From an uncultured delta proteobacterium (GTDB lineage Bacteria > Desulfobacterota > Binatia > Binatales > Binataceae): DNA of 64,000 nucleotides. Shown here one piece after another: positions 1 through 64,000 of the stretch (its first letter is position 1; every line of letters begins with the position of its first letter). The position numbers and the translations under genes are program-made. The DNA is taken from contig CAWEEQ010000004.1 of NCBI GenBank assembly GCA_963808235.1, positions 2,272,001 to 2,336,000 of the forward strand, given 5' to 3'. The notes under the pieces are model-generated. The model worked only from the letters and a program-made list of their open reading frames with translations, was not told the origin of the DNA and ran no database searches.

Positions 1-877
1 GTCGCTGAACTATCTGCTCGCCTCCCACGTCTGGCAGCAGGATCACAACGGCTTCACGCACCAGGACCCTGGCTTCCTCGACCACGTTATCAACAAGAAG
101 GCTGGTATCGTGCGCGTGTACCTGCCGCCCGACGCCAACTGTCTGCTATCGGTTTTTGATCACTGTCTGCGCAGCAGGCACTACGTCAACGTCGTGGTAG
201 CAGGCAAACACGCACTGCCCCAATGGCTCACCATGGAAGAGGCGGTGGTGCATTGCACGGAAGGAATTGGAATCTGGCAATGGGCCAGCAACGATCAGGG
301 CGCCGAGCCCGACGTGGTAATGGCCTGTTGCGGAGACACGCCCACGCTGGAGATCCTCGCTGCCGTTTCCATTCTTCGCAACTTTTTGCCCGATTTGAAA
401 ATCCGGGTGATCAATGTCGTCGATCTCATGAAGCTCCAGTCTGCCAGTGAGCATCCGCACGGGCTAAGTGAGACGGATTACGATTCGCTCTTCACCAGGA
501 ACAAGCAAATTATATTTGGCTTCCATGGATACCCAACGCTAGTCCACCGCCTGACCTACCGCCGTACCAACCAAAACCTGCACGTTCGCGGCTACAAGGA
601 AGAGGGGACTATCACGACGGCCTTCGACATGAGGGTGCAGAACGATCTGGATCGATTTCACCTGGTGCAAAACGTCGTGGATCGTCTGCCGCATTTAGGT
701 GCCAAGGGCGCGTATCTGAAGCAGATGGTTCAGGACAAGCTCATCGAGCACAAGCAGTACATCGATAGACACGGCCAGGACTTGCCGGAAATCCGCAACT
801 GGGAATGGAAGGCGTCGGGCAGTAACGGCGCCAAGGTCGCCGCGGGTGTACCGCGGCGAGCAGGCGACGACTCATGA
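1..877 (+). CDS. xfp: Phosphoketolase (Xfp/XpkA), C-terminal part; 5' end lies outside the window
   Basis: Frame open from base 2: [60 protein letters not shown], all phosphoketolase motifs. Confidence 0.95.
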
Positions 878-1101
878 GTAAGACAAAGCACAGTCACCAC
901 GGTAACGAAGGTTCAGACGGCGACGGTGTCAACCATGGCTTCCATCGTCCTTACTGGAAGCATGCACATCATGACTGGCGCTTGTGGGTCGCCGTGACTT
1001 TGATGCTTGCAGCCTTGGCTACTTATGTGATGACCGATGATCTGGCGTGGCGCCCTCGCAGCCAGACGCAGCAGCCGCTTTCAGGCGCTGGCGCAAAATA
1101 G
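874..1101 (+). CDS. Small His-rich single-TM membrane protein
   Basis: ATGA overlap with the xfp stop; His-rich N-terminus, then hydrophobic [17 protein letters not shown]. Confidence 0.6.
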
Positions 1102-1128
1102 CAGGGCTCGCGAGCTTTCGGGCAGGAG

Positions 1129-3909
1129 TTGAAAATGGCTGTCGAGCGAGATTGCGGAGAAGTAGCGAAGACCTTCGATCCAAAAGACTCCGGGCAAAAC
1201 GGAGGCAAGACAGGTGCTGAACAATCCAATGGATTGAAGTCCAGGGTAGGCGAGATTCGCAAGCGCGCCTACGAAATATTCGAGGCGCGCCAGGGCGGAC
1301 CCGGAAATGAGATCAGCGACTGGCAAAAGGCTGAGGCTTCAGTTTCCGCAGATGCGACCAAGGTCGATGCCTCCCAGGCCGATGCTCCCAAGACAAATGG
1401 GGCCAAGCCCGATGAACCAAAGGGTGTGCAAACGCCCAATGATACCGGAACGATCCAGGAGGCGCTGACCAAGTTCCATTCGAGCGTCGAGCATGGACTG
1501 ACTCAGGAAGAAGCGGCGACCCGGCTCAAGAAGGACGGCCCTAATGCCATCGAAGAAAAGCACATCAGCCCACTCAAGCGATTCCTGACGTTTCTGTGGG
1601 GGCCTATCCCATGGATGATCGAAATCGCTGCGGTGCTCTCCGCGGTCGTTCGACATTGGGAAGACTTCGTCATCATCTTTTTCATGCTGGCGCTCAATGC
1701 CGTTGTCGGTTTCTGGGAGGAATTCAAAGCGGATAACGAAATCGAGGCGCTGAAGAAGCATCTCGCGCTGCATTCGCGAGTGTTGCGCGACTGCAAATGG
1801 AGTGACGTTGAGGCAAAGACCCTGGTGAGCGGAGATATTGTCATGGTCAAGCTCGGCAATGTAATCCCCGCCGACTTGAAGCTGGTCGATGGCGACTACC
1901 TCAGCATCGATCAGTCGGCGCTGACGGGCGAATCGCTGCCGGTCGACAAGAAGAAAAATGACGTAGCGTATTCGGGATCGATCGTGCGCATGGGCCAGAT
2001 GAATGGGTTAGTCACCGCGACCGGAATGAACACACTCTTCGGCCGCACCGCACGACTGGTCGAGACTGTACAGACGGTCTCTCACTTTCAGAAAGCGGTG
2101 ATCAAGATCGGCAATTTCCTCATTCTGATCACGCTCGGCCTGGTCGCATTGATCCTGACGGTCGCGCTATATCGCGGCGACCCTTTGGTTGAGACTCTTC
2201 TGTTTGCACTGATTCTCACGGTAGCTGCGATCCCGGTCGCGTTGCCCGCCGTACTGTCCGTCACGATGGCCGTCGGCGCATCTGTGCTCGCCAGAATGAA
2301 AGCTATCGTATCCCGCCTCGTCGCGATCGAAGAGATGGCGGGCATGGACATTCTGTGCGCGGACAAAACTGGCACGCTCACCAAGAACGAGCTCAAGTTA
2401 GGCAGTCCCGTGATTTTCAAGGCGGGCAACGCGCAGGATTTGATCCTTGGCGCTGCGCTGGCGTCGCGAACGGAGGGAGGCGATAGCATTGACGAGGCCG
2501 TCATCCAAGGTCTCGGCGACAACTCCGTGTTAAAGACTTACCAAATCACTCACTTCACACCCTTCGACCCGGTCAGCAAGCGAACCGAGGCCGAGGTCAA
2601 ACACGATAACGTCACCTTCAAAGTTTCGAAGGGAGCGCCGCAGGTAATCCTCGACCTTGTGCATCCCGACGCGGACGCGCGCAAAAAAGCTCAAGACCAG
2701 GTTAACGATCTGGCGAGCAAAGGCTATCGCACACTAGGCGTCGCGCGTACCGATGCGCAGGGAAAGTGGGAATTCCTTGGCCTGCTGTCGCTGTCGGATC
2801 CTCCGCGTGACGATTCGGCCTCGACCATCATGACCGCGCGAAAAATGGGACTGCAGGTTCGCATGGTAACCGGCGACAACCTTGCAATCGCCCGCGAGGT
2901 ATCGCTCGAACTCAAGCTCGGACCAAACATCGCGGTTGCCGGCGATCTCTTTCCTGACGGTAAGGCTGACGACAGTGACAAGATAGATGTGGCCGACGGC
3001 TACGCGCAGGTTTTCCCCGAGCACAAGTTCAAGATCGTCAAGGCGCTGCAGGCTGGTGGGCATATTGTTGGCATGACCGGCGACGGCGTCAACGACGCCC
3101 CCGCGCTCAAGCAGGCAGATTGCGGGATCGCGGTAAGCGGCGCGACGGACGCGGCTCGTGCGGCTTCGGACCTGGTGCTCACCGCGACAGGTCTCTCCGT
3201 GATCACCGCTGCGATCGCGGAAGCGCGCAAGATATTCGAGCGCATGAACAGTTACGCAATCTACAGGATTTCCGAAACGATCCGCGTACTGCTCTTCATG
3301 ACCCTCGCGATCGTGGTGTTTAACTTCTACCCGGTAACCGCAGTCATGATCGTGCTCATCGCGGTGCTCAATGACTTCCCGATCATGATGATCGCCTACG
3401 ACAACACCATTGCAGCTCCACGCCCGGTCCGCTGGGACATGGAACGCGTGCTGACCGTGAGCTCGGTTCTCGGCGTGATGGGCGTAATCTCAGCTTTCGG
3501 CCTTTTCTGGATCGCAGAGAAGTATTTTCATCTACCGCGGCCCGTTGTTCAGAGCCTGATGTTCCTCAAGCTCCTGGTCGCCGGGCACCTCACGATCTAC
3601 ATCACGCGAAGCGTTGGAACGTTCTGGCAGCGCCCGTGGCCCAATTGGCGCCTGGTCGTTGCCACCGAAACAACCCAGGTCATCGGAACCCTCGCCGCGG
3701 TCTATGGATGGGGCATGACGCCGCTGGGATGGAAGTACGCGCTGTTACTGTGGGGCTATGCGCTCGTGTGGTTTTTCATCAACGACATGGTGAAGGTTGA
3801 GGTTTACCGCCTGATGCATCTTGGGACTGCGAACCATCAGCGCCATTTGGCAAGAATCAATGCCAGCCTTCATCCGGCTCCAGTCATCAAGGCAGCGAAC
3901 CAATCTTGA
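1129..3909 (+). CDS. P3A-type plasma-membrane H+-efflux P-type ATPase with N-terminal DUF2934-like segment
   Basis: TGES, DKTGTLT, KGAPQ, TGDGVNDAPALK, M4 IPVALPAV, M5 YRISETIR, M6 IAVLND; N-terminal EIRKRAYEIFEARQG...DWQKAE. Confidence 0.92.
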   Translation: MKMAVERDCGEVAKTFDPKDSGQNGGKTGAEQSNGLKSRVGEIRKRAYEIFEARQGGPGNEISDWQKAEASVSADATKVDASQADAPKTNGAKPDEPKGVQTPNDTGTIQEALTKFHSSVEHGLTQEEAATRLKKDGPNAIEEKHISPLKRFLTFLWGPIPWMIEIAAVLSAVVRHWEDFVIIFFMLALNAVVGFWEEFKADNEIEALKKHLALHSRVLRDCKWSDVEAKTLVSGDIVMVKLGNVIPADLKLVDGDYLSIDQSALTGESLPVDKKKNDVAYSGSIVRMGQMNGLVTATGMNTLFGRTARLVETVQTVSHFQKAVIKIGNFLILITLGLVALILTVALYRGDPLVETLLFALILTVAAIPVALPAVLSVTMAVGASVLARMKAIVSRLVAIEEMAGMDILCADKTGTLTKNELKLGSPVIFKAGNAQDLILGAALASRTEGGDSIDEAVIQGLGDNSVLKTYQITHFTPFDPVSKRTEAEVKHDNVTFKVSKGAPQVILDLVHPDADARKKAQDQVNDLASKGYRTLGVARTDAQGKWEFLGLLSLSDPPRDDSASTIMTARKMGLQVRMVTGDNLAIAREVSLELKLGPNIAVAGDLFPDGKADDSDKIDVADGYAQVFPEHKFKIVKALQAGGHIVGMTGDGVNDAPALKQADCGIAVSGATDAARAASDLVLTATGLSVITAAIAEARKIFERMNSYAIYRISETIRVLLFMTLAIVVFNFYPVTAVMIVLIAVLNDFPIMMIAYDNTIAAPRPVRWDMERVLTVSSVLGVMGVISAFGLFWIAEKYFHLPRPVVQSLMFLKLLVAGHLTIYITRSVGTFWQRPWPNWRLVVATETTQVIGTLAAVYGWGMTPLGWKYALLLWGYALVWFFINDMVKVEVYRLMHLGTANHQRHLARINASLHPAPVIKAANQS

Positions 3910-6305
3910 ATCCTGCTTCACCGAGCGAGTGCAAACCCGCGACCGCGCCACCTGCCGCAGCCGGTGCATCTGACAAGTCCGACGGCACGGCCAACGATGA
4001 CTCGCTGGGCGGCCTTACGAGCGAAGAGGCCGCTACCCGGCTCAAGAAGTTCGGCCCCAATGCGATGCCCGACGCGACGGTGCACCCGTTGCGTTCAGCC
4101 TTGAGCAAATTCTGGACCCCGGTTCCGTGGATGCTCGAGGCGGCGATCGTGCTGGAGGTGGTACTCGGCAAGTACATCGAGGCGGCGGTCATCGCGGCCC
4201 TGCTGGTGTTCAACGCGGCGCTCGGGTTTTTTCAGGAGTCGCGCGCACAGGCGACTCTCGCCGCGCTGAAGTCGCGGCTGGCCCTGAACGCGTCAGTCAA
4301 GCGCGACGGTGTATGGAAGACTGTGCCGGCGGTCGGCTTGGTGCCGGGCGATGTTGTGAAGCTGTCGCTGGGTGCCGTGGTGGCGGCCGATGTACACATT
4401 GTCGAGGGCTCAGTCCTTCTCGATCAGTCCATGCTTACCGGCGAATCCATACCCATCGAAGGTGGCAGCGGCGTGCAGACGTATGCCGGCGCGCTGGTGC
4501 GGCGGGGAGAGGCGGTCGCAGAGGTCACAGCGACTGGCACGCGCACCAAATTCGGACGCACCGCGGAGTTGGTCCGCACGGCGCATGTCACAAGTTCGGA
4601 GCAGAAGGCGGTGCTCCGCGTCGTGCGCAATCTGGCGATCTTCAACAGCGTCATCATTGTCATGCTGGTGGCCTATGCCTATCGGCTCGCGATGCCGCTG
4701 GCTGAAATCATACCGCTGGTGCTGACCGCCATCCTCGCATCTATCCCGGTGGCCCTGCCAGCAACCTTTACCGTTGCGGCGGCCTTGGGCGCACGCGCAC
4801 TGGCACGCCTGGGCGTGCTTCCGACGCGCCTCTCGGCAGTGGACGAAGCGGCAAGCATCGACGTCTTGTGCGCCGATAAGACCGGCACGCTAACCCTCAA
4901 CGCATTGACTGTGACCGCAGTCCATCCCGCGCCGAACTTCGACGAGGCCGGCTTGCTGGGACTAGCGGCGGTCGCGAGTGCGGACGGCGGGCAGGATCCT
5001 GTCGATGCTGCCATTCGCTCCGCAGCCTCGAGCAAGGGCGCCAAGCTGCCGAAGCTGATTAAGTTCATCCCCTTCGATCCCGCAAAGAAGACATCCGAGG
5101 CGACTGCCACGGATCCAAACGGCGCCGGCACCATGCGAGTTGTAAAGGGTGCCTATGCCGCAGTGATCCGTATCGCGTCACCAGTGCTGGAGTTGTCCGC
5201 GGCGGCTACCGATCTGGAGGCGAAGGGCTTTCGGCTGCTCGCGGTCGCGACTGGTACCGCCGCGGCGATGCGCCTGGCGGGGCTGATCGCGCTTAGCGAT
5301 CCGCCGCGAGCAGATTCGTCGGCGTTGATCGCGGAGATGCACACTCTGGGCGTGCGCACTGTGATGGTGACTGGCGACGCGCCCGCGACGGCTGCAATCG
5401 TGGCTCGCGCGGTTGGCCTCGATGGAGCAGTGAGTCCGCCGGGGCCGATCAGCGACTCTGTGAAGCCCGAGCAATTCGCGGTCTTTGCCGGCGTCCTTCC
5501 GGAGGACAAATACAAACTCGTGAAGGCGTTCCAGAAGGGCGGCCACAGTGTTGCGATGTGCGGCGACGGCGCCAACGACGCGCCTGCATTGCGTCAGGCG
5601 CAAATGGGAATCGCGGTGTCGACCGCGACCGACGTTGCCAAGTCGGCCGCCGGCATTGTACTGACCAAGCCGGGACTCGGCGGCATCGTGGCCTCGGTTA
5701 AAGAAGGCCGCATAACCTTTCAGCGCATTCTGACCTATACGCTTAGCTCGGTTACCAAAAAGATTGTACAGGTGCTTTTCCTGGTGGTTGGTCTGATCAT
5801 TACCGGACACGCAGTCCTTACTCCCATGCTGATGGTCCTCATCATGCTCACCGGCGACTTCCTGGGCATGTCGTTGACGACCGACAACGTGATTCCCTCG
5901 CCGCTGCCAAATTCCTGGCGAATCGGCAATTTGACGATGGTCGGGATCTTTATGGGAGTCTGCGAGTTAGCATTTTGCACGGCAGTTTTTGCTATCGGCA
6001 AATTCCGGCTGGGGCTTGAAATCGAGGCGCTGCAAACTCTGGCCTTTCTCGCCGTTGTGTTCGGCAATGAAGCATCGCTCTACGCCATCCGCGCACGCCA
6101 ACGCCTGTGGTCCACGCCCAGCCGCTGGCTCGTTCTGTCGTCCGTAGCGGATGTCTTGATCGCCTCGACGTTGGCTATCTGCGGAATCGTAATGACGGCT
6201 CTGCCGGTCATTCTCGTGGGCGGCATACTGGGCGCGGCAGTAGTCTTCGCATTCGTCGCGGATGTCGCGAAGTTCCCTGTATTGAGCCGTCTCAAGATAG
6301 CTTAG
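3906..6305 (+). CDS. Second P3A-like P-type ATPase (divergent M5)
   Basis: TGES, DKTGTLT, GDGANDAPAL, M4 IPVALPATF, M6 MLTGDF; TTG start overlaps the previous TGA (true start may be slightly downstream). Confidence 0.88.
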   Translation: MNPASPSECKPATAPPAAAGASDKSDGTANDDSLGGLTSEEAATRLKKFGPNAMPDATVHPLRSALSKFWTPVPWMLEAAIVLEVVLGKYIEAAVIAALLVFNAALGFFQESRAQATLAALKSRLALNASVKRDGVWKTVPAVGLVPGDVVKLSLGAVVAADVHIVEGSVLLDQSMLTGESIPIEGGSGVQTYAGALVRRGEAVAEVTATGTRTKFGRTAELVRTAHVTSSEQKAVLRVVRNLAIFNSVIIVMLVAYAYRLAMPLAEIIPLVLTAILASIPVALPATFTVAAALGARALARLGVLPTRLSAVDEAASIDVLCADKTGTLTLNALTVTAVHPAPNFDEAGLLGLAAVASADGGQDPVDAAIRSAASSKGAKLPKLIKFIPFDPAKKTSEATATDPNGAGTMRVVKGAYAAVIRIASPVLELSAAATDLEAKGFRLLAVATGTAAAMRLAGLIALSDPPRADSSALIAEMHTLGVRTVMVTGDAPATAAIVARAVGLDGAVSPPGPISDSVKPEQFAVFAGVLPEDKYKLVKAFQKGGHSVAMCGDGANDAPALRQAQMGIAVSTATDVAKSAAGIVLTKPGLGGIVASVKEGRITFQRILTYTLSSVTKKIVQVLFLVVGLIITGHAVLTPMLMVLIMLTGDFLGMSLTTDNVIPSPLPNSWRIGNLTMVGIFMGVCELAFCTAVFAIGKFRLGLEIEALQTLAFLAVVFGNEASLYAIRARQRLWSTPSRWLVLSSVADVLIASTLAICGIVMTALPVILVGGILGAAVVFAFVADVAKFPVLSRLKIA

Positions 6306-6377
6306 AGGAGTGACTAAGCATCGGCAGTACCTGGGAGTGCGTGCGTCGGTAGCCAAGTCATCGGAGAACCAGCGACA

Positions 6378-6495
6378 ATGAACTACCGCAAGAGATTCGT
6401 CGTCGAGCCCGGCGCAAAGGTCCGAGGTGGACATTGCGCAAATTCGTCACAAGTATCACGTGGCGGCGGTGCGGCAGGCGCAGCGAGGCGGATAA
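6378..6495 (+). pseudogene. Collapsed polyphosphate kinase 2 (PPK2) remnant: N- and C-termini only
   Basis: MNYRKRFVVEPGAKVR (PPK2-like N-terminus) joined out of frame at about 6424 to EVDIAQIRHKYHVAA...* (PPK2-like C-terminus); family assignment from recalled terminal motifs. Confidence 0.6.
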
Positions 6496-6536
6496 GCCGC
6501 CGAAGGTGTCACACAAGAAGTAAGTATGCCTCTACT
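6424..6536 (+). repeat. Degenerate direct repeat, copy 1 (about 100 bp)
   Basis: gaggtggac...taagccgccgaaggtgtcacacaagaagtaag...gcctctact aligns with 6999-7096. Confidence 0.7.
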
Positions 6537-6593
6537 CCAATGTTCTCCAACATCACGTCGGCTAGCCATCGTGAACCAGCAAGGAGGTCTTGC

Positions 6594-6950
6594 ATGATCA
6601 AGACAGAGATTATCTCCCCCAACGCGCTGAAGATCGTGGTGCCGGATAAATTGAAGGCGGACGATTTCCGCCAAATTGCGCCGCAAATCGATCCTCTCAT
6701 CAGTCAGCATGGCAAAATCAGATTGCTGATCGATGCTTCCGGTTTCAACGGGTGGGAGAATATCGCGGCTTTCGAAAAGCATGCCGGCTTCGTGAAAAAC
6801 CACCAACAGAAGATAGAGCGCATCGCGGTCATTGCCGCTCATGAGTGGCAGCATTGGCTGATTGGCGCAATCCGGATCTTCGTCCATCCGGAGGTAAGAG
6901 CCTACGATCAGAGCCACGCAAGCGAGGCGCTGCGCTGGATCGTCGGATAA
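6594..6950 (+). CDS. SpoIIAA-like (STAS/SEC14 domain) protein
   Basis: RBS aaggagg at 6581-6587; GKIRLLIDASGFNGWE...IERIAVI...EALRWI pattern. Confidence 0.8.
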   Translation: MIKTEIISPNALKIVVPDKLKADDFRQIAPQIDPLISQHGKIRLLIDASGFNGWENIAAFEKHAGFVKNHQQKIERIAVIAAHEWQHWLIGAIRIFVHPEVRAYDQSHASEALRWIVG

Positions 6951-6998
6951 GCACGAGACGTCTGAAGACGGGTGGAACGACAGTGGTTTCCGCCAGCG

Positions 6999-7096
6999 GA
7001 GGTGGACTATTGGGGAGCTTCGTCGCAAATAACACAGCGCGGCGGCGCGGCTATTAGCCGCCGAAGATGTCGCGCAAGAGGTAAGACGCCTCAACT
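6999..7096 (+). repeat. Degenerate direct repeat, copy 2 (second decayed PPK2-like 3' end)
   Basis: gaggtggac...ttagccgccgaagatgtcgcgcaagaggtaag...gcctcaact; reads FPPAEVD/IGELRRK*HSAAA with a frameshift and a stop. Confidence 0.65.
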
Positions 7097-7144
7097 TATC
7101 GAGTTGGTGAACGTGACATACGGAAAACTTCGGCAGAGCGAGCG

Positions 7145-7622
7145 GTGGCCCGGCTCTTCGGCGGCATCCGGCCCGTTCACCCGTGCTGGCGCGGTGCGCG
7201 ACGCGCTGGCTGGCATCACTCTCGCTGCGATGAATGTGCCGCAGGCGCTCGGCTACGCGCGAATCGCTGGCATGCCGGTCGTCAGCGGGCTCTACACTCT
7301 ACTGCTACTGCTGGTAGCCTTCGCAGCGCTCGGCTCTTCGCGTTACTTGGTGGTGGCGACGGATTCAGCCACGGCCGCCATCCTCGCGGGCAGACTGTCA
7401 CAGCTCGCGCCTATCGCCAGCGCTCATTATGTAGCGCTGGCTGGGTTGGTAGCACTGTTGACGGCCGGATGCTTGCTGCTGGCGCGGTTGTTCAAACTCG
7501 GCTTCCTGGCTGATTTCCTTTCGCAGACGCTGCTGGTGGGCTTTCCTACCGGTGTCGGCTTCCAAGTCGGCATTGCGATGCTTGGCGAGATGCTGGGCCT
7601 GCAGCATTCTGTTGAGAAGTGA
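7145..7622 (+). pseudogene. SulP-family anion transporter, frameshifted and truncated N-terminal fragment
   Basis: RDALAGITLAAMNVPQALGYARIAGMPVVSGLY, GSSRYLVV, GFLADFLS; stops after about 160 codons; frameshift near 7175. Confidence 0.8.
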
Positions 7623-7652
7623 CGTATTCTGCGGGTCGTTACAGCGGAACGC

Positions 7653-8350
7653 GTGCTGACCGTCGATCAGACCCGAGCGTTTTACGATCGCATGGGGGCG
7701 TGGCAGGACTGGCAGCGGTTTTACGAAGATCCTCCGCTCCAGAGGCTGCTTCAGGCGGCTAAGTTTCAGGCCGCTCACTCCACCATAGAGTTTGGATGCG
7801 GTACCGTTCGATTCGCGCTACAGATATTGTCCGAAATCACGCCGGCGAATTGCCGCTACCTAGGAGTCGATCTCAGCTCGACGATGGCAGCACTCGCCCC
7901 GAGCGCGCCTTTGCAGCTATTTCGACCGAGCCGAAGTGCGCCTGTCCGATGGAAAGGTAACTGTCGGCGAGCCGGATGGTCGCTTCGATCGTTACGTTTC
8001 GAATTACATGCTTGATCTACTCAGCCGCGAATCTACCGGGCAACTGCTGTCCGAAGCGCATCACCTTCTCAAACCCGGCGGATTGCTATGCCTGGTCAGT
8101 CTCACCTAAGGGAGTTCAGCGTTTCAGAAGGCGGTCTCCGGCGTTTGAAGCCGCATTCACGCCGCCCGGCCGGCGCTGGTTGGCGGATGCCGACCGGTAG
8201 AATTGCTGGATTTCGTCTCGTCACCGGACTGGCGAGTCGAGTTCCGCGACGTAGTTTCCTCCTTCGGCCTGAGTTCCGAGGTGCTGGTGGCTGCGCGCGT
8301 CTAATCGCGACTCAACCGCTGCTGATCGTCGATGGCAGTTCAGCCGGGTA
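7653..8350 (+). pseudogene. Class I SAM-dependent methyltransferase, frameshifted
   Basis: FYDRMGAWQDWQRFYED, motif I IEFGCGT, YLGVDLSSTM; FDRYVSNYMLDLL and HHLLKPGGLLCLVSL continue in another frame; 3' end approximate. Confidence 0.75.
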
Positions 8351-8371
8351 AAGCTAGCCACGCCAAAATAG

Positions 8372-8459
8372 TGGTGCCGGGGGCGGGACTCGAACCCGCA
8401 CGGAGTCTTCACTCCAGAGGATTTTAAGTCCTCTGCGTCTGCCATTTCGCCACCCCGGC
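8372..8459 (-). tRNA. tRNA-Leu(TAA)
   Basis: 88 nt; acceptor GCCGGGG/CCCCGGC, anticodon arm GAGGA-CTTAAAA-TCCTC, long variable arm, GGTTCGAGTCC T-arm, encoded CCA. Confidence 0.97.
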
Positions 8460-8616
8460 TCGAACGCTCGCTAGATCTTTAAATCACAAAGGCGCCAGCG
8501 CGCGAAGATGGCTCACATCGGAGGACCGGCGATGGGTTTGCCGATTTCTCATTCTGTCCCGGCGTCGGCGGTTATATGATTGCCTTGCTTCATCGGAATA
8601 CCGGAGGCGAATCTTT

Positions 8617-9111
8617 TTGCTGCGAAGACGATTACTCCTGGTGCTCCTCACGACGCTGGTCGCGGGCTGCTCGGTATATCGCGATTACGAAGCCTCGAAA
8701 CCCGAAGCCATTCGACAAACGGAGGCGAAGCTCTCCGACGCGGGCTTTCACACGGTTCGGATAGATACCTCCGAACAAGTCGGGCTCGCCGCAAATCTGC
8801 CGCCGTATGAACTTCGCACCTATGCGGCGAGCTCCGGGGCCGTCTTTTGGTACTATGATCCGAAAGTCTGCACATGCGTTTACGAAGGGCATCAAGGCGA
8901 CTTCGACCGCTACCAGATGGCGCTCCGGCAGGAGAGCGACACGACCGAGTACGCGGCCGAATCGGAGCAGGAAGAAGTCGCATCATTGAACGCCTTGAAC
9001 GGAGGGTTCTTTCCTCCGCCAATCTTAATCGGCGGATTTGTCGGCGGACATTTTGTCGGTGGCGGCCATGGTAATGGACATGGCTTTGGCCATGGGCACG
9101 GTCACCGCTAG
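8617..9111 (+). CDS. Lipoprotein with Gly/His-rich C-terminal tail
   Basis: Lipobox LVAG-C; CTC motif; tail GGHGNGHGFGHGHGHR. Confidence 0.75.
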   Translation: MLRRRLLLVLLTTLVAGCSVYRDYEASKPEAIRQTEAKLSDAGFHTVRIDTSEQVGLAANLPPYELRTYAASSGAVFWYYDPKVCTCVYEGHQGDFDRYQMALRQESDTTEYAAESEQEEVASLNALNGGFFPPPILIGGFVGGHFVGGGHGNGHGFGHGHGHR

Positions 9112-9225
9112 TGGCCGGCGATTGTGCTGATTGAAACCTACGAGCACTTCGCCACGTCTATAGTCGCGGGGCTGGCGGAGATACACTAATTTTGCGTCAT
9201 TATCCTTGAATATGAGCTGACGTCG

Positions 9226-9969
9226 GTGCGAAACATGAAATATCCAGGGGCAAAAGATCTCGCCAAAGACGTCGATCGCCGCGTTGCGAGCCGGTTCCGA
9301 GTCGCCGCGATTGCGACCGCGGTTGCAATTTCGGGATGCGCCGTCGCACCGGCGCCGATCGCGCATACGCCTAACGTGGTCGCGACTCCGCAACAAGGCC
9401 AACTGGCCGTCAGTGTCGCCGCCGCGCCTACCGTCGGCGAGGTCACTCCGGTCTATGTATCGGTCGCCAACGGCTCCGATGCGCCACGTTCGGTCGTGCC
9501 AAGCCAGGTGTTTGCACTCAACGACGCCGGGGAGCGGGTCGCACCTCTTCCACCGGGTGAAGCGGCCCGCCAGGCCGGCAGCGCCAACGAGCTGCGCGGA
9601 GCGATACAAAGTGCCGCGGTGAGCGGGGTCGGAGGCGCCGCAGTGGGCGCGGCCGCGGGGGCCGTCGCAGGAGCTGCGGGCAGAGCAGGCAATTGGGGCT
9701 TCGGATCTCCGGGCGCCGGGGCCTTGGTCGGTACCGCATTCGGAGGTGGATGGGGCATTTTCAGCGGCGCCGAAAAAGGCCAATCGAAAGCCGACCAGCA
9801 GGCCAATCAGCAGCTTGAGTCGCTCGCGCTCAAGCCTGAAGAAGTCCGGAAGAACTTTACCGTGAGCGGTTACGTATTCTTCCCCAAGGGGCAGTATAAC
9901 CAGGTCGAGATGCTGCTGGTCGATCGCGAGACCGGCGACACCGAGATCGTCCGCGAGCCGTGGCGTTGA
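9226..9969 (+). CDS. Lipoprotein with glycine-zipper region
   Basis: Lipobox AISG-C; GGAAVGAAAGAVAG...GAGALVGTAFGG; start uncertain. Confidence 0.75.
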   Translation: MRNMKYPGAKDLAKDVDRRVASRFRVAAIATAVAISGCAVAPAPIAHTPNVVATPQQGQLAVSVAAAPTVGEVTPVYVSVANGSDAPRSVVPSQVFALNDAGERVAPLPPGEAARQAGSANELRGAIQSAAVSGVGGAAVGAAAGAVAGAAGRAGNWGFGSPGAGALVGTAFGGGWGIFSGAEKGQSKADQQANQQLESLALKPEEVRKNFTVSGYVFFPKGQYNQVEMLLVDRETGDTEIVREPWR

Positions 9970-9987
9970 GAGAAGTCGCGAGCTTGG

Positions 9988-11034
9988 CTAAAGCAGCGAC
10001 GAGATAATAACGATCGCGCCCTGCCCCTTGCCCTTCTCGGCTGGATCGCAAATCACCGCCTTGCTGCCGATGAACTTCATATCGGTCGGATCCATGAGGC
10101 CCGCGGCGAACGGACGGGCGATTCCTTTTTCGACCCGATAAACCGTGCCGTCGCGTTCGTTGTTATTCTCGGAAGCGAATTTGCCGGTGTCCGCGATCAT
10201 CAACTCGTCACCATATGAGCCGAAGCTCGTCGGCGACCACCCGAACCCCGAGGGCCGGATAAATCCGACCAGGTAAACGTCGTCCTTCATCTTGCCGTCG
10301 GCGCCAACCATGCTGATGCGGCCTACCTTCGACGCTCCGCCCATTTTCGCGCGCATCCCGACCAGCATCAGGTTTGCCGCCTTCGAATCGGAAGCGGGGG
10401 CAAATTTTATCGTGGTCAGCTCGAACGGGACCGGTTTGTTGTAGGTGCCAAATGCGCTCGCTTTGCCCGACGAATCGATCGAGTAGATTGTCGCGTTGGC
10501 GCTGGTCGCCGCGTAGAGCTTGCCTGCGAAGGGAGTCCCGGCAGGACCGAATTCCAGATCGCGGCACCCGGTCGCGTCGGCGTCGGGCAGTTTTGCAAAG
10601 GTGCTGACAGCGCCCGACTTGTCGATTCGTTCGACCTCGCATGGCGCCTTGATATCTCCTGCCGCGGCGAGCACGAAGACATTGTCGGCGTAGGATCCGA
10701 ATCCCGCCGGAGCAATCGCGACTCCCGCGGGATTTTTGATCTTCGCCTTGCCCGCCAGTTCCGTCACCTTGCCACCGAAGGTGACCGAGTAGACGCCGCC
10801 GGCCTGGTCCGACACCAGAATCGCGCCATGGTTATCCTGCAGGAAGTAAGGCGCGACGAGACCGGGCGCCTTGAGCGCTTTGATCTCGAATGGGACTTCC
10901 ACGTCGAGACCCGCACCTGCCGCCCGCGCGATCGAGTTGGTCATGCTCGGGAGCGCCGCAACAATCAGGGCCGCGAGACTGAACGCGGCGGCGAGAACTG
11001 AAAAATTACTTTTTCTTTTCGAGAAGTTCATCAA
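9988..11034 (-). CDS. Exported beta-propeller (NHL/SMP-30-like) protein
   Basis: Signal peptide; repeated blades (PAGVAIAPAGFGSY, PSGFGWSPTSFGSY, IADTG). Confidence 0.7.
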   Translation of the reverse strand: MMNFSKRKSNFSVLAAAFSLAALIVAALPSMTNSIARAAGAGLDVEVPFEIKALKAPGLVAPYFLQDNHGAILVSDQAGGVYSVTFGGKVTELAGKAKIKNPAGVAIAPAGFGSYADNVFVLAAAGDIKAPCEVERIDKSGAVSTFAKLPDADATGCRDLEFGPAGTPFAGKLYAATSANATIYSIDSSGKASAFGTYNKPVPFELTTIKFAPASDSKAANLMLVGMRAKMGGASKVGRISMVGADGKMKDDVYLVGFIRPSGFGWSPTSFGSYGDELMIADTGKFASENNNERDGTVYRVEKGIARPFAAGLMDPTDMKFIGSKAVICDPAEKGKGQGAIVIISSLL

Positions 11035-11221
11035 GTGCCTCGTTGACTAAGTATTTTTCGTTGGGATCCCGATCGTCGAGTTCGGACTTGCGCCGTGAAA
11101 CCCATTCCGCGAGTCCGATCGTCGCGGCTTCCGCGGGATTCGAAACCCCCATCGCTTGCGCGACTCGCATGAGCTGTTCGAAGAGTTCTTCGGGGAGATC
11201 GATCTCAATATGCTTACTCAT
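11006..11221 (-). CDS. Small ribbon-helix-helix/CopG-like protein
   Basis: HIEIDLPEELFEQLMRVAQAMG beta-alpha-alpha pattern. Confidence 0.55.
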   Translation of the reverse strand: MSKHIEIDLPEELFEQLMRVAQAMGVSNPAEAATIGLAEWVSRRKSELDDRDPNEKYLVNEALDELLEKKK

Positions 11222-11293
11222 ACGCTTGCTCAGTTCGGTTTTCCGGCGAATGTTCGCCCTTCCATATAGTCTTAGCCCGATGCGCCCGTCAAA

Positions 11294-13291
11294 ATGAATT
11301 CTGACGTGTCATCGCCAACCAAATACACCGGCACAATTGTCGAATATCTCGATCAGGGGCGGCTGAAAGCGGCGCTGGTCACGCGCGAGCAGGAACATCA
11401 TCTCGCGGTGATGGATTCCACCGGGCACGAGCGGATGGTTCCGCGCGATCTGGTCCTTATGCGACATCCGGATCGACACGCCGATCGCGAGACCGTGGCG
11501 GCGGCGCTGGCGGAGTTGGATCGCGAACGCACCGCGCTCAGCGCGGAACTGGATCTCGAACTGCTATGGGAGGTTGCCCAGGAGCAGAACCGCAGCTTCT
11601 CCGCCGCCGAGCTGGCCGAGCTGTTTTTCGGCCGGCGCTCCAATGCCGCCGCGTCGGTGATGCTCGAAGCGCTGCTCGGCGATCGGATTTACTTTGTCCG
11701 CCGGCACATGGATTTCGTCGCGCGCACGCCCGAACAGGTCGAGCGGCTCCGGATGCAGAACGATCGGATTCGTGCGCGGAGCGACGACTATCGAAAGATC
11801 CAGAAGCAGATGCGCGATGTCGTCAACGGGGCCGACGCTCCTTCGGCCGACGACGCCGCTGCGCTCGTCGATCAGCTATCGAGCTATCTGAAAAATCCGT
11901 TCACGCGGAGCCGCGAGCTAACGCAGATGCTCACGCAGGCGGCGCCCGAAGTCGATCCACCTGAAGCCGCGTACGAAATTCTGGAGCGGCTGGGAGCGCG
12001 TCCGCGGGTGCCGCGTTTCGCTTTTATCGCGGGCCTGAAAGACGAATTCAGCGAAGCGGTGATGCGCGAAGCTCTAATGAACGACACGGCCGATGCGACG
12101 CCGGGTCCGCACGCGCTCAGCGACGGCGGTTTTGCGATTACGATCGACGACGACGACACGCTCGAGGTGGACGACGCACTCAGTTGCGAGGCTCTCTCTG
12201 ACGGCGGAACGCGCGTGCGAGTACATATAGCGCTGGTCGCCGATTTCGTCAAAAAGGGCGGCGCGATGGACCTCGAGGCGGCCGCGCGCGCGACCACGGT
12301 CTATCTGCCGGAAGCCACCATCAGGATGCTCCCCGACCCGATTTCATGTGGCGCCGCGAGTCTCGTCGCGGGTGCGGAGCGGCCGGTGCTGACCACCGAC
12401 GTGAGATTGTCCGCCGACGGCGAGCTGATCGAGGCGACGATCTATCCATCGCGAATTCCGATCATGCAGCGGCTCGACTACGAGCAGGTAGATCGGATGC
12501 TCGACTCGGGAGCTTCCATCGACGAGGCCGCCGCGACCGTCGCAAGATTGGATTCAGCGGCGCGGATGCTCCGCGAACGGAGACGAACCGCGGGCGCAGT
12601 GCTGATCCAGCGTCGCGAAGCGAAAGTCCGCGTGCACGATGATGATATCGAAGTTACGGTGCTCGACAATTCGTCGCCCGGGCGGACCCTGGTCGCGGAA
12701 TTCATGGTGCTCAGCAACTTCGTCGCGGCTCGGTACGCGGCGACCAACCGAATTCCGATTATCTATCGCGTTCAGCCGCAGGTCGCCGGAGATTTTGCGT
12801 CTCAGCGCCCGCGACTCTCTCTATATCCCGAGTATCACGCGGGAATCGGCGTGGATTTCTACGCACAGCTCAGCTCGCCGATCCGCCGCTACGCCGATCT
12901 GGTTCTGCAGCGCCAATTGCTCGGCGCGCTTTCCGACCACGCGGCGCCGGTCTACAGCGTCGATGAGCTTCTCGAAGTTCTGGCCGGAGCCGAGAACGCG
13001 GAGGCCTCGGGCCGCGAGCTCGAGCGGCGCGCCAAGCGCTACTGGATTCTCCGCTACCTCGAGCGGCACGCGATGGACAGTCCGATCCTTGCTTACGCCG
13101 TGCGCGACGGGCAAAGCGCGGAACTGGCGGACTTCGCGGTGCGCGGTACGTTGCATGGCGCGCCCAATCTCCCGACCCAGATGCCGATCATGGTGCAGGT
13201 GAGTCGCGTGGATCCGTTGCGCGGATGGCTTGGGTTCGATTTTGTTCGCGTGGCCGACGAACCTTCCGCCGGGACGATCAGAAGTGTCTGA
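11294..13291 (+). CDS. RNB-domain exoribonuclease (RNase II/R family)
   Basis: ITIDDDDTLEVDDALS, LVAEFMVLSN, SSPIRRYADL. Confidence 0.92.
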   Translation: MNSDVSSPTKYTGTIVEYLDQGRLKAALVTREQEHHLAVMDSTGHERMVPRDLVLMRHPDRHADRETVAAALAELDRERTALSAELDLELLWEVAQEQNRSFSAAELAELFFGRRSNAAASVMLEALLGDRIYFVRRHMDFVARTPEQVERLRMQNDRIRARSDDYRKIQKQMRDVVNGADAPSADDAAALVDQLSSYLKNPFTRSRELTQMLTQAAPEVDPPEAAYEILERLGARPRVPRFAFIAGLKDEFSEAVMREALMNDTADATPGPHALSDGGFAITIDDDDTLEVDDALSCEALSDGGTRVRVHIALVADFVKKGGAMDLEAAARATTVYLPEATIRMLPDPISCGAASLVAGAERPVLTTDVRLSADGELIEATIYPSRIPIMQRLDYEQVDRMLDSGASIDEAAATVARLDSAARMLRERRRTAGAVLIQRREAKVRVHDDDIEVTVLDNSSPGRTLVAEFMVLSNFVAARYAATNRIPIIYRVQPQVAGDFASQRPRLSLYPEYHAGIGVDFYAQLSSPIRRYADLVLQRQLLGALSDHAAPVYSVDELLEVLAGAENAEASGRELERRAKRYWILRYLERHAMDSPILAYAVRDGQSAELADFAVRGTLHGAPNLPTQMPIMVQVSRVDPLRGWLGFDFVRVADEPSAGTIRSV

Positions 13292-13329
13292 GTTGCGCAG
13301 CCGTCGATGGTCTAGACGTTCGTTTGCGG

Positions 13330-13536
13330 TTAGACGGTTGGGCGATTGTGCAGATCTATGAATCTCGTTCTCGTTGACAGCGACAAGACTTGAGCGCGAT
13401 GGACCTCGGGGCTGCTCACATGGGTTGGTCGGATATTCGCGGTGTGAGCTGCGGCCGCGCGGGCGCGTGCACCGAGTGTCGATTGGATCGCCAGCGACAA
13501 GCCCACAATGAGTCCTGCAATGATAGTCAAGCGCAT
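13330..13536 (-). CDS. Small exported hypothetical protein
   Basis: RBS AAGGA upstream; hydrophobic N-terminus MRLTIIAGLIVGLSLAI. Confidence 0.5.
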   Translation of the reverse strand: MRLTIIAGLIVGLSLAIQSTLGARARAAAAHTANIRPTHVSSPEVHRAQVLSLSTRTRFIDLHNRPTV

Positions 13537-13605
13537 CGAGGTTTTCCTTTTGCTTTCAATAGAGTACCGGCGCGTTTCATCGCTTCAGTGTTATTGAGGC
13601 GTGAG

Positions 13606-13714
13606 AAAAGGCCGCACAAAGAGCGACCGGAGTCCGAGACAGCGCCACGCCGGGCGCCCTTTCGGGCGCCCCTCGAGCGTGACTCCCCTCTTTCCCCCAA
13701 CCCCGCAGGCGGCC
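13606..13714 (-). ncRNA. Putative structured RNA (nested stem-loop with GAAA tetraloop, then U-tract)
   Basis: Nested complementary pairs: 13610-15/13709-14, 13618-23/13688-93, 13629-34/13681-86, 13646-50/13677-81, 13652-59/13664-71. Confidence 0.4.
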
Positions 13715-13816
13715 AGGCCGTCTGAACCGACCTTGATGGTTGTCTCTTTAGCACCCCACCCCGAGTTACATCGGTTTGAATGTCTCTGTTCTTGTTCCGC
13801 GGTGCGCCGCCGTCGG

Positions 13817-14011
13817 CTACAGCGGTTTGAACGTGTCCTGCTCCAGACGCCAGCGATCGATTGATTCAATGTTGAAACGCCAGTCACTGCCGACTTTGAA
13901 GGCCGGGAGCCGTCCGCGCTTGAGCTGCCTGTAGATGGTGCTTGGATGAACCTTGAGGTAGTCGGAAAGTTCCTTGACCGTCAAAACGTGGCTGCTGTCG
14001 TTTGTAAGCAT
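13817..14011 (-). CDS. Excisionase-type (HTH_17, MerR-like) small DNA-binding protein
   Basis: VLTVKELSDYLKVHPSTIYRQLKRGRLPAFKVGSDWRF. Confidence 0.88.
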   Translation of the reverse strand: MLTNDSSHVLTVKELSDYLKVHPSTIYRQLKRGRLPAFKVGSDWRFNIESIDRWRLEQDTFKPL

Positions 14012-14136
14012 CGCTTGAGTCCCCTTTGTGGTTCCGATTCTCTTTGCCGATTGTCTCGCAGATTTTCCTGCTGATTCTCTTGCATCGCCCGACCCTTGGT
14101 CCCGTGACGGTCGCAGCGACTATTGAGAGCCCTTAA

Positions 14137-14153
14137 CGCAAGCTGCGTGCCGA
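14137..14153 (-). promoter_or_regulatory. Sigma54 (-24/-12) promoter for the HTH_17 gene
   Basis: Minus strand TCGGCACGCAGCTTGCG = GG-N10-GC, one mismatch to TGGCACG-N4-TTGC. Confidence 0.7.
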
Positions 14154-14418
14154 AGCGTCACGGGCGAAAATATCACGCAATTAAAGCGGCTTGCGGGCGC
14201 GATTGACCGCCGCTAGCGATAGGATTTTGGCGGATTAGACCGAAAATTGGCGTCGCAAGTCTAAGCGACAGCGACGCTAAACAGGCGCGTCGTCGCGCAC
14301 GCACTCTCAATCTGAGACTCGGCGAACCCCTTGATGCTCTGAATTGACTGCCAGTTCACCCGCGGTTCAGGCTTTGCCGGATGGCCTGCTATTGTTGGCC
14401 AATCCAACCCTCGGCAAT

Positions 14419-15261
14419 CTATACTTGGCCAATCAGCTCGCGGCCGGTTTCGCGCACCTGATCGACGATTGCCGCTTCGTCGACGCCGCGATTCAGCAGG
14501 ATCAGTCGGCTCACGCCCAAATCAGCGAATTGCTTCGCCGTCGAACGATCGATCTTGACCCGCGGTGTCACGCTGATTTCGAGGTCTTCAAATTTCCGCC
14601 CCGCGCTCTTGCATGCAGCCCGCAATCCCTCGATGCACTTCGCAGTCGCGTTCAGGTCGAGCGCAAACCCGTACCATCCTTTGGCCAGCCGCGCGGCCCG
14701 GCTGAACGCCTCGGCCGAGTGGCCGCCGAAGACAATTTCGGGATGCGGCTGCTGAATCGGCCGGGGCATCGCATTGACGCCCTTGAACTTGACCCATTTG
14801 CCGGCGAACTCAGGTTTGGGCATCGACCACAAAGCGATCATCGCCGCCAGGTATTCTTCGGCCCGCGCGCCCTTGTGATCGAACGGGGCTCCGATCGCGT
14901 CGAACTCGGGCTTCAGATATCCGACGCCGATTCCGAAAATCAGCCGGCCATTCGAGAGGACGTCGGTCGAGGCCAGTTCCTTTGCGAGCACGACCGGATT
15001 TCGCTGCGGCAGTATGATGATGCCGGTGCCGAGGCGAATCTTGGCGGTATGCGCAGCGACGAATGCCAGCGACACATTCGGATCGATCATGGGGTAGTCG
15101 GCCGCCACCGGCGAAGGCGGCGCTTGCGGGTCGGGCAGTATCACGTGCTCGCCGGTCCACAGGCTTTCGAAGCCGGCGTCTTCCGCGGCCTTGGCGACTG
15201 CGGCGGCGCATTTGGGAAACGCGCAGGGTCCGTTGTTGATTCCGAATAATCCGAATTTCAT
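14419..15261 (-). CDS. LLM-class F420-dependent oxidoreductase (Rv2161c-like)
   Basis: GFESLWTGEHV, IRLGTGIIILPQRNPVVLAKELAS.DVLSNGRL.FGIGVGY. Confidence 0.88.
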   Translation of the reverse strand: MKFGLFGINNGPCAFPKCAAAVAKAAEDAGFESLWTGEHVILPDPQAPPSPVAADYPMIDPNVSLAFVAAHTAKIRLGTGIIILPQRNPVVLAKELASTDVLSNGRLIFGIGVGYLKPEFDAIGAPFDHKGARAEEYLAAMIALWSMPKPEFAGKWVKFKGVNAMPRPIQQPHPEIVFGGHSAEAFSRAARLAKGWYGFALDLNATAKCIEGLRAACKSAGRKFEDLEISVTPRVKIDRSTAKQFADLGVSRLILLNRGVDEAAIVDQVRETGRELIGQV

Positions 15262-15342
15262 GAGCGACTCATTACCACGAAGCCGCGCGCCCCGGCCAGT
15301 TCATGCTTGTGCGCTATTTTGATTTTGTTTCGGCACGATCAA

Positions 15343-15372
15343 TTGACCAGACGCGCCGCGCTTCATCATAAT
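15343..15372 (+). promoter_or_regulatory. Putative sigma70 promoter
   Basis: TTGACC-N18-CATAAT upstream of 15426. Confidence 0.45.
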
Positions 15373-15425
15373 CCGAATCGCAGGGCGCAGGTGCCCGCGG
15401 CGGCGGAAGAGGTAGCGGCGGCGCG

Positions 15426-15977
15426 ATGAGATGTCCACAGTGCGGAAACGACACCGAGCAGGGCGCCGCATTTTGTTCGCGATGCGGCACGCGGATGTTT
15501 GCGCCGAAGCCGGCCGCGGTGCGCGAGTATGCGCTCGCAATATTCCGTCCGTCGCTCTGGTACTACGCCAACGGCTTGGTCGTCGCCGGAGTGCTGATCG
15601 CATTCGGCGCACGCTTGCTCTACGGCAAGTTCCAACAGGTACAGGTACCCGTCCAGGCAGGCTTCGCCATAGTCGGCGTCGGCGTGTTGATCATCATCGT
15701 CACCATGATCCGCGCGCGAACCGTCAACTGGAGCCTTACCTCCGATCGCTTGATCGAAAAGCGCGGACTGCTTGCGTCGCGGCGGCGCGAAATGGAGCTG
15801 GCGGATATTCGTTCGGTCGAGGTATCGAAGCGAGTCTTTCAGCGAATGATCGGGCTCGGCGACGTGACGATCGCATCGGCCGCGAGCGCCGACTATGCGA
15901 TCCGTCTGAACGACATCTTCGATCCCGACCATGCGGCCGAGACGATTCGCAAGGCGCGGCTCAAGAGGCTCGCGTGA
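15426..15977 (+). CDS. Zinc-ribbon plus bacterial PH-domain membrane protein
   Basis: CPQCG...FCSRCG; two TM segments; LTSDRLIEKRGLL...QRMIGLGDVTI. Confidence 0.82.
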   Translation: MRCPQCGNDTEQGAAFCSRCGTRMFAPKPAAVREYALAIFRPSLWYYANGLVVAGVLIAFGARLLYGKFQQVQVPVQAGFAIVGVGVLIIIVTMIRARTVNWSLTSDRLIEKRGLLASRRREMELADIRSVEVSKRVFQRMIGLGDVTIASAASADYAIRLNDIFDPDHAAETIRKARLKRLA

Positions 15978-16603
15978 TGAGCAAGCGGCCCGACCTGCGC
16001 TACGAACGACGGCTCTGGAAAACGGGCATCGAGGCCGTCGCCGGCGTGGACGAGGCCGGGGTCGGTCCGATGGCGGGTCCGGTGGTCGCGGCGGCGGTAA
16101 TCTTTTCGCCCGAGACTTTTATCAAGGGCGTGCACGATTCCAAGCAGCTCACTCCCGAGCAGCGCGAGGAATTATTCATCCCGATTCGCGAACGCGCGAT
16201 CGCTGTCGGCATCGGCATGGCAAGCGTGCTCGAAATCGATCGCCTCAACATCTATTGGGCCACGATGCAGGCGAGCAAGCGCGCGCTCGAAGCGCTCGCG
16301 CTCGCGCCGCGCCACGTGCTGGTGGACGGGCGGTTGATACCGGGGCTCGAGCTGCCGCAAACGCGAATCGTCGGCGGCGATCGCAAGAGCTTCTGCATCG
16401 CGGCCGCGTCGATCATCGCAAAGGTGACGCGCGATCGCATGATGGTTGCGTACGACGCTGAGTACCCCGGCTACGGCTTCGCGCAACACAAGGGCTATTG
16501 CACCAACGATCACATGGCGCTGCTGCGCGAGCTCGGTCCCTCGCCGATACATCGCCGATCGTTCTGGCCGGTCGCCGCCTCCGCCCAGCGCCTGCTCTTC
16601 TAG
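15977..16603 (+). CDS. rnhB: Ribonuclease HII
   Basis: AGVDEAGVGPMAGPVVAAA, DSKQL, IAAASIIAKVTRD, HKGY, HRRSF. Confidence 0.95.
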   Translation: MSKRPDLRYERRLWKTGIEAVAGVDEAGVGPMAGPVVAAAVIFSPETFIKGVHDSKQLTPEQREELFIPIRERAIAVGIGMASVLEIDRLNIYWATMQASKRALEALALAPRHVLVDGRLIPGLELPQTRIVGGDRKSFCIAAASIIAKVTRDRMMVAYDAEYPGYGFAQHKGYCTNDHMALLRELGPSPIHRRSFWPVAASAQRLLF

Positions 16604-16707
16604 CACCCGCGTCGTTCCCGCGTTTACCTGCAATAGCCTTCGGGTTACAGTTTGATCAGGCGCATCGCACCAGCCACTACCGGTCGGCATGCGCAGGTAT
16701 ATTCCCG

Positions 16708-17718
16708 ATGGCGCTGGAACGCGACAAACACACAGCTCAGCACGCGCTGCTGACTCTTCACGAGAGCCAGCTACTCGACCTTTATCGGCGGATGACCCTT
16801 ATCCGGCGCTTCGAGGAAAAGACCGCGGAGATGTACAGCCGCGGTAAAATCACCGGCTTCTGTCATCTCTATGCCGGCGAAGAGGCGGTCGCAGTCGGCG
16901 CGATTACCGCGCTCACCGACAAGGACTACGTCGTCTCGACTTATCGCGAGCACGGACATTGTCTCGCCAAGGGTGCCGAGCCGCGAGTCGTGATGGCGGA
17001 GCTGTTCGGCAAGTCGACTGGTATCTCGCACGGGCACGGCGGCTCGATGCACCTTTTCGATCAGGATCTGCGCTTCATGGGCGGCTATGCGATCGTCGGC
17101 GGTGGATTGCCGATCGCATGCGGACTCGCGCTGTCGGTTCAATACAACGAAGGGCCCGAGGTGGTCTGCTGCTTTTTCGGCGACGGCGCGCTGCCGCAGG
17201 GCGCATTTCACGAGACGCTCAACATGGCGTCGCTGTGGAAGCTGCCGCTGGTTTTCATCTGCGAAAATAATTTCTACGGGATGGGCACGCTGGTCCAGAA
17301 CGCGATCAGCCAGGAAGAGCTCTACCGCTTCGCCGAGCCGTACAAACTGCCGGGAGTGCGCGTGGACGGGATGGACGTGCTCGAGGTCTATCAAGCGACG
17401 ATGGAAGCGGTGGCGCGTGCTCGCGAGGGCGACGGCCCGTCGCTAATCGAAGCAGTCACTTACAGATTTCGCGGGCATTCGATGTCCGATCCGGCTGAGT
17501 ACCGCTCCAAACGCGAGGAGCGAATCTGGCAGGAGCGCGACCCGATAAAGAATTTGCACCGCCGCCTGCTGCATGAACATCGCGCCACGGAGGAGAAGCT
17601 CGCAGAGGTCGAGGCGCAAGTCGCCGCGACGATTGACGACGCGGTCAAGTTCGCCGATGAAAGCCCGGAGCCGTCACTCGATACGCTCGGCAAGGGCGTC
17701 TACGCCTCGGAGAAGTGA
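16708..17718 (+). CDS. pdhA: Pyruvate dehydrogenase E1 alpha
   Basis: GFCHLY.GEEA, GGSMH, GDGA...ENN TPP motif, YRFRGHSMSDP. Confidence 0.93.
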   Translation: MALERDKHTAQHALLTLHESQLLDLYRRMTLIRRFEEKTAEMYSRGKITGFCHLYAGEEAVAVGAITALTDKDYVVSTYREHGHCLAKGAEPRVVMAELFGKSTGISHGHGGSMHLFDQDLRFMGGYAIVGGGLPIACGLALSVQYNEGPEVVCCFFGDGALPQGAFHETLNMASLWKLPLVFICENNFYGMGTLVQNAISQEELYRFAEPYKLPGVRVDGMDVLEVYQATMEAVARAREGDGPSLIEAVTYRFRGHSMSDPAEYRSKREERIWQERDPIKNLHRRLLHEHRATEEKLAEVEAQVAATIDDAVKFADESPEPSLDTLGKGVYASEK

Positions 17719-17735
17719 GCGGGGCGAAATCTCCA

Positions 17736-18710
17736 ATGGCGCAAATCTCTTATCGCGAAGCATTGAACCAGGCGCTGCGTGAGGAACTCGATCGCGACGA
17801 GCGGGTCTTCATCATGGGCGAGGAGGTCGGCTACTTCGGCGGCGCATTCAAGGTGACCGACGGTCTGCTCGCGGTGTACGGGGAGAAGCGTGTGCGCGAT
17901 ACTCCTATTTCGGAACTGACTATTGTCGGCGCGGGCATCGGCGCCGCGATGGGCGGGCTGAAACCAGTAGTCGAGTTGATGACCATAAACTTCGCTCTGC
18001 TGGCGATGGATCAAATAGTCAATAGTGCGGCCAAGATACACTATATGTTCGGCGGAAAGGCCAATGTGCCTATAGTCATTCGCGCGCCGCAAGGCGGAGG
18101 CCATCAGCTCGGCGCGCAGCACAGCCAGAGCCTCGAAGCTTACTTTCTCCATGCCCCCGGCTTGCGGGTGGTAATCCCGGCCACGCCCGCGGACGCCAAG
18201 GGACTGCTCAAGACCGCGATTCGCCAGGTCGATCCGGTGATATTTCTCGAACACGAGTCGCTATACGGCGTAAAGGGCGAAGTGCCCGACGATCAAGACT
18301 TCATGGTGCCATTTGGCAAGGCGAGTGTAATACGCGAAGGAAAGGATGTGACGATTGTCACATACTCAAAGTGCGTATACGACGCGATCGCAGCCGCTGA
18401 GGGACTGGAGAACTCGGGTATAGACGCCGAGGTAATCGATCTGCGTACCTTGAATCCGCTGGACATCGCGACGGTGATCGCGTCGGTGAAGAAGACCGGG
18501 CGCGCGATAGTCGCCTACGAAGGATGGCGCACCGGCGGCGCAGGCGCGGAAATCGCCGCGCAAATTCACGAAGCGGCCTTCGACTCACTCGATGCGCCGG
18601 TCGCTCGGGTCGCGGCGCTCGACACTCCGATGCCGTACAACAAGCATCTGGAACATGCGTCGCTGCCGAGCGCGGGCGACATTATCAAGGCGGCGGAGCA
18701 GTTGATGTAG
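17736..18710 (+). CDS. pdhB: Pyruvate dehydrogenase E1 beta
   Basis: MGEEVG, DTPISE, GAQHSQ, DAKGLLK, IDLRTL. Confidence 0.93.
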   Translation: MAQISYREALNQALREELDRDERVFIMGEEVGYFGGAFKVTDGLLAVYGEKRVRDTPISELTIVGAGIGAAMGGLKPVVELMTINFALLAMDQIVNSAAKIHYMFGGKANVPIVIRAPQGGGHQLGAQHSQSLEAYFLHAPGLRVVIPATPADAKGLLKTAIRQVDPVIFLEHESLYGVKGEVPDDQDFMVPFGKASVIREGKDVTIVTYSKCVYDAIAAAEGLENSGIDAEVIDLRTLNPLDIATVIASVKKTGRAIVAYEGWRTGGAGAEIAAQIHEAAFDSLDAPVARVAALDTPMPYNKHLEHASLPSAGDIIKAAEQLM

Positions 18711-18714
18711 TCAA

Positions 18715-20151
18715 ATGAGCAACGAAATCACGATGCCCAAGCTTTCCGACACCATGGAGGAAGGCAAGATCCTCCGCTGGCTCAAGCATCCGGGCGACAA
18801 AATCGCGCCGGGCGATGCTATTGCCGAGGTCGAGACCGACAAGGCGGACATGGTGCTGGAGGCATTCGAAGCGGGCGTCCTCGCCGAAATTAAATTGAAC
18901 GAAGGTGAGAGTGCTCCGGTCGGAGCGGTGATCGCGATGATGAAATCAGGAGACTCAAAAGACGCCAAGTCCGATCCGAAGGCCCGTCCGAAAGAGGCAA
19001 TAGAAAATCCAGCCGCTTCAGAGGACTTTTCGGAAACGCAGAAACCGATCGAAATAAAGCCGAAAGCATCCGACAGGAAAGAAACTTCCGCAGCGCCTGC
19101 GGCGAAACCTTCTGAGCCGCGAAAAAAGCCGATCGCACCTGCCGCGGTCGTTGCCGATGGCTCTGCAAGCGACTACCAGGTCCATCCGGCGATGTCCGCA
19201 CATCAGTCGGCGGCTCCCACCGCGATCGCCGCGCCGCCGCCGCGAGTCGAGGCGCCTGCGCCCTCGCCTTCCGACGACGACGCCGACGGGCACAAGCTGC
19301 GCGCATCTCCACTCGCCCGACGCGCGGCGGAAGAGGCTGGTGTGGATCTCGCGCAAGTGCGCGGCTCGGGGCCTGAAGGGCGCGTGACCAAGCGCGACAT
19401 CGACAACTTTCTGCGCGAGCAGCAGCTCTTCAAATTCCGCCGCCTGGTCTCGCCGCGCGAAGGCGCGCCCGGCTCACGCGAAGAGCTGTCGAGCATGCGC
19501 AAAACGATCGCGAAGCGGATGGCGTTGTCGAAGCGCGAGATTCCGCATTTTTACGTTACCGTCGAAGTCGATATGGAAGACGTCGTTCGCCTGAAGGCTT
19601 CGCTCGAAGCGACCGAAGTGTTCGAGGAGACCGTCACCTACAACGACATTATCGTGAAGGCATGCGCGCTCGCGCTCGGGCGCTATCCGCGGATGAATGC
19701 GAGCTACGTCGACGAGGGAATCGTCATCCATCCGAATATTAATATCGGCGTGGCGGTCGCAGTCGAGGACGGATTGATCCTGCCGGTGATTCATGGATGC
19801 GAGCGCCTGTCCCTACTCGAGATCTCGCGCCAGGCGCATCAACTGGTCGCGAAGGCGAGTCGTGGCGGTTTCACTTCAGACGAATTATCGGGCGCAACGT
19901 TTTCGATTTCCAACATGGGGATGCTCGGTATTGAACATTTCGCCGCCGTAATCGTTCCGCCCCAGGCCGCGATACTGGCGGTGAGCGCGATCAAGGATCG
20001 TCCGGTCGTGCGCGCAGGCCAGCTCGCAGTCGGCAAGACGATGATGATGACGGTCTCGTGCGATCATCGAATAGTCGACGGCGTGGTGGCGGGCCGATTC
20101 CTGCAGGAGCTGAAACGCTTCCTGGAAAACCCCCCGAGCCTCCTCCTGTGA
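18715..20151 (+). CDS. pdhC: Dihydrolipoamide acetyltransferase E2 (single lipoyl domain)
   Basis: EVETDKA, ASPLARR..GSGPEGRV, DHRIVDG. Confidence 0.93.
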   Translation: MSNEITMPKLSDTMEEGKILRWLKHPGDKIAPGDAIAEVETDKADMVLEAFEAGVLAEIKLNEGESAPVGAVIAMMKSGDSKDAKSDPKARPKEAIENPAASEDFSETQKPIEIKPKASDRKETSAAPAAKPSEPRKKPIAPAAVVADGSASDYQVHPAMSAHQSAAPTAIAAPPPRVEAPAPSPSDDDADGHKLRASPLARRAAEEAGVDLAQVRGSGPEGRVTKRDIDNFLREQQLFKFRRLVSPREGAPGSREELSSMRKTIAKRMALSKREIPHFYVTVEVDMEDVVRLKASLEATEVFEETVTYNDIIVKACALALGRYPRMNASYVDEGIVIHPNINIGVAVAVEDGLILPVIHGCERLSLLEISRQAHQLVAKASRGGFTSDELSGATFSISNMGMLGIEHFAAVIVPPQAAILAVSAIKDRPVVRAGQLAVGKTMMMTVSCDHRIVDGVVAGRFLQELKRFLENPPSLLL

Positions 20152-20167
20152 GAGAAAGGACTTCATC

Positions 20168-21580
20168 TTGGCTAAGCCACGTTACGATCTGGTTGTGATT
20201 GGTTCCGGCCCGGGCGGATATGTTGCCGCGATTCGCGCTGCTCAGCTCAAGATGAGCGTCGCGGTTGTCGAACGCGATCGGCCGGGCGGCGTTTGCCTTA
20301 ACTGGGGATGTATCCCGTCGAAGGCGCTGCTCAACTCGGCGAGCGCGATGGACACGATTCGCGGCGCGTCGAAGGAGCATGGAATCGAAGTCGGCGAGAT
20401 ACGCTTCGACTTCAAGAAAGTGATCGCGCGCTCACGCGCCGCTGCCGACAAGCTCGCCAAGGGCGTGCGTTTTCTGCTCAAAAAAAACAAGGTAGATTTT
20501 TTCGAGGCCGACGCGAGTGTCGCCGGACCGCATTCGATTGCACTCAAACAAGCACCCGACAAGCCCGCACCTGAAGTTGCGGCGCTCGAGAGCGAGCGAA
20601 TTCTCATTGCGGCGGGCTCAGGCGAACGTCTGTTCCCCGGAATGACCGTCGGCGATGGCGTGATCACGAGCAAGGAGGCGCTGCTGCTCGACACGATGCC
20701 GGCGAGCGTCGCTGTGATCGGCGCGGGCGCAATCGGACTCGAGTTCGGCTACTTCTACAGCGCGTTCGGCGCCAAGGTGACGATCGTCGAATTGGAAAAG
20801 CAGATGCTCCCCGGCATCGACGCCGAAATCGCCGAGGAACTCCGCCGCGCGTTCGTCAAGCGCGGTGTGACCGTGATGCTTGGGCATGGTTACAAGTCGA
20901 TGGCGCGCAACGGCGATCTGTGGAAGGTCGTTGTCAGCGCCGATGGCGCCGACAAATCCGTCGAGGCCGAGACGGTGCTGGTCGCAGTCGGGCGCGCCCC
21001 GCTCAGTCAGAATATCGGACTCGAGAAGCTCGGGGTCGAACTCGAACGCGGCGGCTTTATCAAGATAAACGATTCGTTCCAGACCACCGTCCCGAGCATC
21101 TACTCGATCGGCGACGTCGTGCGGCCGCCGCTGCTCGCTCATAAGGCCAGCGCAGAGGGAATCGCAGCAGTCGAAATCATGGCAGGCGTTCGCGAGCCGG
21201 GATTCGATCTACTCAATATTCCCGGATGCATCTACTGCGAGCCGGAGGTCGCGACCGTGGGTCTCAGCGAGGCGGACGCGAAAGCGCGCGGCATCGAGGT
21301 CAAGGTCGGCAAGTTCCCGTTTCGCGCTCTCGGCAGAGCGGTCGCGATCGGCGAGCCCGAGGGTTTCGTGAAAATTGTCGCGACCAAGCAGTACGGTGAA
21401 GTGATTGGATGCCAGATTATCGGCCACGACGCGACTGATATAATTTCAGAAGTAGTGCTGGGCAAGACGCTCGAGACCACGACTGCCGAAATCGGCAAGA
21501 CCGCGCATCCGCATCCCACGATGTCCGAGGCGATTATGCAAGCAGCGCTGGCGGCCGACGGCGAAGCGATCGACATTTGA
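20168..21580 (+). CDS. lpdA: Dihydrolipoyl dehydrogenase E3
   Basis: GSGPGGY, GGVCLNWGCIPSK, HPHPTMSE. Confidence 0.95.
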   Translation: MAKPRYDLVVIGSGPGGYVAAIRAAQLKMSVAVVERDRPGGVCLNWGCIPSKALLNSASAMDTIRGASKEHGIEVGEIRFDFKKVIARSRAAADKLAKGVRFLLKKNKVDFFEADASVAGPHSIALKQAPDKPAPEVAALESERILIAAGSGERLFPGMTVGDGVITSKEALLLDTMPASVAVIGAGAIGLEFGYFYSAFGAKVTIVELEKQMLPGIDAEIAEELRRAFVKRGVTVMLGHGYKSMARNGDLWKVVVSADGADKSVEAETVLVAVGRAPLSQNIGLEKLGVELERGGFIKINDSFQTTVPSIYSIGDVVRPPLLAHKASAEGIAAVEIMAGVREPGFDLLNIPGCIYCEPEVATVGLSEADAKARGIEVKVGKFPFRALGRAVAIGEPEGFVKIVATKQYGEVIGCQIIGHDATDIISEVVLGKTLETTTAEIGKTAHPHPTMSEAIMQAALAADGEAIDI

Positions 21581-22266
21581 CGATGGAGCCCCGCGCAACA
21601 CTGGCCGTGGCAGATTTGGGCGTGGTCGACTATTCGGCGGCGCTCGAACTGCAGGCCGCGATGGTAGCGGCGCGGCTCGAGGGCAGAATCGGCGACACGC
21701 TGCTGCTGATGGAGCATCCGCACGTGATCACGCTCGGGCGCGGCGCCGACGAGCGCTTCATTGTCGAAAATCCAGGTGACGTGCCGACCTATCGCGTATC
21801 ACGCGGCGGACAGGTGACTTATCATGGACCGGGTCAGTCGATCGGCTATCCGATTATCAAGCTCGAAGGCAAAGCCCGCGACGTGACCCGATACTTGAGA
21901 AACCTCGAACAGGCGATGATCGACGCGCTCCGCGAATTCGGCCTCGACGCCGATCGTCGCGCCGGACTGACTGGAATCTGGATCGGCGCGCGCAAGATAG
22001 CCTCGATCGGAGTCGGTATCCGGCGCTGGGTCACCTATCATGGCTTCGCGCTCAACGTATCCACTGATCTGAGCTTCTTCGATTCGATCGTCCCGTGCGG
22101 AATCGAGGGATGCCGCATGACTTCGATCGATGAGAGCATCGGAGTCGGGCGAGTTTCCGTGCGCGAGTTCAGCTCGTCGATGCGCACTCACTTTGCCAAC
22201 GTCTTCGGCTATGACACCTTCGTCGCATCGAGCGACGTCGCAAATCTGGGCGCTAGTGATGGCTGA
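21577..22266 (+). CDS. lipB: Octanoyltransferase
   Basis: EHPHVITLG, RGGQVTYHGPGQ, KIASIG, HGFALN, IVPCG. Confidence 0.94.
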   Translation: MTMEPRATLAVADLGVVDYSAALELQAAMVAARLEGRIGDTLLLMEHPHVITLGRGADERFIVENPGDVPTYRVSRGGQVTYHGPGQSIGYPIIKLEGKARDVTRYLRNLEQAMIDALREFGLDADRRAGLTGIWIGARKIASIGVGIRRWVTYHGFALNVSTDLSFFDSIVPCGIEGCRMTSIDESIGVGRVSVREFSSSMRTHFANVFGYDTFVASSDVANLGASDG

Positions 22267-23122
22267 GCGGAAACATCCGGATTGGATCAAGGTGCGAGCG
22301 CCGGTCTCGCCTGAGTACTTTCGCACCAAGGCGATTCTTGGCGAGCTGAAGCTGCACTCGGTCTGCCAGGAGGCGTGCTGCCCGAATATCGGCGAATGCT
22401 TTTCGCATCGCACCGCGACCTTCATGTTGATGGGCGACGTATGCACGCGTAATTGCCCGTACTGCGCAGTCGCGCACGGCAGAGTTCGTCCTCTCGACGC
22501 CGACGAGCCCCGTAGAATCGCGCAGGCGGTGGCGCGACTCGGCTTGCAGCACGTGGTGGTTACCTCAGTCGATCGCGACGATCTGCGCGACGGCGGCGCG
22601 GCGCATTTCGCGGCCACTGCGCACGCGATCAAGGCGAATCCCGAGCCGGCGCGGGTCGAAGTGTTGGTACCGGATTTCCAGGGATCGTTCGAGAGCGTTG
22701 AGACGGTGGTGCGATCGCCGGTCGATATTTACAACCACAATATCGAGACTGTGCCGAGTCTATATAGAAACGTGCGTCCCGGTGGAAACTACGATCGATC
22801 GCTCGCGGTGATTCGTCATGCGAGGGACGCCGCGCGCGAAGTCGGCAAGCACATGTTCACCAAGGCCGGGGTGATGCTTGGGCTCGGCGAGACGAACGAC
22901 CAATTGCTCGCCGTGATCCGCGACTTGCGCGGGGTCGGATGCGATATCCTGACGATGGGGCAGTATCTGCGGCCGTCGAAGGAGCATATACCGGTCGCGA
23001 GATATGTGCCGCCGGACGAATTCGCGGAACTCAAGAATGCAGCGCTCGCGATGGGTTTTCATCACGTCGAATCCGGCCCGCTGGTGCGCAGCTCATACCA
23101 CGCCTGGGAACACGTCAACTGA
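22259..23122 (+). CDS. lipA: Lipoyl synthase
   Basis: CQEACCPNIGEC, CTRNCPYC, RSSYHA. Confidence 0.95.
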   Translation: MAERKHPDWIKVRAPVSPEYFRTKAILGELKLHSVCQEACCPNIGECFSHRTATFMLMGDVCTRNCPYCAVAHGRVRPLDADEPRRIAQAVARLGLQHVVVTSVDRDDLRDGGAAHFAATAHAIKANPEPARVEVLVPDFQGSFESVETVVRSPVDIYNHNIETVPSLYRNVRPGGNYDRSLAVIRHARDAAREVGKHMFTKAGVMLGLGETNDQLLAVIRDLRGVGCDILTMGQYLRPSKEHIPVARYVPPDEFAELKNAALAMGFHHVESGPLVRSSYHAWEHVN

Positions 23123-23133
23123 CGCCAAAATGA

Positions 23134-23165
23134 AGCGCGCCGCGGAGTCAGCTCCGCGGCGCGCT
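23134..23165. terminator. Perfect hairpin between convergent lipA and mlaA
   Basis: agcgcgccgcggag-tcag-ctccgcggcgcgct. Confidence 0.7.
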
Positions 23166-23192
23166 AGTCTTCAGATCTTCAGATTAGTCAGC

Positions 23193-24062
23193 TTACCAAT
23201 TTTCCTCGTGGAGCTGCTTTACCTCATGCACGCGCGTCTGCAGGTACGCGTCCTGGACCGCGCCGTAGAGATCGATCGCGTAACGATCAGCCTCTTCGAA
23301 CTGGTTCAGATGAAGCGAACGATAGTTTACCGCCTCGACTACGCGCCGTCCGCTCGCCACTGAAATCGCGACCCACCATGGAACGAAATAGCTGATCGGA
23401 TCCATCGCACCGTCGGCAACCAGGCCCACGGTATCGCCGATCGTCGAAGGTCCGAAGAACGGGAGCATCACGTATGGACCGGTCGGAATGTCGTAGTAGC
23501 GAATCGTCAGGCCGAAATCGTTGTCATGTTCCTTGAGCCCAAACCATTTGTCGGCGGGATCGAACAAGCCGACAATACCGACCGTGGTGTTAATTCCAAA
23601 GCGGGCGACTTCGGTCCCGGCCTCCGCGAGCTTCAGCTGAAACAGATTATTGGCGAAGCGCGGTATGACCCGAGTGTTGTTCAGGAAGTTGCCTACGCTC
23701 ACGCGCGCCGGCTCCGGCAGAACCGTCGCGTATCCGCTTGCTACCGGGCGCAGCACCCAATCGTCGAGCTTCAGGTTGAAGGTGAACATCGCCTCGTTGA
23801 AGCCGGACAGCGGGTCCGCGTAGCCAGCCTGTTGATTGTTGTCACCCGGCTGCGGATTTGTCGCAGCCGCCGATTGCGCGGCTGGATTTTGCGAGAGCGG
23901 GGCCGCGTCCTGGCACAGCGCCGGGGTTGTGTAGGCAAGGGCCGCGACCATCGATGCGGCCAGCATCAGGCGCAGTCCGCCTGTCTTTTCGGCTGGTTTC
24001 GGACAAGATCTCATATGCGCGTCTCCATCAGGATTGCGATAATTCTGGCGCCTCTTTCCCAC
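23193..24062 (-). CDS. mlaA: MlaA/VacJ family protein
   Basis: DPLSGFNEAMFTFN, RFGINTTVGIVGLFD, DFGLT, GPYVMLPFFGPST; true start probably downstream. Confidence 0.9.
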   Translation of the reverse strand: MGKRRQNYRNPDGDAHMRSCPKPAEKTGGLRLMLAASMVAALAYTTPALCQDAAPLSQNPAAQSAAATNPQPGDNNQQAGYADPLSGFNEAMFTFNLKLDDWVLRPVASGYATVLPEPARVSVGNFLNNTRVIPRFANNLFQLKLAEAGTEVARFGINTTVGIVGLFDPADKWFGLKEHDNDFGLTIRYYDIPTGPYVMLPFFGPSTIGDTVGLVADGAMDPISYFVPWWVAISVASGRRVVEAVNYRSLHLNQFEEADRYAIDLYGAVQDAYLQTRVHEVKQLHEENW

Positions 24063-24103
24063 AATTACAGGTTATCTGCGTATAGATGGCGAATCCATAC
24101 CCG

Positions 24104-24769
24104 TTAGTGATTCGCGAGCGAAGCCGCAAGGGCAGCCTGCTTGCTCTTCAGATCGCTTATCAGCGTGTCATAGCCCTTATTGTTCATGACCCGATTAAAC
24201 TGGTTGCGGTAGTTTGCGATGATGCTAATTGCGTCCACGGTAACGTCGTAGATCTTCCACGCGCCGTCTTTTTGCAAAAGGCGATAGTTCACATGAATCG
24301 GGTCTTTGCCCTGCTGCACGATATCGGTATTTATCTGGGCTTCCTGGGGACTCTCCGCGGTTGCTTTCAAAAAGGTGACCTGCTGTCCCTTGTAGTCGTT
24401 GATCTTGCTCAGGTACGAATCCTCGATAAACGAAATAAAGACGTTGGTGAACTCCTGCTGCTGGTCCGGAGTGATTTGCTTCCAATGGTAGCCGAGCGCC
24501 GATTTCGCCATCTCGGTGAAATCAAAGGTGGAAGACACGATCTGACGGAGCTTGTCCTGGCGCTGGGCCAGAGGAGCGCTCTTGTCGCTTAGGACGCTCA
24601 GCGCCTGATTCACGGTTTGCTGCACGACCGCCATCGGCGTGGTCGTATCCTGAGCGCGGGCGATACCTACGACGCTCGATTGAAAAAGGAACACGGCGAT
24701 CGCCGTCGTTATCGTGAGCAATCGGGGCAAGGTGAAGCGTCGGAGCGATGAAGTTGTCATAGTCGTCAT
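24104..24769 (-). CDS. mlaC: MlaC/Ttg2D periplasmic lipid-binding protein
   Basis: FDFTEMAKSALG, WKIYDVTVDAISIIANYRNQF. Confidence 0.9.
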   Translation of the reverse strand: MTTMTTSSLRRFTLPRLLTITTAIAVFLFQSSVVGIARAQDTTTPMAVVQQTVNQALSVLSDKSAPLAQRQDKLRQIVSSTFDFTEMAKSALGYHWKQITPDQQQEFTNVFISFIEDSYLSKINDYKGQQVTFLKATAESPQEAQINTDIVQQGKDPIHVNYRLLQKDGAWKIYDVTVDAISIIANYRNQFNRVMNNKGYDTLISDLKSKQAALAASLANH

Positions 24770-24773
24770 AATA

Positions 24774-25337
24774 TCACTTCTTGATATTGTCTCCCGGTTT
24801 CCCTGCTTCCGGCTTTGAGTCCTTACATGGACAGGGGTTTGTGGTCGCGGATTTCGAACTCTTTTCGGAATCTCCATTGCCATTTCCATTGCTGCTTCCA
24901 GAGCCGTTGATTAGCTGTCCGATTGCGTCCTCGAGCACGAATGCCGACTGCGTCTGCCGGATCGTACTGCCGTCTCTGAGGATCCGGTCGCTCGGCCCGA
25001 GCTGGATCGAAACGTACTTGTCGCCAATTATCCCACTGGTTTTGATTGCCGCAATCGCATCCGCATCGATCTGAACGCCCTCGTTCAGGCGCAACGCAAT
25101 TCGCGCCCGCTCATTGTTCAGCATGATACCGGCGACCTTGCCGATTTGCACACCTGCGAGTTGGACCTGGTCGCCAGTCTTCAATCCTGAAATGTTATCG
25201 AAACTCGCGTAGAGCGTGTAGCCCGGCGTTGGCAGAATCGAGATTTTGCCGAGTGATATCGACAGAATCGCGAGCGCGACGATCCCCAGAAGCGCAAAAA
25301 TCCCGACGATGAACTGCGTGGTTCGACTTGCGTACAT
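24774..25337 (-). CDS. mlaD: MlaD MCE-domain protein
   Basis: FDNISGLKTGDQVQLAGVQIGKV, IKTSGIIGDKYVSI. Confidence 0.92.
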   Translation of the reverse strand: MYASRTTQFIVGIFALLGIVALAILSISLGKISILPTPGYTLYASFDNISGLKTGDQVQLAGVQIGKVAGIMLNNERARIALRLNEGVQIDADAIAAIKTSGIIGDKYVSIQLGPSDRILRDGSTIRQTQSAFVLEDAIGQLINGSGSSNGNGNGDSEKSSKSATTNPCPCKDSKPEAGKPGDNIKK

Positions 25338-25349
25338 AGTCTGCTTGTT

Positions 25350-26162
25350 TCAGCCCGCCAGGGCCGTTTCATTCTCCTCGCCGGATGCTTTCCCGGCCAG
25401 AAACCGCTTAAAGACCTCGTCGTTCGCCGCCGTCACCTCTGCAACGGTGCCGTTCAGATGGGTCTTGCCATTGTGAAGAAAGGCGATCCGATCGGAAACC
25501 TCGAAGACCGCCGGCACGTCATGACTGACCATCACCGCGGTCAAGTCGAAGTTCTTCTGAGTTCGCCGGATAAGCTCATGGATCGCGCCGGTCCGCGACG
25601 GATCGAGGCCGGTGGTCGGCTCGTCGAGCATCAGGATTTTCGGCCGATGCACCAAGGCTCGCGCGAGCGCTGCGCGTTTCTGCATCCCGCCGCTCATCTG
25701 CGACGGAAATTTTTGCTCCATACCTTCGAGCCCGACCGCCTTCAAGGTTTCATGCACGCGATCGGCGATCTCGCTCCGGCTCAATTTGGATTTCTCGACC
25801 AGCGGGAACGCGACGTTGTCGAATATCGGCATCGAATCGAACAACGCACCCGCCTGAAAGAGCATCCCGAATTTTTCCCGGATCGCGTCGATTCCGCGCG
25901 CGCCAAGTTTGGTCACTTCAATGCGATCGATCATGATCGTGCCCGAGTCGGGTCTCAGCAACAGGTTCAGATGCTTCAACAAGACCGTCTTGCCCGAGCC
26001 GCTCGGCCCCACGATCGTCGTGATCTGACCGGCCGGGAAATCGAGGGTAACCCCGTCGAGCACCTGTTGATGGCCGAAGCGGCGGCGAAGATCGCGCACT
26101 TCGATCGCATTGCCGTTCTTGGCGCCGTTTCCAGCCGTGGCAGTGTTTGCAGCTTCGCTCAT
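25350..26162 (-). CDS. mlaF: MlaF ABC ATPase
   Basis: GPSGSGKT, FQAGALFDS, MSGGMQKR, DEPTTGLDP. Confidence 0.92.
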   Translation of the reverse strand: MSEAANTATAGNGAKNGNAIEVRDLRRRFGHQQVLDGVTLDFPAGQITTIVGPSGSGKTVLLKHLNLLLRPDSGTIMIDRIEVTKLGARGIDAIREKFGMLFQAGALFDSMPIFDNVAFPLVEKSKLSRSEIADRVHETLKAVGLEGMEQKFPSQMSGGMQKRAALARALVHRPKILMLDEPTTGLDPSRTGAIHELIRRTQKNFDLTAVMVSHDVPAVFEVSDRIAFLHNGKTHLNGTVAEVTAANDEVFKRFLAGKASGEENETALAG

Positions 26163-26184
26163 GACTCCAGCTCGCGAAAATTCG

Positions 26185-26961
26185 TCACAAAAGTATAGAC
26201 GTAAGGAAGTAATCCCATGCAAGAATCAGCACGCTCGAAAGCACCACCGCCTCGGTGGTGGCGCGGCTAACCCCGGTCGCCATCCGTTCTGCGTGGTATC
26301 CCTTGTAGCAACAGACCCACATTACAACCACGCCGAAGACCAGCGCCTTGTAGAGACCGGTCATGATGTCGTGGCCGCTCATGTTCGCCGCGATGCCATT
26401 GAAGTACGCCCCCGATGGCGCTCCCATCAGGCCGACCCCGACCGCATAGCCGCCCCAGATTCCGATCACGTCGAAGATGGCGGTCAAGAGCGGAAAACTT
26501 ATGATGCCCGCCAGCATGCGCGGCGAGATCAAGTATTGAACCGGGTTGATCGCCATCACGGTCAGCGCATCGATTTGCTCGGTCGATTGCATCGAGCCGA
26601 GCTCCGCCGCCATCGCGGAGCCGGCGCGCGCCGCGATCATGAGCGCGGCGAGCACGGGACCAAGCTCACGCACCAGGACCAGGGCGACCACGGTGCCGAG
26701 CGCTCCGTCAGAGCCAAAGCGCCGGAGCGTGTTGTAGCCCTGTAAGCCCAGCACCATTCCAGTGAAAGCGCCGATCAGGATGATCAGGAACAGCGAATCG
26801 GCGCCGATGATCCTGATTTGACGGATCCACAAGCGCGGCTTGAACGGCGGGACAAATGTATAAAAGACCGCGCCGAGCAGAAAAATTACAAAATTGCCGA
26901 GCTGGACAACGCCGTCCAGGACCCGAGCCCCAAGCTGCTCAATCATTTCCACGATCGACAT
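26185..26961 (-). CDS. mlaE: MlaE permease
   Basis: RELGPVLAALMIAARAGSAMAAELGSM..TEQIDAL, GVSRATT. Confidence 0.93.
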   Translation of the reverse strand: MSIVEMIEQLGARVLDGVVQLGNFVIFLLGAVFYTFVPPFKPRLWIRQIRIIGADSLFLIILIGAFTGMVLGLQGYNTLRRFGSDGALGTVVALVLVRELGPVLAALMIAARAGSAMAAELGSMQSTEQIDALTVMAINPVQYLISPRMLAGIISFPLLTAIFDVIGIWGGYAVGVGLMGAPSGAYFNGIAANMSGHDIMTGLYKALVFGVVVMWVCCYKGYHAERMATGVSRATTEAVVLSSVLILAWDYFLTSILL

Positions 26962-26973
26962 CGGTCTGGTTTT

Positions 26974-27624
26974 TTAATGATGAGCAATCCCGAGCCGGGC
27001 CAGCTGATTGTGAGTATGCGTGTGCGATCCTGCACGCTCGAATTCGGCGAGATCCGCGACGACGTCAAGGTCAAGCGCCGGTCGTGCAAGTCGCAGCACT
27101 GTAGCGGGAACATCGGTCGTTCGGCAATCGTCCAGATGCCGCACCAGGCTCATCCGTCCGAACCGCGTCGCGACCGCGTCGGCCGGCGCCCGGCAGATCA
27201 CGTTGGTGCCGGAGAAATCGCGCGACGGGACCAGCACCACGCCGCGGTCGGACCTGGACGGCATCGCGGCGAACACGGCGTCGATATCCTCTGCGGTAAT
27301 GAGCGGGATGTCGGATAGCACGGTGCAAACGATGGAGGCGCCCTGGTCGATCAGCGCGGAGGTCGCAAGCGCGACGGCGGCGTTGAGCCCGCGCGGAAAT
27401 TCCTCGTCGATGGTCAGCGCTTGCGCCGAGCGCGCCAGCTCGAGCAGCGCCGCATCGGAGGTCACCACGGCAACGTGATCGGCGGCGCGGGCGGATGACG
27501 ATGCGGCCAGTACGTCACGGAACATTGCCTCGGCTAGCGCACGACGCTCAGTCGGCGCAAATGCGCCCGCGAGCCTCGTCTTGGCAAATTCGAGCTGCTT
27601 GGCAGCGATAAGGATGACCCGCAC
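26974..27624 (-). CDS. cofC: CofC/FbiD guanylyltransferase (F420 biosynthesis)
   Basis: AKTRLA, RALAEAMFRDVL, GLNAAV, SDIPL, GTN, FG..S..RH, LDLDV..DL. Confidence 0.87.
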   Translation of the reverse strand: MRVILIAAKQLEFAKTRLAGAFAPTERRALAEAMFRDVLAASSSARAADHVAVVTSDAALLELARSAQALTIDEEFPRGLNAAVALATSALIDQGASIVCTVLSDIPLITAEDIDAVFAAMPSRSDRGVVLVPSRDFSGTNVICRAPADAVATRFGRMSLVRHLDDCRTTDVPATVLRLARPALDLDVVADLAEFERAGSHTHTHNQLARLGIAHH

Positions 27625-27880
27625 GGCGTATGTTTATAACCTATCGCGCCCGCTTCTATCCAACGACGGAAGCCTGCATTGATCTTGCCTGCTTCGTCCT
27701 TCATTGGTACATGCCACAGGCCACGCGACCGGCGCAAAACCATGGAGTCAGGTGCAGACTTGACAGTGTTTCCGTGTACGTCTCAACATAAAAGCTGGAG
27801 CCGTTATCGCTAGCGTCGTTTGTGCTCGTCGCCGGCCGCTATTGAGCGAAGACCCGATTTCCCGGAGGGGACTATACCTG

Positions 27881-28783
27881 ATGAACAAGAAGCCCTATTT
27901 CGAGAGCCGGAAAACAAGTGTGTGGTCGTGGGCCGGAGCCCTGCTTGCGGCCGGCGCGATAAGCCTGATCGTTGCCGGATGCCATCGCAAGACCGCCGAT
28001 GACTATCTGGCCGAAGGCGACGCCGACATGCAGGCGACGAAACTCCCCGACGCGGAGAAAGCGTACCAGGAGGCGGTCAAGCTGGCGCCGACCGATCCGC
28101 GAACACATATCGCGTTAGGCAACCTTTACGTTTTTGAACATAAGCCCGCCGACGCGCAGATCGAGTTCATGACCGTGCTCGAGTCCGATCCGAAAAACGC
28201 CGCGACTCACGTGGCGCTCGGCAACCTGTACGGCGATCAGAACCAGCTCGGGCTGGCGGAAAATCAATTCCGCGCGGCGGTCGCGCTGGAACCCGATCGT
28301 CCGAACTACCATCTCGATCTCGGCGAAGCGCTGCGCAAAGAGGGCAAGACGTTGCCCGCGGAAGATCAAATCCGCACCGCAATCGGACTCAATCCAAAAG
28401 ACGCGCAGGCGCATCTGGCGCTGGCAAATCTGCTCGCGAGCGCTCCAGGCCGCTCGGCTGAGGCCAACGCCGAGTTCGACCAGGTGCGAGCGCTCGACGC
28501 GAAGCTGGCACCCGCGCCAGTTAGTACCGCTTCGGCAGCGCCGGAGGCAGGCGCCACTGCCGCGACGGCGCCGGCTGGTCCGCCTCAAGTCAAGCCGCTC
28601 AACAAGCTCTTCGTGCTGACAAAGAATTCTCCGGTCTACCAGAATCCCGACGAGACCAGTTCCACGATCGGAGAAGTGCGCCGCAAGAAATATGTTCACG
28701 TGACCGGAATCGCAGGCAACTTTCTGCAAATCAAACTGAAAAACGGCACCATCGGTTTCATACCGGTGGCCGCAGCGGAGTAG
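27881..28783 (+). CDS. TPR-repeat lipoprotein with C-terminal SH3b-like domain
   Basis: Lipobox IVAG-C; TPR repeats (HIALGNLY, HVALGNLY, HLDLGEAL); C-terminal VYQNPDETS...LQIKLKNGTIGFIP. Confidence 0.8.
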   Translation: MNKKPYFESRKTSVWSWAGALLAAGAISLIVAGCHRKTADDYLAEGDADMQATKLPDAEKAYQEAVKLAPTDPRTHIALGNLYVFEHKPADAQIEFMTVLESDPKNAATHVALGNLYGDQNQLGLAENQFRAAVALEPDRPNYHLDLGEALRKEGKTLPAEDQIRTAIGLNPKDAQAHLALANLLASAPGRSAEANAEFDQVRALDAKLAPAPVSTASAAPEAGATAATAPAGPPQVKPLNKLFVLTKNSPVYQNPDETSSTIGEVRRKKYVHVTGIAGNFLQIKLKNGTIGFIPVAAAE

Positions 28784-28828
28784 CGCTCGCGGACTGGTCC
28801 TGAATTTTAATTTTCGAGGTGGACAGCG

Positions 28829-29538
28829 ATGGCGAATGAAGACGTCGTCAGCCGTGAAGTGACCTATCCTGGCCGCGCGTGCGCCATGAAAGCATTTGTG
28901 GTCGAGCCCGCCAAAACGACGGCGCGCGTCCGGCGGTAATCGTGGTCCAGGAATGGTGGGGACTGAATGAACATATCCGCGACGTCGCGCGGCGCCTGGC
29001 GCGCGAAGGATATTTTACGATCGCGCCGGACCTGTACTCGCGCCAGGGGCACAAGGTTGCGACCGAGCCGAACCTCGCTGCGCAGCTCATGGGCGGGCTC
29101 AAGAAGGAAAACGGTATCGCGGATCTGCAGACCACGATCGAATGGCTGCGCGCACAGAAACAAGCCCAATCGGCGCGAATCGGCATCACCGGATTCTGCA
29201 TGGGCGGCAGCTACGCGACGCTGCTGCCGTGCGAGAGCCGCGAAATTTCTGCGGCAGCGCCGTTTTACGGCGAAATTCCTTCCGATGACAAACTTCAGAA
29301 TCTCGGCTGCCCGATCTTTTATGCCTACGGAGAGAACGACGGCTGGATTCAGCGGATAGACGTCGATCGATTGGCGGGCGCGCTGAAGGAGTTCGACAAG
29401 CGCGGCGAGGTCAAAGTCTACAAGGGATGCTCGCATGGATTCTTCAACGACACTCGCCCTGACGTCTATCGTGCCGCCGAGGCAAAGGATGCGTGGGCGC
29501 ACACGCTCAAGCTGTTCGCCGAAAATTTGAAGGCGTAA
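28829..29538 (+). CDS. Dienelactone hydrolase family protein, with apparent 1-nt frameshift near 28912
   Basis: QEWWGLN, GFCMGG, HGFFND; N-terminal MANEDVVSREVTYPG...MKAFVVEPAK (RBS gaggtgg) is in another frame and is joined by adding one A to gccaaaacgac. Confidence 0.85.
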
Positions 29539-29574
29539 TCCGCTGCACACCTTGCTGGCGCGCTAACTTCTTTG

Positions 29575-29648
29575 TGTCATTCTGAGCGCAGCGAAGAAAC
29601 CCGAATCTTTCTCGGCGCAGAACACTTCGACTCACTGAGGGCATGCGA
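29575..29648. repeat. Decayed REP-like palindromic element
   Basis: Left arm TGTCATTCTGAGCGCAGCGAAG, degenerate right arm starting cttcg near 29625; lies between convergent genes. Confidence 0.45.
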
Positions 29649-29666
29649 AGCCGAGTTGCTCCGAAT

Positions 29667-31556
29667 TCAATCGATTCCCAGCAGCGCCGGATCGAGGTCC
29701 GGAGCGCTCAGATAGACGAGTCGCCCCTCGTCGGACGGGCGCTCCCGGAGCCATCGTGCGACGATGCTCATAGCCTCCAGCTCTCCGCGCTCGACGGGCT
29801 TCAGGTTGAATCGCTCGTAGTTGTTCGCGACGAACGCCGCGACTTCTTGCGCCGCGCCCGCGCCGTCCAACTTCCGCGTCATCGCGAGTCGCCCAGCCAG
29901 CACCACGTGCGCCGCGCGATCGCCATTCTCACCGGTGACTATCGCCAGGTTGTTTTCCGTGACCACCTGGCTAAGACGAGTCGCGCGATGAGCGAGCGTG
30001 GTCAGCGCTTCGAGATCGCGGCGGAACCGCCCCGCCTCCTCGAAGCGCATCGCGGCGGCCGCATGGTCGCGTGCTCTCGCCATCTCGCCGAGGAGCGGGC
30101 CAGCGCGCCCGCGCAGAAATCCGACCGCGCGCCGTACTCTCTCGCCATACGCGTCGACGCCGATGCTCACATTGCACGGCGCCGTGCAGTGACCCATCTG
30201 CCCATAGATGCACGGTGAAAAGTCTTCATGCGGTTTGAGCCTTCCCGAGCAAGTACGAAGCCCGAGGATTCGCGACAGCGCGCGAACAGAGTGATCGAGG
30301 CTCCGCCGTCCGATGAACGGCCCAAGATGCATCACGCCGCGCCGCGTGGTCATCTTGGTCGAGGTCGTCACGCGCGGAAACTCGTCCATCATGTCGAGCT
30401 TGATAAAATACGCCGGCGCCGCCGACTTGAGCTGCCGGTTGAACGGCGGCTTGAGCTCGCGGATGAGCCGCGCTTCGTCGAGCGCCGCCTCGAGCGCCGA
30501 GCGCGTCGTCCGCGTCTCGATCTTGTACACGTGCGAGATTAGGTCGGCCGTCTTGGCGCTCACCGACGCTGAGAAGTACGACCCCACCCGCTCCCTGAGC
30601 CGTCGCGCCTTCCCGATATAGAGTAGGTCGCCGCGCTCATTGCGCATCAGGTACACGCCGGGCGCGAGCGGAAGTGCCACCACCTCCTCTGGCGTGACGT
30701 GACGCTCGATTCGCCGGCCCGCGATTCCGCGATGATGGTCGTCGAGCAGCCGATCGAGCCGCGTGATTCCCATCTTCTCCGCGATGTCGATAAAAATCGA
30801 AAGTATCTCCGCCGCCATCCGCGCGTCGCCGAGTCCGCGATGCCGCCCGTCGAGCGACAGCCCGAAGTGACCCGCGAGCAAGTCGAGGCGCCGGCGCTTG
30901 AGGGACGGCATGTAGCGCCGCGACATCCGGAGCGTGCACAGAACCGGATTGGCGAGGCCGATTCCGAAGATGCGCCGGAATTCGAAGTTGAGAAAGCCGA
31001 AGTCGAACGCTGCGTTGTGCGCGACCATCACGCGGTCGCCCATGAAGTCGCGAAACGCGGGCAACACCTCTTCAATAGGTGGCGCCTCGCGAACCATCTC
31101 GGTGGTGATCGACGTGAGCCCCGTGATAAATCGCGGCACCACTCCGCCCTGCGGACGCACTAGGGTCTGGAATGATTCGGTCAGCCTCCGTCCGACCATC
31201 CGGTATGCGCCGATCTCGATAATGTTGCCGGGACCAGCGCGTCCGCCGGTGGTTTCCAGGTCAACGACGGTGAACTCTGCCTCGCTCAGCGGGACGCGCA
31301 GCCGATCGCTCTGCCGCAGCCGCCACTGTGCGTTCTCGGAATCGAAAGCGAAATTAGGATCGCCGGCCAGGATTTGCGCAACGATCCGCGCGCCCAACTC
31401 GGGATCCGAGCCCGCGCCGCTAAAGAGAAGATCGACCAATTCTCCGGCGTCGGCGCCCGCCGGCCGCGAGCACAGAAACTGGTAGAGCTTCTGCTTCGTC
31501 GAAACCCCAAAATCGCGATGATTCCCGCCCGGAACTATCCCTTCTTCCACCGCCAA
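29667..31556 (-). CDS. DEDDh 3'-5' exonuclease (DnaQ-like) fused to UvrC-like GIY-YIG endonuclease
   Basis: VDLETTG, AHNAAFD, HRGLGDA; PGVYLM...LYIGKA..LRERVGSYF, KPPFN; Cys cluster; UVR-like MRFEEAGRFR. Confidence 0.9.
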   Translation of the reverse strand: MAVEEGIVPGGNHRDFGVSTKQKLYQFLCSRPAGADAGELVDLLFSGAGSDPELGARIVAQILAGDPNFAFDSENAQWRLRQSDRLRVPLSEAEFTVVDLETTGGRAGPGNIIEIGAYRMVGRRLTESFQTLVRPQGGVVPRFITGLTSITTEMVREAPPIEEVLPAFRDFMGDRVMVAHNAAFDFGFLNFEFRRIFGIGLANPVLCTLRMSRRYMPSLKRRRLDLLAGHFGLSLDGRHRGLGDARMAAEILSIFIDIAEKMGITRLDRLLDDHHRGIAGRRIERHVTPEEVVALPLAPGVYLMRNERGDLLYIGKARRLRERVGSYFSASVSAKTADLISHVYKIETRTTRSALEAALDEARLIRELKPPFNRQLKSAAPAYFIKLDMMDEFPRVTTSTKMTTRRGVMHLGPFIGRRSLDHSVRALSRILGLRTCSGRLKPHEDFSPCIYGQMGHCTAPCNVSIGVDAYGERVRRAVGFLRGRAGPLLGEMARARDHAAAAMRFEEAGRFRRDLEALTTLAHRATRLSQVVTENNLAIVTGENGDRAAHVVLAGRLAMTRKLDGAGAAQEVAAFVANNYERFNLKPVERGELEAMSIVARWLRERPSDEGRLVYLSAPDLDPALLGID

Positions 31557-31657
31557 CTCCCCTTCGTCCTTTGTTCGCTTTAGCAGGGACTGCGCGTCTC
31601 GGCAATGTCTTTCGGCAACGTCCGCCGCATCGCGAATCGTGTATAAGTGACGATTCG

Positions 31658-32353
31658 ATGCGTACCGATAGCGACGAACTCGCCCGTTACGTCACGGCGG
31701 AACTTCGCCGTCTTGCCGATCCCGCGAAAGCGCCGGCGATGGCGGCCTACATGAAAACCGCGCAAGCGTTCTACGGCGTGCAGACTCCAGCTCGCGCCAT
31801 CATCATGCGCGAGACTCGCGATCGATTCGTGCCGAACGCCGATAAATCGTACCAACGCAATGTACTCGCACTATGGAAGCTGCCCCATCGCGAGGAGCAA
31901 TACTGCGCGATCGCGTATGCGCGGCAGCATCCGCGATTTACCACGCCGGCCGCACTCCCGCTCTACGAGCGCATGATCCGCGAAGGAGCGTGGTGGGACT
32001 TTGTCGATGAGATCGCGATTAACCTGGTCGGCGCCGTGTTCGGAAATTTCCGCGCGAAGACCCGCCCCATCATCCAGCGATGGATCGACGACCCCGATAT
32101 GTGGATTCGGCGCACCGCCCTGCTCTCACATATGAAGCACAAAGATCAGACCGACGCGGCACTGTTATTCGATCACTGCCTCCGGCGCGCGGGTGAGAGC
32201 GAGTTTTTCATTCGCAAAGCGATTGGATGGGCGCTTCGCGAATACAGCAAGACCGACCCGCGCGCGGTTCGCGCGTTCCTCAAGAAGAACCGCAAACGGT
32301 TGTCGCGCCTCAGCTTCGACGAAGGCTCGAAGCATCTCGCACGCGCGAAGTGA
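31658..32353 (+). CDS. DNA alkylation repair glycosylase (AlkD-like)
   Basis: MAAYMK, WWDFVD, WIRRTA, EFFIRKAIGWALREYSKTDP. Confidence 0.9.
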   Translation: MRTDSDELARYVTAELRRLADPAKAPAMAAYMKTAQAFYGVQTPARAIIMRETRDRFVPNADKSYQRNVLALWKLPHREEQYCAIAYARQHPRFTTPAALPLYERMIREGAWWDFVDEIAINLVGAVFGNFRAKTRPIIQRWIDDPDMWIRRTALLSHMKHKDQTDAALLFDHCLRRAGESEFFIRKAIGWALREYSKTDPRAVRAFLKKNRKRLSRLSFDEGSKHLARAK

Positions 32354-32376
32354 TCTCACTCAAACGAAAATGTGCG

Positions 32377-32670
32377 TCAGGCAACCGCCTTGATGATCTT
32401 TCTATACTCGTCCTCGCTGAATGCGCGATGCGTCTCGGTGCGCACGTTGCCCTGCGCGCCAACCGTCAGCGCAAGCTGGGCCATCACGTCGTCGTTGGGC
32501 GCCTCGACGATAAACATCGAATCGTACTGACCCATCAGCGAGTAGAAATCCTTCACCTTGGCGCCGTGCTGATGAAAGGTCTTCTTCGCCGCGTCAACCC
32601 GGTCGGGCGACCCGCGCAAATGATCGAGTCCCTGGTGAGTTAGATGAAAAAAGACAACGTATGTAGGCAT
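32377..32670 (-). CDS. GYD-domain protein
   Basis: FYSLMGQYD, GNVRTETHRAF. Confidence 0.88.
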   Translation of the reverse strand: MPTYVVFFHLTHQGLDHLRGSPDRVDAAKKTFHQHGAKVKDFYSLMGQYDSMFIVEAPNDDVMAQLALTVGAQGNVRTETHRAFSEDEYRKIIKAVA

Positions 32671-32799
32671 CGCAAAATCACCTCCGCGCTATTTCTGCAA
32701 ATATTCCAAACCACGAAGTTCCCGGCAAACCGTTTCCCGCGATTGTTCCCCTTCCAGGGAAGAGGCATCCTGCCGATCGACCATGCCACGGTCTGATTC

Positions 32800-33126
32800 C
32801 TAGTTGCCCTTGAGGCGCGGATCGTCCTTCGCAATACACGCTGAATGCCACGCATTATCGAAATTGTCGTTGTCAGCCATCTCCTGCTCTAAGGCCTTTT
32901 GGTTGTGCGAAATGTTAGCTCGCTGTTGGTCGGTCATGCTGTCGTACTGTCTAAGCTTGGCGGAGGATTGGTCTCGATACACGGTCTGGGCGGATTGGCA
33001 GGCTTCCGTTGAATCAAAAGAACGCCAAACGATCCATTCACTAAGCGGCGCATCGTCTTTCTTGTTCGGCGGGATCATCAGGTACCAGACCACAAGCGCG
33101 AGCGCGGCTGCGTGGCGGGATCTCAT
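32800..33126 (-). CDS. Exported two-Cys hypothetical protein (RHAAALAL..WYLM.PP family)
   Basis: MRSRHAAALALVVWYLMIPP; DAPLSEW...FDSTEAC...CIAKDDPRLK. Confidence 0.65.
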   Translation of the reverse strand: MRSRHAAALALVVWYLMIPPNKKDDAPLSEWIVWRSFDSTEACQSAQTVYRDQSSAKLRQYDSMTDQQRANISHNQKALEQEMADNDNFDNAWHSACIAKDDPRLKGN

Positions 33127-33257
33127 GTCGCCCTTGTAGCGCGAGCTTCGGGAAAGCGAAAGGCGTGGACATTTCGAGAGTCCACAATGCTCGGGCGTAT
33201 GGTGCCTATCGGCCAGTCGCGGTACAATTGTGGATCTGAGAAGGAAGGTATTTGCCA

Positions 33258-33794
33258 ATGGAACGCGTTGAATTGACCCGCGAGTGCGAAGGCGTGCAAG
33301 TCCCCGCCGGCAACACGATTAAACTCGAAAAAGGCATCGAAGCCTTTATCACTCAATCGCTCGGCGGAACTTTCACCGTCCAGGTGCCCGCATACGGCGG
33401 CCTGTTCCGAATCGCCGGCAAAGATGCTGACGCGCTCGGCAAGACACCGGCCGAAGCGGGCGGCGTCACGAGCGCGGGCGGCGATCTCGAAGCGATGGTC
33501 TGGGAGCAGCTCAAGACCTGCTTCGACCCGGAAATCCCAGTGAACATCGTGGACTTGGGGCTCGTGTACGGGATGGAAGTAAAGGACGCCGACGACGGCA
33601 CCAAGAAAGTCGAAATCAAGATGACGCTGACCGCGCAAGGCTGCGGCATGGGCGCATCGATCGCGATGGACGCCCGTCACAAGATCATGGGCCTCCCCGG
33701 CGTGTCGGAAGCCGACGTCGATCTGGTCTGGGATCCACCATGGACCCCGCAAATGATCTCGCCCGAAGGCCGCGAGCGCCTCGGGATTGACTGA
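33258..33794 (+). CDS. sufT: Fe-S cluster assembly protein SufT (DUF59)
   Basis: ITQSLGGTFTV, DPEIPVNIVDLGLVY, MTLTAQGCGMG, VWDPPW. Confidence 0.9.
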   Translation: MERVELTRECEGVQVPAGNTIKLEKGIEAFITQSLGGTFTVQVPAYGGLFRIAGKDADALGKTPAEAGGVTSAGGDLEAMVWEQLKTCFDPEIPVNIVDLGLVYGMEVKDADDGTKKVEIKMTLTAQGCGMGASIAMDARHKIMGLPGVSEADVDLVWDPPWTPQMISPEGRERLGID

Positions 33795-33800
33795 GCCCGC

Positions 33801-34283
33801 CTACTGCTTGTCGAAGACCAGCGCGGTCTTCGCGGTTTTGCCGTCTGGGTCTTTTCCCTTGGCCATGATCTTCAGGACCTTCCCATCCTTGGAGACCACG
33901 AGCCACGCCGTACGAACCACCGTTCCGCCCTTCTTGAGAGTCGCTTCCGTCTTGTTCGCGCTGATGCGCTTAAGTGCGATGGTATCGGCGCCGCCTGGCA
34001 CTCCTGTGCCGGTAGTCGGACTATCCTTGTCGTCGTAGTTCGCCGTGTAGCTCCATGAAGTGCTGGTCCCATCCGCGCCAGTCGCCTGCGAGGTGGACTT
34101 AATACCATCGCCCGCAACTTCCATCGTAAGCGTAAGACTCTTCGGCACGGGCCTCGGACTGTCCTTCGACTTTTCGGCGTTCATGTTCCACGTGCCGATT
34201 ATCGGATTGGTCTGGGCAAGCACGACTCCCTGCACCAGCACGGCCATCGCCACGACACTGACAAATCCTAAAACCCGCTTCAT
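33801..34283 (-). CDS. Exported beta-barrel (lipocalin-like) hypothetical protein
   Basis: RBS AGGAG; signal peptide; IIGTWNMNAEKS, VSKDGKVL, VFDKQ. Confidence 0.7.
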   Translation of the reverse strand: MKRVLGFVSVVAMAVLVQGVVLAQTNPIIGTWNMNAEKSKDSPRPVPKSLTLTMEVAGDGIKSTSQATGADGTSTSWSYTANYDDKDSPTTGTGVPGGADTIALKRISANKTEATLKKGGTVVRTAWLVVSKDGKVLKIMAKGKDPDGKTAKTALVFDKQ

Positions 34284-34406
34284 CGGAACTCTCCTCCTGA
34301 GTTTTCTCCAACTGAAATTTGACACTTCCCCAAGCCGCAAACGAAAAAGAACATAATTAAGTTCCGCGATCGCGGCAAGCGCGCCGACGCCTCTCGGAGT
34401 GATGCG

Positions 34407-34435
34407 TTGACATGCACCGATGGGTCCGATAATTT
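34407..34435 (+). promoter_or_regulatory. Sigma70 promoter of rplU-rpmA
   Basis: TTGACA-N17-TAATTT. Confidence 0.55.
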
Positions 34436-34453
34436 GACTCGTTCGGGCACATC

Positions 34454-34768
34454 ATGTTTGCAATCGTAAGGACAGGCGGAAAACAGTACCGCGTCGGCGT
34501 CGGCGACCAGATTACGGTCGAGCGGCTGGTCGGCGAGGTTGGCGCGGCGATATCGCTCGACGAGGTGTTGGCCGTCGGCGGCGAAGCGCCCCAGGTCGGC
34601 ACTCCGGTAATCGCGGGCGCATCGGTAACGGCGAAAATTCTCCAGCAGCCGCGCGGCACGAAAGTGATCGTGTTCAAGAAGAAGCGGCGCAAGAACTACC
34701 GCCGCAAACGCGGGCATCGGCAGGAACTTACAGTGCTGAAGATCGAGGAAATCTCCGCCGGCGCATAG
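34454..34768 (+). CDS. rplU: 50S ribosomal protein L21
   Basis: [30 protein letters not shown]. Confidence 0.98.
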
Positions 34769-34796
34769 CCCGGCGTTCATTTTAGGGAGACTCTCC

Positions 34797-35081
34797 GTGG
34801 CGCATAAGAAAGGACAAGGTTCGACGCGCAACGGCCGCGACAGTCCGGGCCAGCGCCGCGGAATCAAGATTTACGCGGGCCAGACCGTCAAGGCCGGCAA
34901 CATCATTATCCGCCAGCTCGGCACCCGGGTTCATCCGGGGCGCAACGTCGGGCTCGGGCGCGACTACACGATTTACGCGCTCATCGACGGTGTGGTTAAG
35001 TACGAACCGAAAGGCGAGAAGCGGCAGGTCAGTGTCGAGCCGCTTCCCGCAACCAGCGACACCGCAGGGGCGTCCGCATAG
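34797..35081 (+). CDS. rpmA: 50S ribosomal protein L27
   Basis: [22 protein letters not shown]. Confidence 0.98.
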
Positions 35082-35108
35082 GGACCATCATCCCGCAAGA
35101 TCGAATTG

Positions 35109-35143
35109 AAGCCCTGCGGTACGCCGTGGGGCTTTTTATTTTT
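35109..35143 (+). terminator. Rho-independent terminator
   Basis: aagccctgcgg-tacg-ccgtggggcttt followed by a T-tract. Confidence 0.85.
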
Positions 35144-35169
35144 GCCGAACCTGCTCAGGAGGAAATGCG

Positions 35170-36198
35170 ATGCGACTAGGCTTAATCACCGGTTATTCGG
35201 ACGCGCGGATGGGCTTGCCGATGGACACGATTCTCGAAGCCGAAAAAGCCGGCTTCGACTCGGTCTGGACCGCCGAGGCTTACGGCTCCGACGCGATCAC
35301 ACCGCTCGCGTGGATCGGCGCGCTTACCAAAAAGATTCGCCTCGGCACCGGTATCATGCAGATGCCCGCGCGCACCCCGGCAGCCACTGCGATGACCGCG
35401 ATGACGCTCGACGCGCTTTCCGGCGGACGCTTCATCCTCGGGATCGGACCGTCGGGGCCGCAGGTCGTAGAAGGATGGCACGGCGTGTCGTACGGCAAAC
35501 CGCTCCAGCGCACTCGCGAATATATTGAAATCGTGCGAACGATCCTTGCGCGCGAAGTTCCGCTCGAGCATCACGGCAAGGAATTCGACATCCCGTACAC
35601 CGGGCCGGGCGCCTCGGGCCTGGGCAAGCCGCTCAAGAGCATCCTGCACGGGCGCAAGGACATGCCGATCTACACCGCATCGATCAGTCCCAAGGGAATC
35701 GCGTTGGCGGCGGAAATCGCCGACGGCGTGATCCCAGTTTGGATGAATCCCGACCGGTGGGACATCTACGACGCGCCGGTTAAAGAAGGCTTCGCGAAAA
35801 GCGGCGGCCGCAAGAACATGGAGAATTTCGAAGTCGCGCCGTTCGTCACCTGCGTGATGGGCCCGGACCTCGAGAAATGCCGGATGCCGGTGAAGGGAAT
35901 GATGGCGCTTTATATCGGCGGGATGGGCGCGCGCAACAAAAATTTCTACAACGACTACGCCAAGCGTCTCGGCTACGAAAAAGAAGCGGTCCAGATCCAG
36001 GACCTGTTTCTTGCCGGCAAAAGGGCCGAGGCGATGGCGCTGGTGCCGGACAAGCTGGTCGACGAAGTCGCGCTGGTCGGGAACCGCGAGCGCATCGCGG
36101 ATCGTCTGAAGGCGTGGAAAGACTCGCCGGTCAAAACGATGTTGATCGGCACCGGCGACGTCAACACAGTCCGCGCCCTGGCGGAGATTTGTCTGTAG
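35170..36198 (+). CDS. LLM-class F420-dependent oxidoreductase (Rv3520c-like)
   Basis: WTAEAYGSDA, QMPARTPA, GPSGPQVVEGWHG, YIGGMGA. Confidence 0.9.
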   Translation: MRLGLITGYSDARMGLPMDTILEAEKAGFDSVWTAEAYGSDAITPLAWIGALTKKIRLGTGIMQMPARTPAATAMTAMTLDALSGGRFILGIGPSGPQVVEGWHGVSYGKPLQRTREYIEIVRTILAREVPLEHHGKEFDIPYTGPGASGLGKPLKSILHGRKDMPIYTASISPKGIALAAEIADGVIPVWMNPDRWDIYDAPVKEGFAKSGGRKNMENFEVAPFVTCVMGPDLEKCRMPVKGMMALYIGGMGARNKNFYNDYAKRLGYEKEAVQIQDLFLAGKRAEAMALVPDKLVDEVALVGNRERIADRLKAWKDSPVKTMLIGTGDVNTVRALAEICL

Positions 36199-36244
36199 GC
36201 GTCTGCTGGCACTGACGCGCCGGCATCGCGGTTGGCTTCGCAGG

Positions 36245-36273
36245 TTGACGCCTGTCGCGCGACAGGCGATGAT
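36245..36273 (+). promoter_or_regulatory. higBA promoter with 20-bp perfect palindromic operator
   Basis: TTGACG-N17-GATGAT; CGCCTGTCGC|GCGACAGGCG at 36249-36268. Confidence 0.65.
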
Positions 36274-36568
36274 TGTGCTGAATGGGTTAATCCGTTCGAT
36301 TCGGCACAGAGGGTTGAGGCGGCTGTACGAGAGCGGAGACGGTCGGGATCTGCCGGCGGCCCAGGTGGAGAAAATCTCGGACATTTTGCTGGCGATCGAC
36401 GAAGCGGCGCACGCGAAAGAAGTCGGATTGTTCCCAGGCTGGCGGCTGCATCCGTTGAAAGGGAACCTGAAGGGTTTTTGGAGCGTCACTGTGAGCGGAA
36501 ACTGGCGAGTAATCTTCCGGTTTGAGGAGGGTGACGCCTTCGACCTTGATTTTGTTGACTATCATTGA
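36269..36568 (+). CDS. higB: HigB/RelE-family toxin (start uncertain)
   Basis: IRSIRHRGLRRLYE, PGWRLHPLKGNLKGFWSVTVSGNWRVIFRF, DYH. Confidence 0.88.
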   Translation: MIVLNGLIRSIRHRGLRRLYESGDGRDLPAAQVEKISDILLAIDEAAHAKEVGLFPGWRLHPLKGNLKGFWSVTVSGNWRVIFRFEEGDAFDLDFVDYH

Positions 36569-36585
36569 AGGAGTCATTGGAAATT

Positions 36586-36969
36586 ATGGCGATGAAGAGT
36601 CCACCGCACGTCGGCGGTTTAATCCGACGTCAGGTGATCGATCCTCTCGGATTGTCAGTAACCGAAGCCGCGAAGGTCCTCGGGGTCGGGCGGCAGGCGC
36701 TTTCGAGCCTGCTGAACGGGAAGACGGCTCTTACCACCAAGATGGGCTTGCGGGTCGAGAAAGCGTTTGGGCCGAAGATGGAGCACTTGATGCGAATGCA
36801 GCTTGCTTTCGATTTGGCTCAGGCACGTAAAGGGGAGCGCGGAGTGCGCGTAGAGCGCTACGTTGCGAAAAGAGACGCGAATCATCCGGGACGGCGCCGC
36901 AAAAAAGGTGCGCGGCGAATGGAGAGGCCGACCCGGAGTGACCGGGCGGCGCGACGGCTGATACTATGA
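36586..36969 (+). CDS. higA: HigA-family antitoxin (HTH)
   Basis: MKSPPHVG, LGLSVTEAAKVLGVGRQALSSLLNGK, MRMQLAFDL. Confidence 0.9.
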   Translation: MAMKSPPHVGGLIRRQVIDPLGLSVTEAAKVLGVGRQALSSLLNGKTALTTKMGLRVEKAFGPKMEHLMRMQLAFDLAQARKGERGVRVERYVAKRDANHPGRRRKKGARRMERPTRSDRAARRLIL

Positions 36970-36982
36970 CGGTTGCGCCGCC

Positions 36983-37996
36983 ATGCGATTTATTGATGAA
37001 GCCAGGGTGTTTGTGCACGCCGGAAAGGGCGGCGACGGTGCGATTGCGTTTCTGCGCGAAAAATTTAGGCCCTTCGGCGGGCCTGCCGGCGGCAACGGCG
37101 GGCGCGGCGGCAGCGTTGTCTTCCAGGTAGACGAAGGGCTTTCGACGCTGCTCGATTTCAAGTACCAGCCGCGGTTAATCGCGAAGGACGGCGAGTCGGG
37201 TCGCGGCAAGGAACAGTACGGACACGGCGCCGACGACATCTTGGTGCGGGTGCCTCCCGGCACGATCGTCTTCGATGAGGAAACCGGCGACACGCTGGCC
37301 GACCTCGTGATGCCGGGCGACAAAGCGATCATCGCGCAGGGTGGCGAGGGCGGCCGCGGCAACATGCATTTCGCCTCGTCGACGCGGCGCTCACCGAAAA
37401 TTGCGACGCCGGGCACAGCCGGCGAACAGCGATGGATCCGGATGGAACTCCGGCTGGTCGCTGAGGCCGGCCTCGTGGGACTTCCGAACGCGGGCAAATC
37501 GACGCTGCTCACCGCGCTCAGCGCGGCGCGGCCGAAGATTGCGTCGTACCCGTTCACGACGCTCGCGCCGAATATCGGCCGGGTGTCGATCTCCGACGCT
37601 GAAAGCTTCACCCTCGCCGATATTCCGGGGCTGATCGAAGGGGCGCATCGCGGGCTCGGACTCGGGATCCGTTTTCTGCGTCATCTCGCGCGCACGCGGC
37701 TTATCGTTTACGTGCTCGACGTGGCCGAGAATCCCGACGCGGCGTTCGACACGGTGCGCGGTGAAATCGCGGCGTTCGATCCGGCGCTCGCGGATCGGCC
37801 GGCGCTGATTGCGCTCAACAAGATCGATCTCGTGAGCTCTGACGAGGCGGACAAAACTGCGCGCAAACTCCGCAAACGTACCCGGCTCGAAGTGTTCCCG
37901 ATTTCCGCCGACCGCGCAGAAGGTCTGGCGCCGCTGGTCGACGCGATCGCGCGGACGCTGCATCAGATGGATCAACCGGCGGCATGTCCCAGCTGA
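36983..37996 (+). CDS. obgE: GTPase ObgE/CgtA
   Basis: FIDEA, GKGGDG, GLPNAGKST, YPFTTL, DIPGLIEGA, NKID. Confidence 0.96.
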   Translation: MRFIDEARVFVHAGKGGDGAIAFLREKFRPFGGPAGGNGGRGGSVVFQVDEGLSTLLDFKYQPRLIAKDGESGRGKEQYGHGADDILVRVPPGTIVFDEETGDTLADLVMPGDKAIIAQGGEGGRGNMHFASSTRRSPKIATPGTAGEQRWIRMELRLVAEAGLVGLPNAGKSTLLTALSAARPKIASYPFTTLAPNIGRVSISDAESFTLADIPGLIEGAHRGLGLGIRFLRHLARTRLIVYVLDVAENPDAAFDTVRGEIAAFDPALADRPALIALNKIDLVSSDEADKTARKLRKRTRLEVFPISADRAEGLAPLVDAIARTLHQMDQPAACPS

Positions 37997-39129
37997 ACTA
38001 CAAGGAATCGACGGTGGCTCGCGCGCGGCGGGTCGTGATCAAGGTCGGCAGCGCGGTGCTTTCCGAGGCCGCGGGACTGCGCTTCGACGTGATCGAGCGC
38101 CTGGCAAACCAGGTCGAAGCCGCAGTGAGCGCCGGCATGGAAATCGTGATCGTCACCTCGGGTGCGGTCGCGGCCGGGCGCGCGCGGATGGCGAAACTCC
38201 ATGGCGCGACGATCGCGGCGCGGCAGGCCGCGGCGGCGACCGGGCAAATCGAGCTGATGTCGGCGTGGGCGCGCGCATTCGGCGCGCACGATCGCGCGGT
38301 TGCACAGATTTTGCTCACCCATCAAGACTTAGCGGAACGGCGCCGGCGCGCGAACGCAACCTCGACTATCTCGGAGCTGCTCGGCGCGGGCGTGATCCCG
38401 ATCGTCAATGAGAACGACACGGTTGCGGTTGAGGAAATCCGGCTCGGCGACAACGACGTGCTGTCGTCGCTGGTCGCGAGCCTGGTGCAGGCGCAGCTAC
38501 TGATCCTGCTGAGCGACGTGGCCGGCGTTCTGACCGGCGACCCGCGCGAGCGCTCGGATGCGAGGCTGATTGCGGTGATTACCGATCCGGAAGCGGAGAT
38601 GCGCGGCCTCGTTGCCGAGAGCGCGGGACCGCTCGGGGTCGGCGGGATGGCGACCAAGCTGAAGGCGGCGCGGCAGGCGGCGCGCGCGGGAATCGCGGTG
38701 ATAATCTCGGATGGGCGCGAAGACGATGTTATCGCGATCGCGCTCGATCCGGCGCGCGAGACCGGCACGTTGATCGTGCCGGCGGGCGTGCGGCTGAAGA
38801 GCCGAAAGCATTGGATAGCGTTCGCGCTGCGCCCGGCGGGTTCGCTAGGCGTCGATCGCGGCGCGACGGAAGCGCTCTGCAATAAGGGCCGTTCGCTGCT
38901 ACCCTCGGGCGTCCGCGAGGTGCGCGGTGATTTCGGCGGCGGCGACTGCGTGAGCCTGCTCGATCCCGACGGCGTCGAGTTCGGCCGCGGACTGGTAAAC
39001 TATCCTGCGGCGGACGTGCTGAAGGTGGCGGGCCGGCGCTCGACGGAGATTCCGAACCTGCTCGGCTACAAGGTCGCCGACGAGATTATCCATCGCGACA
39101 ACTTCGTGCTGATGAAGGAACTCGGCTGA
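37984..39129 (+). CDS. proB: Glutamate 5-kinase
   Basis: VIKVGS, VTSGAV, NENDTV, GDND, GGMATKL, PUA domain. Confidence 0.96.
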   Translation: MSQLNYKESTVARARRVVIKVGSAVLSEAAGLRFDVIERLANQVEAAVSAGMEIVIVTSGAVAAGRARMAKLHGATIAARQAAAATGQIELMSAWARAFGAHDRAVAQILLTHQDLAERRRRANATSTISELLGAGVIPIVNENDTVAVEEIRLGDNDVLSSLVASLVQAQLLILLSDVAGVLTGDPRERSDARLIAVITDPEAEMRGLVAESAGPLGVGGMATKLKAARQAARAGIAVIISDGREDDVIAIALDPARETGTLIVPAGVRLKSRKHWIAFALRPAGSLGVDRGATEALCNKGRSLLPSGVREVRGDFGGGDCVSLLDPDGVEFGRGLVNYPAADVLKVAGRRSTEIPNLLGYKVADEIIHRDNFVLMKELG

Positions 39130-39138
39130 AGGAAGCAG

Positions 39139-40392
39139 ATGACGCTCGAATCGGAAGTAATTGGCGCACTGACTCGCGCACGCGCGGCAGCGCCGCGGAT
39201 GGCGCTGGCGACGACCGTCGAGAAAAACTCGGCGCTAAAAAAACTCGCGGATGCGATTCGCGCGTCCGCGGCCGACGTGATCGCCGCAAATCAAAAAGAT
39301 CTGAAGCGCGCCGCCGAGGACGGACGCACCGGCGCATTCGTCGAGCGCCTGACGCTCAGTCCCGCGCGGATCGAGGCGATGGCGCACAGCGTCGAGGAAG
39401 TCGCAGCGCTGCCCGACCCGGTTGGAGGCGTGATCGAGCGATCGACGCGTCCCAATGGTCTCGAAATCTCCAAGGTGCGGGTGCCGCTCGGCGTGATCGC
39501 GATGATCTACGAATCGCGTCCGAACGTCACCATCGACGCAGGCGCGCTCTGCTTCAAGGCAGGTAACACGGCCGTGTTGCGCGGCGGCAAGGAAGCTCTC
39601 GAGACCAACGCTTATCTCGCGAATTTGATTGGCGCGGCGCTGAAGGAAAGCGGCCTCAATCCCGACGCAGTGACGTTCATTCGCAATGTGGATCGCGAAG
39701 TAATCCAGATAATGAAGCGCCAAGGCGAATTGATCGACTTGATAATTCCGCGCGGCGGCCAGGCGTTGAAGGACGCGCTGAAGGGCTCGTCGGTCCCGAT
39801 CCTGCCGCATTTCGACGGACTCTGTCACACCTACGTCGATCGCGCGGCGGATCTGAAGATGGCGCTGGAAATTTGCGTTAATGCGAAATGTTCGCGGCCG
39901 TCGGTCTGCAATTCGATGGAAAACTTGGCTGTGCATCGCGAGGTCGCGGAGAAGTTCCTGCCCGAGCTTGGCAAGCGGATGAAAGCGGCAGGCGTCGAGC
40001 TGCGCGGCGACGATCGCACGCGGAAAATCATTCCCGACGCACGCCCCGCGACCGACGAGGATTGGGACACCGAGTACCTGGACATGATTCTCGCTGTGAA
40101 GGTTGTCGATTCGCTCGACGACGCGATCGCGTTTATCGAGCGCCACAGCTCGCATCTTGCCGACGCGATCGTCACCAGTGATCCGGAAGCTGCGCACCGC
40201 TTTGAACGCGAGGTCGATTCGGCTACCGTTTATGTGAACGCATCGACGCGGTTCACCGACGGCTTTGAGTTCGGCTTCGGCGCCGAAACCGGAATCTCCA
40301 CCAACCGCCTGCATGCGCGAGGCCCGATGGGGTTGAACGAGTTGACTACCTACAAGTACGTCATTTCCGGGAACGGACAGATCCGCGCCTGA
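39139..40392 (+). CDS. proA: Gamma-glutamyl phosphate reductase
   Basis: VPLGVI..IYESRPNV, VCN, NASTRFTDG, HARGPMGL. Confidence 0.96.
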   Translation: MTLESEVIGALTRARAAAPRMALATTVEKNSALKKLADAIRASAADVIAANQKDLKRAAEDGRTGAFVERLTLSPARIEAMAHSVEEVAALPDPVGGVIERSTRPNGLEISKVRVPLGVIAMIYESRPNVTIDAGALCFKAGNTAVLRGGKEALETNAYLANLIGAALKESGLNPDAVTFIRNVDREVIQIMKRQGELIDLIIPRGGQALKDALKGSSVPILPHFDGLCHTYVDRAADLKMALEICVNAKCSRPSVCNSMENLAVHREVAEKFLPELGKRMKAAGVELRGDDRTRKIIPDARPATDEDWDTEYLDMILAVKVVDSLDDAIAFIERHSSHLADAIVTSDPEAAHRFEREVDSATVYVNASTRFTDGFEFGFGAETGISTNRLHARGPMGLNELTTYKYVISGNGQIRA

Positions 40393-40434
40393 CAGGCGCG
40401 CGGGCACAAGTTAAAAGTTAAAAAGTCAAATCGT

Positions 40435-41073
40435 ATGCGGGTAGGATTGTTCGGCGGCAGTTTCAATCCGATCCACTTCGGTCATCTTCGCGCGGCCGAG
40501 GAAGATCGAGAGGCGCTCGGCCTCGACCTCGTTTATTTCATTCCGGCCGCATCGCCGCCGCACAAAGCAGCCGGCGATCTCGCCCCGGCGGAGCATCGGC
40601 TCGCGATGGTGCGTCTGGCGACCAAGGGCAACCGCCACTTCATGGCGTCAGACGTCGAGATTCGGCGCTCGGGAAGCTCGTACACTATCGAGACGATTCG
40701 ATACTTCCTGGCGACGCTGCGGCAACCCGCGTCGCTGTACCTGTTGATGGGTGCGGATCAGTTTGCGGAGCTCGCCACTTGGAAAGATCCCGAAGAGCTG
40801 GTGCGCCTCGCGAATATCGCGGTTCACACACGATTCATACAGGGAGAATCGGGGCACCCGCGAATTTCGGTTGCCGCGCTGAAACGGTTTGGCTACACTC
40901 GGGAAGACGATCATTACGTGCATGCGAGCGGAACCACGCTTTCATTTGTCGAAACTACTTTCTTTCCAATCTCGGCCACTGAAATACGCGGCAAGCTGCA
41001 GCGGAACGAATCGATCAGGTATCTCATGCCGGCCGACGTGTTCGATTACGTTCAGCGTCACTCTCTCTATTGA
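40435..41073 (+). CDS. nadD: Nicotinate-nucleotide adenylyltransferase
   Basis: GGSFNPIHFGH, SYTIET, MGAD, ISATEIR. Confidence 0.95.
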   Translation: MRVGLFGGSFNPIHFGHLRAAEEDREALGLDLVYFIPAASPPHKAAGDLAPAEHRLAMVRLATKGNRHFMASDVEIRRSGSSYTIETIRYFLATLRQPASLYLLMGADQFAELATWKDPEELVRLANIAVHTRFIQGESGHPRISVAALKRFGYTREDDHYVHASGTTLSFVETTFFPISATEIRGKLQRNESIRYLMPADVFDYVQRHSLY

Positions 41074-41167
41074 GGATCACTCTGCTTAGGCTTCTCTCCC
41101 TCACCGGATCGAATCGCAACCCCGCGGCAACTGCCGCGCAATTCTCTTCGCCCATAGGTACGGCTTA

Positions 41168-41557
41168 TTGAAAGCACTCGCGAAGGCATACGCCGCAGTC
41201 GAAGCGGCACTCGAAAAAAAAGCTTACGACCTGGTGGTGCTCGAGGCCGAGCATCTTAAACCCGTCGCCGACTACTTCCTGGTGGCGACCGGGCGATCCA
41301 ACGTGCAGGTGCAGGCGATCGCGCGCGGGATCGAGGAGCGGATGGGCAAGGCCGGGCAGCGGCCGCTCTCAGTCGAGGGGCTTCATCACGCGCATTGGGT
41401 CGTGCTCGACTACGATGACGTCGTGGTGCATCTTTTCTACGAGCCGGCACGTGAGTTCTATCGGCTCGAGCGGAATTGGATCGACGCGCGTGAAGTGAAA
41501 TTGCCGGAGCCGTTTCGCTCGCAGGCAGAGGGATTGAGAATCCGCGCGCTCGGCTAG
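41168..41557 (+). CDS. rsfS: Ribosome silencing factor
   Basis: EKKA, DYFLVATG, WVVLDYDDVVVHLF...REFYRLE..W. Confidence 0.94.
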   Translation: MKALAKAYAAVEAALEKKAYDLVVLEAEHLKPVADYFLVATGRSNVQVQAIARGIEERMGKAGQRPLSVEGLHHAHWVVLDYDDVVVHLFYEPAREFYRLERNWIDAREVKLPEPFRSQAEGLRIRALG

Positions 41558-41793
41558 ACGCTGCGGACGGCGTGAGCGATTGCGACCAGGATCACCGCCC
41601 CAACCGTAGCAACCACCAAGGCGCCAAGGGCGCCGTTGGGACTGTGAATAGCAAGCTTCTCGAAGACCCATCTGCCGATGACGCCGCCGATCAGGCCGAG
41701 CACAAGATCGGCAATCAGCCCAAAGCCACGACCGCGCACCACCTTGCCGGCGAGCCACCCGGCCAGAATTCCGATTACGATCGCGCCTAGCAT
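41554..41793 (-). CDS. GlsB/YeaQ/YmgE (transglycosylase-associated) membrane protein
   Basis: GILAGWLAG, GLIADLVLGLIGGVIG, VATVGAVIL. Confidence 0.88.
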   Translation of the reverse strand: MLGAIVIGILAGWLAGKVVRGRGFGLIADLVLGLIGGVIGRWVFEKLAIHSPNGALGALVVATVGAVILVAIAHAVRSV

Positions 41794-41824
41794 CGGTGGT
41801 TCCCCCTGATTCGGCGGCTCGCGG

Positions 41825-41944
41825 CTACTTCTTTTGTTCCATCGGGACGCCGCAGCATTTCAACTGACCGGTTCCGGCCTTGGTGACGATGACCTGTGAG
41901 GCGCAATTTCCGCAGATATAAACTTTGCCGAGCTGGTTAGCCAT
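41825..41944 (-). CDS. 39-aa desulforedoxin-like CxxC...CC protein (no tail)
   Basis: MANQLGKVYICGNCASQVIVTKAGTGQLKCCGVPMEQKK; RBS AGGA upstream. Confidence 0.85.
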   Translation of the reverse strand: MANQLGKVYICGNCASQVIVTKAGTGQLKCCGVPMEQKK

Positions 41945-41996
41945 TCTTAAATCCTGTCCTCTGTGTGCATTCTTGCACGAAAGCGTTTGCGAACGA

Positions 41997-42785
41997 TCAC
42001 GCGCCTCTGAATAGTGGTTTGCGCTTTTCCAGGAAAGCGCGCACGCCTTCGGCGCGGTCGGAAGTCGTTTGTAGCAGGGCGTATAGATCCTCCTCAAGTC
42101 TGATGCCCTGCTCCAACGTCATGTCGAAACCCTTCAGCACCGCGTCCTTGACCAGGCGGGTGGCAATTGGCGCGCGGCTCAAGATCGCCTCGGCGACGCG
42201 TCCACCCACTTGAGCCAGCTCGCCTCGACCTTTCGCGAGGTAGGTAACTAGACCGATGCGCATGGCCTCGTCGGCTCCCAGAGCCACTCCCGTGAGCATC
42301 ATTCGCAGCGCATTGCCGGCGCCGGCAAGCCGCGGCAAGCGCTGAGTAGCGCCGAAATGCGGCATCGCGCCGCGCTTCAAATGAGTGATCGCGAATCGGG
42401 CGCTTGAGATTGCGACGCGAATATCGGCCGCCAGGGCGAGTTCCAGGCCTTCGTCGAACGCGTCGCCGTTGATGATTGCGACGGTGGGCTTGGAAAGCAC
42501 GGCGAGCGACTCGACCAAGCGCGCATCCACGCCCGCGTCGAAGCCGACGCAAAAGGCGGCGCCGGCGCCGGTGATCGCGAGCACTCGCGCTTCGGGGTCG
42601 TCTTCGACTTGCTCGATCAGCTCGAGCATCCGCACTGCCATCGCGGGCGTCAGCTGCGCGCGCGCGCCCGCATGGCGAAGCGTCGCGGTGACGCACCGGC
42701 TTGCGAAGACGACTTCAACCGCGCCGCCCGAGGCGGTGGAGCGAGTGCGGCGACCCGAATCTTTTTTCGCGCGGCGGGGCGTCAG
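41997..42785 (-). CDS. Crotonase/enoyl-CoA hydratase family protein (degenerate active site)
   Basis: GLELALAADIR, GATQRLPRL, EGVRAFLEKRKP; frame stays open upstream to a CTG overlapping the ligase stop (ATG alternative at 42641). Confidence 0.85.
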   Translation of the reverse strand: MTPRRAKKDSGRRTRSTASGGAVEVVFASRCVTATLRHAGARAQLTPAMAVRMLELIEQVEDDPEARVLAITGAGAAFCVGFDAGVDARLVESLAVLSKPTVAIINGDAFDEGLELALAADIRVAISSARFAITHLKRGAMPHFGATQRLPRLAGAGNALRMMLTGVALGADEAMRIGLVTYLAKGRGELAQVGGRVAEAILSRAPIATRLVKDAVLKGFDMTLEQGIRLEEDLYALLQTTSDRAEGVRAFLEKRKPLFRGA

Positions 42786-44329
42786 ATGCCTCCGGCCGGT
42801 GCGCGCAGATCCTTGCGCAGGATCTTGCCGAGCGGATTTTTAGGCAGCGCGTCGATGAATTCGATGCTCTCGGGGCGCTTGAAGCTGGCAAGGCGAGATC
42901 GACAGAATTCCGCGAGCTCGGGCTGGCTTAGCTTCTGCCCCTTGCGCGCGACGACGAACGCCTTAACGGTCTGCCCCCACTCGATCGAAGGCACGCCGAT
43001 AACGGCGCATTCGTCGACCGCTGGATGACTCATCAGGACGGTCTCGATTTCCGCGGGCGCGATATTCTCACCGCCGCGGATGATCATGTCGTCCTTGCGT
43101 CCGGCGAAAAACACGTAGCCGTCGTCGTCAAGCCATCCGAGGTCGCCGGTCGCGCGCCATCCGTCGGGCAATCGCGCGTCGTCCTCGCGGCCTGCGTATC
43201 CCTTCATGATGCGCGGGGTGCGGATTATTATTTCGCCGACCTGCCCGTGGGGGAGAAACTTTCCATCTTCGTCCCGCACCTGGATCTCGACGTCGGGCAG
43301 GGGCTTGCCGATCGAATTGAGACGCTTCAGCTTGAGTTCGATTTCCTTGGCCGTGCCTTCAAGGCGATGGTCATCGGGGCCGAGCACGGTCAGCGAGGAC
43401 GTGGTTTCGGTCTGCCCGTACGCGTTCACGAAGCCGACCTTTTTCGGGAAGACTTCGATCGCGCGGCGAATCACCTGCACCGGCATCGCGGCGCCGCCGT
43501 AGGCAAGATTCGTAAGACTCGCGAAGTCGGTCTTCGCAAACGATGGCTCGTCGATAATCTGCTTCATCATGGTGGGCACCACGAAAGCATGGGTGACGCG
43601 TTCGCGCTGGACGAGCTCGAGCCACGCCTTCGCGTCGAACTGCGGCATCACGATAACTTTGCGCCCCGTCCAGATGTTGGTCATGTACGCGGTGGTGCCG
43701 GCGATGTGGTAAAAAGGCACGCACACCAGCGCAACGCCGCGATCGGTGCCGTCGGCCATCTCGACGTTGGCGGTCACGTAGGCCGCGAAATCGCGAAAGC
43801 GCAGCATCACGCCCTTGGGCAGCGAGGTGGTGCCGCTGGTGTACATCAGGATCGAAATATCTTCGTCTTCGACTTCGGCCTCGGAATCGTCGGGCTCGGC
43901 CTTCGCGACGAGATCCGCGAGCCGCACCATCCCTTTCGCGCCGTTGCCCAGCGCGACGATCTTGTCGAGCTTGAGCCGCGGCTGAATCCTGGCGATCAGA
44001 TCGAGATAGCGATCGCCGACAATCAGAACCTTCGCGTCGGCGGTGTTGATCATGTACTCGAGCTCGTTATCTTTCGCGCGATAGTTGAGCGGCAGGAAAG
44101 TCAGGCCAGCCTTGGCGGCGCCGTAGTAGCACTCGATGTAAAGATCGGAATTGGTGTCGAGCACCGCGATGACATCGCGCGGCTTGAGACCGAACTGTTT
44201 GAAGACGGTGCTCAGGCGCGCGACTCGATCGTTCAGCTCAGCATAAGTGAGCCGCGCCGCGCCGAAGACCAGGATCTCCTGCTCGGGCACGATCGACGCA
44301 GGGATCGTTACGAAGTTAACCGTGTTCAC
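42782..44329 (-). CDS. ANL-superfamily acyl-AMP/acyl-CoA ligase
   Basis: YTSGTTSLPKG, VPFYHIAG, AYGQTE, TGD, GRKDDMIIRGGENI, LPKNPLGK. Confidence 0.92.
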   Translation of the reverse strand: MNTVNFVTIPASIVPEQEILVFGAARLTYAELNDRVARLSTVFKQFGLKPRDVIAVLDTNSDLYIECYYGAAKAGLTFLPLNYRAKDNELEYMINTADAKVLIVGDRYLDLIARIQPRLKLDKIVALGNGAKGMVRLADLVAKAEPDDSEAEVEDEDISILMYTSGTTSLPKGVMLRFRDFAAYVTANVEMADGTDRGVALVCVPFYHIAGTTAYMTNIWTGRKVIVMPQFDAKAWLELVQRERVTHAFVVPTMMKQIIDEPSFAKTDFASLTNLAYGGAAMPVQVIRRAIEVFPKKVGFVNAYGQTETTSSLTVLGPDDHRLEGTAKEIELKLKRLNSIGKPLPDVEIQVRDEDGKFLPHGQVGEIIIRTPRIMKGYAGREDDARLPDGWRATGDLGWLDDDGYVFFAGRKDDMIIRGGENIAPAEIETVLMSHPAVDECAVIGVPSIEWGQTVKAFVVARKGQKLSQPELAEFCRSRLASFKRPESIEFIDALPKNPLGKILRKDLRAPAGGI

Positions 44330-45121
44330 TTAGGCGAGATTCCTCCCGGACGCCGGCATTTTCCGAGGCCTGGCCCGGCGGCGATTGTCGCGCGAATTTA
44401 TGTTCTCAAATCGTTTCGCGAGGCGCTGTTCGAGTTCGAGTCCCTCCCGCAGAGGCAGATCGAGCCCTTCCCACACCGCCAGCTTGAGCATCGCGGCCTG
44501 CTCACGGGCGACTCCGCCAAGCTCGCGTGCAATGGTGAGAGCGCGTGCATCCAACTCTGCCAAGGGAACCACTTCGGCGACCAAACCTACAAGTAACGCG
44601 TCTTGGGCGTCAATCCAACGGCCGGTGAGACAGAGATCTAGCGCGCGCCCGAGGCCGAGACGACGCGCGGCGGTCTGAGTGCCGGCGACTCCGGGAATCA
44701 TCCCGGCGCCGGTTTCGGGCAAGGAAATTCGAGTGTCGTCAGCGGCTATCGCAACGTCGCACAGCAGCGCCATCTCGAGTCCTCCGCCGACTGTGTAGCC
44801 GTGGATTGCGGCGACGGTCGGTATCGGCAGCGCTCGCATCATGCCCCAAACGTCGCGGCGAAAGCGCACCCATCGCGCAACGATCGGCGACGGCGCCATC
44901 CCGAATTCCGCGAGATCGCCGCCGGTCGAGAACGCTTTGCCGGCGCCGCGCAGTACCATCGCGCGGACCGTGGAGTCCTCGTGAACCGCGGCGAGGATTT
45001 GAAACAGCTCGTCGCGCATCGCCATGTTGTAGGCGTTGAACTGATCGGGGCGATTGAGCGTGACCCACGCTACCGCGCCGCGCTTGGCGTACAGCACCGC
45101 ACTGGAACCGTTTGAAGACAT
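44330..45121 (-). CDS. Enoyl-CoA hydratase/isomerase family protein
   Basis: TLNRP..FNA, AFSTGGDL, GGGLE, LPETGAGMIPG (both catalytic Glu present). Confidence 0.9.
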   Translation of the reverse strand: MSSNGSSAVLYAKRGAVAWVTLNRPDQFNAYNMAMRDELFQILAAVHEDSTVRAMVLRGAGKAFSTGGDLAEFGMAPSPIVARWVRFRRDVWGMMRALPIPTVAAIHGYTVGGGLEMALLCDVAIAADDTRISLPETGAGMIPGVAGTQTAARRLGLGRALDLCLTGRWIDAQDALLVGLVAEVVPLAELDARALTIARELGGVAREQAAMLKLAVWEGLDLPLREGLELEQRLAKRFENINSRDNRRRARPRKMPASGRNLA

Positions 45122-46680
45122 CAGCCCGAATGCAAGTCTGCGCTGTCGCTGCTCGCGATAGCGGGACGGCCGCGCTCATAAACAACGCGCCCGCCGACGA
45201 TAGTTATATCGACCGCGAGGTTCATCAGGTCGGCGGGCGGGAGCGAAAACGGGTCGCGCGGGAGAACGATCAGGTCGGCGACGCGGCCGGGTTCGATCGA
45301 GCCGGCGGCGACTTGCCCGAGATGCGCGGCGTCAGTCGTGAAGAGCGCGAACGCATCGGTGATCGAAAGCGCCTCGGCGGGCGCAAGCTCGAGGCCCTCG
45401 AGCGTGGTGCGTGATACCGCGGACGCAATCGCGGCAAGCGGCCTGGCAGGCGTAACCGGCGCGTCGGTAGCCCCCGCAAGATGCACTCCCGCGGCTTTGA
45501 GGCTTCGCGCGCGGTAGAGATGTGCGATCAGGCCGCCCTCTTCGGCGTACTTCGCGCCGCGAAAATGAATGAAGCCGGGATTGGTGACGACCCAGGAATT
45601 CATCGCGGCGAGCCGGTCGATATAGTTGGGCGGGATCAGTCCGCCATGCTCGATGCGAAACCGCGGAATCTCGTTTCGGCCGGCGTATCCTGCCTTTGCG
45701 GTTTCAATAGCGGCCAGCGCTTCTTCCAGTTCCTCGACCTCGGTCACATGAAATGCGCAATCGAGTCCGCGCGCCAGCGCGATTCCAACAGGACGCGAAA
45801 GGCCGGCGCGATCGTACTGATAGCCGGGCATGAACTTGACTCCGGCGAGCCTGATTCCCGCGGCGCCCGCGATCTGTTCGCATCGCTCGGCGGTTTCGAG
45901 ATGCTGCCCGCCGATCATCACGCCAACGTGCTGGCAAATTGCGCCCGACTGCGAAAGCTTCGCGAACAGTTCGACCTCGAAGAGACCGTTGCGAGTGGTC
46001 GCGTCGGTGAAGTTCGTCACGCCGGCCGCGGCCAATTCCCGGCTCATGATTCGCGCGCGCGATTCGGACTCCGCCGCGGTCACGGGCGGAAGATGCTGCG
46101 AGAGCCAGGTTTCCATGCCGACAACCAGGCCGGTCAACTTTCCGGCCGCGTCGCGAACCATGTTGGCACCGACGGGCTGCATGAAATCAGGAGCCTCGAG
46201 ACCGAGCAGCGCGATCGCGCGCGAGTTGAGCCACGTCGCGTGTAGCGTCTGATGTTTGAGTCGCAGCGGATTCTTCGGCACCGAATGATCGAGCTCGGCG
46301 CGCGTCAGCCCGCGCTTGTCGAGCATCAGCGCCTCATCGCATCCGAACGCGCGCAGCCAGTTTCCCGGCGGAGTCTTGCCGGCGGCGATTCGCAAATCGG
46401 CAAGCACGTCGCCAACCGCGCGGCATCGCTGCACAGAAATTCCCGTCGCGGCCGCAGCCGCTTCCAGAAAATGCAGATGCGAATCGATGAAGCCCGGCGC
46501 AACGGCGCGGCCCCCGAGTTTCAGCAGATGAGTTTGCGGTCCGACCAGCGGTTTTATTTCCGCGAATCTGCCCTGCGCGATGATTTGTCCGGCCGCGATT
46601 GCAATCGAGTCGACCCCCGGATGCCCGAGGACAAGACCTTCGTGCACAACCAGGTCGGCTTTCCCGGGGGCGGCGTCCAC
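45121..46680 (-). CDS. YtcJ-like amidohydrolase (amidohydrolase 3)
   Basis: PGFIDSHLH, AFH, RIEHG, ATDAP, GSIEPGRVADLIVL, TIVGGRVVY. Confidence 0.88.
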   Translation of the reverse strand: MDAAPGKADLVVHEGLVLGHPGVDSIAIAAGQIIAQGRFAEIKPLVGPQTHLLKLGGRAVAPGFIDSHLHFLEAAAAATGISVQRCRAVGDVLADLRIAAGKTPPGNWLRAFGCDEALMLDKRGLTRAELDHSVPKNPLRLKHQTLHATWLNSRAIALLGLEAPDFMQPVGANMVRDAAGKLTGLVVGMETWLSQHLPPVTAAESESRARIMSRELAAAGVTNFTDATTRNGLFEVELFAKLSQSGAICQHVGVMIGGQHLETAERCEQIAGAAGIRLAGVKFMPGYQYDRAGLSRPVGIALARGLDCAFHVTEVEELEEALAAIETAKAGYAGRNEIPRFRIEHGGLIPPNYIDRLAAMNSWVVTNPGFIHFRGAKYAEEGGLIAHLYRARSLKAAGVHLAGATDAPVTPARPLAAIASAVSRTTLEGLELAPAEALSITDAFALFTTDAAHLGQVAAGSIEPGRVADLIVLPRDPFSLPPADLMNLAVDITIVGGRVVYERGRPAIASSDSADLHSG

Positions 46681-46734
46681 GTCGAATCGTTCACCTTCAC
46701 CGCCTGCGCCGATGCGCGGCAGCGTTTCGATTTC

Positions 46735-46878
46735 CTAGTCGGAAGACGGAAGCGGCTTCGCTTCCTTGATTTTCATTTCGTTATCGCAACACTGCAGACC
46801 GCCGGGGCCGGCCTTGTTGCAGAGCACTTCGGTGCCGCATTTTTCGCACATGTAACGCTTGCCGAGTACGTTTGCCAT
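46735..46878 (-). CDS. 47-aa desulforedoxin-like CxxC...CC protein with C-terminal KEAKPLPSSD tail (not in ORF track)
   Basis: Hand translation MANVLGKRYMCEKCGTEVLCNKAGPGGLQCCDNEMKIKEAKPLPSSD*; RBS AGGAG upstream; paralogous to 41825-41944. Confidence 0.88.
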   Translation of the reverse strand: MANVLGKRYMCEKCGTEVLCNKAGPGGLQCCDNEMKIKEAKPLPSSD

Positions 46879-46935
46879 CTGGTCCGCTCCTGAAATCAGG
46901 CGATAAGCGCCTTTTGAGTAACTTAAAGTATCACT

Positions 46936-47934
46936 TCAATCTTGGCTGAACGGCAAATCGGTCACGATCGCGCTGCCGTCCGCATCGACTTTCAATTCGG
47001 TTCCCGGCCGCCAGGCGCTGTGATGCAAAATTGCGAGTCCGATCGCACCCAATCGCGGCGAGCGAGTCGCGCTGCTCACCCGCCCGACTTCCTTGCCTTC
47101 GAGACTCAAGCCCGCGCCAAGCCTCCGCGATTCTTTAAACTTGAGTCCGAACATCCGTTTTTTCAAGCCGCCGCGCGCAGTCGCCCGCTCGATAGTTTCC
47201 TGCCCGAGGTAGCATCCCTTGTTCAGCGAGATCGCGCGATCGAGCCGCGCCTCGAGCGCGATCGTTTTGTCGAAGGTGTCGACGCCGACGCGCGCGACTC
47301 CATTCTCGATTCGTATCGCTTCGAGCACTGCGGAATCGATTCTGCGCGAATTCGGTATCGAGGTCAGAAGTTTGCCGACAATCGTGTCTACCTGCGCGCG
47401 CGGGGCAATAATCGATGCTGCAGGCGCGCCGAAGCGCGGCAGGTTCGCGACTCGAAGATCGCCGGTGAGCACCGCGCGCCACGCGGCAAGCGAACCCGCA
47501 TCGTCGCCACCCACGATGCGCGCCGCGTCATGCGCCTTTGGACCTTCGACATCGATAACCGACAAGTCCGGGCCGTCTTCGAATTCGACATCATCGGCAA
47601 CCAGCAGGCGCTCGAGATGCGCCCGCGCGCGCGCCCACGCGTCGGCGTCGATATCCAGAATGAGCGCGTCGTCGGTTACCCAGACGAACAAGTCGGCGAT
47701 CACGTGCGCGTGCTCGGTCAGAAACAGCGCCGGCAGGACCGAACCGGGCTTGGCGCCCTTGATATCCGCACTGGACGTGCCGTGAAAGAACGACACGCGA
47801 TCGTCGCCGACCACGCGCACCACCGTTCGGCCGTCGAGTATGCGAACGCCCACCGCCTTGATGACCGCATCGTAATCAGCGTCGAAGGCGGCCGCAGCGG
47901 AGCCGCGCTCGGGTGTCATTTCAAGATGGCCCAT
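46936..47934 (-). CDS. ygfZ: YgfZ/GcvT-like folate-binding Fe-S maintenance protein
   Basis: Signature KGCYLGQE; GDDRVSFFHG; GKEVGRVSS. Confidence 0.85.
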   Translation of the reverse strand: MGHLEMTPERGSAAAAFDADYDAVIKAVGVRILDGRTVVRVVGDDRVSFFHGTSSADIKGAKPGSVLPALFLTEHAHVIADLFVWVTDDALILDIDADAWARARAHLERLLVADDVEFEDGPDLSVIDVEGPKAHDAARIVGGDDAGSLAAWRAVLTGDLRVANLPRFGAPAASIIAPRAQVDTIVGKLLTSIPNSRRIDSAVLEAIRIENGVARVGVDTFDKTIALEARLDRAISLNKGCYLGQETIERATARGGLKKRMFGLKFKESRRLGAGLSLEGKEVGRVSSATRSPRLGAIGLAILHHSAWRPGTELKVDADGSAIVTDLPFSQD

Positions 47935-48052
47935 ATCAGGATCACGATACTAGAAAGTGGCTGTCTTGCGTACCGCAATGCGCTCATATTCTCGGTTTCA
48001 TTTACGTCGTACAATTTGAATATAATCATGCGTTCCCGAAGGAGCCAAAAAT

Positions 48053-48190
48053 ATGGGCGCATTCATCCTCGGTCTGATTGTCGGCGTCGGCGGCGCGCTG
48101 GCGCTCTTCATCTACGATGAGGGTGATTTGTTTTTGAAGCTCTCCCGTCAAATTAAGCAAACGGCGGAACGCTACAAGCAAACGCCGTAG
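48053..48190 (+). CDS. 45-aa single-TM protein (not in ORF track)
   Basis: MGAFILGLIVGVGGALALFIYDEGDLFLKLSRQIKQTAERYKQTP*; RBS aaggag and TATAAT upstream. Confidence 0.7.
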   Translation: MGAFILGLIVGVGGALALFIYDEGDLFLKLSRQIKQTAERYKQTP

Positions 48191-48210
48191 GAGGGGCAGA
48201 CTTAAGCCGC

Positions 48211-49701
48211 GTGATCAGAGGGATCGCGCATCCAGGGCGCGGTAGTACGCACCGCCGCCGCTTCTTTGCTTCCGCAGCCGGGGCGCTGTTGGCATTTGTG
48301 CTCACCCTGGGAGCTGCGCCGCGTTGTTACGCAGACGATGCGAGCACGCAGGCCCTGCAGTTGAGCGATCACGCATTCGCGATGCTCAACGCGATAAACG
48401 CTTCCGCCGCCGCCGGCAAGCCTGGACCGATACTCGAACCCGCGGCAAGCCTGGCCGGCGACGCGCAGACGCTTTCGACCGCGCTCGGCGCGCACGACAA
48501 CGCGGCGGCGAGCAGCGCGATGGCCGCGGTGCTTGGCGACCGCGACCGAATCGAAGCGGCTGCGAAGGTTGCGGGCGGAGGCTATCCGGAAGAGTGGACC
48601 AGCATAAGAGAAAAAATCGCGGCGCTCGAAAAGGCGGTGCCCGCTGCCAAAGGCTCGACTGCATCCGCGATGCACGCTCTGATACCGGCCGTCTCGGTCG
48701 CTCCGCCGGCGGGTGAGAAATTGCCTGCCGCGCCAACCGTCTCGATCGGGTCGCGGGTCTTCAAGGGCGATGCGGTTCGGGTCAGGGGATATTTGGAAGG
48801 CACCGATTTGAAGTCGGCCGGGATTTTCGATGCCGACCAGAAGAGCAAGGACATCGAGGTCGCATCGACGCCCGGCGAGCAGCGAATCAATTTCGACTTC
48901 ACGATCCAGCAGCCGTCGCAGACGCAATCGATTCGCGTCGCTGACGCGTACGGACGCGAAGCAAGCGCGATGATCGCGCCAGACCCTGCGGGCGTCGGCG
49001 CCATGAAGGGCGACGAGGAATTGATCGAGGTCGAGCCGAGTGCCGGGTCTTCATCAGGCATGGCTAGTGCCGAGCCTGACGATCGGCTCGCGTCAGCAGG
49101 TCCCGCGGGGGGCAACAATACCGCGGAGATTCCGCGCAGCACCGATGCGCTCTCGCCGTCCCGTCGTCATATTGACGAAAGCCGCAATCTCGAGCCGTTA
49201 ACGAACGTGCAGATCAACGTGCTCGACGCCGAAGAACTCATGTCGGCTCCCGGGATGGTACAGGTAGTCGGGCAAATCGCCGGACCGGGCGTGCTCCGCG
49301 CGGGCGTGTACGTCAACGGCAAGCTCGCCAAACCGATTCCTGTCAGCGCCGGCGGCTACAGCTCCTTCGACGTGACGTTTCCGATGCCGCCTGGCAGCGA
49401 CGCGCGAATTCGCGCCTACGGCAACGGCAACTCTTTCGTGGAAGCGTCGATCGATACCGTCAGCGGAGGCGCCGGGATAACGGAGTACCGCAATCCTCCG
49501 ATGTACACTTATCCGGGGTCGCCATATTACGCGCCAAATCCGTACGCCTACGCCAATCCCTATGCACCCGGCTACAATCCTTACGCGCCAAATCCTTATG
49601 GATACGCGCCCGGCTACGGACCGCCACCCTACGGCACGCCTTACTACGGCACCCCGCCACCCACCGCGAACAAGCCGTGGTACAGCAAGCTGTTCCATTG
49701 A
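48211..49701 (+). CDS. Exported protein with two Ig-like modules and a Tyr/Pro-rich repeat tail
   Basis: RRRFF-type signal; VRVRGYLEGTDLKSAGIF and VQVVGQIAGPGVLRAGVY internal repeat; YAPNPY repeats. Confidence 0.7.
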   Translation: MIRGIAHPGRGSTHRRRFFASAAGALLAFVLTLGAAPRCYADDASTQALQLSDHAFAMLNAINASAAAGKPGPILEPAASLAGDAQTLSTALGAHDNAAASSAMAAVLGDRDRIEAAAKVAGGGYPEEWTSIREKIAALEKAVPAAKGSTASAMHALIPAVSVAPPAGEKLPAAPTVSIGSRVFKGDAVRVRGYLEGTDLKSAGIFDADQKSKDIEVASTPGEQRINFDFTIQQPSQTQSIRVADAYGREASAMIAPDPAGVGAMKGDEELIEVEPSAGSSSGMASAEPDDRLASAGPAGGNNTAEIPRSTDALSPSRRHIDESRNLEPLTNVQINVLDAEELMSAPGMVQVVGQIAGPGVLRAGVYVNGKLAKPIPVSAGGYSSFDVTFPMPPGSDARIRAYGNGNSFVEASIDTVSGGAGITEYRNPPMYTYPGSPYYAPNPYAYANPYAPGYNPYAPNPYGYAPGYGPPPYGTPYYGTPPPTANKPWYSKLFH

Positions 49702-49719
49702 CGCGCATGCCACCTGAAC

Positions 49720-49748
49720 TTGCCGCGCCGGGCGGGCTTGCGTAGAAT
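49720..49748 (+). promoter_or_regulatory. Sigma70 promoter of efp
   Basis: TTGCCG-N17-TAGAAT. Confidence 0.6.
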
Positions 49749-49795
49749 TTCCTTTCTCACTTAAACCTTCGCATCGCATCGAGAGTGTTCACCTA

Positions 49796-50359
49796 ATGCT
49801 GATTCAAGCGACGCAACTGCGCCCGGGTATGATCGTTGAATACAACAACGACCTCTACCGCATCATGACCATCACCCACATCACGCCCGGCAACTGGCGC
49901 GGGATGGTGCAGACCAAGCTGCGCAACATCAAAACCGGCTCGCAGACCGAGAACCGCTTTCGCTCGGAAGATCGAGTCGAGCGCGTGATTCTGAATCAGC
50001 ACACGATGCAGTTCCTTTACCAGGACGGCGACGATTTCCATTTCATGAACACCGAGAACTACGAGCAGATCACGATTCCGAAGGAACTGATCGAAGACGT
50101 GGTCGGATTCCTGACTCCGAACCTGGAAGTCGAAGTCGAGTTTTACGAGACCACGCCGCTCAACGTAACACTGCCCAAGACCGTCGCGCTCAAGGTGATG
50201 CAGACCGATCCGGGAATGAAAACTGCCGCGGTCAACAACACGCTCAAGCCCGCGACCCTCGAGACCGGGATGATCATCAACGTGCCGCACTTCGTAGCCG
50301 AGGGCGACACGATTACGATCAATACCGAAACGCACGAGTACCTCTCACGCTCGAAGTAA
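49796..50359 (+). CDS. efp: Elongation factor P (PGNWRG loop)
   Basis: LRPGM, TPGNWRGMVQTKL, MQFLYQDG, KPATLETG, VPHFV, EYLSR. Confidence 0.96.
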   Translation: MLIQATQLRPGMIVEYNNDLYRIMTITHITPGNWRGMVQTKLRNIKTGSQTENRFRSEDRVERVILNQHTMQFLYQDGDDFHFMNTENYEQITIPKELIEDVVGFLTPNLEVEVEFYETTPLNVTLPKTVALKVMQTDPGMKTAAVNNTLKPATLETGMIINVPHFVAEGDTITINTETHEYLSRSK

Positions 50360-50402
50360 CTCGGGCGATTAGCCGCGCGAGATCGCGGAATGAGCAAACC
50401 GT

Positions 50403-51593
50403 TTGATTCGCGCGCCACACGTAAAACGATCGCGAACTTCTCAAGCGCTGCGACGCAAGCCGGCGCGCGATCGCGCCGACGCTCGCGAACGAATCGAGCC
50501 CCATCCGATTCGACTCGGACCGAATCTCTACATCGCACATACTCAGCCCGGTTTTGAGGCGGTCGCCTCCGACGAGATTGCGACCCGCATCGCCGGCGCT
50601 CGCGAGATAACCCGGCGCAGCGTGCCCGATCGCGCCGGCATGACGATCTTCTTCGCACCCGCCGCGCAGAAGCTCGGCGCGCTTCGCACCGTCGAAGATC
50701 TGTTCGGATTGGCCGGTTATCGCCCCGGCCTTGCGCCGGAAATGCAGACGCTGGAGAAAGTCCGCGCTGCGGCGCGTGAGGCTCCGCTCGTCGAGCCTGC
50801 GCTACAGTCCCGGGTCAAAATTTCACCGGGCGCGCGCGCAGGCAGACGGCTCAAGTTCCGGGTGATCGCAAGGATGGCCGGGGAGCACGAGTTTCGCCGA
50901 GTCGATTTTCAGCATGCGGTGGAACGCGGAATCGTGGAACGGACCGATCACACCTGGCGCCTGGAAGAAGAAGACGCCGAGGTCGAGTTGTGGGCCACCA
51001 TGATCGACTCGGAGTTCTTTCTGACCGTGCGACTCAGCGACGACCGGATGCGGCATCGCGAATATAAGGCCGCGCATCGGCCGGCTTCGCTCCGCGCGTC
51101 AAGTGCGGCGGCGATGGCGTGGCTGTCCGAGCCGCGCGACGACGATGTGGTGCTCGATCCTTTTTGCGGAGCGGGAACGATTCTGATCGAGCGCGCGCAT
51201 CTGGGTAAGTACGCGATGCTCCTGGGCAGCGATCGTGACCAGGGCGCGCTCGCGGCCGCGCGAATCAACGTAGGCGCTCGCTACAAGCCGATACAGCTTG
51301 AACCTTGGGACGCGGCTGCGCTCCCGGTCGCCGACGCGAGCGTCAGCAAAATAGTCACCAACCTGCCGTGGGGAATCCGCTACGGTTCGCACGGCGAGAA
51401 TCGAAAACTCTATCCCCAATGGTTCCGCGAGTTCGCGCGCGTGCTCAAAAACGGCGGCACGACGGTGATCCTCACCGCGGAATGGCGGCTGATGCGCGAT
51501 CTCGAGCGCAGCCATAAGATTGCGCCGGGCAAGATCATCCGCGTGTCGATCCTCGGCACGCCCGCTTCCGTGTATGTAATCAAAAAGTCGTAG
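50403..51593 (+). CDS. THUMP-like plus UPF0020 RNA methyltransferase (TrmN/Trm14/RlmL-like)
   Basis: PASLR.S.AAAM, LDPFCGAGTILIE, VTNLPWG; start uncertain. Confidence 0.8.
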   Translation: MIRAPHVKRSRTSQALRRKPARDRADARERIEPHPIRLGPNLYIAHTQPGFEAVASDEIATRIAGAREITRRSVPDRAGMTIFFAPAAQKLGALRTVEDLFGLAGYRPGLAPEMQTLEKVRAAAREAPLVEPALQSRVKISPGARAGRRLKFRVIARMAGEHEFRRVDFQHAVERGIVERTDHTWRLEEEDAEVELWATMIDSEFFLTVRLSDDRMRHREYKAAHRPASLRASSAAAMAWLSEPRDDDVVLDPFCGAGTILIERAHLGKYAMLLGSDRDQGALAAARINVGARYKPIQLEPWDAAALPVADASVSKIVTNLPWGIRYGSHGENRKLYPQWFREFARVLKNGGTTVILTAEWRLMRDLERSHKIAPGKIIRVSILGTPASVYVIKKS

Positions 51594-51599
51594 CGACTC

Positions 51600-52447
51600 T
51601 TACACCGCGGTAAAGCCGGCGCGGCTGATGAGCACACGGTGGGCGCCGAGCCGCAAACTCATCGCCTCGACCAGCTCGCGCTCGGCACCGGGTTGGAACC
51701 ATCGTTCGTAGCCATGCCTCGCGTACAGCTCGCGCATCCCGAGCGCGCAGATCGCGCACCCCCTGCGCCGTCGCCGTCGAAGTAGGTGTCAACTATCACG
51801 CGATCGGCTGAGTCGGCTGCGAGCTCGGCGAATCGCTCGGGATTGTTGGGCATCATCGGCGCGATTGCGAGTTGCACGAAAATGCCGCGCGCGCGGAACA
51901 TCCGCGCCGTGCGGAGCCGCCGCTCGATCGACGGCGAAGTCGGCGTGATCGCGCGGCGCACGCAGTCGTCGTCGGTCTCGAGCGTGATCGAGACGATCGC
52001 GCGGTCACCGAGCGCGCGAATTATTTCGACATCGCGCTCGACAAGCGGGCTTCGGGTCTGGATCAGGAGCCGGCGGATCGGATGGCGCACGAATGCCTCG
52101 AGCGCGGCGCACGTCAGTCCGAGCCGCCGCTCGATTCCCTGGTACGGATCGGTCGCGCTGGACATGAAGATCGTCGTTTCGCCGAGTCGGTGCTTTTCTT
52201 CGAGCGCGACCAGTTCATGTTCGAGACGCTCGGCGAGATTTGACTTGGCGATCACCCAACTTCCCCAGTCTCCCGATTCGGTCCGCGCGACGGGCAGCGT
52301 GCGGACGTAGCAGTACGGGCATCCGCCGGCGTCGCCGAAAGCGCATCCGACGTAGGGGTTGAGTGAGAACGCGAAGCCCTTAAGGAAACCGCCGGTCGGC
52401 GTGAGCGCGCGCGTGGCCGGCTTCAGCCTATAGCGTTTGGTCGACAA
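51600..52447 (-). CDS. SPL-family radical SAM protein, with apparent 1-nt frameshift near 51745
   Basis: LNPYVGCAFGDAGGCPYCYV, MSSATDPYQ, QTRSPLVERD; a natural-looking C-terminus LGMRELYARHGYERWF...GFTAV* continues in another frame to 51600. Confidence 0.82.
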
Positions 52448-53821
52448 CTACTTCGCGGCGGGCGAGAAGAAAGCCAGCACCGCGGTCGAGATTTGACGCT
52501 GCTCACTGCCGTCGATAGGCACCACCCAGGCCATCGGGGGCGGCGCGGTTCCGATCGCCTGGTCGGGAGAGCCCAGCAATCGCACCCCGGCATAAATGAA
52601 CGACGACGAATCGGGAGACCAGATTGTGTGGGAGACCGCGAGCTGATCGAAGAAACGATACGCGGTCGATTCCTCAGTCGTGGTGAGAAAATTCCCGAGC
52701 TCTTTTCCCTTGCCGCTCTGAACGTCGACCACCGCCCACGTGTAATACGGCTTTTCTTCGGGCACCTGGATATAGGCGAGGTGGCGCGAGTCGGGCGCGA
52801 AGAAAAATGCGGCGACCTCGTTCTTGGTCAGCCACTTCGAATTCGCGTTCGCGATATCGACCAGTTTGATCCCGTGATAGACCGGATTTTGCGGCGTCAG
52901 CGCGGTCGAGTATGCCAGATGCGCCGAGTCGGGCGCCCAAATGAAGCTGTTCTCTCCAACTGGCAGGCTCACGATCGAGCGCGGATTTTTCGCGTCCGCG
53001 TCGGCAACCACAATGTTAGATTCGGCGTGGTAATTTGCGATGTAGGCGAGATGCTTTCCGTCTGGCGACCAGCATGGAGTCTTGAACGGCGTGCGCCCGC
53101 TCGAGAGCACTTTCTCGACGTTCTGGCTGGTCGGCGTCAGGCTCATCAGCGAAACCTGCTCGGTGCGATCGGAATTCAGTGCCAGCGTATGCACCGCCAG
53201 CTCGCCCGCATTCGCGCCCCAATCGAAATAGAGCGGCATCCCGGTGGTGACGATTCTGACCGGCGACGATTCCTTGATCTCCGCGAGCATCAGGCTCAGT
53301 CCGCGCGGCTCGTCGATGAGGAACGACAGATGCTGCCCGTCGGAGAGCCAGCTCATGTAAATGATACGCTCGGTGCGGCTTTCGAAGATCTCAGTCGGCT
53401 GCTGGCGCGCCAGATCGTAAACCCAGAGCGCGAACGAGTTGTCGGAATCCTTGCGCCCCTCGGACCAGTACGCGAGGCGTTTGCCGTCGGGCGAGAAGGT
53501 CGGGAATCCATACTGAGTGCCGCTGCCGGGGCGATCTTCGGAGCCGTCGTCGGCGACTCGAACGATTAGATCGTCGCGCCCGTCGTCGCGCCGCACGCGG
53601 GTCGCCGGAGCCCTGCAGGTGACACATTTGGGCTCCGCACATTTCGCGTCGCAGTAGTAGATATTGCCGTCCGTGCCGACGAACGTGATCGCGCCGCCCG
53701 GGACAGGAGCACCGTGTGCAATCGTCGCGACCAACAGCAGCAGGCATCCGGCCGCAGCCGAGATTCGGAGCCAGGCGCGAATAGACAAGACACGTATGGA
53801 AAAAATCGCTGATATCGTCAT
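52448..53821 (-). CDS. TolB-like (PD40) beta-propeller exported protein
   Basis: PTFSPDGKRLAY, WLSDGQHL, WSPDGKHLAY, WAPDS, WSPDS repeats; start uncertain. Confidence 0.8.
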   Translation of the reverse strand: MTISAIFSIRVLSIRAWLRISAAAGCLLLLVATIAHGAPVPGGAITFVGTDGNIYYCDAKCAEPKCVTCRAPATRVRRDDGRDDLIVRVADDGSEDRPGSGTQYGFPTFSPDGKRLAYWSEGRKDSDNSFALWVYDLARQQPTEIFESRTERIIYMSWLSDGQHLSFLIDEPRGLSLMLAEIKESSPVRIVTTGMPLYFDWGANAGELAVHTLALNSDRTEQVSLMSLTPTSQNVEKVLSSGRTPFKTPCWSPDGKHLAYIANYHAESNIVVADADAKNPRSIVSLPVGENSFIWAPDSAHLAYSTALTPQNPVYHGIKLVDIANANSKWLTKNEVAAFFFAPDSRHLAYIQVPEEKPYYTWAVVDVQSGKGKELGNFLTTTEESTAYRFFDQLAVSHTIWSPDSSSFIYAGVRLLGSPDQAIGTAPPPMAWVVPIDGSEQRQISTAVLAFFSPAAK

Positions 53822-53946
53822 CGAACTTTAGAATCGAGCTTTAGAATTGCGCCTGCACGGGGGGCAAGGCAAGAACAGTTCGGTCGAAGCAAGAACGATC
53901 TCTGCCGTGTGTTGACTTGACCCTCCGATCAGGCAAAGTTGGACGG

Positions 53947-54399
53947 ATGCGGCGAGCTGCAATAATTTTAAGCGCTGCGCTTTTGCTTGGCCTCCCCTCC
54001 ATTACGAACGCGCAGTACAACGACAGCGATCGGCAGAATCCCAAGGAATATCACGACGAGGATTCGCAGCCTCTCGCGATAGTCAGCTACCTGTTTTACC
54101 CGATTGGGTACGCGTTCGAATGGCTGGTGGGACGTCCGCTCCACTACGTCGCCACCGAAAGTCCGGTGGCGCCTATATTCCGACCGGTCGGCGGCAATGA
54201 CGAATCTCCTCCGCCGCCGGTTCCGGTGATCCCCGATAACTCGCTCAATTCCGCCGCAGCGGAAGCGCCGCCGCCTCAGGATTGGACGCCCACGCATCAG
54301 CACACGACTCCGCCGGCTGCAGGGGGCGTCGCGCAGCCCGCGTCACCGTCGCAATCGTCGGGGATGCCGCCCACGAGTGTTCAGCCGACGATGCACTGA
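53947..54399 (+). CDS. Exported Pro-rich hypothetical protein
   Basis: Signal peptide; QPLAIVSYLFYPIGYAFEWLVGRPLHY; Pro-rich tail. Confidence 0.65.
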   Translation: MRRAAIILSAALLLGLPSITNAQYNDSDRQNPKEYHDEDSQPLAIVSYLFYPIGYAFEWLVGRPLHYVATESPVAPIFRPVGGNDESPPPPVPVIPDNSLNSAAAEAPPPQDWTPTHQHTTPPAAGGVAQPASPSQSSGMPPTSVQPTMH

Positions 54400-54580
54400 G
54401 ACTGCGCGTTTCACGCGAAATGTAACCGTCTGGGCGATCCACCAGAACATCGCGGCGCTATGTTGCCCTTGTAATGTTGCGTATCTTTAGGCAATAGAAT
54501 TTTTGCTAATCGGCTACGTCCAATCTGATAGGGTGAGCTAATGTGTCCTCATCCACTTGTGGGAGGTCCTGACACCTGAA

Positions 54581-55192
54581 ATGGCTGTTGCAGCGAAAGA
54601 AAAAGCTCCGACCGATCCGGCCGAACTGAAGAAGTGGCGTGAGGACGAGCAAGCCAAGGAACGCGCGAAACGCGACAAGGAAAAGACCGAACTCGGCACG
54701 CTGTGGAGCCGTCGCGATTTCCTGGGCGTGCTCGGATGGAGCGGCTTCGGCGCATTCTCGCTGATCGGATTGCTCGCGGCCGTGCGGTCCGCATTTCCGC
54801 GCGTGCTGTTTCTGCCCCCGTCGAAGTTCAAGGCCGGCTTGCCTGACGATTACGTAGTCGGCGAAGTCAGCGAGAAGTACAAGCAGGATTTCCGCACCTG
54901 GATTATCCGCACCAAGGCCGGCTTCTACGCGATCTTCGCCAAGTGCACTCACCTCGGATGCACTCCGCGATGGCTCAAGACCGAACAGAAGTTCAAGTGC
55001 CCGTGCCACGGCTCCGGCTACTACATCAGCGGGCTGAACTTCGAGGGCCCCGCGCCGCGCCCGATGGATCGATTTAAGATCTACGTCGGCGACGACGGCC
55101 AGCTCGTGGTCGATAAAGCGGTCATCTACACGATGGAACCAGGAGTCGATCCCAACGAGCAGCATCCAGAGAGCATCCTGAAAATCGTCTGA
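54581..55192 (+). CDS. Rieske [2Fe-2S] protein (cytochrome bc/b6f type), stand-alone
   Basis: SRRDFL Tat motif plus TM; CTHLGC, CPCHGS, GPAPRPM. Confidence 0.9.
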   Translation: MAVAAKEKAPTDPAELKKWREDEQAKERAKRDKEKTELGTLWSRRDFLGVLGWSGFGAFSLIGLLAAVRSAFPRVLFLPPSKFKAGLPDDYVVGEVSEKYKQDFRTWIIRTKAGFYAIFAKCTHLGCTPRWLKTEQKFKCPCHGSGYYISGLNFEGPAPRPMDRFKIYVGDDGQLVVDKAVIYTMEPGVDPNEQHPESILKIV

Positions 55193-55196
55193 GGGA

Positions 55197-56720
55197 CTAC
55201 GCGAGCGCGAGACGCTCGAGCTGATCTTTGGGCGCTTCCATCTCGAGTAGGGCGGCGCGGAGTTTTTCGGCCGCTCGTTTTTCTTCCGTGGTACCAGCTA
55301 AGTTCGCTTCTTCGGCGGGATCGTCGCGCACGCGATACAGATTGTTGCCGCTGAACTTGCCCATCGCCCAGTACGGAAGCAAATCGCCAGCTCTGAACGG
55401 CTGGCGGATTACCGGAATCCGCGAGCCCGGCATCCGGTCGAGCACCGCGCGCTCATCGGGCGGTGGTAGCAGGAGCTCGGGACGCTGCGGGATCGGCATC
55501 GTGGACCATCGATTCGACCACAGACTTAAGGGGGCGTTGTCGCCCGCCGGAGCGCGCGCGTACTTCATTTCTGCGTCGATTAGGTGCACCTCGCGGCCCC
55601 ATATTCCGGCGATCGCCCAGTCGCGAATCGAGTTCGCCTCGCGAGTCATCAGCGGGAGCATCGAGCGCCCGTGCGTGCGATGCGCCAGCTCCACGCCGAA
55701 GATGTCGGCGAGCGTTGCGCAGATATCCACGTTGGTCGTGAGCGCGTCGACGCTGCCCGCGCCGATTCCCGGCGATGCGATCAGCAACGGCGTATGCCCG
55801 AGCGGCTCGTAGATAGGCACCGCGGGCTTGCCCCAGATATCTTTTTCGCCGAGGTAATGACCGTGATCGGTGCATACGATCACGGCGGTATCGTCATAAA
55901 ATCCGCCTCGCTCGATTGCCGCCAGCAGCTTGCCGAGCCACATGTCGATCATCGTGAGCTTCGCTCCGTACGACGCGCGAATCTGCGTCGCATCTCTTTT
56001 CGTGATCACGCCGCGTTCAATCGCGCCGCGTAAATACGGCGGCCAGATCAGATGCGCGCCTTGCCACGACGAATCGTACATCGAAGCGTACGGCTCCGGC
56101 GTGTCGAACGGCTCATGCGGATCGAATTCGTCGATGAACAGCATGAACCGATCGTGGCTGCGCGCCGAGCGCTCGAGCCATTCGGTCGCGGCAACCATCG
56201 TGCGCGGCCCCGGAAAATCCGCCTCGTCGCGAAAATAGCCGCGCGAATTGTCATACGGAGTCTGACCGCGCCCGAAAGACGGCGCTCCAATCCAGCTTGG
56301 GTCCGGACGCGTCTGCCAGGGGTCGCTCTCGTGCCCGCGCTGGTAGTCCCAGGCGGTGAAGTCGGTGTGATAGTTCTCGCCGCCGACTTCAAACAAATGC
56401 GGATGGTCCGAGACGAGCTTGGTGACGACGCCGGCCGCGCGAAGGTACGCGGTCAGCGGCCGTTCCCAGATCTCGATCGAGCCCCACGGCTTCCACAGGA
56501 AATCGATCGCACCGCATAGGATGTCGTGACGGGCTGGGATGCATGGCAGCGAACCGGCGTAATGACGATCGAAGCGAACGGCCCGGCGCGCGAACGCGTC
56601 AAGGTTGGGTGTTGAGAACTCGCGCCCGCCGTATGCACCGAGCATGTGGCGATTGAGGCTGTCGAGCAGGATTACGATGGCGTTTTGCGGCCGCAGCGCA
56701 GTGGCGTGATTCGGGGTCAT
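55197..56720 (-). CDS. Cys-type (formylglycine) sulfatase
   Basis: LLDSL, TPNLD, CIPAR, DPHEP, TDHG..LGE. Confidence 0.9.
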   Translation of the reverse strand: MTPNHATALRPQNAIVILLDSLNRHMLGAYGGREFSTPNLDAFARRAVRFDRHYAGSLPCIPARHDILCGAIDFLWKPWGSIEIWERPLTAYLRAAGVVTKLVSDHPHLFEVGGENYHTDFTAWDYQRGHESDPWQTRPDPSWIGAPSFGRGQTPYDNSRGYFRDEADFPGPRTMVAATEWLERSARSHDRFMLFIDEFDPHEPFDTPEPYASMYDSSWQGAHLIWPPYLRGAIERGVITKRDATQIRASYGAKLTMIDMWLGKLLAAIERGGFYDDTAVIVCTDHGHYLGEKDIWGKPAVPIYEPLGHTPLLIASPGIGAGSVDALTTNVDICATLADIFGVELAHRTHGRSMLPLMTREANSIRDWAIAGIWGREVHLIDAEMKYARAPAGDNAPLSLWSNRWSTMPIPQRPELLLPPPDERAVLDRMPGSRIPVIRQPFRAGDLLPYWAMGKFSGNNLYRVRDDPAEEANLAGTTEEKRAAEKLRAALLEMEAPKDQLERLALA

Positions 56721-56826
56721 CGTCTCTGAATCCCTGACTCAGACTCAGTTTATATGCGAATTGGCAATTTGATAGTGTGCTTGACGCCGCAATGGATTCA
56801 ACGCCGTGTAGTCAGGCAGGGGGACT

Positions 56827-57177
56827 ATGCTCGAAGAGCACAAATTCTTTACCGGGATGTTCGCATTCGGAGGTCGCGGGCTGGAAGAGCCGGTCAGCTT
56901 GGAGCCCAAGGCGGTCTATACAGTGCCACCGAACAAACGCGCGCAATTCATCTACGGACGGATCGGCAACCCGACGACCGAGTTTCTCTATGTGGCGCTC
57001 CAGCGCGACGGCAAATCGGTTCGTTTGTTCCCGTGCGGTCCGAAGAGCGGGATTACCGTACCGCTCGCGATCATCGATGACTGCCTGCCCGGCAGCATGG
57101 TCGAACTGAAGATCGCGGCGCCCGAGGGGCTCGCGGCGAAGGTGATGATAGACGTCGGCTTCGTGGAGTTCGAATGA
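56827..57177 (+). CDS. Small conserved beta-sandwich protein coupled to the NirB-like reductase
   Basis: FFTGMFAFGGRGL...YTVP...LQRDGKSVRLFP.GPK...VPLAII.D...IAAPEG...DVGFVEF; ATGA overlap with the next gene. Confidence 0.75.
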   Translation: MLEEHKFFTGMFAFGGRGLEEPVSLEPKAVYTVPPNKRAQFIYGRIGNPTTEFLYVALQRDGKSVRLFPCGPKSGITVPLAIIDDCLPGSMVELKIAAPEGLAAKVMIDVGFVEFE

Positions 57178-59273
57178 AGAACAAGCGCAATCTGGTCGTG
57201 ATTGGCAACGGCATGGCGGGAGCGCGGACCGTGGAAGAGATTCTCGCCCGCGGCGGCGCCGAGATGTTCAACATCGCGATGTTCGGGGGCGAGCCGTTCG
57301 GAAACTACAACCGGATCATGTTGTCCGGGGTGCTTGACGGGTCTCACAAGGCGGCCGAAATCGTTCTCAATCCGCTCGCATGGTATGAGCAGAACCATAT
57401 CCGACTGCATGCGGGTGTTCGCGCCGCGCGGATCTTGCGCTTCGCCCGCCGCGTGCTCGGAGCCGACGGATCCGAAGAGTCATATGACAAGCTTATCATC
57501 GCGACCGGCAGCCGCTCCTTCATTCCGCCGATTCCCGGGTTGACGCAAAGCGACGGCGGCATGAAACCGGGCGTCTTCGGGTTTCGCTCGCTTGAAGATT
57601 GCCGACGGATGGCAGACTATGCGCACGGCAAAAAGCGCGCGGCGGTAATCGGCGGCGGTCTGCTCGGGCTTGAATGCGCGCACGGGCTGCAAAGCCTCGG
57701 CCTCGAAGTCCACGTCATGCATCGCTCGACCCACTTGATGAATCAACAGCTCGACCCTGCGGCCGGCGCGATCCTGCGGTCGCTGGTCGAAGAAAAGGGC
57801 ATCCGCGTGCATCTGGGGGCGGACACGGCCGCGGTCCTCGGGGACGAGCGCGTCAGCGGACTCGAATTCAAGAACGGCGAGACGCAAGAGTGCGAGCTGG
57901 TGGTCTTCGCCACCGGAATTCGGCCCAATGCCGAAATCGGGACCCAATGCGGCCTCACTGTCCAGCTTGCGATCGTGGTCAACAACCAGATGCGCAGCGA
58001 TGACGATCCGCACATCTACGCGGTCGGCGAGTGCGTGCAGCATCGCGGGCAGACCTACGGCCTGGTGGCGCCGATATGGGAACAGGCCAAGGTGCTCGCC
58101 GATCATATAACCGGAACCAATTCCAACGCGTCGTATTTCGGCTCCAAGATCGCGACCCGGCTCAAGGTCGCGGGCGTCGAGTTGGCCTCGATGGGACTGA
58201 CGGAGCCCGTCGAGGCGCGCGACGAGGTAGTGCAGTTTGCCGAACCGAAGCATGGGACCTACAAGAAGCTGATCATCCGCGACGGTCGCCTGATAGGCGG
58301 TATATTGCTCGGCGACAGTGGCAAGGCTGCCTACCTGCTGCATGCATTCGAGAGCGACGCGCAGCTGCCCGATGAACGAATCCATTTGCTGTTCGATATT
58401 GGCGCCGCGCCCAAACGAGTGACGCTCGATCAGATCCCGCTTGATGCGCAGATCTGCAATTGCGAGAAGATCAACAAGGGCGCGATCGTCGAATGCGTGA
58501 AGAGCGGTCTGCGCACGGTGGAAGAGGTAAAAGCGGCGACGCGCGCCGGTCTTGCATGCGGGTCGTGCGCGGCGATGGTCGGCGAGATCGTCGAGTGGGC
58601 GTGCGGCGGTCAAAATTCCGCGCCCGCTCAGGAAGAAGCGGAATTGCCGGGTTCGGATGGAGAGCATGAGCTACAGGACAAGTACGGCACGAGCTTCCAG
58701 GCACTCGCGTTCTACAACCATCGCGTGCTGGACCACCTGAATTCCGCGATGCAGGAATTCATCGTTCAGCAGGAAATGATGTTCGTCGGAACTGCGGACA
58801 GGAACGGGAACGCGGACGCCTCGTTCCGGGCGGGGCACGCGAACTTTGTTAAAGTGCTCGACCAACGAACCATCGCCTACCCGGAGTTTCGCGGCAACGG
58901 GGTGATGTCGAGCATGGGAAACATTTCGGAAAATCCGCACGTCGGGCTGATGTTCATCGATTTCGGGAAGGACCGGATCGGTCTGCACGTGAACGGAAGC
59001 GCACGCATCGTCGAGCACGACGAGTTCGTGCGATTGCTGGAGGCTCGTTCGGCCGCGAACGTTGTGCTCGGGGACTCGATGCTTACTGACCTGATCGCCA
59101 AGGATGCCGGCAACCTCGAGCGCTGGGTGATCGTTTCAGTCGACGAGGCATTCATGCACTGTTCCAAGCATATCCCGCTGATGAAGAAGGCCGACCTTGA
59201 AGTGAGTTGGGGAACCGACGACGTGAAGGCCAAAGGCGGAGATTACTTCGGCGCTGACCGAGTCGGGAAGTGA
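57174..59273 (+). CDS. NirB-like FAD/NAD(P)H oxidoreductase, BFD-like [2Fe-2S] and PNPOx-like split-barrel fusion
   Basis: VIGNGMAG, YNRIMLS, IGGGLLGLE, AVGEC; ICNC...AGLACGSC; VGTAD..G..DASFRAG, YPEFRGNG, NPHVGLMFIDF, EAFMHCSKHIP. Confidence 0.85.
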   Translation: MKNKRNLVVIGNGMAGARTVEEILARGGAEMFNIAMFGGEPFGNYNRIMLSGVLDGSHKAAEIVLNPLAWYEQNHIRLHAGVRAARILRFARRVLGADGSEESYDKLIIATGSRSFIPPIPGLTQSDGGMKPGVFGFRSLEDCRRMADYAHGKKRAAVIGGGLLGLECAHGLQSLGLEVHVMHRSTHLMNQQLDPAAGAILRSLVEEKGIRVHLGADTAAVLGDERVSGLEFKNGETQECELVVFATGIRPNAEIGTQCGLTVQLAIVVNNQMRSDDDPHIYAVGECVQHRGQTYGLVAPIWEQAKVLADHITGTNSNASYFGSKIATRLKVAGVELASMGLTEPVEARDEVVQFAEPKHGTYKKLIIRDGRLIGGILLGDSGKAAYLLHAFESDAQLPDERIHLLFDIGAAPKRVTLDQIPLDAQICNCEKINKGAIVECVKSGLRTVEEVKAATRAGLACGSCAAMVGEIVEWACGGQNSAPAQEEAELPGSDGEHELQDKYGTSFQALAFYNHRVLDHLNSAMQEFIVQQEMMFVGTADRNGNADASFRAGHANFVKVLDQRTIAYPEFRGNGVMSSMGNISENPHVGLMFIDFGKDRIGLHVNGSARIVEHDEFVRLLEARSAANVVLGDSMLTDLIAKDAGNLERWVIVSVDEAFMHCSKHIPLMKKADLEVSWGTDDVKAKGGDYFGADRVGK

Positions 59274-59277
59274 GGCA

Positions 59278-60348
59278 TCAGAAGTTGCGCCGATAGGTCA
59301 CGTAGTTCGCGCAGACTTTGGCGCCCAGCTTTTCCGCCGTGCGCCGCGACGGCCAGTTGTCGTCGAGGACCAGCGTGTAGCTCAGGTACTTCGAACCGCT
59401 TTTGATCAAGTGCAAGTACGAATACGCCGCCATCGCGAGGTTCACGCCGCGGTGGCGGGCTGACTCGAGCACGCCGATGCCGAGGAAGTTCAACTTCTCG
59501 TGATCGCCGAGCTTGCGTCCCACTTTCACAATCGCAGCGTCCGGATTCGCCGGCGTAACCATCAGCGCGCCAACTGGTTGGCCGTCGCGATAGGCGAGCA
59601 CCGAGGTCTCGAGCGCGCCTGACATCGCGAAGAAATCGAACAAGTACGCCAACTCGGCGGTCGTGAACGGTGTCGTGCCCCAATGGCGTGCGAACGCCTG
59701 GTTCCAGGTAGTTTCGAAATCGCGGAGCCGCGAACCGGCTGGCAGGTCTTTCATCGCAACGATTTCAAACCCCGCGGCGCGGCATCCTTCGAGTGCGCTT
59801 TCATAGCGCGCGACCAGTTCGGGCGTGACCTTAATCTTGTAGTCGACCCATCCCTGCTCGGTTTCGAAGCCGGCATCTTTGAGTAGCGCGTGATAGTAAC
59901 CGGGATTCTGCCGCGCGATGTCGGGGGGCAGGGATTCGTAGTCGTCGATCACGAACGGGAATTCGAGCAGTCCGAATCCGGCGCGAGCCGCGATTGCGCC
60001 CTGCCCTTTAAGCCACTCCGACGCTTCGTCGATCATCGCTCTAACACTCGCGCTCGTGCCCGGCATCGCCTCGAACATCACGATATGTCCGAGCGCTTCA
60101 TTCCAATGAAGCTGGTAACGGCGATCTATTACCGCGACCGCGCGCGCCGCTATCCGGCCGTCTACGCGCGCCACGAACGGGCGAATGATACGGCCCTCTG
60201 CAAACGGCCCTTCACCCATCAGGAGCGGCAGTTGCACCGCAACCATCGCGGGCCATCGCGCGCTGCGGTACTCATAAACCCGATCCTGAAATAAAATGAA
60301 CTCGGTCAGCGCTTCTTCGCCTGACGGACTCTCGATGTTGAATGCCAA
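59278..60348 (-). CDS. Tandem GNAT-fold protein (YghO-like)
   Basis: IAARAVA, GHIVMFEA, NPGYYHALL..AGF, FLGIGV...RHRGV, LVLDDN. Confidence 0.7.
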   Translation of the reverse strand: MAFNIESPSGEEALTEFILFQDRVYEYRSARWPAMVAVQLPLLMGEGPFAEGRIIRPFVARVDGRIAARAVAVIDRRYQLHWNEALGHIVMFEAMPGTSASVRAMIDEASEWLKGQGAIAARAGFGLLEFPFVIDDYESLPPDIARQNPGYYHALLKDAGFETEQGWVDYKIKVTPELVARYESALEGCRAAGFEIVAMKDLPAGSRLRDFETTWNQAFARHWGTTPFTTAELAYLFDFFAMSGALETSVLAYRDGQPVGALMVTPANPDAAIVKVGRKLGDHEKLNFLGIGVLESARHRGVNLAMAAYSYLHLIKSGSKYLSYTLVLDDNWPSRRTAEKLGAKVCANYVTYRRNF

Positions 60349-60538
60349 GTGTGGATTCTCCAGCCGAAAATTAATCGTCGCGAGGGAGTTTCGCGCGGCT
60401 CGCCTTGTTTCAGATCTCGGCGTGCGCTAACCCGTATGCAAGGGCGAGCGTAGCGCCGCGCGTGTCAGAGGGTCAAACATTTGCACAATCGCCACGCGCT
60501 TCGAGCAATCGCCAACCGCCGGCCAAGGAGCGAATTGT

Positions 60539-60751
60539 ATGGTTGAGAAAACGATCGAGCTTACCGGTATCTCGGCCAACTCCGTCGAAGATGCGGTGCA
60601 GTTAGCGGTCTCCCGAGCCGGCGTAACGATCAAGGGCATCCACACGGCGCACGTCGAGGATATCGCGGCGACGGTGGAGGCCAACAAAGTAGTGCGCTGG
60701 AAGGTCAGAATTAAGGCGACCTTCCAGGTCAAGGACGAGCTTCACGAGTGA
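60539..60751 (+). CDS. Dodecin family flavin-binding protein
   Basis: KTIELTGIS.NSVEDAVQLAVSRA..TIKGI, WKVRIKATF. Confidence 0.85.
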   Translation: MVEKTIELTGISANSVEDAVQLAVSRAGVTIKGIHTAHVEDIAATVEANKVVRWKVRIKATFQVKDELHE

Positions 60752-60844
60752 ACGAGATCCGCGCGCTACTCGCGCGGCACGCAATCAAGGCGGCGGAGCG
60801 CAAGGACTTAAACGTCATGCGAAACCGCCACCGAAGAGCAGTAG

Positions 60845-61843
60845 ATGGCTACCAAAATAGTTGAGGTTCACCCGGGTATCTACGAAATCTTTCTGCCGCT
60901 GCCGATGCGGCCGACAATCATCAATGTGTACCTGGTCGATTGTCATGGCGCGTGGACGCTTATCGATACCGGGATGCATACGGACGACAGCATCGCGGCG
61001 CTGGAAGCGGCGTTTGCGGAAGTCGGAATCAAGGTCGAGGATCTGGACGCACTGATCGCGACTCATCACCATATCGATCACTTCGGCGCGTCGGGCGAGA
61101 TTCGCCGGCGCAGTCATGCGGTAACGCACATCCATCGCCTTGAGGCAGAACGCGCGGGAAGGATGATCGAGTTCGGGAAAATGAGTCCCAACGATCGGCC
61201 TGAATCGCGAGCTTTCTTCGCGCGCCACGGATTTCCGATCGAACAGTTCTCGCCGGCCGGGATGCGTCCGGCGTGGATGGGAACCTCGATGTACGGACCG
61301 GTGACCAAGCCCGACAAGTTCATCGACGACCACGACGTGGTCAAAGTCGGGGACCGCGAATTCGAAGTCATCTGGACGCCGGGCCATTCGCCGGGACACA
61401 ACGTGATTTACCTGCGTAAGGAAAAAGTGATGATCGTCGGCGATCACTTGCTGCCCAAAATTACCCCGCACGTCGGCATCTACCCGGACAATGTGGGCGG
61501 CAATCCGCTCGGCGACTTTATAAATTCACAGCTCAAGGTGCAGAAGTTCGACGTTGAGCTGGTCCTCCCCGCGCACGGCGGCATCTACCACGACCATCGT
61601 CATCGCGCGAATCAACTTATCGAGCATCACCGCTATCGCGAAGCCGAGATGCTCGATCTGACGCGCAAAGCCCCGCAGACGGCATATGAAGTGGCGAGCC
61701 AGGTCTTCGGCGGGGAAGAAAGACCCATATTCCACGTGATGGCTGCGACCTTTGAAACCCTCGCGCACCTGGAACTGGCCTGTTTCGAGGGCCGGGCGCG
61801 CAAGTCCGAACGGGGCGAACGGACGGTGTTCCAAGCATTATGA
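60845..61843 (+). CDS. MBL-fold metallo-hydrolase
   Basis: LIDTG, THHHIDHFG, TPGHSPGH, GDHLL, LPAHG. Confidence 0.9.
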   Translation: MATKIVEVHPGIYEIFLPLPMRPTIINVYLVDCHGAWTLIDTGMHTDDSIAALEAAFAEVGIKVEDLDALIATHHHIDHFGASGEIRRRSHAVTHIHRLEAERAGRMIEFGKMSPNDRPESRAFFARHGFPIEQFSPAGMRPAWMGTSMYGPVTKPDKFIDDHDVVKVGDREFEVIWTPGHSPGHNVIYLRKEKVMIVGDHLLPKITPHVGIYPDNVGGNPLGDFINSQLKVQKFDVELVLPAHGGIYHDHRHRANQLIEHHRYREAEMLDLTRKAPQTAYEVASQVFGGEERPIFHVMAATFETLAHLELACFEGRARKSERGERTVFQAL

Positions 61844-61960
61844 GCACGTTACAGGGGTTTGCTAATTCTTCCATTCGGTGTATTTTGACGCTGCTCATAA
61901 AGTGAGCGGCGTTAAACTTGTTAGCTGTGCGGAGGGGTCGCTAGATTGAAGGAGGATGCC

Positions 61961-62341
61961 ATGAAAGGGAAGATTGGTTTAGTGCTGGCCTCGGGGCTGG
62001 CATTATTGGTCGCCGGATGCGCTAGCCAGGGAGGCGGCACATCATCTTCGTCGGCACCAGGTGGGGCGGCTGCCGCAGCGCAGAGTGCCAGCGCGCCGGC
62101 TGCTACCAGAAATTTCAACCTGGCCGTCAAGTGCCCGGGCGTCCATTGGGAAAAGTCCCACGGCTGGTCGGATGCGCAAATCATGCAGCAGGAATCGCTT
62201 GACGAGGGCGACATTCCCGCTTGTGAACAATGGGTAGCAGCTCAACCCAAGGGCTACGTGCCTCCTCCGCCCGGAGGAGCAACGGCATCGGCCGCGGCAC
62301 CTGCCCCGGCGGGTGGCGCTCCAGCACCGACGAAGCAGTAA
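61961..62341 (+). CDS. Small Ala/Pro-rich lipoprotein
   Basis: RBS aaggagg; lipobox LVAG-C. Confidence 0.75.
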   Translation: MKGKIGLVLASGLALLVAGCASQGGGTSSSSAPGGAAAAAQSASAPAATRNFNLAVKCPGVHWEKSHGWSDAQIMQQESLDEGDIPACEQWVAAQPKGYVPPPPGGATASAAAPAPAGGAPAPTKQ

Positions 62342-62411
62342 TATCCTCGCTTGAGAGGGGCACCCAGCGTAAATCACGCGGGTCAAACCCGGCCTCAGGA
62401 GAGCAAAAACT

Positions 62412-62453
62412 AAGGCGGCGTGGCATCTTCGATCAGATGCCGCGCCGCCTTTC
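62412..62453. terminator. Hairpin terminator between convergent genes
   Basis: aaggcggcgtggcatct-tcgatc-agatgccgcgccgcctt. Confidence 0.75.
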
Positions 62454-62504
62454 TATTATGCGGAAGTTTCGCTGGGCGCGATTGGCGCCAGTTTCCAGTT
62501 CGTG

Positions 62505-62939
62505 TTAGCGAGCGCGCACGGCGCGCTTTGCATCGCGACGGGCCGGAGCGCTGATTCGTCCGCTGCGCACCACTGGCGAGCGGCGCGCCAAACGACGAGT
62601 GGACACGCCCGCAAGCTGCTGACTGCGCCAGTCACGCAAACCACTGCGCAGGAATTGCGGCTCGATCCCGAGCGTCTCGCAAACCGTCTCGAACGAGAAC
62701 GGTCCTTCTCCACCCTCGCCGCACAGCCAATGTTCAGCCTCGCTGAATAAGCGCTTGCGAGGACCGCCCTTGGCGTCGGCGTTGTTCTGAAAGCATCTGA
62801 GGGCGTCTTCAAGGATCGCCATCATCAGCTTCTTCACAGGCCGGATCGAACTATCATCGCGGCGGCTGTCGTAGAACTGCTCGGGCGTAAGCACGTCCGG
62901 CACAAAGAGGTTACCGATTGCGGTGTTTTCCCATTCCAT
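62505..62939 (-). CDS. Conserved hypothetical helical protein (possible regulator)
   Basis: PDVLTPEQFY, KLMMAILEDALRCFQ, EAEHWL, FSFETVCETLGIEP..LRSGL; basic tail. Confidence 0.7.
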   Translation of the reverse strand: MEWENTAIGNLFVPDVLTPEQFYDSRRDDSSIRPVKKLMMAILEDALRCFQNNADAKGGPRKRLFSEAEHWLCGEGGEGPFSFETVCETLGIEPQFLRSGLRDWRSQQLAGVSTRRLARRSPVVRSGRISAPARRDAKRAVRAR

Positions 62940-63035
62940 CGTTCTTTGCCTTCTCACCCGCCCGCCCCCCGCGCTCAAGCGCCCGGCGATCGGCATCGGG
63001 ATTCTAATTAAACGGTCTTCTTTCACCACTACTTA

Positions 63036-63052
63036 CGCAATGATCATGCCGA
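63036..63052 (-). promoter_or_regulatory. Sigma54 (-24/-12) promoter
   Basis: Minus strand TCGGCATGATCATTGCG = GG-N10-GC. Confidence 0.65.
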
Positions 63053-63155
63053 TTTGATGAGCAGGTGCCGCGATCATAATTTACGCAGCAAGACAAGGGG
63101 CGGAGGATGCAAATTAGGCGTTTTAGTTGTTGGAGAATTCAAAAAATATCATACT

Positions 63156-63185
63156 TTTCGCAAAACTGTTCCGCATTTTGCGAAA
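63156..63185. promoter_or_regulatory. Inverted repeat, candidate enhancer-binding-protein site
   Basis: TTTCGCAAAA-N10-TTTTGCGAAA about 105-135 bp upstream of the sigma54 motif, in an AT-rich tract. Confidence 0.5.
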
Positions 63186-63346
63186 TATTGCGCTGTGCGC
63201 GATTGTTGACTCATTTGCGACATGCGTTACGCTTTGGCCACAAATGAGCGCCAAGCGTCGGTATTTTGCCGCCCGCACAGAACTGACTCTGCCGCGCTAC
63301 TTTTGTGCGAATTTAGAAACAAGCTGACAGATCGGATCAGTCGCGG

Positions 63347-64000
63347 CTACTGAACGCTGTCGGGACCGCCACTGGTCCCGGCTGGGCCGCGCTTTCGCTC
63401 CTCGAGTTTGAAGGTCAGCACATCGAGCAGGCAATCCACCCGATCTGCCATCGCTTCGAGCATCGTCTGCTTCTCGAGCGGCGTAACGTCGAGATGGAAG
63501 CACAGGAAGTTGATCAATTCAGCACCGCGAAGGCCGCGCTGCTCAACGATCGTGCGCCACGCCTCTTGTGCAGGCTGACCCAGGTAGCGGAGGAGCATTT
63601 CGCGCAGTGCGTCCATGGTCTCGGCGTCGCAATCAAGCGCGCCACGGCGCACGGGGCACCAATTCACCTCGGCCTGTCGATACGGACGATCGCGAATCTC
63701 GCGAATGATTCGAAACTCTGCGACGCCCTCGAGCACCAGGTTGTAGCGGCCGTCAGGAAGTTTGACCAGGCCGCCTATTCGCCCAGCGCATCCGACTTCG
63801 AAGATGTCCGGAAAGTTGTCCTTGTCCTGCTCAAATTCGGCCTTGAGCAGCATCATGCCGATCATACCGTGAGTGTCGGAGACGTCCGCGATCATCTCGC
63901 GATAGCGCGGTTCGAAAATGTGCAGCGGCACGCTCAACCCGGGGAACAGCACAAGGTTCGGCAGCGGGAAGATCGGAATGATAGTGGGTACGTCAGCCAC
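63347..64000 (-). CDS. LON peptidase substrate-binding (LON N) domain protein
   Basis: IPIFPL.NLVLFPG..VPLHIFEPRYREM, LPDGRYNL, EKQ.MLE; GTG start at the window edge. Confidence 0.9.
   Translation of the reverse strand: MADVPTIIPIFPLPNLVLFPGLSVPLHIFEPRYREMIADVSDTHGMIGMMLLKAEFEQDKDNFPDIFEVGCAGRIGGLVKLPDGRYNLVLEGVAEFRIIREIRDRPYRQAEVNWCPVRRGALDCDAETMDALREMLLRYLGQPAQEAWRTIVEQRGLRGAELINFLCFHLDVTPLEKQTMLEAMADRVDCLLDVLTFKLEERKRGPAGTSGGPDSVQ

Follow-up and report, generated by a model that had tools for sequence, protein, structure and literature searches.

Desulforedoxin is a homodimer, for which the Protein Data Bank (PDB) lists 12 chains in 6 entries, and both its fold and its CxxC-x15-CC motif (PDB 1cfw/1dxg) are shared with the N-terminal domain of desulfoferrodoxin (PF06397). 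The same motif and fold characterize the two mini-proteins, Dx1 and Dx2, that are the subject of this analysis, and as in the desulforedoxin homodimer there are two copies per unit. Unlike desulforedoxin, however, the pair consists of unequal halves, with a 10-residue tail ending in Asp, dispensable metal ligands and linkage to CoA enzymes, and unlike desulfoferrodoxin, it lacks the superoxide reductase domain (the TIGR00320 scores are 22.8 and 25.2 bits vs the cut-off of 146.9, and the open reading frames stop at 47 and 39 aa).

Two further groups of small proteins invite comparison. The LysW/AmCP carriers, as described in PMC10433800, carry the C-terminal motif EDWGE, and LysW/ArgW are loaded by the ATP-grasp ligases LysX/ArgX. 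The present pair resembles LysW/ArgW in its small cysteine-metal domain, in the invariant acidic residue at its very end and in the ligase gene beside it. The tail here is P-S-S-D, however, the fold is of the desulforedoxin type, the linked ligase belongs to the ANL superfamily (none of the six operon genes encodes an ATP-grasp enzyme), and the partners are crotonases and CoA-transferases with no obligatory releasing hydrolase (compared with PMC10433800). The lack of EDWGE and the ANL ligase in place of an ATP-grasp one rule out membership in the LysW/AmCP group. MbtH-like proteins, at about 70 aa with three conserved tryptophans, are likewise small proteins genetically tied to an adenylate-forming enzyme but differ from the present pair, which contains no Trp, has another fold and a stand-alone CoA ligase as its partner, and persists where that ligase was not found (MbtH features from PMC10510592). 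Size, absence of Trp and the lack of a match to the MbtH profile at E 0.1 for either mini-protein rule out membership in this family.

The enzymes, too, have known relatives. All core motifs of 4-chlorobenzoate:CoA ligase (CBL) and the FadD-type acyl-CoA ligases (NF004837) are common to the ligase studied here, with CBL W440, F473 and R475 aligned with its W451, F483 and R485; it differs from them in forming a separate clade with its own invariant residues. Two-glutamate enoyl-CoA hydratases (5zai, EchA8) share the catalytic glutamates and the oxyanion loop with one crotonase, ECH1. Unlike in these enzymes, the crotonase is split here into a catalytic and a degenerate subunit, and ECH1 has an arginine-rich helix after the oxyanion loop. 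In the literature that was searched, with most subscription journals and supplements outside its coverage, we found no description of a mini-protein/ligase/crotonase system.

Gene layout and the mini-protein pair

Six genes, as read from the sequence of the window (the entire analysed stretch of 64,000 nucleotides from an uncultured member of the Binatia), lie on the minus strand in the order Dx1, amidohydrolase, ECH1, ANL ligase, ECH2, Dx2:

46887..46891, minus strand: AGGAG, RBS-like, 8 nt 5' of the Dx1 ATG (from sequence)
46735..46878, minus strand: Dx1, 47-aa desulforedoxin-fold mini-protein with a conserved C-terminal tail; putative metal site C11, C14, C30, C31; extra C20; terminal D47
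46738..46767, minus strand: Dx1 tail, residues 38-47, with P-S-S-D directly at the stop codon
45121..46680, minus strand: amidohydrolase (Amidohydro_3), a recurrent, optional member
44330..45121, minus strand: ECH1, catalytic-type crotonase
42782..44329, minus strand: ANL ligase of the clade linked to the mini-protein; NF004837 match above cut-off
41997..42785, minus strand: ECH2, degenerate crotonase; CTG start at 42785 inferred, first ATG at 42641
41952..41961, minus strand: GAGGA/AGGA, RBS-like, 5' of the Dx2 ATG (from sequence)
41825..41944, minus strand: Dx2, desulforedoxin-fold mini-protein of 39 aa without a tail; corresponds to repeat 1 of the fused form

A sequence-only reading of this locus had proposed six co-oriented, tightly packed genes, including two paralogous mini-proteins, each with its own RBS and only the first with a tail, and the coordinates agree: all four enzyme genes abut or overlap, an RBS-like purine-rich stretch precedes the ATG of Dx1 and that of Dx2 by 7-8 nt, the tail is confined to Dx1, and Dx1 and Dx2 align without gaps (19/39 identities, E 4e-12). 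The spacing CxxC-x16-CC given for Dx1 was in error, both mini-proteins being CxxC-x15-CC. ECH2 probably starts at the CTG that overlaps the ligase stop codon, giving 262 aa, and not at the first ATG, which would give 214 aa. Among the source genome's 18,193 ORFs that begin with Met and span 30-60 aa, the motif is found in two only, Dx1 and Dx2, and 33 of the 41 relatives searched have both copies, with three more encoding a single fused one, so the mini-proteins are not chance reading frames. An upstream ygfZ-like gene was rejected as a module member, given that it flanks the operon in the source's class only; a promoter scan returned a single weak site, at chance level, upstream of ygfZ. The window has no listed RNA holder.

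Profile searches identify Dx1 and Dx2 as desulforedoxin-type proteins, a family that the earlier reading had left unnamed: the window mini-proteins match PF06397 and TIGR00319 with all four ligands present, and in the PF06397 search Dx2 scores 31 bits, above the cut-off of 23, and Dx1 20.5 bits (E 4e-4), just under it. The predicted model of a cysteine-poor fused relative, as distinct from the window proteins themselves, has a pLDDT of 93.9, and its top match is 1cfw, with all 36 of 36 residues aligned at an rmsd of 1.2 Å and a Z score of 3.6, which is low since the domain is tiny; Foldseek gave no match in the PDB at E 0.001.

Comparison across loci indicates that Dx1 and Dx2 are the separated repeats of a single two-repeat protein, which many other bacteria encode as a fusion: 75 of 80 loci have the two either fused or as a tandem of unchanged order, with many fusions. 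The fused two-repeat forms adjoining the ligase in Actinobacteria, which the sequence-only reading had mentioned, do exist, and fusions and tandem pairs alike support its suggestion that the tail-less copy is a structural partner. No longer fused form was seen among 10 candidates, which is weak evidence. The fused mini-protein is annotated as hypothetical and has no family model; NCBIfam has none for four cysteine-poor fused proteins, and the protein atlas returned hypothetical clusters only.

An invariant tail and a dispensable metal site

All 121 tailed copies in the fetched loci end in Asp, as had been anticipated for a strictly terminal, conserved tail, and the spacing from GKRY to the end is 42 residues in 120 of them. 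The consensus of the tail end is P-[SA]-S-D, and in the main family Asp is nowhere replaced by Glu or Asn. Among more distant sequences, 123 of 150 representatives retain the terminal Asp and 27 do not, including nine two-repeat forms with other ends; in 34 distant single copies, only G6 and D47 are invariant, and in 45 fused copies, only a G, an R and the terminal D. The metal cysteines, by contrast, are missing from 26 of 122 tailed copies, some of them in genomes of the source's class whose ligases are 58-60% identical to that of the window. With the terminal Asp and its spacing fixed while the ligands are lost, the pattern of conservation argues that the tail is under selection and the metal is not.

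This pattern also bears on the reading of the mini-proteins as iron-based electron carriers or metal sensors of the desulforedoxin type whose place in the operon is incidental. The profile matches and the four ligands of the window copies fit such a role, which natural variants without the ligands already largely refute, and the core module includes no redox enzyme; we regard this explanation as highly improbable.

The ligase, the crotonases and their linkage to the pair

The core module consists of the mini-protein pair, one ligase clade and a catalytic/degenerate pair of crotonases. It is present in 112 of 151 genomes of the source's class, usually in single copy. Most Dehalococcoidia in the sample have it too, the abundant SAR202 group among them, and so do catabolic plasmids from Rhodococcus and Sphingobium, which can be cultured; several bacterial phyla carry the mini-protein with these enzymes. 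The proposed linkage to this ligase subfamily stands: the ligase accompanies the mini-protein in all 112 carriers of the class (108 by score and four by an adjacent ligase cut by a contig end), the two co-occur, both ways, on 19 of 19 plasmids, and the linked ligases fall in one clade of 68 rows, with ECH1 or its permuted form accompanying ligase and mini-protein. Neither a non-conserved or non-terminal tail nor a lack of linkage, the sequence-level outcomes named beforehand as speaking against the earlier reading, was encountered.

The window ligase has the P-loop, the A4 His, the A8 Gly and the A10 Lys, and retains the CoA-binding W451, F483 and R485, the tunnel residue G420 and the catalytic K502. 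In its clade, the CoA-nucleotide residues are kept as W in 50/51, F or Y in 51/51 and K or R in 51/51 sequences, which favors the ligase as a maker of CoA thioesters. In the fused clade (16 rows), these residues are changed, and with F483 and R485 lost we are less sure of CoA use. The sequence of the pocket resembles that of ordinary acyl-CoA ligases, the clade's own invariant residues being Y184, R223, W236, P295, N302 and R418; there is no close solved relative (best PDB matches at E about 1e-82). When a clade ligase sharing 59% identity with that of the window was co-folded with the natural fused mini-protein of its own genome, the runs scored 0.64, 0.11 and 0.20, on both sides of the mark of 0.32.

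Could the tail itself replace CoA as the acyl acceptor, with the ligase loading a tail serine, an Asp anhydride or the free cysteine near the hairpin? Ser or Thr is present at position -2 or -3 in all 121 representatives scored, there is a free Cys at position 20 (shifted to 26 in eight fused copies), and it would fit that the fused clade has lost CoA-nucleotide residues. Yet none of the Ser or Cys residues is invariant; C20 and C26 are both absent from 29 of 111 representatives, which rules out C20 as an obligatory acyl-accepting thiol, and the window ligase keeps its CoA-binding residues. Furthermore, oxygen esters are poor crotonase substrates. We consider this possibility very unlikely.

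ECH1 retains both hydratase glutamates and the oxyanion loop (E116, E136 and G67-x-D69 are invariant in 18/18), with a family-specific EFG..P loop and R86/R89, and lacks the last crotonase helix. In ECH2, the second Glu and the AGAD oxyanion loop are not conserved among 23 rows, and the C-terminal helix is. The losses are complementary, and in one clade the two are fused as a circular permutation; we infer an ECH1/ECH2 heteromer and, likewise, a Dx1/Dx2 heteromer. A plasmid search with ECH1 returned 823 generic crotonases.

The amidohydrolase keeps its metal ligands (H68, H70, H311, H345, D406). Six of the 18 main-clade operons that were read lack it, as does every one of the 9 complete operons of the fused clade. 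These absences rule it out as an obligatory release enzyme, and with the enzyme optional, the release step once assigned to it is left unsupported.

The ligase directly adjoins the pair on 16 of 19 plasmids, by coordinates, in all nine complete fused-clade operons and in the ligase-plus-pair cassettes of genome G216. This adjacency and the restriction to one ligase clade are what one would expect if the pair were an MbtH-like activator or stabilizer of this ligase clade alone. However, MbtH sequence features are absent, SAR202-type genomes encode the pair far from the ligase gene, and in 12 related Dehalococcoidia genomes (one lineage, incomplete assemblies) the clade ligase was not found (best matches at E 1e-137 or weaker, compared with 1e-200 or stronger for clade members) and the pair is retained with its tail intact. 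This apparent loss of the ligase with retention of the pair speaks against a pure ligase activator, and further Dehalococcoidia genomes have the pair with neither ligase nor CoA-transferase found, which makes this explanation improbable. In 11 of the 12 ligase-less genomes, the gene directly upstream of the pair encodes a CoA-transferase of class I that has its Glu motif; in the twelfth it lies on another contig. ECH1 was found in 10 of the 12. Because the same CoA-transferase also lies beside the ligase in relatives (L071, L080, L217), it may be an independent member of the cluster.

Possible roles of the C-terminal aspartate

Taken together, the comparisons indicate that the small protein probably serves a CoA pathway as a carrier or docking partner of a new kind. 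The explanation that we tentatively favor, at somewhat short of an even chance, is that the terminal Asp becomes a CoA thioester and is then passed to the crotonase pair, with the metal, where bound, being structural. Dx2 and Dx1, as the split two-repeat protein, would form a desulforedoxin-like pseudo-dimer serving as a dedicated protein carrier or substrate whose fixed-length tail presents Asp47. The ligase would adenylate the Asp47 carboxyl and convert it to the CoA thioester, which in the lineage without the ligase would be made directly by the CoA-transferase; given that these two unrelated folds both form CoA thioesters of carboxylates, a shared substrate appears likelier than a shared activator. 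The ECH1/ECH2 heteromer would act on the Asp thioester, with ECH1 as the catalytic subunit, its R86/R89 holding the second carboxylate of Asp, and ECH2 supplying the missing helix. The covalent use of Asp47 and the crotonase reaction are our conjecture.

Several points count against a carrier. The ligase-less genomes form a single lineage of incomplete assemblies, with a CoA-transferase that may be independent; CoA use is less certain in the fused clade; the peptide end must reach a pocket resembling that of ordinary acyl-CoA ligases without blocking the CoA tunnel; and 27 distant representatives end in residues other than Asp.

Docking tails, such as the SSB C-terminus and the proteasome HbYX motifs, likewise typically have invariant C-terminal residues at a set distance. 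The pair could well be a non-covalent docking subunit or adaptor, with the tail carboxylate sitting in a fixed pocket (of the ECH1 arginine helix, the ligase or both) and linking the CoA-activating enzyme to ECH1/ECH2, an explanation to which we assign a substantial, if lesser, probability. The true substrate would then be a small acid, polar or dicarboxylic, possibly freed from an amide by the optional amidohydrolase. The linkage of ligase, mini-protein and ECH1 fits equally, as do both hydratase glutamates of ECH1, the multiplied cassettes of G216 and the ordinary acyl-CoA catabolic genes that are the neighbors on six plasmids. In one genome with seven pairs, at least five of which are ligase-plus-pair cassettes whose pocket residues vary slightly, there is a single ECH1. 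This arrangement also counts against the carrier and would suit a ligase that takes several small acids with the pair as its stoichiometric partner. Such an adaptor, however, would need to bind or serve both of the unrelated activating enzymes, unless the gene adjacency is incidental, and would have to account for an Asp that is never swapped for Glu or Asn in the main family.

Returning to the carrier, its most specific version, to which we give a rather low probability, is a desulforedoxin-derived dimer that bears aspartyl-CoA on its tail, made by an ANL ligase or a CoA-transferase and then acted upon by a heteromeric crotonase, in a single-copy pathway that would extend across Binatia, SAR202 and other Dehalococcoidia, Desulfobacterota, Actinobacteria and sphingomonads. 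The outcome could, for example, be fumaryl-CoA, released by elimination, and a protein amidated at its C terminus.

The module is widespread, in the source's class, in Dehalococcoidia and on catabolic plasmids, yet the mini-protein is unstudied and named hypothetical. A docking role alone would account for a possible lack of activity of this ligase clade and the split crotonase when these are produced by themselves. Covalent use of the terminal Asp would make the mini-protein a carrier on which an ANL ligase and a crotonase act, a pairing that our searches did not turn up.

The operon and its two mini-proteins

The six-gene operon described in the sequence-only reading is borne out: all six genes lie on the minus strand, at 41825-46878, and the four enzyme genes abut or overlap. 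The ECH2 start is apparently a CTG at window position 42785, overlapping the ligase stop, and the reading frame and first residues are the same in relatives.

Operon genes and immediate neighbours (window coordinates)
46936-47934, minus strand: ygfZ-like gene (TIGR03317 above cut-off)
46735-46878, minus strand: Dx1, 47-aa tailed mini-protein
45121-46680, minus strand: Amidohydro_3 amidohydrolase
44330-45121, minus strand: ECH1, catalytic-type crotonase
42782-44329, minus strand: ANL ligase
41997-42785, minus strand: ECH2, degenerate crotonase
41825-41944, minus strand: Dx2, 39-aa tail-less mini-protein
41554-41793, minus strand: PF04226 (transglycosylase-associated) gene for a small membrane protein, 31 bp downstream of Dx2

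In the main clade (split pair, as in the window), each of the 17 Dx1-containing operons read has the ygfZ-like gene immediately upstream in the same orientation; it was not found beside the module in the operons read from the fused clade (both repeats in one gene) or from Chloroflexota. It is probably a stable neighbour of the operon and possibly co-transcribed with it. The PF04226 gene is kept only in close relatives. Further away, an ORF pair at 36245-36969 (plus strand) is, by eye, a candidate HigB/HigA-type toxin-antitoxin module.

Dx1 and Dx2 align without gaps at 49% identity. Both contain the CxxC...CC motif originally read in them; the x16 spacing given for Dx1 has to be corrected, both proteins being CxxC-x15-CC. 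The desulfoferrodoxin N-terminal domain profile places Dx2 above and Dx1 just below the Pfam cut-off, and the two are the only ORFs of their kind among the 18,193 short Met-started ORFs of the genome. Searching 1.84 billion representatives with a profile yields 1,170 matches at E 0.001; the best 150 were examined, and in many of them a tail-less repeat is fused ahead of a tailed one. The same order is seen in a genome scan: among the best 80 of 482 relatives (mostly Dehalococcoidia, some Desulfobacterota), 75 loci have the tail-less gene just upstream of the tailed gene. A fused relative with almost no cysteines gives an all-beta AlphaFold2 model (pLDDT 93.9); compared with 48,161 chains, this model matches desulforedoxin best (rmsd 1.2 Å, 36 residues, Z 3.6). 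Because desulforedoxin is a homodimer, the likeliest arrangement of Dx1 and Dx2 is the corresponding heterodimer. In some representatives (P0187, P0188, P0199, P0206, P0208, P0213, P0223, P0235, P0247, P0250, P0251) the tailed repeat is fused not to a tail-less repeat but to an unrelated N-terminal domain, 55-70 aa long and probably helical.

Linkage to the ligase

That the mini-proteins belong with this ligase subfamily, as was proposed from the sequence, is upheld in the class (Binatia) and on plasmids. Among 151 genomes of the class, which as kin are not independent, the mini-protein and ligase profiles match 112 each, with both in 108 and neither in 35. In the four mini-protein-only genomes the ligase directly adjoins the mini-protein and is cut by a contig end; the four ligase-only matches score weakly and group in a sister clade lacking the mini-protein. 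By FastTree, the 68 rows for carrier ligases make up a single clade with support 100. The fused protein and a ligase of at least 47.9% identity (next match <39%) mark out an identical set of 19 plasmid records, likewise not independent, a co-occurrence that by itself overstates the link because these plasmids have large catabolic regions in common. Coordinates place the two genes in 18 of the 19 records, adjacent in 16 and 15-28 kb apart in two; in all six plasmids opened they adjoin.

The link is looser in Dehalococcoidia: among 121 genomes, again related, the mini-protein is found in 100, the ligase in 83 and both in 80 (81 with a fused copy later found in G224). The 20 mini-protein-only genomes comprise seven weak matches, which may be true desulfoferrodoxins, and 13 strong ones; six of the latter have a class I CoA-transferase, two a broken or split ligase, and in five neither enzyme was found. 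In SAR202-type genomes (about 35 of the 80 loci L040-L119) the tandem pair is orphaned just downstream of an MTHFR-like gene, apart from the ECH2-ECH1-ligase operon.

The tail, the metal site and known carriers

Full-text searches, with subscription journals and supplements outside their coverage, found no published description of this system. Like LysW, the mini-protein is a small metal domain that ends in an invariant acidic residue, but it lacks two membership features of LysW, EDWGE and an ATP-grasp ligase (PMC10433800). The pair would be a terminal-carboxylate carrier or a small partner protein. We tentatively favour, at somewhat below even chances, the possibility that the terminal Asp is itself the acid that becomes a CoA thioester and goes on to the crotonases. 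A lesser but substantial chance is that the pair, as a non-covalent adaptor, holds the activating enzyme and the crotonases together and that the substrate is a small dicarboxylic acid; this would fit almost equally well.

Whether the tail is strictly terminal and invariant had been set as a check. All 121 distinct tailed copies from fetched loci end in x-P-[SA]-S-D at the stop codon, and in 120 of them the spacing between GKRY and the terminus is 42 residues, a count biased by the selection of these loci for similarity. Among the best 150 of the 1,170 representatives, 123 have the C-terminal Asp and 27 do not: of these 27, nine have two repeats and end otherwise, one has reversed repeats, and the remainder look like read-through or broken ends. 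The two-repeat relatives that end differently (-AAF, -xSE, -PxVG) or have reversed repeats (P0140, P0178, P0200, P0202, P0203, P0246, P0170, P0184, P0264, P0129) may form a sister family that works with a different partner. In 26 of 122 tailed copies no more than one of the four metal ligands is left, and these include copies from genomes of the class with ligases 58-60% identical to the window's. Thus, the conserved part of the mini-protein is the tail, not the metal site, and an iron electron carrier, which fits less well than an activated Asp or an adaptor, is highly improbable. C20 is common, yet dispensable; in eight fused metal-free copies of the class (L030, L031, L162-L167) and in P0243 the free cysteine is at 26 instead, a shift that probably runs across one hairpin.

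CoA activation, crotonases and the terminal aspartate

The window ligase scores above the NF004837 cut-off, and its W451, F483 and R485 align with W440, F473 and R475 of 4-chlorobenzoate:CoA ligase, which bind CoA (PMC10455477). Its 51-row subclade retains all three residues; the 16-row fused subclade has others in place of F483 and R485. The window ligase resembles a genuine CoA ligase, and the pair is quite unlikely to be an acyl-accepting substitute for CoA, again the poorer fit beside the two leading possibilities. The same goes for a pure MbtH-like activator, an unlikely but less remote option: the pair is genetically tied to an adenylating enzyme, as MbtH-like proteins are, but lacks the MbtH features described in PMC10510592.

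The crotonases are part of the core module. In the class, the ECH1 profile picks out 96 genomes with E-values no weaker than 1e-79, every one a mini-protein carrier; three weaker matches are in non-carriers, and the 16 carriers without a match comprise 14 of the fused clade and two in which no orthologue was found. Both glutamates and the oxyanion loop are present in ECH1, which stops short of the last crotonase helix; ECH2 conserves that helix, having lost the loop and the second glutamate. The fused-clade crotonase is permuted, with a segment resembling the ECH2 helix (hhalign probability 63%, E 7e-5, 44 columns) ahead of an ECH1 core (E 8e-51). It follows the mini-protein and ligase in 9/9 complete fused-clade operons read and occurs on 17 plasmid records, all within the 19 with fused protein and ligase. 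R86 and R89 of ECH1 are invariant (18/18 aligned rows), recur in permuted crotonases (10/10 and 9/10) and are absent from solved hydratases; since their helix presumably lines the acyl pocket, a substrate with a second carboxylate is suggested. The amidohydrolase, with its metal ligands kept, recurs near the pair in 9 of 80 loci and is missing from 6/18 main-clade and 9/9 fused-clade operons read.

Two natural experiments point in different directions. G216, a 5.6-Mb Dehalococcoidia assembly (L182-L190), has seven pairs, eight ligase matches and a single ECH1, counts that could include binning contamination; at least five of the pairs stand in ligase-pair cassettes, with ligases 70-96% identical, so that the pair multiplies with the ligase. 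In contrast, no clade ligase was found in 12 related Dehalococcoidia (G072, G073, G220, G283, G330-333, G335, G337-339; incomplete assemblies, one lineage), which have the pair with its tail intact and, in ten, ECH1; in G283 the entire cluster, with no ligase in it, lies on one 325-kb contig. This lineage is an argument that the pair does more than serve as a functional part of the ligase. All 12 have a class I 3-oxoacid CoA-transferase pair with the glutamate motif, in 11 directly upstream of the mini-genes, the ligase's place in relatives; relatives also occur with both enzymes. In several anaerobic Dehalococcoidia the pair is followed by a double-domain class III CoA-transferase of ~760 aa (L071, L080, L083, L085, L098, L114, L116, L208, L210), often with the amidohydrolase next.

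The pair stays with ECH1 and ECH2 and adjoins whichever enzyme makes CoA thioesters of carboxylates. Together with the invariant terminal Asp at fixed reach and the ECH1 arginines, this makes the Asp as the acid the simplest account: its carboxylate would be turned into a CoA thioester by the adjoining activating enzyme, and this thioester would then be handed to ECH1 and ECH2.
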